Shown: positions 1 to 64,000 of the stretch, one piece after another
How the letters are laid out: each line of letters opens with the position of its first letter
Numbering within the stretch: the stretch's first letter is position 1
Source of the DNA: Oikopleura dioica
Lineage: Eukaryota; Animalia; Chordata
Assembly (NCBI GenBank): GCA_907165135.1
Contig: OU015567.1
Span: 11,036,001-11,100,000 of the forward strand
Reading direction: 5' to 3'
Length of the DNA stretch: 64,000 nucleotides
The notes under the pieces: model-generated
What the model was told of the DNA's origin: nothing
The model's database searches: none
The model's input: only the letters and a program-made list of their open reading frames with translations
Position numbers and translations under genes: made by a program

Positions 1-112
1 CAAAATGCCCGCTTTTGCCCGGCCAAATTTAAGGGGCTGAGAATGCCCGGCAGAACACATTTTGCCCGGAAATTGTCCGTTTTCCCCGACTTCCCGATGC
101 CCGAACGGTCAC
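1..112. repeat. Probable right end of a small DNA-transposon/MITE cut by the window edge
   Basis: Five TGCCCG motifs in ~100 bp, ending in CGAACGGTCACC (reverse complement GGTGACCGTTCG, a hAT-like terminus). The other end is not visible. Confidence 0.3.
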
Positions 113-317
113 CTCCGCTATCGAGTTTGTTACTAACTTGGAATTATCAACAGTTAGATCCACCATTCGGCTTATATTGACGAGCTGAAAAAGGTACAAT
201 AACAGATTTTTTTGTTATTTTCTGCTTCAAAAATAGGTTTTTGAAATCATCTTTGCTTTTGAGTGGCTGATTGTTAAAGATTCTTGCCGAGAATGCGTTT
301 CAATTCAAGCGAAAAAA

Positions 318-451
318 TTTTCGCTTTTTTTCGCAATTTTCAATGATATTTCGCTTCGCTTTCGCTTCGCACATGGGCGAAGAATTCGCTTCGCTTTCGC
401 TTCGCAAAAAATTTGAAAAAATGGTTCGCTTTCGCTTCGCTTTCGCACTAG
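318..451. repeat. Interspersed TTCGC/TTTCGCTTCGC short-unit repeat
   Basis: Repeated TTCGCTTCGCTTTCGCTTCGC blocks at ~350-370, ~385-405 and ~425-447. Confidence 0.75.
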
Positions 452-499
452 GATTTCGGCTGATATTTAGACCCCTGTTTGGTCAATAATGTTAAGTTC

Positions 500-3400
500 T
501 TGTTTGTACAAGTTTGTACTTAGGAGAGCATTTATCAATGATCATGGATCGTTTTGAATTCCGGTTGATATTTTAGCCATCAAATTGATCAAAAATTGTT
601 ATAAAATTTAGAATTCGTTCTGTTAGTGATTTTTAATTGCCGAAAATGGATGAAACTGGCAATTTTTCTTGGCGATTCTATGATGCACCAATTAATGGCT
701 CTTTTATAATTATTAGTAAATTATATTTCACTACACAAGTGATCTTCTTATCAACAGCTCCTTATCGCACTTACAATTCACCCGGTCAACCTTCGATTTG
801 AACGCCAGCAACTCTCGTTTTACGCAGCTTATGTGGTCTGTTCTTTGAGGTTTTCATAATGATTATTTACGAATTAATAACGAAAGTGAAAATTCGCGGA
901 GTTTCAGATTGCTTTTTCAATAAATTTGGCAAAATTGGATCTACGCACTGCGAAAGCATTAGAGCTAGAATTTTGATAAATATTGCTTTCTCACGCGGAG
1001 GCAGAAAATGAGTTCTGTTTCTTGGGGTAGATTTTAAATTTTCTAATTTCATATCTCGTCCACGTGCGGAACCAAACTAACTCGATTTTGATGTTTTTCA
1101 AGCTTTTTACAGTCTCAAACCAAATCATTATTATCACGAGAATCACCCTCTAAAGTTTAGAGTCTAAACTTTATAATCTAATGCATACATTCTAACTAAC
1201 ACTCTAAGCAAGAAATTTTGATAAAATTCTTTCGCATAATTTTGTTTTGTTCTAGTTCGCGGTATTTAGTAGTAACCTCGACGAAAAGAGAGCAGTTGCG
1301 ATAGAGGCCGTCAGGTATTTTATCCGGGAAGAATGGAGCTAAGAATGTCCTCGAGTGAAAAATACTTTCTTCTGGAAATTTGAGTACTTTACCTTTACAG
1401 TTGCACAGAGCAAGTGTCCTTTTTGATGGTGAACACAGTTTATCTAATTTCTGTGAAAATTTTATGTTTTGAACCATCAACCTGTTGATTGAGCACTCAT
1501 TTATACAATGTTCTTAACTCCAGTTTAAAATTGCCTTCAAGAAGCTTAGTTCTTAAGGCCGTTAATAAATTCTCAAAAACAAACTCTCCATTTGACCATT
1601 TTAAACAAGTCCCTTCAGTGTAGTTATCAAAGAATGCCAATTTTCCCTTTTTTGTGCAGTTGGAGAACGGACTTCCAAGTTTTGTCGTTGTTTGCTATAC
1701 TTTGTTCTAGCTTAGCAACTTCTCGGTGATTGATTTGGTTAAAATTCAAGTGCGTAGTTTTGACTCAAAACTAGACAATTCCCGTTTACCCTACTGTTTT
1801 ATGTAACGATACTTGTGATAAAGAGAGACTGAAGCTCAGCAATTTCCACCAAAAATAATTAGACTGGAATATTTTTACACTCCAAATACATAATAATTGC
1901 TGGAACAATTTCCTGGTGAAGTTTCACGATCGGAATCGACTTTGACGAAACTTGTAGTGACTAGAGACAGAAGTAAATGAGAAATAATAACTTGTTAATA
2001 ACGCGTTTTGGGGAACGAGCACTTAGAGCTGTCCAATTATTGAGATTCTATGAATGAGAAAATACTGCCACGTGATAATCTAATTGCTCCTAATCGGGGC
2101 TGCGTTGAGACAACACAATTAGTGGCGTTATAAACGAAAAACATAAACTTGTTATGGACGTAATTAAGTGTAATAACATTAATGGTAATTACATATAAAA
2201 TAATTGTTCTGATCGCACCTTTTTGAAGTCAAGCACTCGTTGATGCTTGTCAGAATAGTACATTGAGAATCCATCGAGAAAATGAGTCCATCCTTTTTTC
2301 AAGGATATCTACTGTAAATATCCTGAACTTTGATGTTTTCCGGAAGCGGTGCCTGAGGACCAATCGCTCGCTAAAAGGTAAAAATGCTTAAAAGTTCACT
2401 CGAATTCTATTTATGGTCCACTCTGTCCCCTTCCCTCAAAACACCGGAAGACGGGCGCGTTTTTAGAGTTTTTATGAGAGCAGACTCTAACCGTTGTAGG
2501 CAAGAACTATATTTAGGCTTGAACTATTCCGCGGAGTGTATATTTTGCAACTGTTGCGCTGGTTTCAGATTCTTTGATCTTCGAAAAGAACAACTTCCGC
2601 AGAAACTCTTCGAGTAGGTTTGAAGCGAAACCAATTCCTTCCTTCTTGAAAGAGGTGATATTTCCAGCTTAGGCGACATTCTTCTGGCCCCGATCGACAT
2701 GCTTATTCACGGAAGACAATATCTCCTGAGGATTCTTATATGACGAACATTGCCAAATTGATGCATCAAATTTCTATCCTGGACAGGTGTGCCCCGAAAC
2801 CTAAAACGTCAAAGTCTGGCCTTGTTTCTTGATATAATGTGTGCATCGTGATATTCTTTGGCAAGCTTTTTTAATTGCAAATCATTTTGTAAAAGGTGAT
2901 TTTCTAAAATTCGAATTGCCAGACAGCTTTTTATTTAATTAACCTTGCCCTTCAAAAGATCCAAGTTCTTTGCCAACTGAATCTTAGTGGGAACGTCTCT
3001 ATCCTCTGGGTTACTTTTGGCTGCTCATGGGAGAATTTATCCGACGCGGTCCCTACTCAGAGAAAGGTTCGTCCAAATGTCAAGCAGCTTTTGTAACCCT
3101 TCTTGGGTAGTTTCTCGGGTTGTTGCTCAGGTGGTGCTCAAATTTGAATAATTGACAACTTAGCTTACAAAATTCCTCGGCTACGAGTTCGAAATTTACA
3201 AATAGAGTATCTTTACTCCCTCCGTAAGAGTTTTGCAAAACACGTTTATTAACGAGTAATTCCCGGGTTAAAAAGTTGATGCACCTGCCCGAATTTCTTC
3301 TTTATATTTTCGGTATAATCGGATATGTTCTTGGCGATCTCTTCAATAAATGTCGCATTGACCAAGTTTGCTGAAAGTGACGTGTCCGTCAATTTTTATC

Positions 3401-5950
3401 GGCACATGATATTCACACCAGCATGTTATTTATGTCGATGGCCGTGGAATAATTATGAGTTTACCATTATATAAATTTCCAATGAGCGGGTAGAGCGTCG
3501 GAAACTTGCTCTGCAGATCGTATCTCGAATGCAACGAGTTGAGGCAAAATGCAATTTGCGGAAAGTCGGGATTCGTTTCTTCCATTGTCATTTTGCTAAT
3601 GCCGCGGTACTGTCTACGTCACGGTCAAAAATAATCGCTTCCCTTTTAAAATATACTCCAACTCTACAATAATCTTGAGGCAAGCGGCGAATTTTGTGAT
3701 TGAATAAATTACGCTCTAGCTTCAAAACTTTTCAAAAACTATCTTTGTGCAGGTCCTTAAGAAAAGCGACCGCACAGCCGTTAGTGGTTTTTCCTTCCCG
3801 GGGGTCAACGTCGTTTGCGTAATTTCTCACACGTTCTCCAACGTCCAAGGTGCGGGTCTACTCATCACCGTAATTATAATTCTCGAGGAGATAGTTGATA
3901 GCCTACAGACGGTAAAATGGAGGCCGAACGCGCCACTCCGGTACTTTGCTTTAGAGTGGTCAGATAGTGCGTACTAATACTATACTTGATACTTTGCTAG
4001 GGACAGAATTCGATCGCGTCTAAATGAAAAATAATTGAATTGGCCTCATTTCTAAAAAAATAATCCCAGTTTTGCCAACTTCAACATTTTGTCCATAGTC
4101 AATTTAGTGAAAACAACGACTTTCAATAGCTTCCAGACCGTTCAAAATAGACGACTTAATTGCTCCTGGTAGTGATAGTTATTGACCTTGTGGCTATAGA
4201 GATAGGTGCATTTATAGAGCCCGGTGGTTGATCTTTCCAAATGGTTCCTCGAACGCTCTGCTAATCCCAACGATCACTTTGGCTATCTCAAACTAGATAG
4301 GCTTATCGGAACCAGTCCCCAAGTATCCCAATTGTCATAAGTACGCCCCAGCACAGACGGCGAATCGGCTTCCTTGCTACGATATACGCACTTCCATGCG
4401 GACCTAAGAGTTAATGAAAAACGGGCTATTCAACAAAACAGGTCACACGTGATAAAGCAACGATTTAATTTTATGGGATCCGTGTAAGTAAATGTATCCA
4501 CTTAGTGAACTAGAGCAGCTCTAGTGAAAACGAAAACGTGTAAAATAAGGTGGCGAGCAAAACAAAAAACGACATGGCACTTTCGAGCACCACAGAGGTC
4601 AACGTCTTGTGAGTATTACAAAGGGCTAAGTCGACCGCGGGGGAATGTCTTTCCGCTGAACTCATGAACTCCGTGGGTGAGGACTTTTTAGCCCTGTGAG
4701 TACGCAGAAATACATCTGTCAACCGAATGATGTTCACGATTCTCAAGTACTTAAGCGGTTTTTGAATAAAAATTGATAAGACTTGCTCACAAAAATTAAG
4801 AAAACATCATTGAAAATAGTAAAATAATCATTCTCACCTGAGTAAGCAGAAAACTCCTATTCTAAAGGTCAATCATTATAATTGAGGGTTAAGGAACTCT
4901 ATTATTATTTCCACTGGCCAACAATAATTATTACAGAAACTCAATAAACAATTTTCGTTTCCCACTCCTCGATTGAATAATAGCGAATCTGGCAATATCA
5001 TAATTGATCTCTTCCTTGTAATATTTGACCCAACTCACGCTGCTGCGCGTCAGCCGCTCGTCTGAGTCGTCTATTTTCCCCATAAGCAGTCGAGGGAAAG
5101 ACTTCCAATTTTATCTCAGGAAAGAGAAGCAGGCTTATCTCTCGCCAGAGTGGGCCAGTTTGGATTTTTATTTCTAAAGAAAAAGGAGAAGATTAGTTAA
5201 CTTGATCAAAAGGTAAACAGTTTAGTAAATTCTGGACGAAACAACAAATAAAAAACAGGTTATCGATATTTCCTCAGAAAAAACAAACCTCGATATCTAT
5301 CTTAAATATTGAGCACTCATTTTTATTCAAATTTGATAGGAGTAAGCTTTGGCATTGAATATTTAAAGGATACCTGCCTGCTCTGATCACTCTCTGCGCT
5401 TGTATAAAAATAGAACTAGCTGAGGTCGAAGCGCAACTAATAAAATAAATTCATCAATTACTCTAATCAGTAGCTCTAATCACATCATCTTTATCATCGA
5501 CAGACTCGTTGAGGCATCGACTAGAGTTAACCTTGTTACTGTCGCATCACAAGAATCGAAATCAACTTTATTTCAGCACGTGAGATTGTCCGAGGCAATG
5601 ATTTTCAATTCCAATTCGCATACCATACATTTTCTTGTTCGAACAAATTTAAAAACTTTCAGAAAATTAGTTTGCAAACGAAAGTTCTTTTGGTTAGATC
5701 GCTAGCGGTTACTGGAAAGTCAGTGGCATTTTAGAAGAGTCGATACTTTTTGAGCTTAGAATTCCAGAGGCACCAGTGGCTCCAGAGTTTGGATAATCCG
5801 GTGGTTGTTTGGGGCTTAGATTCCCTCACGTGGTCTCACTCAACTTGGCGGTCGATCCCACCGCCGGAACAGTTTATTTTTACAATACCATTCTTGTAAC
5901 AAAGTATTCAAGTGCACTTATCTACAACTTATTTTATTTGACCCTTTCAG
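500..5950 (-). mobile_element. Heavily decayed coding relic, possibly a Ty3/gypsy (Tor-like) LTR retrotransposon with an env-like 3' region
   Basis: Minus-strand frames broken by many stops. They give weak, correctly ordered resemblances: RT-start-like KYLRIVNIIRL...AVDLAL (~4760-4620), integrase-C-terminus-like LREGDRV...AIGP (~2450-2350), then Cys-containing ORF fragments (2200-500). No LTR or intact catalytic motif was found. Confidence 0.35.
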
Positions 5951-6755
5951 TGTACTTCATTCGAAATTCACTAAAACTTGCGAAGGTGTTCTTCTGAGCT
6001 GATCACATTAGAAATAACTGTTGTGTTAAAAGTAAGTCCTGGTAAACGATCAGTTATTAACATAATTGCTTGATGTAAGACACATGTAAGTAAGAGTATG
6101 GGATTAGCAGTTTCTTGCCAAAATAATATTTATCTCGTTCTGTGGCTTTGTTTGGAAGTATCAATTAATAAACTTAACGGAGTATAGCCTGAAAACTGCA
6201 GTGTTTTCATTTTAATCCTTATCCTACAACTTTTTAATCAACTTCTATTCCTGAGAAAATTTTCTACTTGTAATTTGATCATGAAGGCATTTTGTCAATT
6301 ATTTAGTTTCGTCTCCAAAGGCTGTCTGTTTTATGAACGTATGCAAATATCAGAGCTTCAGATCATAAAGTTTTACATTTTGATGTGTTTTCTCTCTCTC
6401 GACGAAACTACCACCAGCTTAGCTTTTTTATCTCCCCCGCTTTAGATGTTTCCCGCAAAGATATACTCTTCCATGATTTCTAATGCTGAAAAATGAATCA
6501 AGAAAATCTCAGACGTGAGCAAATTTGACTAAGATAATCACCGAGGACGGGCAATTTGTCATATTTATCTTCAAGCACAGACACGCGTGTGTGTCCCTAT
6601 GGGCTATTTTCTAATTTGGGCACATAACAAAGAGAATCTCTAGAACAGGAGAAAGTTTTGGATTGTTGTCTTTTGTCCAGCTCAGTTCAGATTCGCGCTT
6701 TGTTCGAGCGGCACGCGGGCGAGAGACACGCAAAGTTGAAGGAAAATCCTGAGGG

Positions 6756-9700
6756 ATGAAGGCAAAGGTTCATAAATAAGATTAGTACAGTGAAAACCGA
6801 AATTTCTGCCGGTTTTCAGATTAAAATTTGCGGCAGAATTTTGGGTTCTTTTCAGATTCTTAAAAATGCCAATTTGCCGAAAAAGCGGCAGAATTATGGG
6901 GCGGGGAAATTTGAGTTTTCACTGTATTTTAAAAAAGTAATTGATTATGTGAAACTGTACAAAGGATACGGCCGAAGTCGGCAAATTGATTCTCCGTCTT
7001 CGAGAGAAACTTGAAAGTGTTTCTGATGAGCTCGCTAAAAGCGCCGCCGATTCTAAAAACGGCGACCTTATGAAGGGATGCACAGATTTTCTCGTGCAAG
7101 AAGCAGAGAAGCTCGTCGCCATTCAGGAATAGTGCTCAAATTCAACAATCTTCTTTTGTTTGATTCATTGATTCGTATTAATTCAGTTTAATTTTGATGA
7201 TTTTCGAGCATTTTCAAGGATGGCATCTTAAAATCAACGGAAAACTTCTCCGAGCTGCCGCCGGTACGTCTTGTCGAGCCTTCTATGATGTTCGGCGGCG
7301 GTGTTCCGGAAAATCTCATTTCCCGAGCTGGCGATGCTTCCGGTATCGAGATGGGAAATGGAGAGCGTCTCGCAATCGAGGGGCCACCTGTTTCCATGGT
7401 GGCCACAACGACCGACGCTACAAGTTCTGTCGGGGACAAGACCGATAGAACGGGTCGGGCCAGATCTGCCAAGTCTCATGTAAGTCTTATCAGCTCTTGT
7501 TTATCCTCAATAACAATTGAGGACGCTTCGAGAATCAGAACTGGCTTGCCAAATATCAGATCATACCCTGTTCAAAAGAACCACCCGGCAGAGTGCACAG
7601 ATCCGATTCCAGTGACACACGATGACGTCGATAAAGGCATTCTCAACATGATCGAGCGAGGCATCATCCCTCCAGCTGCTCATATTCAACTTCTACCGAG
7701 TCCTATCACAAAAGGTCATTCCACAGCGACGAAATCAGCAGAAGAGGAGTCAAACTACGCGCCGTCAGGATATTTTCATGAACAGCATCCGAACATCAAG
7801 GTCGATCCGAACTTTACAATGAGTTCGGATGATTATTCAAAGGTGAGATGGGGTAGGAGAACTTTTTCAACGATGCAATTATAGATCTAAATCATTTATT
7901 GTTCTTTTCTTCCAGTAAAAATATTATTTGATCAGTAATCGTCGTAATAATAATCATTGTAGTGTTCATAATCAGATTCATGGTTGAGGGACATCCCGTA
8001 CATGAGGTCAGTCACAGACTCTTCGTCAGTCGACTCTTCTTCGGAAGAGTACGAGGTTTGGAAGCGGGCACCTCGGCATGGTCGGCCAGACTTGCATCTC
8101 CCACAGAGGTCAGAGCGATGCTCTTTGTCACCCTGTTTACCATTACGTTCGTGTTCGATCAAATAATGTGGCTCCGTTTTTGTATTGCAACTCTAAAACT
8201 TGAAAGATGGCTTATTTTTCTGCTCTTACCTCGCATTCTTGCCACTCGCCATCGAATGCATATGCACTTGACCAAGTTTTGCCGCATTTTTTCTTAGGGC
8301 AGCGATATCGACCAAAAAGTTTTCCATGGTAGATTGTCTTTTTCTTGTTCTCATGGAGGACTTCCTCACAATGAGTGTAAGGACAATCAATTTCATCTTG
8401 CCTGAATTTTTTTAGCGATAGGGATTTTTAATAACATTACCGGAAGTTCAGTGATTCAAAGTTTTTGCGGCAGCCTCTGCAATAATAAAAGCGTTGGATT
8501 CTCCCAAATGGTTTTTCCCATTTGAGAATCTGACCGCATCGACACTTCATTGTCTCCTTGTTGTACTTGGTACTTTCGAATTCCTCGTCACAATTATCAC
8601 AGTAAAATTCTCTAGTGATATTCCAATAATCAGGATCAGCGTCAACGATGTCATTGCATTCAGGGCAAGGCTTTTCTCTCCTGCCTTGGTTGCAGACAAA
8701 GTCAATGTCACAGTCTTCACAAGTGAACTGTCGTTGGACGTGCATTTTTTCTGAAAAATGAAAAAAATAACTGGCTTTAGGAAGCAATCGCTCGCATTTA
8801 TATTCAGCTAGGCGATTAATTGCTCAAATAGAGCGCACTAAAAAGGGAAAATGCATCACCGGAACGCCCCGTTGCTGTATTAACACTTTTTGTGCCCTTG
8901 ATTCCAGAATTAAAATTTTATATGGGTCAAATATGAGTCGCCCTTGGGAATATTTTATTATTTATTTGATTAACAAATATTTTAGTACGGCGAAAGAAGC
9001 GTAAAAGCAATCGAAACTCCAATGCCTCCGCCTGGAACTCCCGCTGCAAAAGTCCGCGAAAGCTCCAGCATGAGGCTAAAAAAGTACTCTGACATATCTC
9101 TGAAAAAAGGAACGATCGCTGTAGTGATAGAAGTCGGTGGCAAAATGAATTATAACGAGCAGCTATGTGTGGAAGACTTTGGAGAAGCGCTGTGGAAAAC
9201 AATCAAGCGTGACATTTTGCCAAAACTGGTGGAAATCAGCGAAGACTACATGATTCCGCTGATTGTTTTCACCTACGTAGGACTGAGAAAATGTGCCGAA
9301 ACTCACGAGATTAGCTTTCCAATCAAACTGCCTCTTCACAAGATCCTCACTTATCTCGACAACTACAACGACATTAAACGACTAATGAAGAAGCCTGGGC
9401 GGCAATTTACCGGTGAAAAGAGACGAAAACACTTAGCATCGCTGATGATAACTGCCGCCTTCAAGATGCGAAGAGATCGAGAATTTTATTTAACATACAG
9501 GAGGCAACAACAATCTGCTGGCATCATCGCGATTTCCTGGGTTATGTTTGTACGAATGCGCCGCTGCAAGAGAAAGCTCGTAGAAGTTCGGAAAGAGCAA
9601 TTGAAAAGCTATCACAAAAGACTTTCCAAAATGCGCATCGAGTGGCCCATGTGGGTCGAGCAGCCAAAGATTATCATCCATTTGCCAAGCCTGGGCTTTC

Positions 9701-12117
9701 GTCGACAAATTCGATTCACAATCGAGGATCTTGAACGAAGACAAATGTCGCAAATGGCAAGGCTGATCGATTCAACGAAACCGAATACGCAAGTTATTTT
9801 CATCTCAGCCATGCCTTTTACTGACGATCTACAAAGATATTACAACAGATTATTAGGTAAAATTACAGTCTTCTTCTCAAAATAATTATTTTTAAGGAAT
9901 GAGTCCAGCAGTGCAAACGAGTAATCCAGCTCAACTCAAAGATCCCGAAAAAGTCACCAGAAAAGTAAGCGACTGTATTCCTCCTTGATTTTAATAACAT
10001 TTTTAGTTTACAATAATCGTGCCAGAAACAATGAACCAATTCCCGACACATTGCCTTAATTTAGCACAACATTTAAAGTACTCTGCTGAAGCAATGGGTC
10101 GCCTAAAATCACTCATAAAAGGACAACGAGCGATTATTTATCCTGGCTACGTTTGCGCAGACACGTTATCAGTTGCTGACGAACTCGACGTTCCTATTTA
10201 TGGATCTGAGCCTGATCTTGTCCAACTGTACTCGGGAAAGTCCGGCTCGCGAAGAATCTTCAAAGCAGCAAAAGTTGAAACACCACCAGGCGACACCGAT
10301 ATTTACAACTACCAACAGCTTGTCGAATGCCTGGCAGAGCAAGTTACGGCACATCCCTTTATTGATGAGTGGCTGATCAAGCTCGATTCTCAGTTTGATG
10401 GCCGTGGGACTTACATTTTCCCAGCAAGAAAGCTTCCTGGAATGGGACAGCTTCGGAGCGAGTGCACAAGATACGGCGAATCGCGCTGGCGCCAGAAGAG
10501 TTTCCAACAGACGATGTTCAACAAAATCCTTGAGCAAGTGCCATCTGTTCTAAAACTCGCCACTGCTGGAAACAAGAAAACAAAGAAAGCATACCCTACT
10601 CTTGAAAAGTTTATGAGCGAGATTGGAAGTCAAGGTGGAGCAATTCAAGCAGCACCGGCGACGAAAGAAATGACGAATCTCACGGTCGACATCGAAATCA
10701 CTCCAGAAAACAAGATCAAATTCGTCTCTTCTGGTGATCAGATACACTCCGATCGCTTCGATGTCTGGGGCTGGTCGCTGCCCCAATCTTCCGTTGAGCC
10801 CATTGACTTGGCTGATACTGTTGGGAGGATCGGACAAGCTTGCATCGATCGTGAAATCGTTGGCCCGGTCAAAATCACCTTCCTCACTTTCTTCGACGGC
10901 AATCAGAGACAACGACTCTGGGCGACTGGATTGAAACTCATGGCTTCTGACTTGTCTTCGATGACTCAACTGGCCAAGTTCTCGACAGGGGCCGATTTTG
11001 ATGCAATGAAAGGTAATAATATTTGATCGAAAGAGACCTCAATGTGCTTTCAGGCGAGTTCCGAGTGGCCGTTACTTCAACTCAAAAGGTCACAAGGGAA
11101 ATTCAATTAGAAGGAGTCAACAATACGATCGTCACTAAAAAAGAGACAAGGAATGAGGAAGTGGTCAAAATCGAGCCCAGACACGCCGTCGTCAGCACCC
11201 AGGTACAAAGTTTATCTTTGAAGAATCCCTCTGAAGAACTGTCTCTCAGCTTATTCACACAAATCTGGCGGTGCTGCATTACACCGTGTTCTTTCAAACC
11301 TGCCGAGTTCACGCCATTGGTATCGATGTCAAGAACAAGGTCGGTACAGTCTTCACCTTGATGGATACTGTCAAGCGAGAGAATATGGGAATGGTGACGG
11401 TCGAGAAAACGCTCGCGGATGCGATTCAAAACGCTGCTAGAAATTTGTATGTCCTGCACAACGAAATCTCAGCGCCCAATATGCAAGGAAAGAGTTCGAA
11501 GAACTAAAAGAAATCGAAAATTATCGAACAAAAGGACCTGGGGTCGGCAACCCATCTTTCAAACAAAAGATGGGAAAGGGAAAGATGGGTTTTCCGAAAG
11601 ATGGGAAAGGTGGGAATGGTGGGAAAGATGGATTCAAAAGATGGGAAAGATGGGTTACAGAAAAGATGGGAAAGGTGGGTCACAAAGATGGGAATGTTGG
11701 GTCCCAAAGATGGGAATGATGGGTTTTTAAAAACGGAAAAATTTGTTTTCCAGAAAATGAGGGACGAATTTAATTTCATTCAAGGGTAAAACCCATTTTT
11801 CCCATCTTTCGAACCCATCTTTCCCATCTTTGATACCCATCTTTCCCATCTTTTGCAAACCCAACTTTCCCATCTTTCAGACCAAAAGATGGGTGAGGGA
11901 AAAAAGGCAAAAACCCATCTTTCCCACCTTTCCCCTAACCCACCTTTCCCATCATTCCCATCTTTGAAAGATGGGTCGCCGACCCCAGAAAAGGACTGTT
12001 TTTTAACTCTAAAAAGGTCAGACAAACTTCCATGATGTGCTGAAGAACATTGACGAGGTGTTGGAAATCATCAACATGAACACGGAAGAAATAAAAGAAG
12101 AAAAGCGCCATCTGTAA
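6756..12117 (+). CDS. IQCH: IQ motif-containing protein H (multi-exon)
   Basis: N-terminus MKAK|DTAEVGKLILRLREKL. IQ-like ITAAFKMRRDREFYLTYRRQQQSAGIIAISW, then IIIHLPSLG, FTIIVPETMNQFPTHCLNLAQHLKYS and C-terminal LHNEISAPNMQGQTNF, all matching recalled IQCH motifs. Stop TAA at 12115-12117. Confidence 0.85.
7932..8745 (-). CDS. Zinc-ribbon repeat plus zf-3CxxC (ZCCHC24-type) protein, nested antisense in an IQCH intron
   Basis: Three exons separated by short GT-AG introns. Spliced product contains three FxCxxC...CxxC units, then FGRYRCPKKKCGKTWSSAYAFDGEWQECESCN...HRSDLCGRCK (3CxxC-type finger) and an acidic tail. ATG at 8745 follows a TTTTCAG acceptor. Confidence 0.75.
11538..11988. mobile_element. 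hAT-type MITE (451 bp) in the last IQCH intron
   Basis: TIRs CTGGGGTCGGC(A/G)ACCCATCTTTCAAA. Perfect 8-bp TSD AAAAGGAC at 11530-11537 and 11989-11996. Internal AAAGATGGG repeats switch orientation mid-element. Confidence 0.92.
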
Positions 12118-12413
12118 AACTCTGTAATCTTAACTATCTATTTATATTTTTGTACACTAAAGAATCTATTTTCATACAAAATTCAAATTCGCGCGCCTGA
12201 GGGAGAAAAAGTCACCTCCCCCGGCAAGACGAATGAGTCACTGAATCCGCGTCTTCTGCAATCAATCTTCATAGAACGTTTAAATAAGGATGGCTCATCC
12301 TTGACGGTGAATAAATCAATAACCTTAACAGCCGCAGAGCTAAAAGACCATCGCTTCGGATGGAGGATGAAAAATTGATAAGCAAGTTCGCAAAAGTAAT
12401 AAATTAATTTTAA

Positions 12414-13177
12414 GGCTATAACCTCTCTTTTGGACTCTCTGGAAAATGGACTTCCCTTGGTCGATTTCAAAAATTTAAAAGGCATACATAGTTGTTTTCT
12501 CCTAAAGAATTCAAAAATGCCACCAAAAAATATTTTTCATCGGTAATTTTTTGCCCTAGGATCATTCAAAAATCGCCATTCGGTTTTCCGGCAAAACTGG
12601 AAGTTCTGAGGTAGAAAAAATCCGATAATAATATTAAGTAGGGCATATTCTATGATCCCTATGGAAAAAATAATAAGAAATTGTCCAAATTAGGATTATA
12701 GTTCTCTCTTCTTTTAAAACTCTTTTGTTTATAGACTGACGCTTGAGCTCCGCGCAGCCAATCAGAGCGCGATAAATCGCTTGACTCACACGCTCGCCAA
12801 CAGCGCTCTCTTTCTGGCCTGGAGGATAGCACTCCGCGCAGCGCGTCCACGCGCATTTTTATCCTCAGGTGCCAGCACTAACATGGCCCTAGAGTGAAAA
12901 TTTGAAGAGATATCGAAAATTTTTTCCATAGGGATTGTAGAGAAGGCTTTAATCTATTTATTGATCGAAAAAAATCTACCTCTGTAATGGTAAAGTTCTT
13001 CGGAAAACCGAATGGCGTTTTTTAAATGATCGTAAAAACGAAATTTCGAAAGAAAAAATAATTTTTGATCGCATTTCTCAAATCTACGATAGATTTTGAG
13101 TATATGAGCCTTTTTAATTTTTGAAATCGATCAAGGGAAGTCCGTTGTCCAGAGAGGCAAAAAGAGAGGTTATAGCC
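12414..13177. mobile_element. Foldback-like non-autonomous DNA transposon with ~255-bp inverted arms, TTAA (or TA) target duplication
   Basis: GGCTATAACCTCTC... and ...GAGAGGTTATAGCC termini are flanked by TTAA at 12410-12413 and 13178-13181. Imperfect inverted homology continues inward to ~12670/12920. Confidence 0.88.
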
Positions 13178-13479
13178 TTAAGCAACGAGGATTAAACATT
13201 GCTGTCATTATAAACATATCGCCGATTTGATATCGGTCAAATTTGTCAGGTTCTCAATCAATTCGGGCTGCATTCAAAAAAGTGTGTGCAGACACGGGGA
13301 CAGCTCCGAATTTCGAGTTAGATCCCATAAAACTACCAGTATTATCGACTCAAAATAACGGTTAATGTCCGCCTAAGGTCATTTTCGATTAGAGCTCTCT
13401 AAAATCTCCTTTCTGCTCGAATGGGCTCATCCCCTTTCGCGATTTCGCTCCTCTTCAATTTAGAGTTCCCAAAGAAGAC

Positions 13480-13688
13480 GCTGATTGGCCGAGAGCCCGA
13501 ACAACGCGCGTCTGGTTTCGCGTCGTCGGGAGAGGGAAAAAAAAGAAATTTAAAAAAAGAGCGTCTTGAAAATTGAATTTATGCTGCCTTAGATTCTTGT
13601 GAGCAAAAACAGAGAGAGATAGAAATAGAAGACTTTCGCAGGAGAAAAGAACGCGAGAAAATAAGAAATTGAACAGCTTGAACTGCTG
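13480..13688 (+). promoter_or_regulatory. Probable DOT1L promoter and 5' non-coding exon
   Basis: Reverse CCAAT (GATTGG ~13484) and a CG-rich patch, then a strong donor G|GTAAGT at 13689. The next acceptor before the DOT1L ATG is TTTAG at 15317. Confidence 0.4.
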
Positions 13689-15339
13689 GTAAGTGTCTAT
13701 TTTAAAGAAAATTACATTCTATTATCGTTTGATTATAAAGTTTTACATGTAGTCTTCATTTTCAGAGTAAATCATAAATCATACAGAAAGGGAAGCTAAA
13801 TTCAAAAGATTGCAAGTTGAATACAGTTAAATTGTCGACTCAAAAAATGTTTCATTTTGCGTCATTTTGAACATCATCATTTCATACCAAACAGGTCAAG
13901 TCATTAAATCCCGCTATATCTGTCGATTCTTTCGTTGTGTTTTTTCGAAAGAAATAAACTGAAAGAAGAAGGAGCTACATAATTTAATTCGGCAGGTATC
14001 GATCGTTGATCCCTGGCGCGCGGCCCTAAATGCGGAACTTGTTTCATATTTTACAAGATGACGTCAGCCATGTGCTGAATTCAAAAATCGATCGATCAGA
14101 TGAAAGATTTCACTTATTTACTGTTAAAAATTGCTACATCAAGTCTGAGCAATTAGAGAATATTCTCAAAAAATATCTCGTGTTAGATCTTGCCTGGGCC
14201 TGTTGACATTTGTCTCAAGCACACTTGGCTTTTATCCAGAATTGATTCTTTTCACGCGAATCCTTGAATGAAAGAAAGAAAAAAACGCGGAAGAGCCATT
14301 CTATTCTTTTTTGCGCCTTCCCAGGGGAGGACTCAATTATTTTTTGCAATTATTTTATGACAGCAGTTTAACTCTGACGGTCCTCTTTGAAGACTTTTTA
14401 TTGCTACTTTTTCTGCTTTTATGGGGTCGATCTTTGACAAATCAAACTATCGAAACTTTTCGATGATGATTCTGGATCTTTTGTTTTCATTCAGGATTTA
14501 ATTTTAATTTCTCGTCGATTTTTAAGTATGCTCGTCGAAAAAGAGATGTTTATTAGTTTTACGTAATGAATCAATAAATGTATATCGACAGTTTTTTTCT
14601 TCTCCTGGCACTTCAGATCTTTGCTCTTTCAAAATCGCCTCCGACGTCTAATTACCTCCCTTTGTCTTTAGACCTTAAGGGTACCCGCTCGTAAATTTCT
14701 TGTCAAGTTTGCGTAAGCCACCGCGCTAGCTTTCGTTAGCGCGCGCATCGTAAATGGCTTCTGTTTGCCTTGCCTTTTGTCTATTTACGAACAGGGCTTG
14801 CCTCCTCACCCACTTTTCTTTCTCGTCATATTTTTCTTCTACTCTCTCTTTTTTCCTTTTTATGAAGAGGTTTACGAAGATTTTTTCATGAAACTGAACC
14901 GCTAAAACGAAAGTTTCCCTTTTTGTTAGATTCTACCGCAAAATTAGAAAAGACGAACTTGAAATCGTGCTAATCGCTTCAGAGATAATTGAACATGGAC
15001 GGCTCGAGCTGGGTGAAAACTTGTCAAAAATTATAGAGAGGGAGGCAAAGCCGCATGAATATCCATTGTTTCTGTTTTTCGCAAAGAGAACAGTTCCTGT
15101 CTTCCAATTATTTCTATTCGAGTTGATTTTTGATATTATCAGTTTAACTGAATAAGCTTTATATTCCTTATTCTTCATAAAATCTAATCATATTTTGTCA
15201 GAGCATCTGCGGATAATATATAATAATCGCGGTATTATCACAAAAACTTTTTACCATATGATATGAAACAAATTAATAACTTTTAAAATTAAGCTTCTAT
15301 GAATTCTTTTTGTTTAGATGATCGTTCGGAAAATAACAA

Positions 15340-18300
15340 ATGGAATTTCGACCCGAAGAATTCGCTGGTAAAAGCGTCAAGCTCTCATCGCCAGTCGGTC
15401 AAGGGCACCTGGAAATATGGTGGCCCCTGTCCAAGGACAAAGAGATCCTAGGAGCTCGTGTCAAAGAGCTCGAAGAAACCATCGAGATCGGTAATGTCTG
15501 ATTTCGGAATCGCAATGTTTTAAACGAAGCTTTCAGTTTTAAATGAACTGCCAGATTACAGGACATCCTTGTTGCTGACGAAGCTGCAGGAGTTTCGAGC
15601 GTACAGAACGTTCGAATCGGCGCTGACTCTCGTGAGAATGTTCAATAAGAATATCACCACACACGTCAAACTCAATCGAGGCACACAACAGTTCCACGCA
15701 CTATTGAAAAGACCTATCAAAACACAAGCGCTCGACCACGTCCTCAAACAAGTGAGTTAACAAAAAAGGCGATAAGCTTTTATCTCGGTGATCTTCGTTG
15801 ATTTCCAAAATAAAAACTTAGCATCCTAAATTTAATTTTTCAGGTTTATCGCGCTTCCGTTACCGACCCTACTCAACTGAACAAGTATCAGTCCTTTACC
15901 TCTGAAACTTATGGCGAAACCAACTTTGCCCAAATGGACAAAATCATCCAAACAATCAAATGGTCAGAAGACGACGTCTTCGTGGATCTTGGTAGTGGAA
16001 TTGGCTCGCTCGTCATGCAGGTAATAAATTGATGAAAGAGGATACAAAGTGGATAGAGAAAGTGCTTAAAGTGTTGTAATTGCCTTGATTTCATCACCTT
16101 GGCGCGTGATAATCGTACTTTGGCTTATCAAATCGTTGCATTGTTTTTCTGTCATTCAAGCCCTTCCTTGTAGGTTTCCGCGATGACACCTGTGGCTAAA
16201 TCAGTGGGCATCGAGATCCAGCCTACTCCCTGCCAGTACGCCAAGAACATGGACATCAACTTCAAGAAAATCATGAAGTGGTACGGCTACGAACACAGAA
16301 ACTACGATCTCTTCAACGGCGACTTCATCAAAAACGAGTACGTCAACACAAGGACGGAGAAACAAAGCAGCTTCAACTGGAAAGAAGAGGCCACTGTGAT
16401 TTTTGTAAACAATTACGCGTTTTCGGAGGATTTGAACTTGAAGGTGAGCTACTGATCTTGAACCTTTTTGTTTGCTTTTTACGAGTCTCTGAACTCTACG
16501 TCTTTGATCCGTTGTCAGACGAGAATGAGTCCCTTGTGAATAGAAAAACACGCCTTTTAGAAATAATTAGTCTATTGGCCACGGTCAAGTCCTCCCGTGG
16601 GACAGGGCGTTTGCGCGTCTTAATAGCTAATAAATTTATGAGCTTTCTTTTATAAGCTTACACTGATCATGGAGCTCTTGAAATCAAAGAAGAGGAATAT
16701 GCTTTTGATCGATTTCTTATTACTAATTTAGCTCCGTCGGATCTTTGGAGACATGAATATCGGTACCCAGATTATCTCGACGAAAGCATTCTGCCCCGTT
16801 GATTTCAAAATCAATGATCGCAATGCAGGGAATGATATTGGCTGCTTCATGCGAGTTCATGAAATGGACTCCATTGCCGATGGCTTCTCGTGGACGAACA
16901 ACGTCGTTCAAGTTTATAAGCACGTGATCGATCACTCTGCGCTCGCAGATTACTACGCCTCGAAGACGAAAAAAGGTAAAAAGAGAAAAACACGCGAAAC
17001 TCACTTTTCGTAAGAATTAATCGATAAATATCAATTTTGGGCTGTTATAATTAAATACTTGGGAAATAGATATCTGCTGACTAGTAACACTCTGACTCAC
17101 AGGGGCTAACTGTTTTATTTAGCGCAAGGATCCACGAATTCTGCCTCTAGCTCCACAAAAGACCGCTCGAGCTCAAGTTCTCCGATTGATTTCGAAGAAG
17201 CTGCAAAAGAACAAGTCAAGACGGAGAAGACAGACAAATCCCAAAAGAGAAGCCTCAAACAGAGACCAATGAAGAAACAAATCAAAACCACAGAGAAAAT
17301 GGAAATGCAGCGGTCCAGAGAAAACTCACCAGCTGCCAAACGAGGGCCCAAAACAGGCTCCAAGAGAGGAAGAAGTAGCATTAACTTCGACTCTGCATCG
17401 CGAGAAGCTCTGGAAATTTTTAACACCGCGCAGGTCAAGAGCTATTCGAAGAAAACGACGAAGAGGACCGACAAGTATCTGACTTTAGTGGAGAAAGAGC
17501 GAATGTCCAAAGATCGCGCCTGCATCAAAGAATTTCGCCATTTCGATGAGGTAAGCTTGATTTATGAAAATTAGTTTTTTTCAACTTGAACAGACAAAGT
17601 CCGTCTTACTGCAAAACTTCTTCAAAAAGAAGTTTGATGATACTATCAACGCCTTTTCTAACATTCCTCAGCAACTGTTGGATCGAATTGCGCTGAACGA
17701 AAAGAATAGGATAAATGCGATCAGGAGCATGCTGAAGGAAGCCAGATCAGACAGGGATCGAATCTCGAACAAGGTAATTTAAACACTGAATCTTTAATGC
17801 CGTTAGCGTGGGTAAGATCGGCCCCTGTTTTGACGTGCACGCGCGCGCCTGTTGATTTTATGACACTCTCAAGGCTCATCGCAAAGTTCAAGTTGACTCC
17901 CGCAAAGGGAAAATTCAAAGGCAGAGTAAACAGTTAAGATAATCGATTTTTTATCGAGCAACATAAAAGTATGAAAACTTCAATGAAGTTTTTAAAGAAA
18001 ATTTCCTCCAGATGGGAGGCTGCCTCAGCAGAAATTTGTTGTATAAATTTGTTGTCCATGTTGTATTGCATTGTATTCGCTAAGCAGACTTATAAAATAA
18101 ACGTAGTATGAAACGAATTGTGAACAGCACATCCGCGAAGTCAAGGACCGCAAGCGCGAGCGGGCCAGCAAGATCGAAGCCAAGGTCGCCCAAGTGAACA
18201 AGGGCAATCTCGAGCTGCTGTCGGAAATCAAGGCCAACCGCTCTGTTATCCACGCCATGAATGACAATCAACGCGTTCAGAATAATGTTCTACCCTCGCC

Positions 18301-19767
18301 TCAGCAAATCGCTGCCCGTCCGCCAGTTAATAGTAATGCTGCCACGCCAGTTGCTTATGAAACGATTATCGGAAATGGTGCCCCGAAGGGCGTTCAGCCT
18401 CGGCCTTCGATAATAATGAAACCGTATCAAAACCAGATTAGGGAAATGGTAGGTCAAAATAAAGACGTTCATCAATTAAAAAACTTCATTAGGAGCCATA
18501 CCCTACCGCTGTATCCCAACCGCAACGTGCCAAGCCGAACCCATCACCTCACTCAGTGCCCCTATCACCCCATTCAACTAAATCCTCGCCTTCTTCCGAC
18601 ATGAACCAGTCGCGAATCAACGGCCACCACATTCAGGCCCAAGGTCATCCAAGAGGTAATAAATCATATCTTTTTCAATTTCAATACTGTCCATGATTTC
18701 CATTCCTCGCTAATGAAATTTAATTAGACTCCGTCGGTCCCCCACCCGAAGCTATCAGCTCTGTAGCGTCGCACTATCCGATCCACCTTCAGCCTAATCA
18801 GCCCGCTTCGCTTCCGCCTCCACAGCAAACACAGTTACTTCCCAACGGTCAAACCGGCTCGCCGCCTAAGAACGCAAGCAAAAGGAGACGCAGTTCAGAC
18901 ATCGACAGGCCTAAAGTCGTCATAACGCCTACTTCGCACATGTCTACCTCCCCACAAGCAAAACAAATTCTCCACCAGGTAAAAATAAATCTAGCTACTA
19001 GTATCACAAAATTTAATCTCCTTCAATAGAAAATAAAGAGCATCTCTAATTTATCTTTAGATTCCTCCTTACGCTACCGGGGCCCAAGTTTTACTACCAG
19101 GTGCATTCCCACATTTGAATGGACTTACCCGTGGGCCTCGCGATCCATCTTCTCACGACCCGAAGATCTATGGCGGTCTAGGTGGAATAATCCCAAGCTC
19201 AGTGCCTCCAACGTCTGAGCAACAAAACTCGGCAGCAATGAGAGTCGGAACACTCCATTCCCAATCGGTATCCGCGCCTAGCATCGTAATAAACCAATCA
19301 AAGTAGTATCGCGCTCTACTCTCTCAGGCTTACAAGTAGCGCTTTCGCTGGTATGTCACCTGGTGAATACTTAAACGCGTATCGGATCAATTTCACTTTG
19401 AAAGTGGTCTTATGCGCGGCGCCCGGTGAATAAAATAGGAGTTAAAATGGAGAATCGAAAATGAAGCAGATTTCAATAAATCCTCATTTTTGTTTTTGAT
19501 ATTTTCAATTTAAGTACTTGACGACGGTGTATTTATTCTATGATTTAGGGGATGGCCATTCCAGCTGGGCATTATCCCGCTTCAATGATTGGGCTGCTCT
19601 CTCAATATCCAGGCCTCAATCTTCAGCACTTCGGTTTTCCGTACGGCCCTCGTCCAGGGATGCAGCGTGGATCAGCTTCAGCCAGTGCCACTGCTCATCA
19701 GGGAGTGATCCAACAATCCCCACCTATCCAAAACGCGAGCTCGAAGAAGGCCACTCCTCACAAATAG
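15340..19767 (+). CDS. DOT1L: Histone H3K79 methyltransferase DOT1-like (multi-exon)
   Basis: KLSSPVG...WWPL N-terminus; SETYGETNF; SAM-binding VFVDLGSGIG; IFVNNYAF; IISTKAFCPVDFKINDRN. Followed by a basic/coiled-coil region and a low-complexity tail. 3' exon junctions are only partly resolved. Confidence 0.95.
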
Positions 19768-20387
19768 AATAACCGTTACCGCTTACTTAAAATTTCAAAT
19801 CTAGCTTCTTTCAGCGTCAAAAGTGACCTATTTTTTCTCATTCTTATTTAATTATTCTCAAAAGGATAGTTCACAAAATAAAAATAATTAAACCACTTTA
19901 AAACTTTATCACTTTTCAAAGTTTATATCACGCTTCACTTATTGATCTCTGTGCTAGAAGACAGACTGAGTACAGTGTATAAAGCATCATCTGATGAAAT
20001 ATCACACAACTGCCTCTCTCCAGTAAAAAAAAATTATATTTAACAAAACAACCGGGAAATCGTGGACTGCCGTTTATGCTGTACCATTTATCCACCAGCT
20101 TCTTTTATCGAAAAATACAATTTTCCCGTATAATTTATTCTCTTTCGCATTCAAATTTATAAATCTTCAATATTTAGGATCTTAAAATTTAATCTAAAAA
20201 ATAAGTAACAATTTAATTATGACTAGAATAGGCGTCTAACAAAAGCTGTCAGCGTATTCTCTCTTCATTTATTTATTTCCTACGAATTGGTTTAAATTTG
20301 TTTCAATTTAATAAACTGATTCTTACCAGGGACGTTTGTGTTTTCATTCATTCGATATCACAAGAGTTTTCAACCTCCATCTCAAAA

Positions 20388-21473
20388 ATGAAAAAAAATA
20401 GAATGGAAGAAGCCATACAACTTGAATTCGTCAGGAAATATCTGTCAAAAACTAGGAGGCTGAAAACGCTTGAAGTGCTTGAGACGAACTGGAGGCCGCA
20501 GAAACGAATAAATCTCAGTTTTTCTATTCAATCTGCTCCAAAAAGAACGAAACTAGACTCAGAATCAAAAAATTTCAAGGAAGAAAAGAAGGAATTGACC
20601 AAAAAAGACCTTAAAAAGAAGTGTAAGCATATCTTGATTTCTTCGAGCCGGCATATTATATTATATACACGATCGTAATCAAATATGTATAACAACCGCT
20701 CAAGCGTTACTTGATCTCTGTCTTCAGCAATACCAAAAGAATTCAAAAGACTAGCGAAAACCGTTGGGCTTCCAAGAGAACACTGGGACTTCTTTTACGA
20801 ATACCGGAAGAACTTCAATTTCGAACTCAAAAAAGACTTCCGAATTCACTGCACTGGAAATAAGGGACACTGTAAGTTCTCCAGCAACGTCTTTGAAGGT
20901 TGTCTTGTGGCCCATATGGTCGAGAAACATGCGTTTGGGGAGTTTTCTTGTTTGAAGGAAGATTGCAAATTCGTAGCGTATTCGAAAGAGTGCTTGAAGC
21001 AGCACAGGAGCAAATTCCACGGATCTGGACGAGTTGTGCCGACAAAGGATCAACGCCACTCATGTAAATTTAAAAGCTACGGATCTTAATTTCAAATAAA
21101 TATTTCTCAAACCTTATGTTCAATAAAACTTTCGATCCCTGAGTGAAGCTGCTCTTATATGGCTGCTCGATCATCTGCCTTAGAAATTCACCACCGAGTC
21201 CACGAGAACCGCCTATTTCTCTGTCAATTCTGCAATTATACCAGCAACTGGCCTTACGACATGCGCGATCACATGCGTTATCATTTTCTAATCAAGACTT
21301 TCGAATGCGCTCAATGCAGTCTTAAATTCATCAACTTGAAAGCTCTGAACACACATAAGAAGCTTCATTCTAGCGACTTCTCCTGTACGCACTGTCATCA
21401 GTCTTTCGAATCTGTTCACAAACTCAATGTCCACGTGATTACTTGTGAGATGCGGCTTCGAAAGCTCAATTGA
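20388..21473 (+). CDS. C2H2 zinc-finger protein with LisH-like N-terminus (paralog 1)
   Basis: IQLEFVRKYLSKTRRLKTLEVLETNW, then PKEFKRLAKTVGLPREHWDFFYE, then C2H2 fingers (CQFCNYTSNWPYDMRDHMRYH, CAQCSLKFINLKALNTHKKLH). The full frame requires removal of 21077-21148. Confidence 0.8.
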
Positions 21474-21531
21474 TGCCTCGTATCAAAGCATATTGATTTA
21501 AATCCATCTTATAATTTTTAAGTTTGCTAGA

Positions 21532-22500
21532 ATGAATAATCCTCGTCCTTGCCCGGCGCGAATAAAACGTTTCCTAAGAAAATATTTGAAGGAATCTGAT
21601 AGATTAGAGACACTCGCTTGTCTTGAAGAAAATTGGAAATTAGAAAGTCCGAAGAAAAAGGTTCAACTTACTTTTTCAATAGTGAAACCTCCCAGTTCAA
21701 GAAAAATTGATATCACCACGAAGAAAAAAGTACTCAAGAAGCCAACTAAAGATAAAACTTCAGAAAGTAAGAGTTCAAAAAACTGAAGAAAAAGTTATCA
21801 AAATATTTAAGCAAAAATCCAAGTTCCAGAAGATTTCAAAAAGATCGCGAAGACCTTTGGTCTTCCTGAAGCTCACCTTGAGTTCTTCTACGAGCACCGA
21901 GAGAAATTTAACTGGGCAATCAAGAAAGACCGGAAAATTAACTGCACTGGAAACAGCGGCTATTGTACTTTTAATTCTGACGTTTTTCCTGGGTGTCTTG
22001 TCGATCACATGGTCACGGCTCATAACCATGGAGAGTTTAAATGTGATAGAATCGATTGTATGTTCGTCGGCTTTTCTGAAAAGATTTTGAACAAACATAT
22101 CGCGGTCTTTCACGGAACCGGTCGAAAAGCACCGTCCAAAGACCTCAATCTTCCCTGCAAATATCCCAGTTGCTCTCACATGGCTGTTTACAAGTCAAAC
22201 TTAGAAAAACACTATCAAGTCCATGAGAATCGATTGCCTTTCACTTGCAATTTCTGTACATACCGCGCCATTCAGCCTGAAAACTTGGCGCTGCACATGC
22301 TCTATCATTTCAAAATTCGAACGTTCGAGTGTAATCAATGCAGCTCGAAGTTTTATACTGTTGCGGAATTGAATTATCATAAACGAAAGCACAGTAGGGA
22401 CTACATGTGCCCACATTGCCATGAAAACTTTGATAAAACAGCTTCGATGAAAAAACATATCACAACCTGCGCAATACGGCTGAATAAATTTAAAGATTAA
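21532..22500 (+). CDS. C2H2 zinc-finger protein with LisH-like N-terminus (paralog 2)
   Basis: IKRFLRKYLKESDRLETLACLEENW, PEDFKKIAKTFGLPEAHLEFFYE, then a C2H2 array (CNFCTYRAIQPENLALHMLYH, CNQCSSKFYTVAELNYHKRKH). Colinear with paralog 1. Confidence 0.85.
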
Positions 22501-22612
22501 ATGGCTCATTCAGAGAAATAACTCTCATTTTTAGAGGAAAAAATTAAGAAACGCGATTGAATAATAGGACTCACATACTATTCCTCGTTTCAAGAAGAAA
22601 AGAAAAACGTTA

Positions 22613-23900
22613 ATGTATAAACACGAAGACGGAGTTGTAGTTCCTAACAGTCACAATTCGATGGCGTCTCATGCCCAAGTCAGCAATCGTCCTGCAAGAA
22701 GACCGGCGTTCTTCTGCTACCATTGCAATCAGAACTTCTCTTCCAGGAACGGTGCTATATTGAAATTTTTATAGAATTCCCTTCCGTAATTCGATCGGCT
22801 TCGAAATTAGCATCTTCTTAAAAGAGAATCACTCGAAGATCATGTTAAGCAGATTTCAAGCAGAAGCATTGGCCAAAAGCGAGCAGATAGCACAATGGCT
22901 GCTGATGAGCATCAGAACCAAGGAATTCATGTTGAGCATCACCCAGAAGAACATGATGAATACGGCCCTTCCCATGATGAGCTTACGCAAAGGCAGCGAG
23001 AACATCATCAAGAGTAGAGCCTTACTTACCTTCAAGACTTAAATATGCTCAATTCTAGCGAAATCCCGAACCCACCAAGAGCGAAACGTCAGCGTGTAAT
23101 GGTCGAACCGACGGTAGAAGAAGGCGAAATGGTCGGAAACGGTCAAGACTTCTCTGCTTCTTCGATAAAAGTCGAATCTGGATTCTTCGACCTATCAAGA
23201 GCGGAGATCGCGAAGATCAAGACGCAAAACGAGTACGCCGCGTTCACTGTTGATGGCAAGGAATGCTACCATTGTGGAGATGAGTTTACGAGTAGAAGCG
23301 ATCTGATAGCGCATCCAAGGAAATGTATGAGGATGAAGAACGCAAATTATTATGGAAAAATTATACACGGTGATGGAACACTGGAAGAAATCAATGTCAC
23401 ACAGGTACAGAACTGTAGTCATTCTTTTCTATCTCTAGATGCAGCATATGAACCAGCAATCGCCTCGAAACGGATCCCATCGCCGCCTAGCGCCTGATTC
23501 TCACGAGCAAGAACAAGAGCAAGGTGCTCTCATCATCGATCAAAACGTTGACGAAAACCTACACGAAGGACACGATGACCAGTACGAAACCGCAACGAAG
23601 GTCGAGCAGCACCAAGAAGAGTGGCAGCCAGCCGTGCAATGTCCCCTTTGTAATGAATACTTCGAAAATAAAGCCGCCGTTAAGTTGCACCGTTATCAAG
23701 TGAGAACAATATAAATGAAATTTTATTTATTCCAATTCTAGTGCGTAATGGACCGTGCATTACCCGTCAGAAAGCCGGGCCAGCCGATTAACACACAACA
23801 CAAAGGCTTCTGTTGCTTCCACTGCGACCGACTCTTTCCCACTCGCGAAGAACTGCGCATTCACGTAAACGAAGTCAATTCTCAAAATCTCCGCTACTAA
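22613..23900 (+). CDS. Protein with dispersed atypical C2HC/C2H2 zinc fingers
   Basis: Multi-exon. Contains FCYHCNQNFSSRN, CYHCGDEFTSRSDLIAHPRKC, CPLCNEYFENKAAVKLHRYQC and CFHCDRLFPTREELRIH, separated by H/Q/E-rich linkers. Confidence 0.7.
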
Positions 23901-24743
23901 ACAAAATCGAAATATAAATACCAACGAATTTAGCTTTGAATACAGTTTCAGAACACCCTAGTCCAGCTTACAACATCAAAACTTGTAGATAATATCCTTC
24001 TTTTGCAGTTTATTCTTCATACTTGACTGATACTTTTGAACAAAAAATATTGAAAAGGAATGATACTTCCGTGGCACCAGTTTGGATCTCGCAAAATTAT
24101 TAATTTTCTCCTCCCCTCCATTCCATAGTTGAATAAATAGACTTACTTAGTCTATAATTTCCACGTGACACTCAACTTTCAGCCTCATATTTTCCAAAGT
24201 AAAATTTTCGCATTCTTTTGCCTTTTTCATTTTTTTCATGGGGATCAATCGAAATATCTTTCTATCGTAGTAAATTAAAAATAAAAATTCACAATCATGA
24301 TTTCCGCAGCACTTTTAACCCTTTTCCTGGGTCTTCTTCGACTCATTTTTATACATTCTTGTCCGTGTTAATTGCTGCCGATGCTCTCCGTTCAGCCAAA
24401 ATACATTTCTCCAATGCTTTAACGCGTTTTACATAAATTTCCCTTCTGAAAAATTGGTAGCGCGTGTTCATGTTTTTCGAGAAACTCTACCCTAGCGTGT
24501 TACTCTTTTTACTGAATCCGATTAACAATAAACAACTTGCTACAAAAAGCTGCGAGAGTTTGCTGCATTCTTCTTTCTTTATTGTCACCTGATCAATATT
24601 TACCAACGAGCTCCTTTCAGAGTGTAATTCTTGAGATTGACATTTTTGAGAAACATCGATTTCGGGATCATAGAGCTTCTAGTAGAAAAATTCCTTATTA
24701 CGCAGAGCTAAGGAGCGATTCATACGAAGAAAAGAGACAGTAG

Positions 24744-25702
24744 ATGTCTAGTGTTCAATCATCTCCACACGCTGCGGGTGTTGTCGGCGGAGGAGCAGCA
24801 AGCGATGCAGGAGGCGGCGGAGGATCGGCCACAACAACTCCTTATACGACGCAGAGTCCTCCAAAGCGATTTAGTCCATATCCGATGACTTCTGCCCATC
24901 AAATTCGCGCCGGCGTCCCTCCAGGAATGATGGCTGTCGCCAACAACGGTCAAGTTATTATGGCAAACCAAGTCCAAATTGCGAATCCAGCTGCGTTGCA
25001 AGCGAGATTAGCATCGCCTTATGGGATGGTAGCGCTCGGAGGAATGGGTGGCATGGGCATGGTTGCCGCTCCACAGCCCATGATGACCGCGATGCCAATG
25101 TTAGCCACTCAGAATGGAATGGGAATGGCCATGATCAACTCAGGAAAACGGGATAATTTATGATAAGCCATGAGCTTCTCTTCTTTAGTGAAAGACTTGC
25201 TGCTAATTTGCCTATTGAAATGTATCCCCGAACAGGAATGCCACAAATGATGCAATACGTGCAGCCTCCCGCTCCTCCTTCTTCTTCCAGTGTTCAACAA
25301 GCATACATGTCTCCCGCCGTCTCCTATGCCGCGCAACAAGGTGGCGATACCACTTCATCCAGCCAGACCGTTAACAACATAACTAACCCGCCTCCTCCTC
25401 CAGCTGGTGCGCCGCCTAAAGACTCGCTATCGGACCGTGCGTCGCGTACTTCCTCGCCCTGCGTCACGAAGCAAGAATCAAAGCCTAGCACGGACCCTTA
25501 CGATTACAGCGAAGGCCTGCAAAACAGCAACAAAGAGCAACGCATCGAAATACAAAAGCTGCTCAAGGAAAACCAAAAGCTGAGAGACAAGGTGAAGAAG
25601 CTCTCGCGCGAGCACCACCAGGCGACCAAGTCGTACACGGTAAAAGATGGCAAATGCCCGTTCTGCCTTCAAGAAATGCCAACTAACAAAAGGAAAAAAT
25701 AA
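24744..25702 (+). CDS. Unknown protein: G/M/P/Q-rich low-complexity region plus C-terminal coiled coil and CPFC
   Basis: Two long ORFs join in frame across a GA-AG intron (25144-25235). Heptad-like IQKLLKENQKLRDKVKKLSRE. Confidence 0.65.
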
Positions 25703-26334
25703 ATTATTCAAATAATTTCCAACAAAAAATCTTTCATCAACATCTGACATCAGCACCCACAACCCAGCGCCAACCTTACTAATTTATTTCTTTTATTTTA
25801 TTTGAAACGCAATTTAAACTCGATTTCTTTTTATTTTCGTTTCTCTTTACAAATTTTTCTTTACGTTTATTTTCATTTACACACATGCACAGTTGTTTAC
25901 ACACTAAGCTTTAAGAGGATCTCTCGGAGGAAATATATCTGTAGTTTTCTAGACCCATTTTACATTTATTTTATCTACAGTAGCTTGTATAATAGAAATT
26001 AAATGTTTGAATTGTTCGTAATAAATTTTCCAAAGGCAATGATTGTTCTGAGAAATTCTAACTTTCCCTGATTGATTTTCCGTTATCAGCATTTTGCGTC
26101 AACATATCCCTACTACTACTTAAGTGTTACCGCGTATTCCCTTCGAGAGATCGTATTTATAAATGGCCAGGGCACCGTGCCAGACTCTGCCTAAAATTTA
26201 AGGATCGTTTGAATTTTGATTTGACCTTGATTGAGGATACTCGTCAAACAAAATACAGTTCTGATGAAATTCCGTGTGCCTTGATCTTTTGTGAGACTCG
26301 CCTTTCAGAATGAGCGCAAGACGACACCAGTAAG

Positions 26335-28137
26335 ATGCGATTTTTGCAGTACTTCACCGGGCCCACTATCTTTCGCCATTTTACGGAGAGCAAGTGGGTC
26401 ATCTACGAGCCGAACTTCGTGGAGGCTCTAACCGGCAGTGCGTTAGGATGGGCAGAAAGTTTGATGTCAACCTATTTGCTGTTTATTCCGTGGTATCTTG
26501 CCTACCAACCTTTTAGTCATGGATTTAACAAAGGTGAATTAACTCTGGCAATATTATTTTATAAAGAAATAAAGGCGTGATCGAGCGATACATTTCCATC
26601 GGAACAACTCATGCCAAATACGCCGGTTTCTGCGCTGCCACTTGGGTGATTTGTGCTACTCTTCGTGGCCTTGGAAGAACGCAGAATAAAATCTATAGTC
26701 AGTATCTCGATGCGTTAGAAAAATCATCATCATTTACGAAGAAACAAAAATATGAGCTCAAGCAAAAGTGGGATATTACGTTTAGTCACTGGCTTGTTGA
26801 CTTTGAAGCGAAAGAAAATAAAAATATAGAGCTGGATCTTCCTTCAGCTGGAGCATTGACTCCGATTGCTGGAATTATCGGCCATACTTTTGCAAGATGG
26901 ATGATTTATCCTGGCGCAACACCGTTGTTGAATTCTCTTCTAAGGTCGTTCTATCTTCAAAGATAGGAAAATATTAATTTTAATTTTCAGACCTATGATC
27001 GAGCAAGAGAGAAAGAAACTTATCGAAGCAGGAGCTCAGCGAGCCAAAATCCTTACCTCAAACAAGCATGAAATCGACACACTTTTCTTCGATCGTCGGC
27101 TTTCTTCCAGAGAAGGAGAAACGCTTTTCATAACTTCTGAGGGGAACGCAGGCTTCATGGAAGTTGGTAGCTTTGCCACTGTGTCAAAGTCTTCGTTCTC
27201 TGTTCTTGGATATAATCACCCAGGTATTTCCTTAAATCTTCATTTGTTTCAATGTTCTGTAGGTTTCGGTGGGTCCACTGGAGTGCCCTATCCGAAAAAC
27301 GATGCAGCAGCTGTCACGGCTGTTATTGACTACGCAAAGCACGAACTTGGCTTTACAGAGAGTCAGATTGTAGTTTACGCGTGGTCCATTGGGGGCTTCG
27401 ACGCGACAGTTGCTGGCTCGGCGTACAAAGAACTAAAAGGACTTTACCTGGACGCTACGTTTGATGACGTCCTCCCATTAGCTGATAATGTTATGCCGAA
27501 AGCTCTGGCGCCTATCACTGAGAAAACTATAAGGTTCTTGATTATTTAGAGTCAGTTATTAAGTCAGAATAGTAGAACGTCTGTTTAGGTCAATTTGGAA
27601 CCTCAACAATTCACATTACCTCTCCAAGTTCCCTGGCCCAGTCACAATTCTTAGACGAAATCACGATGAAATCATGCAAAAATCCCCCCGAATCGTTGAC
27701 GACAATCGCGCGAATCAATTATTATTCGATTTCCTTGACAATCGCTACCCAAATCTCATGACAAATCGAGCGAGGTACAGTTCAATTTTGCAAAATAGTA
27801 GGTCATAATTAATTCTAAGGTCAAAGCTAAAAGAGTACCTGGCAATCGGGAGGCGAGATGAGGCGATAACCTGGATGCAGAGTCAAGTGGACATTCCTAT
27901 GGCGAGAAGTATCGTAGAATCTTGGCAGAATTCAAGAGACGCTTCTACAACTACTTTGGGAGACGACATGGACGAGGAGCTAAAGCTTACATTAATTTTA
28001 TATCTAGGTAAGTTCATTCATGTAGTGGTATGATATGAGAACAAATTTTAGTAAATAAACACTTTGTAACAATGGATGGACCCCATGGTCAACCAGTTCC
28101 CATTCAATTGCTCGATATCCCGTGGAAAATGCGCTAG
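26335..28137 (+). CDS. ABHD16A: Alpha/beta-hydrolase ABHD16A (BAT5)-like
   Basis: YLQYFTGPTIFR-type N-terminus (FLQYFTGPTIFR), EIDTLFFDRR, ITSEGNAGFMEVG, LGYNHPGFGGSTGVPYP, nucleophile elbow YAWSIGGF, LDATFDDVLPLA. Confidence 0.88.
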
Positions 28138-28364
28138 AATATTTCGGATTTCACACCAACAGCAATTTCAACTCTAGGAAGATATTTTAACTGTTATTCA
28201 AGCACCATTTCATTGTTAACAACTGGTAATAAACAGAAAATCGCTGATACTCTAAAGAACAAACTTTATATTGTTAAACATGTTGACATGACAACTCTGT
28301 ATTCATTCAATCGAAAAGAAAATAAATTCATTTTCGCAGAGCATAACATCTCGTGCATCATAGA

Positions 28365-29690
28365 ATGACTTCAAGAAAGCGCAAGCCTGCTGATAATCTA
28401 AGAGGTCTCAAGCCAGTATTTCCGGAGAATTACCCTGAAGGCTTTCCGAATTGCATTCATGGTCCCTTGGTTGAATATTCTTCGAAAGATGGGGAATCGG
28501 TTTTCTGCTGTTCTTTTGACAGAAAAAATGCCAACTGCTCTAAAATGACGAAGAATAACAAAAATCCAGTACAGCCGTCTAAAATCAAGAGAAACTGGCT
28601 TTCCAAATTTAAAACGATCGGAAAGAACTCGACCCAGGCGCAGTACTTTTTCAACGAAGAATCGAAGAAAGTACTCCTGAGCTTGGTTGACAAAAAACAA
28701 GTGATTCTGATCGGATGTCCCACCTTGTTGATACCAATGTTGGACGAAGGGAAAGATGTGATCTTGTTAGACATCGATGAGCGATTTTTTGAGTTTTTTC
28801 CCTCGAGAAACTTTCGCAAATTTAACCTTGTCAACGGGTTCTTTTTTGATGGAAATGGATTAGATACAGGAACTGTTCTATTTAATTATTTATTCACTTT
28901 TTAAAGCTTTTATTGAATATCAAAGGAAAATAGATAGAGGGGAACATGAGTTTATTTGAATATGAACAACGAAAAAGAAAGGTTTCCTTCTGACAGTGTT
29001 GTCATAATGGATCCGCCATTCGGAGTCATGAACGAGATTTGCGTCAGAACGATGCAGCTTCTCGCTCCTGAGGGACGACATCTGCTTTTGAAACCCTACT
29101 TTGAAATACGTTGGCTCGAAGGATCTCTTGGCTTTATAATGCTCGACTACAGGGTTGATTACGAGGCACACCGGAAGATGAACAGGAACAAAACCGTGAG
29201 GATCTTTGTTAATACAGGCAAAGGCTTGGATCATGAATATTTTAGTTAGGCGAAATAAGTACTGCCCCTATAGGCATAAAGAACCCAACGTAGATAACCT
29301 TGGCCAATAATTGATATTTATCTTCACCGAAAGTGGCGGTCGCCCTGAATCAATTTTTCATATAACTTTCAAAGCCAATGAAAAGACGAATTAATACCGC
29401 TCCCCTCGCCCGAATACAAGTTCTGCGACCTATGCAACAAGTTCGTGCATCATTCACAGTCACACTGCTCTATTTGCGGCGCGTGTGGAGACATTTCCGG
29501 CCGAGGAGTTGTTCACTGCAAGAAATGCGCTGTGTGTCATGTAAAATCGCATGTATTCTGTTCAAAATGTACAGTTTGTAAACCAGAAGGACACAACTGC
29601 GCAGACACGGCAAAGTGTTATATCTGTAAAAAGCCAGGGCACAAAGAAAGTGAGTGCAAAAGATCGAAGAAAAAAATAAAACGGAATTGA
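28365..29690 (+). CDS. ZCCHC4: rRNA N6-adenosine methyltransferase ZCCHC4-like
   Basis: N-terminal CIHGP...CSFDRKNANC zinc finger, LIGCPTL, LLDIDERF, catalytic DPPFG, Cys/His-rich domain and terminal CYICKKPGHKESEC knuckle. Confidence 0.87.
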
Positions 29691-30809
29691 TTCGTTGACA
29701 TTTTAACAGCTTTGGGAAATAACTCTTCATTCCTAAAACTGGGTGTATTGTGGTCGTATTCTAGGGCCGCCAGGGATTTCTTTTGCAGAGCTTTAACTGA
29801 GTGCGATGATTTCTTTTTGAGAATAGTAAGAACTCTTTCCTGTTTGTCGATGCACAGGTGACTTGAAATAATCGAAGTGGTATGAGCTGCTGTTACAACA
29901 AAACGCATGTTTCAACATCCCAGGCCAGTCAATCGCTAACCAAATCAGTGATCCAAGCAAAACAACGAAAGGCGAAGTCAGAAAGATGACTTAATTTGCA
30001 ATTACAAGCTGTCAGCAACTATTTTTGATGACTTGAATAAACTGTGGAACAGTTTGTCCGTCATAACTTTTTAATTATTTTTATGGTCGAACGAGGAATA
30101 AATACAGCAGTGCGTTTAAGACAATTCATCAATGAACTTTGATCATGTCTCGCTTTCTTACTCGGGATATCTCATCAATATCCCCATTTTTTCATTTAAA
30201 ATCCAATAAATTGTCAGCAATAAGATATGATCATTCATTATCTTTTGCTCTTGTGCAAAAATGAACAAAAGTTCATGCATCTCCTTCAGAATTTATGTGC
30301 GTTGTGTTAAACTTACAGCCAACACCAAATTCAATTTGTCCCATCTTCCGTTCTAAAAGTAAAGATAAACACCTGTGACTGCTTGTTGCTGCTCTGGGTT
30401 CAAAATGATAAACTGTTCAGCCCCGGTGTGCTCTGACTCAACCATTGTAAAGCTAGAAAACATTTTTCAAATCGCTCTCGTCTTCTGTCTCCGCTTTATA
30501 TTTACTAGAGTTAGTTATTAAATGGTTCAAAGTTAGTCCGCGAAAAAAGCTTCAATAATTCAACGACGGCAGTAGAGAACTAGCCATCAACGAGGTCAAT
30601 TATGCAGGTCCCTAATTTCATTTGTCGAACTCTTTTTTCTTTTTCGAATTTATTATTACGTTTACAGTTTTGACTATTCTTCGTCTCTGTCGTATACTTT
30701 CTCTCGGAATACCATTCGCCTGGAGCCAACGTTCTAAATATAGTGTCATTTAAAATGCATTTGAGTGCGTATTATATTCACATTATTGAAAATATCATGC
30801 ACATTGTCA

Positions 30810-32257
30810 CTAGCCATGCGATAATGCACATTTAAACTGAAGTGCATTACTTACAAAGTGCTCAATTGCTTGTAGTGCTGCTGCATGTCTAGTGTCTTCC
30901 TTTGTGAATCCTTTTGCACAGCAGACAAGAGGCGGAATACACCCAACTCTCAGTATCGTCTCTCGCAATCCGTAGTTATCCTTTCGTCCTCCAGCTCCTT
31001 GGGGTTCGAAGACTGTCACCAGAAGATTGTAACGCTTGCTGTGAAAAACAATAATTTACACCAATTAATGAATCGAGATAATTACCAAATCGCGTCGAGT
31101 ACGTTCATAAACTTGTCGGTAGCTTGAAGTCGGTACAGATCTCTCGCGTCAATGTTGATGTAAGCTCCGCGATTATTCCGATATCCAAGGAATGAATGGA
31201 TGTTGCTAAAATTCGTTTGCAACGAACAAATCTATGATAGGCTCACCTTCTTTCAACCAAGTAATCTTTCGTTCTGCGAAAATTATTCTCCTTGTCAAGC
31301 TCCTCGAGTTTCTGCTCGAGTTCGTTTTCCTTCACTAGTTCGTCTACATCACAAGATTCAATCTTTTGGAGCATGTGACGGCACGCCTCGCGCCTAGCTT
31401 GTTTCTTGCTTGAGCTAAAAAACACTTGAAAAGTTAAAATTCAAAAGCTGAAAAACCTAAGTCCGCTTGTCTCCAACTTCAGCGATGCGATTGTACAGGT
31501 GACTTTGAACTGCGTTCCGTACAAGTCGTCCCAGAACACTGGCTTTTCAATTGCTAAAATCATTGATATCTTTTGTCGCAAGAAAAATTATTCTGAATAA
31601 TATAATGGTCGTTGTTGATGAATGATTAAGAACAAACCTCGTATCTGTAAAAACTCAAAAAGCTTCGAAATCGGGTTGTCAAAGTTATCGTCCTCCACGC
31701 CCAAATACGGCTTGGTAGGACATCTGAGTCCTTTGACCATTCCCCTCTCCTCCAGAACTCTGAGCATCATTTCAGAAGCCAAGTGCTTGGCGCTCTTTTT
31801 CTTCTGGTTTGTTCCGCTGGTGATCAGCCCCGCGAAACTGCACTGGCACTCGAATATATTCGCCGCGCATGTTGCATCCTCTGCGAGTAGACATGTTAAT
31901 ATTAGCATGAATATATCGACGACTTACCAATTGTCTCACGAGTCATTTGGCGAAATGCGTAGTCAAGACGCGAATTTAACCCGCCTTGTTTACTGGAGAT
32001 CGCTGCTAGCAAAGAACAGGGCGTTTGTTCCCATTCCTACAGTTCAGGGTTGAAACTTCCAATATTCAAACAATATAATATATATAATTCAAATTGTCCG
32101 ACACTTGCGCCCAGATGTCTTTCAAGCACAAACTTTCATTTTCAACCCTTTCCTCGCCGAGTGTCCAATTCTTAGTCCCTCCAAAACCTCTCGATCCACC
32201 GCCCTTCTTCCAGTAATTCCTCTTCATCATCGGCCTGAATCTCTCTGCGCCGGACAT
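30810..32257 (-). CDS. TRBP/PACT/Loquacious-like double-stranded RNA-binding protein
   Basis: dsRBD1 TPCSLL...FECQCSFAG..TSGTNQKKKSAKHLA; dsRBD2 NPISKLFE...FKVTCTIA...SKKQARREA; degenerate type-B dsRBD3 PPLVCCAKGFTKEDTRHAAALQAIEH. The terminal exon is uncertain. Confidence 0.78.
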
Positions 32258-32334
32258 TTTCCTCTGAAAAAGGCTAAAAGTCGAAGAAAAATAAAACTCG
32301 CCGGCTCAAATAATTTATTTGTTATAAATACAGC

Positions 32335-32750
32335 CTTAGCCCCAAGCCTTGTTTTCTCCTTCTGGCGTTTCTTTTTCGACGGGCTCTCTTTTCGATGTGA
32401 TTCTGGAAATGAAGCGAAAGGCAAAGGAATGCGATGGAGAAAGATCAAGCGCCGGTAGACACTTTTTCGTGATTCCGTCGATGACGTCACCTGATTATGA
32501 CTCTAAGAAGGCTCTACCTGAAGACTTCAGTTCTGATTCGTTTGATTTCTTCGTCTTTCAAGAAGTCTGAAAATTGATCGGGATAATGATCGACTGATGA
32601 CATTTTTTTTTCTAGATATATCCAAGAACTTCTCAGTTAAATTTTCGAGGATTTTTGCTTGGAAGACGTACAAAATGGTTGCTATCTCAAGGAGACCTGA
32701 AATGCCAAGAATCCCCACCTCTCCAACATATCTGATATTGTCAGACAAAT
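32335..32750 (-). CDS. Unidentified small gene upstream of the dsRBD gene (5' end unresolved)
   Basis: Spliceable frame DFLKDEEIKRIRTEVFS|GDVIDGITKKCLPALDL...NKAWG* followed by AATAAA. No family recognised, and the opposite strand also has a protein-like but stop-interrupted frame. Confidence 0.3.
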
Positions 32751-32999
32751 TCTACAAGCTTTACTGCAACAATACCCCAATGAGGCGGTGAAATTCAAAC
32801 AAGCCCTACTACAAATGAAGAATCTCTAGAAATGTTGTGGTACTTCTCAGGCATCAGTATATAAAGAAAGCGGTGGAAATGCGAGCCATTCAAAACGCAT
32901 TTTTAGGGTGACAATTCTACTTCTGAAGTTAAGATTCTGAAAGTGTACTGTTATGGCAGCACCCATTTATTTTCAATAAATGGGAATTCGACACATGTC

Positions 33000-34255
33000 T
33001 TCACTTTCTCATTTTCATCACGCCTCTGTTCAAAAGAAAAGAGATGCTTCGAAAAAATTTTCCGAAAACATTTTCAGCCTCAAGTAACTCCTTTATCTGT
33101 CCGTAAGTCTTCCAAACCAACAAAAAAGAACGAGAACTTAGTGATCTTGACAAGAACGAGCGCTGTCTGAATAGATGCCAGTCTTCTAAAAATGACTGTA
33201 TCAATGTTTGCGATGAAAACGACTATACTTGTTCATCTCGTTGTGAAGCTGAGTTTTTTGACTGTCGTTATGCATGTCCTTGTGAAGAAGGTTGCCCAGT
33301 TGGTTGTGTTGAATGTTCTAATGCAGTCTGCAATGAGAGAGAGTTCCTTTTTATTCTCAACTACTGGAGAGCAAATGAAGATGTTGGATATCTTTTGAAT
33401 CTGAAAACGGAAGAAATAAGCTACGCGACGGTCAACTACAACTCTCTCAGCATTGATGATTCGTGTTACGCATTCCTCGGAGACAAGCACTTTCTTCTAA
33501 GAGGATCAATGAATCCTCATCAGATTCTTACCTTTGAAAGTGAGACCTGTAGCTTGAGAGAACACGGTGTCTTGGGTACATCGCATGTCGATGGAATGTA
33601 CGGATCCTGCGCGGCTTACAACGAGATCGCGTACTTGTGTTTTGATGAAAATGGCGTCGATCAACGAGGATGCCAAGGATTCGATGGAAACGATCAGATT
33701 CGCGTCAAGCAAAAAAGTACTCATGCGCACGATTGGTCCTCAATGGCCGTCTACGATGGCAGAATGTGGGTTGTTGGTGGATGTGAATCCAGTGGTTGCT
33801 ACAATCACGTCGAATTTTTTGACGGAAACTCGTGGCAACTATCAGTACCTCACCCAGACTCAACGATGTACGGTCATTTAGTACTTGGGGATGAAAATGG
33901 ACTCTATACAATCAGTGACGTGGCAAATTATGGGGAGATCGGCTTTCGATACGGCGTGCGAATATAAGACGGGCACAGCTGGGCTGATTCGGGCGAGCTT
34001 TCTCAAGCACAAAAGTTTTCTTACGGTGTAAACGCCGGTGTGATTGTTAATGGCTACGCGTATATCGGGAAAGAGTAAGTTATCTTTTTGAGAAGGTATA
34101 TTTTCAATATTTCTAGTGTTCTCGACAAAGCAAAACTTGAACCAAGCGAATTTTCCGCCTATAGTCTCGGAAATGATCCTGATGATACAACTTTATGGCT
34201 GTATTATTCGCCAATGATAACTGTTGATGGTCCGATCTGTTCTAGACCGATTTGA
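33000..34255 (+). CDS. Cys-rich domain plus kelch-like beta-propeller protein, probably secreted (start uncertain)
   Basis: CLNRCQSSKNDCINVCDENDYTCSSRCEAEFFDCRYACPCEEGCPVGCVECSNAVC, then MAVYDGRMWVVGGC...VEFFDGNSW kelch-like blades. Stop TGA 34253-34255 overlaps AATAAA. Confidence 0.7.
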
Positions 34256-34279
34256 ATAAAGTTGTTTAATTTGAATTGT

Positions 34280-34295
34280 GGCCCTTAAAAGGGCC
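34280..34295 (-). other. Replication-dependent histone mRNA 3' stem-loop (H2A)
   Basis: Minus strand GGCCCTTTTAAGGGCC, 25 nt after the H2A stop. Confidence 0.95.
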
Positions 34296-34320
34296 GGTTT
34301 TGCAAGAATCAGTAAGAGGC

Positions 34321-34710
34321 TTACTCCTTCTTGGCGGTCTTCTTGGGAAGAAGAACGGCTTGGATGTTGGGGATGACACCACCCTGAGCGATGGTGACAC
34401 CTCCGAGGAGCTGGGTGAGCTCTTCATCGTTTCGGATGGCGAGCTGAAGATGTCGAGGAATGATTCTCGACTTCTTGTTGTCTCGGGCGGCGTTGCCAGC
34501 GAGCTCAACGACCTCAGCGGTGAGGTACTCGAGGACAGCGGCCATGTAGACGGGAGCGCCAGCACCGACTCGGTCAGCCCAGTTGCCTCGTCGAAGCATT
34601 CGGTGGACTCGTCCAACAGGGAACTGGAGTCCAGCCCGGGCGGATCGGGTCTGGCTCTTGACGCCCTTTGCTCGGCCCTTGGCAGCGGTCTTCTTTCCTT
34701 TTCCGGACAT
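34321..34710 (-). CDS. H2A: Histone H2A, intronless
   Basis: [15 protein letters not shown]...[23 protein letters not shown]...VLLPKK. Confidence 0.98.
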
Positions 34711-34867
34711 TTTCGTTTTTTTGACTTTTCGAGTTGGTGGTTGCTCAAAGTGTGAGGCAATCGGGGCCCGGGGCTGTTTATATAGGCACATCGGGGAAGC
34801 ATGTGAGTATCTAGAAACTCGATGGAAAAAAGAAACTCGAAAACAAGTTGGCGTTCGATATTTTTCT

Positions 34868-35073
34868 GGGGTGTCCTTCCTGGTAAAATCCTTCCTGGTA
34901 AAAATCCTTCCTGGTAAAAATCCCTTCCTGGTAAAAGAAAAAGTTTTACCAGGAAGGAATTTTACCAGGAAGGGATTTTTACCAGGAAGGGATTTTTAAA
35001 TTGTGAAAATGTTCAAATTTGAAAAATAAGCTTATCATCTAAAAAAAATATCTGCTTTACCCCCCTCTCAGCA
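34868..35073 (+). repeat. Left TIR with an internal palindrome (4 direct + 3 inverted CCTTCCTGGTAAAA units)
   Basis: Read directly. It is the reverse complement of 39798-40007. Confidence 0.93.
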
Positions 35074-36198
35074 CCTTTTTTATAGAAAAAAGTTTTCTTT
35101 CATAATTTCAAATTTTGGAATTTGCGCGCCATTTTGCGAATAATCGTGACTCATTCTTCCCACGCTCACGAATTAATCAACTTATTTTCAAATCATTTTT
35201 GACTGAGAATTGTCTGAGAAAAGAAGAAAGAAGATAACTGAGAATTTAATAATTTGATTAATTTATTCATTTTTACTTCAGTTTTTCTGCCCACTTTTTT
35301 TTCCATATAAGCGATTCTATCCATCACTGCTTGAATGAAATCGTCCTGTTTGTTCCCAACCAGTGTGTTTATTCTTGACAATTGAAGAGTCATCGCTTTT
35401 ATCAGCCGCTAATCGTGCGTTGTATCTGTTATTTATGCGTTCTTTTTTTAATCTTAATTGGGATCCTTATTGTCGGGTCCCATTTTTTTATTTCAAGACA
35501 GAAAAGTCGACGTTTCTTCCTCTTCTTGGTTTGTGTCGGTGAAACTGCCATCAACGATCTTCATTTGCTTTTTCAAGAGAAAATACTGACTCCGGGAACA
35601 GGACATCAGCGCGTACGCTTACCAGGTAAAAAATCGGTTCAAACCAAAAGTAAACATTTTTTTTAAAGCTAACGGTAAAAATGGACCAGCGAAACGAACT
35701 TCTGACAGAACTTGGCGTTGAGGACATTGGATTAGTGGCGGAAGAAGTCAGAGCAGGTAATTCGCTTGAGCCAGGGCTTTTTGAAACGGAGAGAAATCAG
35801 CAAATAATTCTAAAGAGCGTAAAAACATTTTACGCTGGTCATTATCAACCTCTCAGCACCACCAAGCAATAACACAGAGCGGTAAGCATGTCCTTCAATC
35901 GTTGTTTAATACCCTCTTCTACCGTAAATAACAAACTCTAGTGAACGAACGTACATGATGTTTATCGAAGCGCTGACGATGAATTTGGAACGAGTTCTGT
36001 TAATAAGAGGCAGTTGGAAAGAAGTAATCACAGCATACGGCTAGAAGCAAGAAGAAGCCTACTTTGATCTCGTTTAAAAACAAAGGCAAGTTGCATTTTA
36101 AAAATCACGAAATAACAATTTTATACTGCTGGAGGATATCTATTGTATATTTGATATAAAATGAAGACAGTCGAAAAAAGTAAAAATGGAATAAGTTT

Positions 36199-38875
36199 TC
36201 ATAGATTAATCAAAACATTTTCATTGAGTATGATTTCTGCAATGCGATTTCGTAAATTTTTAATTGGCTCGTAGTCTTCTTCTTTGATTTCTGGTTGTTC
36301 CGCCACCGCAAGTCTCACCAGAGCAATCAAATAGTAAGGAACTAAGTCATACCATTTTTCAACAGTAGGAATAGCCTTAATATCAATATTAATCTTAATT
36401 TCTTCAAGATTATCAATCAAGTAAGAGTTATTTCAATCATTCCTAATGGACAGTATGTAGAATTATGTCGAACATAATTCTTCAGAAGATAGTTTGAAAA
36501 GCGGCGCCATTCACTATCAATTTTCTCCAAAGCACAAATTTCTTCTTCCACAAGCTCAATGAACATCAAGTTGACGGAACAATTATATAAGGGAATGTAA
36601 GGTATCGCGGTGCAAAGTTCCCGAATTGTTTTTGCGACGGGCTTGTTCCAATCATCAAGTTTATACTCGTACAAAGCATTTCGTTGTATTGCTTTATAGT
36701 TTTAATAAATTTGACAATATATATACTTATCACCACGCAATCGACAAAAATTGTACACTTCGGGTATAGGGGTTAAGAAAATGAATCTAAATTAAAACGT
36801 CCATTGGCCCAAGTGAAAGCTGCAGTAAAGCTGATTAACTTGACCATTGAAGGAATCAGCAATAGCTTTTATCCATGACGATTCATAATCCAAGCTAAGC
36901 GATTTCAAATTCGTCAGGCCCGCTTTCCAACGAACTCCATCAATCAACAAACAGTAGTCCTCACTCTTTTTGCTCGGAATAAAGGCAGCAAGCCGGATGG
37001 CCGAAAAGTTCTTTGATTGATTCATATTGAACTTTCCGGCCTGAACGAAAAACACAAGCTGAAAGCTTTTAATTGGTTTCAATTTGATAAACATTATTCT
37101 AGGTATTTTACGAGCTGGAGCGACGAAAACTCGGTTTAGAAAAACTTCAACGAGACTTTGCTGATGCAATAGAAAGGTAGATGCATTAAATTGAAACCTT
37201 TCCTTTTTCCTCCACCAAGTTCTTCTTTCGCGACTTTCACGGCCGAAAAATTGCCGTCCAGCCCCAACCCCAAAGCGATACCCATATTCGTCCAGTCATT
37301 ATTCGTGGCATAGATTTCAAACTTCTCGAAAGCCTCGTGCTCGAACCCTGCCCCCTTGCAACGATATTGCTCGTTTCCGATACACTCCAGGATCACAAAG
37401 GGATCTTTGTTCAAATCATCTTTGATTTTCATTCGGTAACGCTTCATAGGATGACATATTTATTTAGAGAAGAAGACTCTTCGATCGAAAAACAAGCTCA
37501 AATCCTCAACTACGAAAGTTTATCCGACAAGCGATGAAATGCGAAGAAAAAAGTAAGAAGCATTAAAGGTAAATATACAAAATAAGGAAGAAATCCTATT
37601 CAAAAGAGCCGCTTGCGGCTTTTGAGCAATATAGATAGTGATTATGGCAATCTATTTCGCGTAACTTGAAAGAATTTCAGTGAAAAACCTAATGCATAAA
37701 ATGAAATATTCGTCCTTTCCGATAAAATATTTGCAAGCCTTTTTTGTGCTCTGGAATTAAGAGATTTCGCTTTGTCACTGCTGATGATGATTGATTTATC
37801 TTTGAGGAGCTCTGCTCGTAGTTGTTTTGCATTCGGACGGATAGGCATGTGTTGCATCTGTTGCGCTCGCCAAAGATCATAGATTCTGTCGAGTTCTTTG
37901 AATTCGACTTCACAGTTTTCAAGTGAGCAGACGCTAATTTCCAAGAGTAGAGCTTTTTTCTCCGCATCAGTTCGTTTGCGGTTTAATCGCGGCATTTTCT
38001 TTGTCGAGGAATGAGCATCAAACGTCTGAGCAATCGTAAAATTTGATAAATCGAAGAAAGATTCTTTCTTTGGGTCCGTAATTCCAAGGAAAAGTTTCAT
38101 TCTTTTGGTGCACTTTCTGTTTTTCGAATGGCAATAAACGGTTATGTAGAATTTCCCAACTGTTATGCTTTAATTTGAATTTCTTTTATACTTACTGACT
38201 TTTTAGAAAACTCTCCACTTAACAAGATGCCCATCACAAGTGGAACAACTTCACGTTTCAATTCGATTCCAAAGTTCGGATACTACAGCAGTTGGGCCGC
38301 AGCCGGAGAAATTAAGGAAGAGCTATAAAATGATGCAACCTGTCAGGCCGTCTGATGATTTTCTCGTGCCAAGGCAGTATCCTCACATAATGGTAAGAGA
38401 ACATTATGTAATGGCCTGATTAAAGCTTATTTAACACACTACAGACATTTCCAAACATGGTGCAAAAGAGAGAATCGAAATATCTCGACCCTAACACCTT
38501 CAAAACCACTCCACCAATTTATGTCCGAATTATTTGAAACCTATTTATGCTACTGCTCATTCTGAGTATTCAAAATTAAAGCATTCCTTTTTTGTCAAAT
38601 TTGACGTTCTTTTGAAAATCGCGCTTCAGGGTAAAATACATAAAGACGCCAAGATTTTCCTTCGTTGTAAATCGAGCTGCGCCGCTTTCCATAAGAACAG
38701 ATATTAGTCTTGGATTTTCAGCAGACGAGTTCAATATTGCGTCAAAATCGGTCCTTGAAAGCGGGGCTTTAGGTTTGATAAGGAGATCAGAATCTTCCAT
38801 TTTCCACACACGCGATTCTTTTTCTTTCTTTTTGTCATTTTTCCCGTCGTTTTCACTATTTTTAGTCGTATCCAT
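36199..38875 (-). pseudogene. MULE transposase, fragmented (introns and/or decay)
   Basis: LGLDGNFSAVK (D1-like), FQLVF...AAFIPSKKSEDY, LSLDYESSWIKAIADSF...YCSFHLGQ (D2 plus the CxxH hallmark). The catalytic Glu was not located. Confidence 0.72.
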
Positions 38876-38927
38876 GATGCAACTGTTACAATATTGGCTT
38901 TACGATGTGATAATAACATCATTCTAG

Positions 38928-39287
38928 AGAGCGAATGGGGATGACTACTACGCCGGACTTTCAACAGCTTCCATTCTTCCAGAAAGACTCAAGGACTCTT
39001 AAGAAGCAAAATCGAGACTCGTCAATGTTGTCAAGGTACTCAATCAACGAAAAACCATCATTTTAACCGATTCAGGCACAAATCGAGAAGAGAAAGAACT
39101 TCCACAGACGACGCATGCACGACGAAGACAAGGACATTACTTACATCAGCGAGCAAAACAGAAAATTCAACGAGAAAATTGACCGTAGCTACTCCAAGGT
39201 AAGGCTTTTCTTGAGACGAAGTTTTATCATCATTTTTAGTACACACAAGAGATCAAGCAAAACTTGGAGCGTGGAACTGCCATATAA
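38928..39287 (+). pseudogene. SYF2: Captured 3' fragment of splicing factor SYF2, with two introns and a premature stop
   Basis: Spliced: ERMGDDYYAGLSTASILPERLKDS*EAKSRLVNVVK|AQIEKRKNFHRRRMHDEDKDITYISEQNRKFNEKIDRSYSK|YTQEIKQNLERGTAI*. GT-AG introns at 39036-39075 and 39199-39239. Confidence 0.9.
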
Positions 39288-39797
39288 AAACACCAAAATG
39301 AGCACTGTCAGCTCTTCAGTGTGCGTCCTCAACAAGAAAGAAACGAAGCACAAGGATCTCTGCGCCGTTCGTAAGACTGAAAGTACCGACGTGATTTTCC
39401 ACACTTTCATGTTCGAATTCGACGCTATCAATGTAAGAGAACAAATTGTCTTCCATGGTTTTGAACAAAAATTAAGAGCAGCTCTCTCGACAGGGATGCA
39501 GCGTCTGGCATCTGTTTCTTCGACTCGGACTCAAGAGACAAATTCGAAGATTTGTAAAAATAAGCCAGTGAAAACCTCGACAAAGTCATCCAGAAGTTCA
39601 TCATTAGCAGCGACAATCTTACCAACATCAACAATACAAGCCGCCAACTCAACCATCACATCAGTAAAATTATTGCAATTGATGCTTTCAATTTGTTATT
39701 AAAGCATTAATCAACTTGAAAATTACAAAAGTACTGTTTTATTTGTTGCAAAGAGTGCACAGATAATGCAAAGAGAAGTAATTGAATTCAAAATTTA

Positions 39798-40007
39798 TGC
39801 TGAGGGGGGGTGAATCAGATATTTTTTTAAGACAATAAGCTTATTTTTCATTTTCGAGCATTTTCACAATTTAAAATTCCCTTCCTGGTAAAATCCCTTC
39901 CTGGTAAAATTCCCTTCCTGGTAAAACTTTTTTCTTTTACCAGGAAGGGATTTTTACCAGGAAGGGATTTTTACCAGGAAGGGATTTTTACCAGGAAGGG
40001 ACATCCC
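39798..40007 (-). repeat. Right TIR with an internal palindrome (3 + 4 units)
   Basis: Reverse complement of the left TIR, ending GGACATCCC. Confidence 0.93.
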
Positions 40008-40163
40008 ATTTTTTCTAGGGCTGTTATTGACATTTTTCTCTGCGTAAACAATTTGTTTGCATGGTTTCTAGAGCAAGGGTAGGTTCTCGCCTGAGGCGAT
40101 ATAAACGCCGAGGGCAACTCTCGAGGGCGCACTTTGATTTTTCCAAAATCAGAACAGCCAACG

Positions 40164-40508
40164 ATGGCTAGACTCGTGAACAAAAAACCAACAAAGAAGG
40201 AAAAACACAAGCCACGAAGAGCTCGTCGGGAAAGCTTCAGGATCTACATCTATAAACTTTTGAAGCAAACACACCCAGACATGAACATCTCCGTCAAAAC
40301 TATGTCTTGTCTGAACAGTTTTGTAATGGACATCTTTGAGCGCCTCGCGAATGAATCTTCACGACTTGCGAAAATGAGCAATCGCAGTACACTTGCTGTG
40401 GCCGACATTCAAACTTCCATGCAACTTGTTGTTGGCGGCGAGCTTGCAAAACACGGCAATATGCAAGGATATCGGGCAACTAGCAAGTACATGGCAAGCA
40501 AAAAGTAA
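40164..40508 (+). CDS. H2B: Divergent histone H2B variant, intronless
   Basis: RRESFRIYIYKLLKQTHPD..IS..TMSCLNSFVMDIFERLANESSRLA...GELAKH. Many substitutions relative to canonical H2B. Confidence 0.94.
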   Translation: MARLVNKKPTKKEKHKPRRARRESFRIYIYKLLKQTHPDMNISVKTMSCLNSFVMDIFERLANESSRLAKMSNRSTLAVADIQTSMQLVVGGELAKHGNMQGYRATSKYMASKK

Positions 40509-40569
40509 ACTTGGAGTGACCTACCGACGAACCTCACCTAACTGCCAATAACTAACGGTCTGCCAAAAC

Positions 40570-40585
40570 GGCCCTTTTTAGGGCC
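40570..40585 (+). other. Histone mRNA 3' stem-loop (H2B)
   Basis: GGCCCTTTTTAGGGCC, ~60 nt after the stop. Confidence 0.95.
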
Positions 40586-40811
40586 AACAATAATAACCTT
40601 TTTGACAATAGAACGAATTCGATCTCCTCAGTTTATTCGGAAATTATCAGTAGCAGAAATATTTTTTGGCCAGGCGAGAGGAAAATAGGTATCGAAGGGA
40701 CTGTTTTTTCATAGATTTTATCATAAAAATGGAGAATTTGAAATCTCGAGAGTAGATTTTTTTCAATTATGGGCACATTTAGCGCCCTGAGAGAATTATG
40801 AGCGAAAGACT

Positions 40812-42383
40812 TCAGACAGAAATAAATACATAGGATTTGTAGTTGTTGATGTTTCGCTTGAGGATGTCGACACAAGGGCCGAGGACCCGTTCAAAACGGG
40901 ATCTATCCAATCGAACACATTTCAGTGTCGACTTGGCTGTCACCGTTGCGGCGCGCGGTCGATCTGACAGTAATGCCACTTCGCCGAAATAATCGCTAAA
41001 ATATTCAATGAACAATTATCATTTATAACCGCCGTTATTTCAGACAGCGTGCTTCTGTTTAAATGCAGACGGTTACTACTGTAATGTCTCACCTAGGCCC
41101 AAGTGTTCCGACGAGCTTTTCCTCTTCATCAAGAGATACATGCTGTGTAACATCTGCCTGTCCTTGAATGATCATGTAGAATTTGTTGCCTTGGTCGCCT
41201 TGCTTAACAACTTCTTCTCCTGCTTGAAAGATCACTTCTTCCAGAGCATCCGCGATCGTCATTCTTTCCCACTCATCGAGATTCTGTAGGATTTTCACTG
41301 AAGCAATATAATAATTACCGCAAAAATGCCTTTTCTCACCTTTCAATAGAAATTCTTGATACAAAGCCCGTTTCTTCAAATGCGAATTCATCAATATTCT
41401 TCGGTAGCTTTCGCTAAAATTGACACATTTTCACCATTTTCAACAAGGAACTGCACTTACCGATCAATAGCCCAAAGTTTACACTTCGTTATTGCTCTTA
41501 CTGTCGCTGCTCGTGTTCTTCCGTGAATAAGTGCCAACTCACCAAAGGTTCCATTTTCTCCTATGTTTGTAACGTGCTGGCCATTGACGAGAACTTCTAC
41601 CTCTCCGATGTCAATTACGTAGAAATTGTCTCCGATATCGCCCTGGTTCATTATGATATCCCCCTCTAAAAGTCAATAACATTAATTTTTAATAATGAAG
41701 CAAGATCGTACCTGAAACAATTTTCTCAAACATGGCGTCAAAAATGGCACTTCGCTGCTCTTCATCACAAGATCGGAGTAAGGCATTGTTTTGGAATGCT
41801 TTTTCTAGGGCACACATCGTTTTGTAGTCTTTCGGAATCACTTTTTTCTGGTAATTGGCCACCTAAATATTTATAATTTGAGTTGATAGGGCGAGTTTTT
41901 TCACCTCTTCTTCTGTATAAACTTCTGCGGAAATCGCCCCTCTTCTTTTCTGCGGGGTTCTACTCTCTCTCATCTGGCAGGTCTCCATTTCCTCCGTCTG
42001 AGATGCACCTGATGAATATTCTTGAAAAAAATGAAATCAACAATGACTCTTACTTGAGTCGGCTGACGTCGTTGAGTCCATGGAGTTGGAACGATTGAGC
42101 GAGATTTGCTCCAGTCGTCCAAAATAGTCTCTCAAGTATGCAAGTGGGCGCTGTGGCTGCTTCGAGCATAACTCAGCGATTGCATCCTAAAAGCATTCGA
42201 TAAATCCGCGTAAAACGTTTTAAGTAGTATATATATTACTTGTTGAACAATAGTTAACTAAGCCTTGAATCAATAATTTTTTTCTCAAATTATTTTCAAT
42301 TTAAAACGTACCTTCACGATGGTTTGAATATTGAATTCATCTATATACGCAGACGGATCAGCTGTTTCCTGATTTCTGTTCAT
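40812..42383 (-). CDS. PRKAR1A: cAMP-dependent protein kinase type I regulatory subunit
   Basis: D/D domain ([29 protein letters not shown]), pseudosubstrate [10 protein letters not shown], two CNB domains ([16 protein letters not shown]; [17 protein letters not shown]), C-terminus [17 protein letters not shown]. Confidence 0.95.
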
Positions 42384-44080
42384 TCGCCTAAATTTTCTGT
42401 TCTTATTCTGTTTTCCCATATTTTTAACTCTCTCGATATACTATCGCTTTGGACTGCGGGCCAAACCTTACGGGTCAGATGTTAAATTCGATTTTCAAGT
42501 TCGGTTTAATTTGAATAATATTGGATTTGGCGAGATTCAGAATGCGCGGAGCGAATTGCTCGCGTATTTCTACCATTTGAAAATGGAAGAAATAAAATTA
42601 TATTCCCAAATAAAACAAGTGCATGCGTCTCGTTTACAAATGTCAGCCGAACATTCTTCGAGTTCAAATTGAAGACTAGTCACCAATCAAAATATCTGCA
42701 CTTTAAATTTTCGACTCGTGAAGCAATAAAAAATGTTCGACTCAAATTCTACCGTTGTTTTCGAGTAGCTTGGTATCTCCAGATTTCTTTACCTCTTAAT
42801 TTTTCTGAAATTTGAAATGCTCTTTCTCAAAAAATTGAATTTTTCTGAATTTCAACTGCTCTCTTTTTTCTTTATTTTTTTTCGAGAGGTAAGGGCTATC
42901 TCTCGGGAAGGGAACCTGATATGACCAGCGGGTATTTATCGAATTGTCAAAGAAAAAGGGGATGACGACAGGCTTCGGAGTTTAAATTGGATCTAGTGTA
43001 TCTATCCGTCTGAGGAAACAATGGATGAAAGGAGCTCATTGATGACCCTGAATTTCGTAAAATGGATAATTGAGAATTCTAGCGCGACATACTCGACAAG
43101 CGCTCACCTGTGGTCCCGGCATCTACAAGTCAAACCAATTTGCATTCTCATTTCTATATTTTTGACTTTTTTGAACCTGTCTAACTCAAATGAAGAATTG
43201 TATCGCTTGAGAAGTAGATACGAAACCTAGCGGTCGTTGTGAACGAAGACTAGTTCTGCCAGACGACTTTATCAAAATCGCTATAATCAACAAGTTCACA
43301 TGCTTACGCTCATTTTTTGCAGCATGGGAAGAATAAATTTGTTATGCAACAGGGGTGTTAGTATGTTCAGTTCCCAGATGCCAAAAAAGGGGGTGAGGAA
43401 AATTTACATTTTGATTCAGCATAAATACGTTCCAAACCTAAATCTCTGGGCCTGATGGCTTCTTAAATTCTGGCTTGTCATGCTCTATATTTTCAGTCTT
43501 CGTCGAACTGGCTAACTGGCGGTTGAAAGACAGCCCCTTGATCGACCATGCCATGAGCGATACAAAAGGCAAAGTTGAAGGGCGATCGAAAGCGATACAA
43601 AAAAGAGGAAAGTTTCAAGGAAGATCGGTTTTGACGAGCTCGAGCTCCCTGTCAAAGGATACTCGCAGAATGAATTGACGTCACTGGGCAAATAGGGAGA
43701 GGAGGCCCATTGGAAGCCACTTCAACAGGCTAGTCATTCTGCCTCTGAAAAGACACATTTTCAATAAATTAGAAACGCTCTGCGGTCATTGCTCCCTCAA
43801 GATGTTTATAAGACAAACAATAATTTATCGCTATCTTATTGGCAAAAATGAACTCTGAAAAGGACGATAAAAGCTTTCTCTGTATGAAAAAGACGAGAGC
43901 TAAAGAAAATCAATTCGTCGATGCTGCCGATTGGAGGCTTCATACGAGCTGTCTTTTCTTTTATAAATTCGATAGGATATTTTGCCTGCAATATTAAAAA
44001 TTGACAAGTTTCCATTTTCACCTCCTTGATTTCACTTAATCCAGGAGCTTTTCGATTAGATAAATTACTGATCTGATTTA

Positions 44081-46331
44081 TTAATGAGAGTTCAGCAGCG
44101 TCGCAAGTTTTAATAAATTTTCAGAACTAAACGATTTAATTCTCTCCGCCTCGTCCCACAAGAAATGACTCGCGTCTTCGAAGAGTTCCAATTTTTCGAA
44201 AGATTCCACTTGGTTATACACGTCGTGATCGTCAACGAGATTTGTCGTATTGAGCTGGAACTTGATCACGTGCGCAATTTTACCATCGGTAAGACAGTAG
44301 CCATAAGCGGATAAGGGAGTGTCCAGTTTGTCCTGGACTCCGAATTCGCGAACTGCCTGGTCGTGCAAAAGTCCGTGGACGATCATTGTCAGTCGACCCT
44401 TGCTCTCGTCGTCTGTCATTTCATCCCTTATTCAGCAGTTAACAGTCGTAAAAATATATGGCGAATACCTGAGAATCGGCAGAAACTTTCTAGCCCTTTC
44501 GCGGTCTTTTCCAAATCTGGTGATGTTGTGCTCCGATGTATCAAACGAAGGAGTAGAAAAATCAGAAATAACTACAAAAACATGATCAATATTGCATTAG
44601 TAAGAAAGGGTTCGAACCGATAGAATTTAAATAAGTTTCGCCATTTGACAAAAGATTCTTTTTCACTTCGCTCTCCCGTTGATTTTTCTCGGTAATCTTC
44701 TTCAAATTGTAAAAGTGATTTTCCACCATAAGTTGAGTTGGGGAGTAGATTTCAAATTCATCGCTAGAGTCTTTTGATGAACTCGCGATCTCGGAGTTTT
44801 GAACAGGATCACTTGAGAAATTTGAAGCAACAAGTTCATCGTGGACTAAAAGTTCGTTTCATGATGAATACAGTCGGTTTCTTTGACGAACCTTCAAGGT
44901 AACAAATCGAGCCATTGACTCGCTTGGGGTAAATCAAATGGACTTTCTCATCGGGCAAAGATGCTGTTTCGTTTTTAGAATTAATGCTTTTCAAGAGCTT
45001 GGTTAGATTGGAGGCGATTGCCTTTGAATAGCGCTCGGGCTTTGCAAGGCCATGTCGTTCGTCCCAAAGCCACGTTTCCTCCACTAAAAGAAAGATTGAA
45101 TTTTGAAATAATAAAGCTTCCCAACCTAGAGAACGCTCATCTGCGTGAGAGCCAAACATATTCGTCTTGTCAATGCTTCCATATTTCGTGTCCAACGGAT
45201 TCCAAACATTCGTCGGCGGATTCACTCCATACTCTCCCCCATCAATTTGCAGCAAAATCCCATTTTGAATAATTTTCTTTGCTCCAGCGACCAATCTTTC
45301 TTCGCGAGCTTGTATTTCTTCCGAAACAAGCACTTTTTTATTCTCCTCTGTGACTCTTGTTTTCGTTATATTCAGCGCCCCAGAAAACGTAGCGATTCCT
45401 TCGGGATGGTTTTTTCTTTCACTCAATTTCGGGAGGGAAAACGACGGGATAACTTGGTAGTCGCGATGGTGTTCCGGAAATGCCTGCCGCTGTAGGTTTT
45501 GTTTGTCTTTGTATCCAGGGATATAATTTTCTTTCAACTCCTGTTCTTTTATCTTTTTACTGATTTCTTCTGTAAACAGCTCCTTTGGCTTCCACTTTTC
45601 TCCAAGCCTCAAGACATTTGGATCGAAGTAACGAGTGTCTATCGGCGCTCCAGTTGCGTGCAAATGCCGAGTTTTGCCCCGTCGAACGCCCATGTACTCA
45701 TCTTCGACTTCATTTTGCTTGTAAAATTCCCACTGGTACTTTTTATTCTTTTTGTCTTCGTCTTTGAAATAGCTTTTTGTCTCCTCAGGCCACTCAAATT
45801 CTTTCGGCAAGTAGCCGAGCTCATCGTCCCGGCCGAGCATGTATTCTGGAGGCATATATTCAAAATCCTGAAAAGAAAAAGGTTGAAAAGGATTATAGAA
45901 GGGAGAAAAATAACCTTGAATCTATAATCGTCGACTGAATCCACCGATTTGTCGTCTAAATTGAGTTGGTCTACTTCAAACGGCGTTCTGTCATTAACCG
46001 AATTCACCGTCTGTTCGATTCTCCACAAGGGCATCTCATTTGCAGGATATCTCGGGTCAATCACTTTATCCCGATTCAACACATGCGAGGATTCAGTGAC
46101 AATGGCTCGTTTGGGAAGATCAGTCGCTCTCTTATGCCGAAGAGTGACTGCAGCTTTCATGTCCCCAAGACGGCCATGTTTTGGGTAGTCTCGGGAGAGC
46201 TTCGTATTCGCGAATTTTTGCTCAGAAGTTTGCTTGACTGGAGCGTCAGAAAGATTTTGTGAAGAGTTCTGAGGCCAAAGGGAGACTTTAGTCCGACGCG
46301 ATATTTTGGCTAACTTTTCTATTCTTATCAT
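44081..46331 (-). CDS. Mitochondrial ribosomal protein of the PDCD9 family (mL37/mS30-like)
   Basis: Basic N-terminal targeting-like peptide. C-terminal exon CLTDGKIAHVIKFQLNTTNL resembles the mL37 TDGRVFHFLVFQLNTTDL motif. ATG directly follows a TTCTCAG acceptor. Confidence 0.55.
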
Positions 46332-46606
46332 TCTGAGAAAATGAAATTAAGTTCGTAAACTTTGATGAATCGTATTTATTAATTACATACAATGAAATCT
46401 TATCCGACAAAACAAAAATGAACATTTTTGAACGAGAAATTGGCAGGGGAAAAGGAAAATGGTTGACTTAAAATGAATGGAAATGAATTGAAGAGATGCT
46501 AAAGCAAATGCTGAATGAAAAAACAATTGTTTTTTTAGTAGGTAATTTAACACGCAAATTAAAGTTGAAACAACACAGGAACATGTAAGAATATTGGAGC
46601 TTGAAT

Positions 46607-48470
46607 TTAGAGAAAGACCTGTTTGAGAATACAAAGGTCCATGAACGGAGCGATCAGGTAATTCGTCGAGAAATAGAAAATGAGTCCTAAAGTGAGAGAT
46701 ATTGGCAGGGCGGGCAAGGGCTTCTTGAAAAAGGCGAGAATGATGAGGGTTGTGCTCAGCCCGACGAGAATGGAGAGAATGCATGCGAGGGTGATGTTCC
46801 AATCGTGCACCTGCGAGGCTTTTCCGACAAGGACACTAAATAAATAAAGAATAGGGTAATTTTCGTCAACAAACCTGTAGAATATGAAGTCGCCGAGACC
46901 AAGCTTGACTCCTTCCCTTCTTTCATCTGTTCTTGCTCGCTGAAATCAAGTTAAAATTATGGAAGAAAGAAAGCGAACACAAACCTCTGATGATCGCTGA
47001 GATCTTGGTTGCCTCACTTGGATTTCTTGTTGAGTCGATGGATCGGAGCTTTCGGCCATTCCAAGCAACGGCGCTAAGAAGGTGCCAGCTTGAGTTGTGA
47101 CCATGATTGTCGGTACTGCCATTCCCGCGCCAGAACTAAAAGAATTTTATTTTCGCAAAGAAGTACCAAAGAAGTACAAAGAAGAAAGGTAAAATTTAAG
47201 CACCTGTAAATGAGAGCGGGGAAGAGCTCATCTTCTCGATCATTCGCCAATTGCAAAAGCATATTCAGCGGCCCATAAGGGCAAAGGACGGCAATCAAAT
47301 CCCAAATGCTCAAAAATGCTAAAATAAGCCATGTTGTCCAGTTAGGTAGCATTTTGATGAAGATCAACGCCATCAAAGCAGCCGAAATTATCAGGTAACA
47401 CTGTTGAAGGAATAGAGGGCCCTTCCAATGGATACAGATGATGCCGACGATTCCAAAGTTCCACATGACTATTCCAAGTGTGACCCAATCCAGGGCGGCG
47501 TTGTTGACTTTCAGGATTTGTTGAAGGTACTAGAAGAAACAATGAGCGTAAGATAACTTTGCGGAAGCTTACAAAGTAGCCGAACATGAAAATCAAAGTC
47601 ATGGTTGAAAAGATTAACCACCCGCCTAGAATCATATTGCACTCGTATTTATATAGCAGGACTAGAACGAAAGTCATCACAGCGATAACAGAAATCATGA
47701 TCAGTGAGTTTGCAACCGTCTGCCAAATGATGGTTCCAGCGCTAGAAAAGCAATCAGGCAAAATCGAACAAATGCCACAGTGGCATTGCCACTTACGGAT
47801 CATCATCAGCAGGGTGAAAAGGCGTGTAAATAAAAGACACACTCTGTTTCTGTTGACCACTGTATGATGATAAGCATTGGACCGAAGCGATGACGAAGAT
47901 CATGCCTAGAAATATTTCAGCTTGAAGCAAGAGAAAAGATTCTCACATGCAGTAACCGGGATGAACAAATTGATTACCGCTTCAGCTCCATATTTGAGCT
48001 CCGTTTCTTGAGCCGATGATGATTCTAAAAGAATGAGCTTCTTATTCTGTTTGAGCAATATTTAGAGCATGCTTTTGGGAAGGAGGTCTTGATTTTTTGA
48101 AATAGCGAATTTTTTTTCGTGAATCATGATTTTTTCTTGGTGAAATTATGAAAAACATGAAGAATTAATACCATTAGAAGACTGATGAGTTCTGCGCGAT
48201 AACATGGGCTCACGCTCGGCTGAAAAATGCTTTCAAAATTGAAAGTGGGAAAATATTTGCGGCTTCAAAAGGCAGCTTTTTCAATTACCATTTTCGGACG
48301 TAGATGATTCCGACAGTCGATCAGCTGGATTGAAATTTCTTTGTCTCGTTTGAGCCTACTCAGAATTAAAGATAACACTCACTGTCCAACTAAACCTGGT
48401 CCGGGAGAACATCAGTTCGCCTAACTGGCCCGACAGGACCCGCCGGGTTATCTTCACCTTTCTGTGTCAT
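46607..48470 (-). CDS. PSEN: Presenilin
   Basis: [47 protein letters not shown] (Asp1), [12 protein letters not shown] (Asp2), KPLPALPIS. Confidence 0.97.
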
Positions 48471-48628
48471 TCTTTCCTTTTACAAGTGCATTCTACAACA
48501 AAGAAAGTCATGAATATTCAGTATCAATGAGTTTATTTTAATAATAAGGCAGCGCTACTAGCGGCAGATGTGTGAATACGACTAATTGTGAAGGCATGAG
48601 TGTGAGTGAACTAATGATGAATCGTCTG

Positions 48629-50767
48629 CTAGTTTTTCTTTGAAAAGAAGCTGGAAATCGATCTTGACTTGCAGTTTTTAGTCCTCTTAGTCGGTGTGCC
48701 AGCTTCAAAAGTGGAACTCAATTTTCGTTTGTTCCTTTTTGTCGGGGTCTCAGGTGCGGGAACATCCTCTTCTCGAATCATATGCAAGCCTCCGATGCCC
48801 TAGAAGATTTTAATATTTTCCGGTTTATTTGGAACTCTTACTGATCTGATCTCGCGCGTGGTCGATTCGACGGAGTTGCTCTTTCCCATGATTGGAGTTT
48901 CCTCGTCGCTACTTTCTTCCAGCTCGTCCAGGATGCTGGTATCTCGCTTCTTAGTCGGCGTTTTTACTGTATCCTGCTCCATCGCCTGCTCTTCCGGTTC
49001 TTCCACGAGCGTATCTTCACCATCACTTTCGATTGCCGGGCCACAGACGGAGCAAACATAATCATACTTTGCGTTGAAGTTCGGATCAGTAAGTCGTCGT
49101 CGATTCTCTTCATTGAATGTGGCGAGTAAGTCTTCATTGCAGGCGATGTGCACTCCGTTGCTTCCACAGTCATCACAGTTGATGACTTCTTCCTCAGTTC
49201 CGTCGAAGCCTTCGTCTTTCTTCAACTTGCATTTATTCTTTTTTTCGTCCTTATTGTACAAGCTGCACAACTTGGTCTTGTTTCCTTCGTACTGGTCGTC
49301 GAATCCCATGTCGAGTTCGGACAAAGGAAGTCTGTTGGGAATCCACACTCCTTGGGCGATGCAGGACTTTACGAATAGCTGGTCCTGAGTTTCTTAATTC
49401 ACGTTATCAAACTATTTTCTTTAGAAAGAGCTTTAGTAAAGCCTTTACCTTGACATAGAGGGCATCGAAAGTGGCAGAGACCCTGGGTCACTCCAGCTTT
49501 GGTGAGACAGTGTCGATGGAAATTGGCGAATTTGCAGCACTTGGCGACGACCAAATCCTTCAAATCGCTGAAATACTCGCCGCAGCAGTTGCAGGTAAAG
49601 AGTCGCTCGTCTCGCTTCTTCATGGCGAAATAACTCTGGAATTCATCGTCGAGTGCGAGCATTTTCTTTTGTGCATTGATCTTCTTCTGCTCGTCTGTCA
49701 TATTGGACAGATCATGAAGATTCTTCCATTTGATTTCAAAGCCCGTCTCGATCACCTTTCTCTGCTTGATGAAATCTTCGACGAGCAGGACGTAACCCTT
49801 CTCAGAAAAATCTTGCTCTCGGAATCCGCTCTTAGTGTTCGTCGATAATCGCTTGTACATCGGCGCGTGGTAGTCAAGTCGCAGCTCTAAGTTGCGAATT
49901 AGAATCAGTTTCAGTGATAAAAGTAGCTCACCATAATCATTCTCTTTGTTCACCTTCAGTTCGACATCCAAGCAATATTTTCCCTGACCACGAGCATGCG
50001 GATATCTGTATTTTCTCGTCGCGTGCCTCCAGCAGTACGATGAATTGGACTGATTATCGAGCACACTTACCAGCCCAAATTTTTGAGCACACGGGTAATG
50101 GTACTGAAAATAAATTGATCTCAACTTTAGTTAAGAAAACTTACAGTAAGACGGCAGGTCTTATGAGCGCAACCGACGTTAGCAGTTCCTTTTTTGCAGA
50201 TGAAGCACTTGTGGATTCTCGCACGACCGAGTTCTTTGAGGACGTCTTCGCGAAGGATACCGGACCCGCCAATTGTCTGGTGATGGAGATCTTTTGGAAG
50301 AGCTTTTTCGTCGTCTTCCGGATCTCGGATGTACAGATTCGGCGAAAATAATAAGCATGCCTCATGGCAGCTTATATCTGAAAGCGATTTTGAAACAGGG
50401 AATGAAAGGATAAAGCTCACCTTTGTCATCCAACTGGGAGAACTCGTCCTTGAACCAGTTGCCGTAGTACGCCTGAAACTCGACCGGAGCATAATGTGGT
50501 CGAGCGAACTTCGGATCAGTCTCGAGCTTTTCCTTCGCTACTTCGTCATTTCTGGCCACTATGGACAGTGTTTTCTTTTCCTGCCAAGTGTCCACATTCA
50601 TCGGTATCTCGTCATCTCTGAAAGCGAACGATACCTCTGAATTTTATCAAAAAGCCTTACCTCAAACCGGGCTGCTTGCAGAAACAGCAAGTTGGTTTGT
50701 TCTCTGGATTCTCTGGGACCTTTACTAGCGGAGGTCCATCCTTTTTTGATCGTGCAGCCTTGACCAT
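48629..50767 (-). CDS. PHF7/G2E3-like ePHD-RING-PHD protein
   Basis: CCFCK...HEACLLFS...CFICKKGTANVGCAHKTCRLTYHYPCA (ePHD); CNCC...KCCKFANFHRHCL...FRCPLC (RING); WIPNRLPLSE; CDDCGSNGVHIAC (PHD). Confidence 0.8.
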
Positions 50768-52153
50768 TTTCGCCTTAGAAAAGAAAAAAACTGCAAAACG
50801 GTTGTTTTCTCTTGTTGATTTCAAATCGGACGTCTGCGGGGATTTTCCTTCTTTACGTCCGCTCGACTTTCCTTCTTTCCGCGAATTTTGATTGGCTGGC
50901 GCGGAAGGTGCTTTTCGTCAGCTGTCAAAGAAACGCGAAATCGCGGATTCTCTAGATGCTGAGAAACGCAAAGTCTTTCCCACCTTATTTCTCACCCTCT
51001 AGAAAAATGAAAATAAATGCAGAAATAATGCAGGATTGCTGTTTTGATGATGCAAGTAAAAAATGATTACGTCATGCGAACTCAATTGGCCCAGTCAGTG
51101 GGAGTGGCGGACAATTCAAAAGGTTCAACGAAATATAGGGTTGATCCTCGTTTTTTCGTCATTCGTGTTTTTGAGCTCGAAATGACGAAATTAATTCAAC
51201 TGAGAAAGAGAAGCACTAGAATAATGCGGTTCGGGCCGGTCTTCAGCGGCTGCCGATTTTAGATCTCCAGAATCTGGAGTCCAGATGTAAATCAGTGAAA
51301 AGGAGGGAGTTGTTTCCCGCTTTCCAAAACTTATTTATTTTCTATTTTGAGAAATCAAAAGAGAACTGTTGTCTTGAGAGCTGTGGCTTGGGATCATAAG
51401 AGCTTTTTCATGTGATAATTCCGCCCCAGCATTTTCCGAAACGAGTCTGATTTAACGATCACATTAATTCTTTGTGACCCCTAAAAGTTTATCAGAAGCA
51501 AATCACGAATTTTTCTTTTTTTTCAATAGCGTCCATTTCAAATTCAAAAAGAGACTTTCATTTTATTTTCCAGGTATTTATATTTCGACCATTCAACTAT
51601 TTAGCACTCAAAATAGCCTTTGTGACATATAATTTCGTTGATTTTCGTGTTTTTTCATCGCTATAAAAAGGGAAATTTGCAGAATACACTTTTACTATTT
51701 TCTTTCAGATTGAGTCACTTTTTCCGCATGCGGGTAAACAACGAAACTCATCTTTGCCGACCTTAGGCCTCTCCAAATATTAAATCACATGGTTGACTTT
51801 CCATTTTGCTCAGATCGACCTCGCCCAAATTTGGAAATTTCTTTGATTTCAAAGAGAGATAGAATAGACAAAAAAGTAACGGTTATCTTTTGTTCAGACA
51901 AAAAGAGAACGGGTGGTCGATTTTCGACGACACAAAAAACGCGAAAAAGGAAGAACTTCATAACAACGGCGTTTTCAGGCGACAAACTGGAGTCGAAAAG
52001 CAGACCCAAGTTGTTAAAACAATTTTCGATATGCGTCTCAATATTATAACTAATAAATGGTAAGGCAGAGAGAAAGCAAGAGACATGCCGTAACTAACAA
52101 ATTCTAGCTCCCTTCGTCAACTGTCGAGCGCTCAAGCTCGTCTCGCCTCCGCG

Positions 52154-54203
52154 ATGGCCAAGGGAGACTTGCTGACCAAGAACGTCGACAAATATTCTAA
52201 ATACTCGCCCAGTCCGCTTTCCGTCCAACAATTCCTGGACTTCGGTATGTTCACCCTTTTCACCTTTTTATGGCTCGTAAAAATGGGCCGATTTAGAAAA
52301 CCAGAATCTGACCGCACTCAGAATTGTCTAATGAGTCCGTAATAACGATGAAAATAAACTGGGTGTGGCTAGTATTATCGTTACGCAACGAATCGTTAAC
52401 TGAAATTTATTGACCACGGGTTGAAGGATGTATCACCCGATAAATAGCGGATTCCAATATTTGAAAATTTTTCAATTAAATTCTAAGGTGCTACCTCTGA
52501 CAACGAGCAAAAATCCTTCGAATACCTACGCTATGAACTGCCAACTCGCCTTGCTAACATGATCAAGGTAAAAATCCTTCAATCGTCTTCATTATTAAAA
52601 CGGGCTCTAGGAAATGAACCGCCTCCCCAAGGAACTTTTGACGACCCCAAGTTTTGAAAATGTGAAGCAGATGTATGAAGAAACGCTGGGAGAAGTCCTC
52701 ATCTTTGAAAAATCAGACGCTAACGATGAGCAAGTCCGAGAGGATTTTCTCAATTCGCTTCACGGAATTGTCAATCGACATCGGTAAAGCAGCTCTTTTC
52801 TCGAGTTTTCTAAGAACATTCGTGTAGGTCCGTGGTTGAACAGGTTGCGTATTCCGTGATGGAGTACAAGGCTAGCGTTCAAAACACTGGAAACCGAAGC
52901 ATCGATGAAGAGAAGATGCAATACTTTCTCGATCGATTCTACATGTCTCGAATTGCCATCCGAGTACTCATCAACCAACACGGTTCGCCCCTCCTTTCTA
53001 CTTTGAAAATAATCGAGATATTAAGTTGGAATGTTCGGGTCGCATGTCCAAGACCGCTCCCAGCACGCGTTGATCGGCGCTTTTGATGCAAAATGTGACA
53101 TCAGAAAAGTCGTAGAAGACGCTGCCCACGCTGCCCAGCACCTCTGTGAGAAATACTATCTCGGTGCTCCGGAGGTTGAAATCGAGCTTGTCAACGGTAA
53201 GTCCTACATTTTTAAAAGCTCTTTTCAATCTATACTTTTTAGATTTAGAAAAAGGTATAAAACTTTAAACTATTTTGATCCAAGCACAAATCTTTAATTC
53301 CCGATTCACCTCATGATTAAATTTCATTCCAAATTTTTCGTTTCGTCAACAGAAATTCTAATCGAAATTTCAGACCGGAACTACATCGAAATGGGCTACG
53401 TTCCCTCGCATCTTCACCACATTTGCTTCGAGCTCTTCAAGAACTCGATGCGAGCGATGGTCGAGGAGCACGGTACCTTTGACATTCCTCCCGTCAAGGT
53501 TCTCTTGACCAAGGGCAGAGACAATGTCTGCATCAAAATTTCTGATCTCGGTGGTGGTGCTTGCTTGGAAGAGTGCCGCCGATGGACGCATTACATGTAC
53601 AGTACCGCGCCGCCGCCACCAAAGTCCGAAGACGGACAAAACATCGCCCCACTTGCTGGTTACGGTTACGGTATTCCGCTGTCGCGACTCTACGCCAGAT
53701 ATCTCGGAGGCGATCTGATGCTTCAGTCAGTCGAAGGATACGGAACTGATGCTTACATTTATCTGAAGTCTGGCAATGCTGATGCTGTTGAGGTTAGACT
53801 TTATGTATTGAAATCGTAGAACGAGAGTTAGCATCCTATTTTATTGAAGGGTAAATATACTATATTTTGAACTTATTAAAAATTTTGATACTTAGAAGTA
53901 ATTGCTTGATCGCTTTGACTTTTTCATGTTACAGGAAGTGGACTTTCAGAAAGGTTTTCGACATAAATATCCTATCTTAATTTCATTGATTTCAAAAATC
54001 AATAACCGAAGTTATCATCTCCTACTGTGCCTGGAAATCTTTTTCAACAGAATTCTCAGGTCCTCCCGATCTTCACTAACCAGCTGTCGGACCACTACCG
54101 AAACAAGCAGCAAATGAAGGACTGGGTCTCCAAACAAGGCCCAATCTCCACTTCCCAGCTGAACATGTCGATGCAAAGTCATACCACCAAGCGTCGATAC
54201 TAG
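52154..54203 (+). CDS. PDK: Pyruvate dehydrogenase kinase, mitochondrial
   Basis: SPSPLSVQQFLDFG, ELPTRLANM, FLDRFYMSRIAIR, FELFKNSMRA, ISDLGGG, PLAGYGYGIPLSRLYARYLGGDL. Confidence 0.97.
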
Positions 54204-54546
54204 ACCAAGTTTCCAAGTGCAAAAGAATAGAATATCTGTAGTTTGACTACCCGCAATCTCTTCCATAAATCCTATTCATTCAATCCTGTTCAACATTTGT
54301 TTTATGTTTTGATAATTATCCAAGTTCACTTTATCTGTTTATTCCTACGGCCTGTTTGACGTTTTTGTGAAAACAACGAAGAGATTCTTTTGAAAACGAT
54401 TTTGTCTGTCGAACTGCTTCACAATTCAATAAATATTCGATAAAAATCAGCTGTTGAATGTTTATAAATATACATACAGAAGGTGCAGATACAGTAACTT
54501 GGCAAAAGGGAGGAGCTTGATTATGTAACAGTAATGATTTTTAGTT

Positions 54547-55248
54547 TTATTTGAAGTAATCAGCTTCGGTAACCGGGCGGACTTCTCTTCTTTTGATGAA
54601 GAAATTCTTATGAGCAGCGTATCCAGTAAATGCTAGAAATAGACACGTTATGTAAGGAGACTCGAGTTGTTTTTTGCGCATGTTATTCATTTACGCAAAT
54701 GTTACCTAAAAGGAAGAACACGGCAAAAATGCCGAGGACGACTTTGACTCGCATTTTTCTTCGATCCTGAGCGGGGTTGATTTCTTTCGTGAACTTCATT
54801 GTACTGTTTGTGAAGTCGCAGTCAAGACAACACATTCTCATTTCAATGTGATTCGTTGACTGAACAGTTTCATGAAAAAAAGTAAATGAGATGGGAACAT
54901 ACGGTAAAGTGGGGTTGGCATTGGCCGAGACGCTTGCCGCATATTTCGATGATCTTTTCGTTGTTGTCTGGTTCGCTTCCGAGAGTGACCTGGATTCCTT
55001 CCATTGTTCGGCACTCTGTGTCGAAATGCTCATCACTATCATTAAGAATAAAGTGTTTTCTCAAGAATAATTGGGAACTACTAAACGGCCTAATCGCCTT
55101 ACCTGCATCCCATTTTGTCCCATTTCATTGCAGCCTGTCCGCGCACACAATCTTCCTCCTGATCGCTGACGCAGAAAAAACATTGCTCCGGCGGTTTATA
55201 AGCGCTTCTCACCAAACAAACCCAATTCAAAATCAATAACCATCTCAT
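54547..55248 (-). CDS. Small type-I membrane protein with a Cys-containing, partly CUB-like ectodomain
   Basis: Signal peptide MRWLLILNWVCLVRSA; IIEICGKRLGQCQPHFTSTNHIEMRM; TM helix VVLGIFAVFFLLAFTGYAA; short basic tail. Four exons joined by GT-AG introns. Confidence 0.68.
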
Positions 55249-55605
55249 TTTTCAAAAATTTCAGTTCCTCCCTTTTTTCAGTGTTTTCGTGAACCCGCCC
55301 GAGGTTGTTCGAGCACCTCCACCACCAAGAAACGAATGACTCATAGAGAAAATGGACGTTTTGAATATTGCAGCATCTTTTGACGAAAATAACGCCTCGG
55401 GCAATGTGACCAAAACGTTCTTTTTTCCGTTTTTGTTGAATTTTCGAGAACGAGAAATTGCGTCACGCTCATTGGACAACAAGTGACACGAATTGTTATT
55501 GGCCTCGTCAGTTTATCACTAAAAGGGGCGTGTGTTATCACTTTATTCTAGATTTTTGAAGTTTTTGAAAGGAGCCAAATTTCAATAAACAGTGAGAAGA
55601 AGGTT

Positions 55606-56996
55606 ATGGTTCTCGCTAGAATAGCACAGAGATCAGCGCAGACCACCTGTACTAGGGCTGCCAGCAAAAAATGGGGAAAGTTCAACTGGGAAGACCCCTT
55701 CGATTTAGGTTAATTCATTCGTTATTTTTCTTTGCTAAAACTGTCTTTTCCTTCAGAGTCTCGGCTCAGCGAAGATGAAAAAATGTTCCGCGACTCCTTC
55801 AAGCGATATTGCGATGAGAAACTCATGACCCGAATCGTCCAGGACAACAGAAACAACAACTTCGATCGGGATATCATGTACGAACTCGGCGAGCTTGGCG
55901 CTCTTGGCCCTACTTGTCCCGCAGAATACGGCTGCGCTGAGGTCAACTACGTCACTTATGGACTTCTTGCTCGGGAGATTGAGCGAGTCGACTCTGCTTA
56001 CAGGTAGCCATAAACTATCCAAGAGCGAATCGTTAACACCATCAGATCCGCCCTTTCTGTCCAGTCTTCCTTGGTGATGTGGCCCATCTGCGCCTACGGA
56101 ACAGAAGAGCAAAAGCGAAAATACGTCCCCGACCTGGCAAGTGGCGCGAAAGTCGGTTGCTTCGGTCTCACGGAGCCGAACCACGGCTCGAACCCCAACG
56201 GCATGGAAACTATTGCCAAGTACGACAAGGCTACGGATACTTACATTCTCAACGGTGGCAAGACCTGGATCACTAACAGCCCAATCGCTGATACACTCGT
56301 CGTTTGGGCTCGATCCGAAGCTCACGACATGAAAATCAAAGGTTTCATCCTAGAGCGACAATGGGAAGGAATCGAAACTCCAACCATTCCTGGCAAGTAC
56401 TCCCTCCGAGCTTCGGAGACTGGCTCCATCTTCATGGACAATGTCAAGGTCCCCGGAGAGAACTGTTTGCCACATGTCGAAGGATTGAGCGGTCCATTTG
56501 GATGCTTGAATAATGCCCGATATGGAATCGGATGGGGTGCAATGGGAGCTGCTGAAGCTTGCTTTCATGCTGCTAGAAACTACACTCTTGAGGTAAAATT
56601 CTCTCTTTTTCCTTCCTGTCATATTTTCAGCGAATTCAATTCGGAAAGCCCCTTGCTCGACAACAGCTGATGCAGTACAAAATGGGCGATATGCTCTCCG
56701 AAATCGCTTACGGCCTCGAAGCTGCCTTGACCCTCGGCCGCCGAATGGACGCTGGTACTGCCTCGTCATCTGAAATTTCGATTCTGAAGAGAAAGAACTG
56801 TCAGACCGCGCTCGACATCTCCAGGACAGCTCGAGATATGCTTGGCGGCAACGGTGTTCAAGACGAGTATCATATTGTGCGACACATGGTCAACTTGGAA
56901 GCAGTTAACACGTACGAGGGCACGCACGACATCCACACGCTGATCCTTGGCCGAGAAATTACTGGAATGCAGGCCTTTGTAAACAAAGACAACTAA
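55606..56996 (+). CDS. GCDH: Glutaryl-CoA dehydrogenase
   Basis: [64 protein letters not shown]. Confidence 0.97.
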
Positions 56997-57156
56997 AAAG
57001 AAACCATTCTCATTTCTATCTTCCTAAGAAAGTAACATGTCGAAAACCTGTATCAATGCTTGAAACACAACCTGAAATTACCTTACAACTTCAACCAAAT
57101 AAATTATTTCAATGAAAAGCTCAAAATATAGCCGTCTCAGTTGTATCGCTTTTAGA

Positions 57157-58099
57157 ATGGAGGTTGACACTCAACCACAGATTACAAAAGCAGAGAAAAA
57201 ATCGTCTGAAAGACAAAAGGTTGTTTTCAACTCGTTGATCTTAGTAGATGAAGTCTAATTTAGAAACTTCTTGCTCTCAACGCAGAGGATCAAGGAGAAT
57301 ATGCTAAGAAAGTCAAGAAGTTACGAAAATCGGGCGTCAATAAACAGTAATCAACTGTTTCTCGAGTTCGATGAGAATACTTGTTTTAGGAAAAAGGTCG
57401 AACCAGGAGTTCTCTACGTCGGCCATCTACCAGCTCAATTCTCGGAGCCTTCCTTGAGAAAATACTTTGAGCAATTCGGACGTATCATTCGACTCAGACT
57501 TTCCAGATCGAAAAAAGTAAGGATCGAATTCTGAAATTCACGACTGATTTCGTTTAGACAGGGAAAAGCAAGGGTTACGCATTTTTGGAATACGATGATG
57601 CCAAAAATGCACGAATCGCCGCCAAGACCATGGACAAATACCTCTTTCATGAGCGACTCCTGGTCTGCAAGGTGATGGACAAGACGAAAATCCACGAGCA
57701 TTTGTGGAAAGGAGCAAATAAGAAGTTCCAGCCTGGCTTGTGCCACCGAGCCAATCGAGCGAGACTCTATGGAGAAAAGTCCGAAGCTCAGTTGAGTAAG
57801 TTTTTGAATCATCGTAAACTTGTTTACCTGTTTTGTCTCTAGAACGAGCGGCGAGACAGCGAAACAAAAAGGACGATGCGTTATTGGCAGCGTTGAAAGA
57901 AGTCGGCATCACAGATATCAAGCTCCCAACTGGCGAGCCAGAACCCGTCAAAGTGCCAGAGAGTCCAGTCAAGCCACCAAAGGATGAACCTGTTGTCGAA
58001 GCGACTCCAGTGAAGAGAGGAAGAAAGAAAGCACCAGCCGCGACGCCGAAGAGCACAAGAAAGACACGAAAGAGACAGTTCCCTGAAGCCAATCCCTGA
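57157..58099 (+). CDS. NIFK: Nucleolar RRM protein NIFK/Nop15-like
   Basis: [10 protein letters not shown]...[30 protein letters not shown]...[18 protein letters not shown]. Confidence 0.87.
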
Positions 58100-58183
58100 A
58101 AGAATGAGATATCGAACGTTATAGAATGAAAATTTGAAAACTACAACTCAAAAGATGATTCGAATAATGTTTATGAATTAAGA

Positions 58184-60229
58184 ATGCGAAGGAGATCGTA
58201 TAGCTCAGATCGAAATGGGTCTCAGAGCTCAGAAGATGGGTATCACTCGCGGCGAAAGAAAAGAAGAGTAAGTTGCTTGCGTAGCGGTTAGATTATAAAA
58301 TTTTTATCTTAGAGAAGTCGGACAGATTCACGAGAGCTTGATCTCAAACGAGAACGTGACTCGATAAAAAGGGACTATTCAATGGAATCGTTTTCTAGGC
58401 GAAGAAGGTCTTCCAGCGGACGGTAGGCTTTGTAAGTTTGACTGACTTGGAAGTTCTTGTTCAGGCGATTCAAGCGAGAGAAGCGCGATCGATCCGAGTG
58501 CCTTTCCGAGCGATCCCGTTCCCGCTCCCACCGGCGACGACGACGACACGGCTCTGAGGCTCCCACCAAAGTCGATCAAGGTTAGTTGGCAACGCTTCTT
58601 TACTTAGACACGCGAGATACTCATCCAAAAGAGTCATGCGTATCACTCCTTGGCGGAGTATCTCGCTGTGTTCTAAAGTAATCAACTACAACTCTTCACT
58701 CTAGACGGTCATTTAAAATTTAAACGCGGCGACGTCATTAATGATCGCTACCAGATCGACAAAACGCTCGGAGAAGGCACTTTTGGGAAAGTGGCAAAAT
58801 GCTTCGACAAAAAGCGTGGCCAGACTGTCGCCCTGAAAATTATTAAAAATATCGAAAGGTTTCCTACTAACCTAGCTCCTATTTCAACACTCTATTTCTG
58901 CGGCTCATTTGAAAGATTCTTACTCCATTTTCAAGATACCGGGACGCGGCCAAGTTAGAAATAAATGTTCTTGAGAAGCTCACAAGAAAAGATCCAAAGG
59001 GCAAATATCTCTGTGTCAGTCTCTTCGACCACTTCAACTATCGTGGACACGTTTGTTTGGCCTTCCCTGTACTGGGAGAAAGCACCTTTGATTTTCAGAA
59101 GAATAACAATTACAGGCCTTACAGTTTTGAGCACGTTAGGCATATGACCTATCAAGTAAGACTAAAATCGAAAGGACTTTTTCAATAATATATGTCAAGC
59201 TTTGCTGGGCCGTAAAATTCATGCACGACAACAGACTCACTCATACAGACTTGAAGCCCGAAAATATTCTTCTCGTTGATTCCTCTCATAAAGGTAAGTG
59301 AAGTAAGTCAAGCGGAAGAGCGCATCTTCCACCGACTCCGATTAACTGTTCCATTCTGACTTCATACTTGATAATGTTTTGCGTAGTCGAGTATTCCCAC
59401 CGAAAACGACGTGAGTACAGACGATTGAAGAATTCTGACATACGAGTCATCGACATGGGCTCAGCTACCTTTGATCATGAACATCACAGCGCCGTTGTTT
59501 CAACACGACACTATCGGTAAATTTGCTCTAGCTTCGGATGTCGTGTAAAGAAACTTGTTTAGCGCTCCTGAGGTAGTATTGGAACTAGGATGGGCGCAGA
59601 GCTGCGATGTCTGGAGCATTGGGTGCATTATTTTTGAGTTTTATATGGGAATCACGATGTTCCAGACGCACGACAATCTGGAACATCTCGCCATGATGGA
59701 AAGAATTCTCGGCCCTATTCCGAATCATATGATTGAGGTACGCTCAAATCATTAAAAGCGAAACATTAGATGGGCGCTTTAGAAAACGAAGAAGACGAAA
59801 TATTTCCGCAGGGGAAAACTCGACTGGGACTCAAAGTCGAGCAACGGAAAGTACGTGCGTGAAAACTGCAAGCCGCTTATTCGATACTGCCGTCGAAGAG
59901 ACGAGCCCGAACATGTCAAATTTTTTGATCTAATTGCCCAGGTAACCTTATTCTTCAATTAAACCTTTAGTAATGACGCTTTTAGATGCTCGAATATGAG
60001 CCGTCACGAAGAATAAACCTCGCAGAAGCACTCAAACATCCATTTTTCAACAATCTTCCTTCAGACAAACGACTTCCTAGCAAAACTAGAGAGGTAACTA
60101 GTTGATGGGCGTGGCGGAGTAATGAATCTCTGCAGTCATTGAAATATTTTGATTCGCAATTGAATTTTTCAATTTCAGGATTCGATAAGTTCAAGAAGAT
60201 CCAATAGTCGTCAAGAAAGTCGTCGATGA
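58184..60229 (+). CDS. CLK: CDC-like (LAMMER) dual-specificity kinase
   Basis: RS-rich N-terminus, [44 protein letters not shown]. Confidence 0.95.
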
Positions 60230-60392
60230 AGTACGCATCAAAAACAGCTTTTCCTTGTAAACTTATAGGAAACATATTTTGTGCAAGCATTTTTTTCAAC
60301 TGCCATTTATCCTCATGTAACTTTGCTCAAATCTAATTTTCGTTGCCTTCAGTTGTTATCACCTGATTTTGCCCGCTAAAATTGTTGAATGA

Positions 60393-62260
<1,868 letters not shown>

Positions 62261-62422
62261 ACAAGTCGCTAGAAACATTTCCTTCTTCAGTTTTTTATCA
62301 CCGCAAACGTATTCATGATTCATGTCCACTTTTGAAAACAGTTCCTGATTGAAATATTAGTTCAATAAATTTGCTCCAATAAAAATTGTCGTAACACGCA
62401 TCGTATTCAGCATTCATGTAAA

Positions 62423-64000
62423 ATGACAGAGCCGAGGTGGATAAATATTCGAGTCAAAATGCTTGCGGGCGAAGATCATGAGGTGAAAATAATGAACACT
62501 TCTAGCATCGGAGCTCTGAAGGAAGATCTCCAAGAGAAAACGGGAACTCCGCCAAGTCGCCAAAGGATAATTTTCCAAGGCCGAGAGCTCAGTGATAGAT
62601 CCGCCATTGCCTCGTGTGGTCTTCAGGATGGCTCAGTTGTCCATTGTGTTTCTAACGCTCCTCCGTCTAATGATACGTCTACCAGTACTCAGGAACAGTC
62701 TCCATGAATAGTTTTCCCTTCGAGCGGGAAATCCCAACAGTGGAAGATTTTTATTTCCATTGAGGAATCTGCAACTTTATGGAAACTTTTATAAGGCACA
62801 GGCTGCTGCTCCATCTCAAGCTCGCGTGGAAATGCACCGCGCTGTGACACTTTTTGTCGCAGCTGCATCGCGTCTAGACAACCGCCAGACAAGTTCGATA
62901 ACAACTGACACAACAGATCGAAGTATGAACGATATGGACGCACTAGCCACGAACATGGAAGATTTGGCTCGTGGAATGGACAATCTGCCAGCAAGTTTGA
63001 GATCTCTTGCTCTGGGGCTGAGAGCTGATACGCCTTCTGATTTTGAAGCGTTGGAAGCTGATTTTCGTAATGCATCCAGTGCACTCATGCGTCTTGGAAC
63101 AGCAGCGTCGCGTATGTCTAGCGCAAGAATCAATTGGTCCGCTCCGCCACCTAGAACTGTTGAGTACCGACAGACTCGTGTGTCCCGAAATCAAGGCGCG
63201 AGAGGCGCAGGAGGCAATTCAGCAGGAATAGTCATTCCGGTCAGCGTCACTGCTAACGCAAATGGGCAAGACTCAGATGATATTCTCGGAAATATCCGTG
63301 CTCAAATTGAAAATGGCTTGCAAGGAGCTCTAGCAAATGCGAATGCTTCGATTCAAGAACGTCTAGCGGGAACAGGGTAAGTCAACGTATGAGAATCTGA
63401 TAATAATCATTTGAAATAAGGACGAGAGCTGCGGAGTTAAACGCTCAACTCGACCGACACATCCAGCAGCACACACAGATGCTAGACCAAGTGAATCAAC
63501 TACGTGACCACTTGCCATCGGCAGCTAGCACGGCACAAACAACACAAGAGACGAGTTCGACTACTACTTCATCATCTAGTCCATCAAATAACCAAACTAA
63601 TGGACAACAAGCTACACTTCAAGCGCAAGTTATTTCAATGGTGAATAGGCTTGGCGCGATTGATGGTGAAGAAGGCGACGACCGACTTGGTGGTATAAAT
63701 GCGAACATCACAATCAACGCACAAGTTACACCAAATATTCACATTCGAATCGTTCCACCAAGCATGGCCATGGAGCCTGTTCGAAACAACCGTGGAGAAG
63801 AAGCAACTTTCCATGCTTCGAGTGCCGAAGATGCGACTCGAAGGGCAACAGGTCTTTCAGCAGATATTATCGAGCAAATAACTGCGTCTGTGAATAATAA
63901 TGCTCAAACTGGAAGCCCAATTGTAATTGGTAATTTCGAAGGTGTTGAATATTATTTTTTAATTTCAAATAGAGTGCGAAAACACCGATACAAACGGAGA
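62423..64000 (+). CDS. BAG6: N-terminal ubiquitin-like domain protein, BAG6 (BAT3/Scythe)-like; truncated by the window end
   Basis: INIRVKML...RQRIIFQGREL...VVHCVSNAPP, followed by a long low-complexity region. Orthology beyond the UBL domain is not established. Confidence 0.62.

Follow-up and report, generated by a model that had tools for sequence, protein, structure and literature searches.

A putative Mutator-superfamily element with host DNA cargo at the centre of a divergent histone H2A/H2B promoter in Oikopleura dioica

Introduction

What separates the two genes of a divergent histone H2A/H2B pair, and what would this separation mean for their expression? The question is posed by a stretch of 64,000 nucleotides of Oikopleura dioica DNA (contig OU015567.1, positions 11,036,001 to 11,100,000 of the forward strand), which we call the window and to which all positions refer. 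In the histone clusters of this species the arrangement of H2A and H2B around a divergent promoter is the reported norm (PMC3156773). The original prediction held that a Pack-MULE had inserted at the midpoint of such a promoter, and it named beforehand the search for the empty site as one check.

Results

The histone gene pair and its promoter

The two genes, their 3' ends and the two halves of their promoter were located as follows:

34321..34710, minus strand: histone H2A gene, 129 aa, intact (Pfam Histone, E 3.5e-16, and Histone_H2A_C)
40164..40508, plus strand: histone H2B gene, divergent, 114 aa, intact (Pfam Histone, E 4.4e-14)
34255..34300, minus strand: H2A 3' histone stem–loop (Rfam RF00032, 35 bits, E 2.2e-7)
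40565..40611, plus strand: H2B 3' histone stem–loop (Rfam RF00032, 29.1 bits, E 3.5e-5)
34711..34858, minus strand: H2A promoter half with GTTTCTAGA (34810-34818), TATA box ATATAAAC (34776-34783) and CACTTTGA (34745-34752)
40017..40163, plus strand: H2B promoter half with GTTTCTAGA (40064-40072), TATA box ATATAAAC (40099-40106) and CACTTTGA (40130-40137)

Both genes are intronless, lie head to head with a short common promoter and are followed by 3' stem–loops, which are the features of a replication-dependent divergent pair; the gathering score of RF00032 is 34, so that the H2A stem–loop lies above and the H2B stem–loop below it. The reading frames, the TATA-like boxes at 34776-34783 (minus strand) and 40099-40106 (plus strand) and the stem–loops had all been predicted to be intact, and the Pfam and RF00032 matches agree with this for the reading frames and the stem–loops. 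The H2A protein has a short tail and Ala13, consistent with H2A.1 as reported in PMC3156773. An exact-sequence lookup of the H2B protein returned no record.

The motifs GTTTCTAGA, TATA and CACTTTGA form mirror-image modules with equal spacing on the H2A and the H2B side, and in 5000 shuffles there was no case of three or more common 8-mers at one offset between the two promoter halves. The insertion point lies in the spacer between the modules and touches neither of them. From the edge of the inserted DNA to the ATG the distance is 157 nt on the H2A side and 156 nt on the H2B side, exactly as claimed for an insertion at the promoter midpoint. When the element and one target-site duplication are removed, 157+156-9 = 304 nt remain, where a head-to-head promoter of ~305 bp had been anticipated; the two genes are the same distance apart in the empty allele L001.

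Ends of the element

The inserted DNA comprises positions 34868-40007 (5140 bp), begins with GGGGTGTCC and ends with GGGACATCCC. It is bounded by these features:

34859..34867, no strand: left target-site duplication, TATTTTTCT
34868..35073, plus strand: left terminal inverted repeat, 206 nt, four forward and three reverse CCTTCCTGGTAAAA units
39798..40007, minus strand: right terminal inverted repeat, 210 nt, three forward and four reverse CCTTCCTGGTAAAA units
40008..40016, no strand: right target-site duplication, ATTTTTTCT

The two copies of the 9-bp target-site duplication (TSD) differ by two mismatches or by a 1-nt indel in a T-run, and the empty alleles contain the target once (GATTTTTTTTCTAGGG). 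The terminal inverted repeats (TIRs), which had been described as identical, are in fact 91% alike (193 of 212 columns of a gapped alignment). Each consists of seven 16–17-bp CCTTCCTGGTAAAA units; the window contains the 14-mer CCTTCCTGGTAAAA in 14 places, all within the TIR arms, against a chance expectation of 0.02 copies. As single-stranded DNA the left arm would fold into a hairpin of -47 kcal/mol (z -10.9). Rfam miRNA matches on the TIRs were rejected as they fall far under the gathering scores and reflect the generic hairpin similarity of palindromic arms. The TIRs have the length of those of a MULE, which measure tens to hundreds of bp, and the TSD is within the 8–11 bp range known for this group (PMC6446971).

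Outside the element itself, a BLAST search of the window returned neither a second copy nor a parental locus, and the element is apparently single-copy. A tRNA search found none, and in JGI metagenome contigs a pattern of two TIR units side by side had 0 matches.

Empty and filled alleles

The empty site was found in two metagenome assemblies and in three genomic runs. Contigs L001 and L002, which stem from two independent ocean-metagenome assemblies, match both flanks of the element at 97% identity and have these flanks joined; both assemblies contain the empty form only, with a single clean target copy and no footprint. Empty-site joints are also present in the genomic DNA runs X1, X3 and X6. 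In addition, the element interior is represented in run X1 by seven unitigs that show 0 differences; their depth is about half that of fully shared (homozygous-depth) pieces. As X1 thus has both the empty joint and the 0-difference interior, we conclude that the insertion is polymorphic. The transposase-bearing interior has a depth of 0 in X3 and X6, X3 having the right 1.3 kb of the element without transposase, and TIR-like sequence is several-fold commoner than the interior in all three runs. The flank unitigs of X1 and X3 break off precisely at the insertion site, which is what a branch would produce. None of the unitigs in the short-read sets spans a TIR and none of the listed contigs covers the whole stretch, and because of the former the short-read contigs do not directly place the X1 copy at exactly this site; the left-flank unitig of X1 and the window have different letters at 34794, 34806 and 34825.

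The filled and empty alleles also differ within the genes. Compared with L001 and L002 the H2A gene has four differences, all synonymous (34636, 34561, 34504 and 34495), and an unchanged protein, while two of the five differences in H2B (40214, 40244, 40307, 40406 and 40501) are amino-acid changes (I27M and K113R).

Transposase blocks

On the minus strand of the element a series of open frames was found:

37645..38169, minus strand: frame B, 175 codons, an open frame only and a possible N-terminal transposase exon
37139..37459, minus strand: transposase block C, first Asp motif LDGNFS (FDGNFS in the L003 counterpart)
36795..37295, minus strand: transposase block D, MULE catalytic core, second Asp SLDYES and C-x2-H motif CSFH
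36420-36701, minus strand: transposase block E, collinear with the DDWNKP block of metagenome contig L003 (tblastx)
36202-36432, minus strand: block F, open frame adjoining E

The 125-aa reading frame of block D matches PF10551 with an E value of 0.005 and 17.6 bits, for which the cut-off is 27.6. Its homologues P0002 and P0003, with 36–37% identity, match the same family at about 1e-5 (25.8 and 26.9 bits); these two were the only real homologues found for the transposase block among 1.8 billion representative proteins, and phmmer with this block gave no match to any other family. In the ESM Atlas the first match of block D has a score of 0.94 and 193 features in common with it, and the ten best matches are all MULE. 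Blocks C (tblastx sum E 3.6e-24), D and E have collinear counterparts in contig L003, which encodes a homologue of 30–38% amino-acid identity with gaps in similar places. Taken together, the PF10551 scores, the Atlas matches and the visible motifs favour membership of the element in the Mutator superfamily, but none of the matches reached a curated threshold.

C can be joined to D by a canonical 47-nt GT-AG intron (37145-37099), the sole attractive join in an enumeration of introns that otherwise yielded too many solutions. The blocks occupy three frames with stops between them, an intron between D and E would have to be of the non-canonical G[GC]-AG type, and the connection of E with F is ambiguous; for these reasons the transposase may be broken. 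Frame B is found in X1 alone among the DNA runs, has nothing that Pfam recognises and is not recognised in the Atlas either (best score 0.68). In Pfam the other open frames gave nothing credible, and a Ulp1 protease was not detected in the element. Searching metagenome contigs with the back-translated transposase (alignment A2) produced 176 pattern matches, 0 of which were confirmed. None of the RNA runs searched with the element interior is listed as containing it; run X13, whose lineage is only 90–95% alike, has 0 reads on 36167-38168.

Captured host DNA

At least four pieces of the element are derived from the host:

35597..36075, no strand: fragment (a), about 97% identity to one single-copy contig each in X6 (6.7 kb) and X3 (2.2 kb)
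38212..38398, no strand: fragment (b), about 90% like an X6 contig
38928..39287, plus strand: 3' end of SYF2, a captured genomic copy (Pfam SYF2, E 1.7e-7)
39309..39565, no strand: fragment (d), 89% like a 5.6-kb X6 contig

The SYF2 piece keeps three exons (38928-39035, 39076-39198 and 39240-39287) with their introns of 40 and 41 nt, and has an in-frame premature TAA stop at 39000-39002; at 39000 the letter of the parental copy is G. SYF2 exons are the only part of the element that RNA run X13 covers, and they are covered with parental letters. As the SYF2 RNA reads carry fixed differences at 39149 and 39155 and have the 41-nt GT-AG intron spliced out, we assign them to the parental gene. The three other pieces gave no credible Pfam match, and they match single-copy contigs in runs that do not contain the transposase interior. 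For fragment (a), the matching X6 and X3 contigs have 283 additional letters at 35832/35833; fragment (d) is present in run X3 as one divergent and one 0-difference copy.

The original designation as Pack-MULE holds insofar as host fragments, SYF2 and three more, lie between MULE TIRs, but blocks C, D and E are homologous to a transposase. Because of these coding blocks we call the element a cargo-carrying Mutator-like element and not a strict Pack-MULE.

Discussion

As an event this is a young transposon insertion of the ordinary kind, and the findings make it very probable that a young, segregating cut-and-paste element of the Mutator superfamily, equipped with a transposase and host cargo, inserted at the centre of the 304-nt H2A/H2B promoter. 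We suggest that the element had picked up pieces of host DNA before insertion, among them the SYF2 3' end that is disabled by a stop. Its minus strand would encode a very divergent MULE transposase, the blocks of which need short introns for their joining. The element would then have inserted into the spacer, precisely midway along the divergent promoter; the T-rich centre between the mirror-image modules is probably nucleosome-free, and Mutator elements appear to prefer such sites.

The same locus could be read in other ways. The element might be a dead non-autonomous relic, in effect a Pack-MULE, whose blocks are pseudogene pieces and which owed its movement to another MULE of the genome acting in trans. 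We take this seriously without favouring it. The three frames with intervening stops, the two joins that are non-canonical or ambiguous, the want of an RNA run listed with the interior, and the several-fold excess of TIR-like sequence over interior in three DNA runs, together with the right 1.3 kb without transposase in X3, all point to a relic. On the other hand, the open frames are long and collinear with the independent homologue L003 at 30–38% identity, with gaps similarly placed, the catalytic motifs are kept and a canonical 47-nt intron can link C to D. O. dioica is reported to use non-canonical introns, which would also count against decay of the gene.

As cut-and-paste elements do excise and the empty alleles are widespread, one could also propose that the filled state is ancestral and that the empty alleles arose by excision. 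This is very improbable: the empty alleles have one clean target copy and no footprint, the interior has a depth of 0 in X3 and X6 and of about half in X1, both metagenome assemblies contain the empty form only, and the undivided promoter corresponds to the layout reported as the norm for these histone clusters (PMC3156773). We give hardly any weight to an assembly artefact that placed an unrelated repeat between the histone genes. Long palindromic TIRs are difficult to assemble and the whole stretch is not crossed by any listed contig, but the boundaries match the empty-site junction to the base, with a 9-bp target duplication, the interior is supported by independent 0-difference unitigs, and the X1 and X3 flank unitigs terminate exactly at the insertion point.

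Returning to the young segregating insertion, its effect on the histone genes can be predicted from the layout of the locus. Each gene retains its own GTTTCTAGA/TATA/CACTTTGA module, reading frame and stem–loop, and for this reason both are expected to stay active, at their present distance of 5.4 kb. A loss of co-regulation, if any, would be quantitative, and mild rather than dramatic, since the mirrored module of each gene is complete and undisturbed; self-contained half-promoters of this kind predict a modest phenotype. A far-reaching version would be an active transposase-bearing element that homes to the nucleosome-free centres of divergent promoters, with TIRs that give outward promoter, enhancer or insulator input and alter the H2A/H2B stoichiometry, which we regard as unlikely. 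Since both alleles, the filled and the empty one, are segregating, heterozygotes provide an internally controlled test of whether the contiguity of a divergent histone promoter matters for co-regulation, and the allele-specific SNPs in H2A (four) and H2B (five) allow the two alleles to be distinguished.

Several known systems share features with this element. Maize Mutator (Mu/MuDR) has TIRs of about 215 bp, compared with about 210 bp here, and likewise a 9-bp TSD, and its insertions, like the one described here, fall in open chromatin and in the 5' regions of genes (PMC2774946). Its transposase combines a MULE DDE domain and a C-x2-H motif, a combination that the putative transposase here appears to share. 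In contrast to Mutator, the host here is an animal (a tunicate), the transposase is very divergent and its Pfam match does not reach the gathering score, each TIR consists of seven 16–17-bp units in a palindromic 4+3 arrangement, and host DNA lies alongside the transposase. Plant Pack-MULEs and the ULP1-protease KI-MULEs similarly contain several unrelated host fragments per element, as DNA-level copies with introns inside MULE ends, and insert near gene 5' ends, whereas classical Pack-MULEs are without the transposase-like blocks found here. Tan et al. report that 100 animal reference genomes yielded no Pack-MULE (PMC8277862). Among animal elements, Foldback (FB4) and the Ssk-FB4 Pack-TIR of Drosophila also have long TIRs of short tandem units, a 9–10-bp TSD and captured host sequence, and segregate in populations (PMC8277862); this likeness is one of described features, and unlike FB4, with arms of about 700 bp, the element described here has a MULE-like transposase within it. 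Few MULEs have been reported in chordates (PMC6446971), and the element described here would add to them a highly divergent lineage that carries pieces of host genes.

An insertion polymorphism between H2A and H2B

The histone genes H2A and H2B are separated by an element of 5140 bp (34868–40007), which is flanked by two copies of its target.

Histone genes and target copies flanking the element
34255–34300: H2A 3′ stem–loop (Rfam RF00032, 35 bits, above the gathering score)
34321–34710, minus strand: intronless histone H2A (Pfam)
34859–34867: left flanking target copy, TATTTTTCT
40008–40016: right flanking target copy, ATTTTTTCT
40164–40508, plus strand: divergent histone H2B (Pfam)
40565–40611: H2B 3′ stem–loop (Rfam RF00032, 29.1 bits, E 3.5e-5, below the gathering score)

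The distances of 157 nt to the H2A ATG and 156 nt to the H2B ATG given in the original prediction are exact. It had also proposed that removal of the element and one target-site duplication (TSD) would restore a head-to-head promoter of ∼305 bp, with the empty site as the check, and such alleles are found in two metagenome contigs and three genomic runs. The contigs (L001 and L002), which come from independent marine metagenome assemblies and were retrieved via an exact-protein look-up of H2A, are collinear with both flanks at 97% identity and join them as ...CGATTTTTTTTCTAGGG... with one target copy and without a footprint, giving an ATG-to-ATG spacing of 304 nt (157+156−9). Compared with these empty alleles, H2A has four differences, all synonymous, and H2B has five, two of which are conservative amino-acid replacements (I27M and K113R). 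The H2B at 40164–40508 is far from canonical H2B and its H2A partner is canonical-looking; divergent, stage-specific H2B variants are reported from O. dioica (PMC3156773). Introns of ∼40 nt and the characters of H2A are consistent with this species. The neighbor gene at 40812–41651 (minus strand) has cyclic-nucleotide-binding domains, resembles a PKA regulatory subunit and contains very short introns; it keeps its position in both contigs.

Logan contigs of the genomic runs X1, X3, and X6 were aligned to the intergenic interval 34711–40163 only. All three contain the empty-site joint, skipping ∼5148 nt (depth 141 in X1, 17 in X3, and 86.5 over two contigs in X6). X1 in addition has seven unitigs that match the element interior without a difference (depth 74–100), and X3 and X6 have depth 0 over the transposase-bearing interior (36167–36712, 36895–37076, 37259–37440, and 37805–38168). 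Therefore, the insertion is polymorphic; it is apparently single-copy. In X1 either the insertion is heterozygous or the sample is pooled: the interior depth is about half that of the fully shared pieces (177–224), but two haplotype-specific parental contigs are also near 100. As the repetitive terminal inverted repeats (TIRs) cannot be crossed by any unitig, we infer the flank-to-TIR junction in X1 from flank unitigs that stop exactly at the insertion point; the left-flank unitig and the window disagree at three positions.

Ends and coding capacity of the element

The inverted-repeat ends, of 206 and 210 nt, are not identical as had been assumed but share 91% identity in a gapped alignment. 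Each arm consists of seven units of 16–17 bp containing CCTTCCTGGTAAAA, a motif with 14 copies in the window, all within the TIR arms (chance expectation 0.02). Because four units run forward and three in reverse, an arm folds into a strong hairpin (−47 kcal/mol, z −10.9); miRNA-like Rfam matches on the TIRs were dismissed as hairpin artefacts. BLAST of the element against the remainder of the window found no second copy.

The minus strand of the element carries long open frames. Frame D (36795–37295) gives a weak match to the Pfam MULE profile (PF10551; E 0.005, 125-aa ORF), below the curated threshold. A phmmer search through all 1.84 billion representative proteins yielded no more than two true relatives (P0002 and P0003), which are metagenome fragments of 36–37% identity and each match the same region of PF10551 at ∼1e-5. 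The third match, P0004, was rejected, being a repetitive protein that aligns to another part of the query and has no MULE domain. In a protein-language-model search with frame D (score 0.94, 193 shared features), all ten best matches were MULE clusters. Three coding blocks of the element have collinear counterparts on L003, the contig carrying P0002 (tblastx sum E 3.6e-24).

Blocks collinear with L003
Frame C: LDGNFS/FDGNFS
Frame D: QLV...SLDYES...CSFH
Frame E: DDWNKP

L003 is a related element of another marine eukaryote. Its positions 1–1062 (JGI metagenome) code for a MULE transposase of 30–38% identity in separate blocks, and one block gap resembles a GT-AG intron of ∼40 nt. This relative aside, the transposase family is nearly absent among the 1.8 billion representative proteins, and metagenome scans with the transposase and with the TIR found nothing. 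In the element the blocks are spread over three frames: C and D can be joined by a canonical 47-nt GT-AG intron, between D and E the intron would have to be of the G[GC]-AG type, and the joining of E to F is ambiguous.

Three stretches (36739–36774, 37644–37690, and 38422–38520) have summed contig depths up to 3300 versus ∼90 in all three genomic runs, and loose contig ends on both sides suggest embedded fragments of high-copy repeats. One of them falls in the gap between blocks D and E.

Captured host sequences

Host-derived pieces of the element
35597–36075: cargo (a)
38212–38398: cargo (b)
38928–39287, plus strand: 3′ end of SYF2 in three exon pieces (Pfam E 1.7e-7)
39309–39565: cargo (d)

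The SYF2 piece keeps two introns of 40 and 41 nt and was thus captured at the DNA level. It has an in-frame TAA at 39000–39002, where the parental copy has G in all three genomic runs. RNA reads of X13, a run from a lineage 90–95% alike, cover only the SYF2 exons of the element interval; the parental letters are fixed in them at 39149 and 39155, the 41-nt GT-AG intron has been spliced out, and at both ends they continue into unlike sequence. They derive from the parental SYF2 and not from the element. The RNA-run search listed no run with the element interior.

Cargo (a), (b), and (d) match long single-copy contigs in transposase-free runs, and Pfam gave no match naming their source genes; Pfam and Atlas searches with the remaining open frames gave no lead. 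In X1, X3, and X6, the parental locus of (a), which is single-copy, is longer by 283 letters exactly at 35832/35833; the element copy may have undergone a deletion or lack an intron, or the parent may have gained an insertion.

Promoter architecture and expected effect of the insertion

Short bidirectional promoters are described as co-regulating the histone clusters of O. dioica (PMC3156773). Three motifs recur in both promoter halves when each is read toward its gene; their spacing is identical and the offset is 8 nt throughout.

Shared promoter motifs
−108 (H2A) and −100 (H2B): GTTTCTAGA
−73 (H2A) and −65 (H2B): ATATAAAC
−42 (H2A) and −34 (H2B): CACTTTGA

None of 5000 shuffles gave three shared 8-mers at a single offset (maximum one), and the empty alleles keep all three motifs. 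They form mirror-image modules at 34745–34818 and 40064–40137 (GTTTCTAGA-35 nt-ATATAAAC-31 nt-CACTTTGA); CACTTTGA, ∼31 nt past the TATA box, may mark the transcription start. The insertion lies at −149 to −157 in the spacer between the modules and interrupts neither. In agreement with the original prediction, both genes keep intact open reading frames, TATA-like boxes, and stem–loops, the H2B stem–loop being below the gathering score. Each histone gene would thus still be driven by its own module, and if the 5.1-kb separation or the TIRs next to the genes have an effect, it would be a quantitative one. Mutator elements preferentially insert near gene 5′ ends where chromatin is open (PMC2774946), and such a preference could plausibly explain the central insertion position. 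The locus is of particular value as it already provides the pair of alleles needed to test whether histone co-regulation depends on promoter contiguity.

Relation to known Mutator elements

Taken together, transposase homology, the 9-bp TSD and the ∼210-bp TIRs favor assignment of the element to the Mutator superfamily, with the Pfam MULE match lying below the curated threshold. The term Pack-MULE used originally holds insofar as host-gene cargo (SYF2) is present, but not in the strict non-autonomous sense; because of its transposase-like blocks the element is rather a cargo-carrying MULE.

X3, labelled as an organism other than X1, contains the right-hand 1.3 kb (38476–39810) with 0–3 differences at single-copy depth and lacks 35075–35438 and 36167–38168, and the TIR sequence is several-fold over-represented in all runs. 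Thus, shorter relatives of the element probably exist. The X3 form may have arisen by a deletion that removed the transposase and would then be a true Pack-MULE; it may occupy this same site, since an X3 flank unitig stops at 34863.

We conclude that the element is a new, very divergent MULE and its insertion an ordinary young transposon polymorphism. MULEs are rare among chordates, and a survey of 100 animal reference genomes revealed no Pack-MULE, although Drosophila Ssk-FB4 is regarded as one (PMC6446971; PMC8277862, respectively). The TSD is within the 8–11 bp range of MULEs (PMC6446971), and the ends resemble those of maize Mu, which has ∼215-bp TIRs and likewise a 9-bp TSD (PMC2774946).
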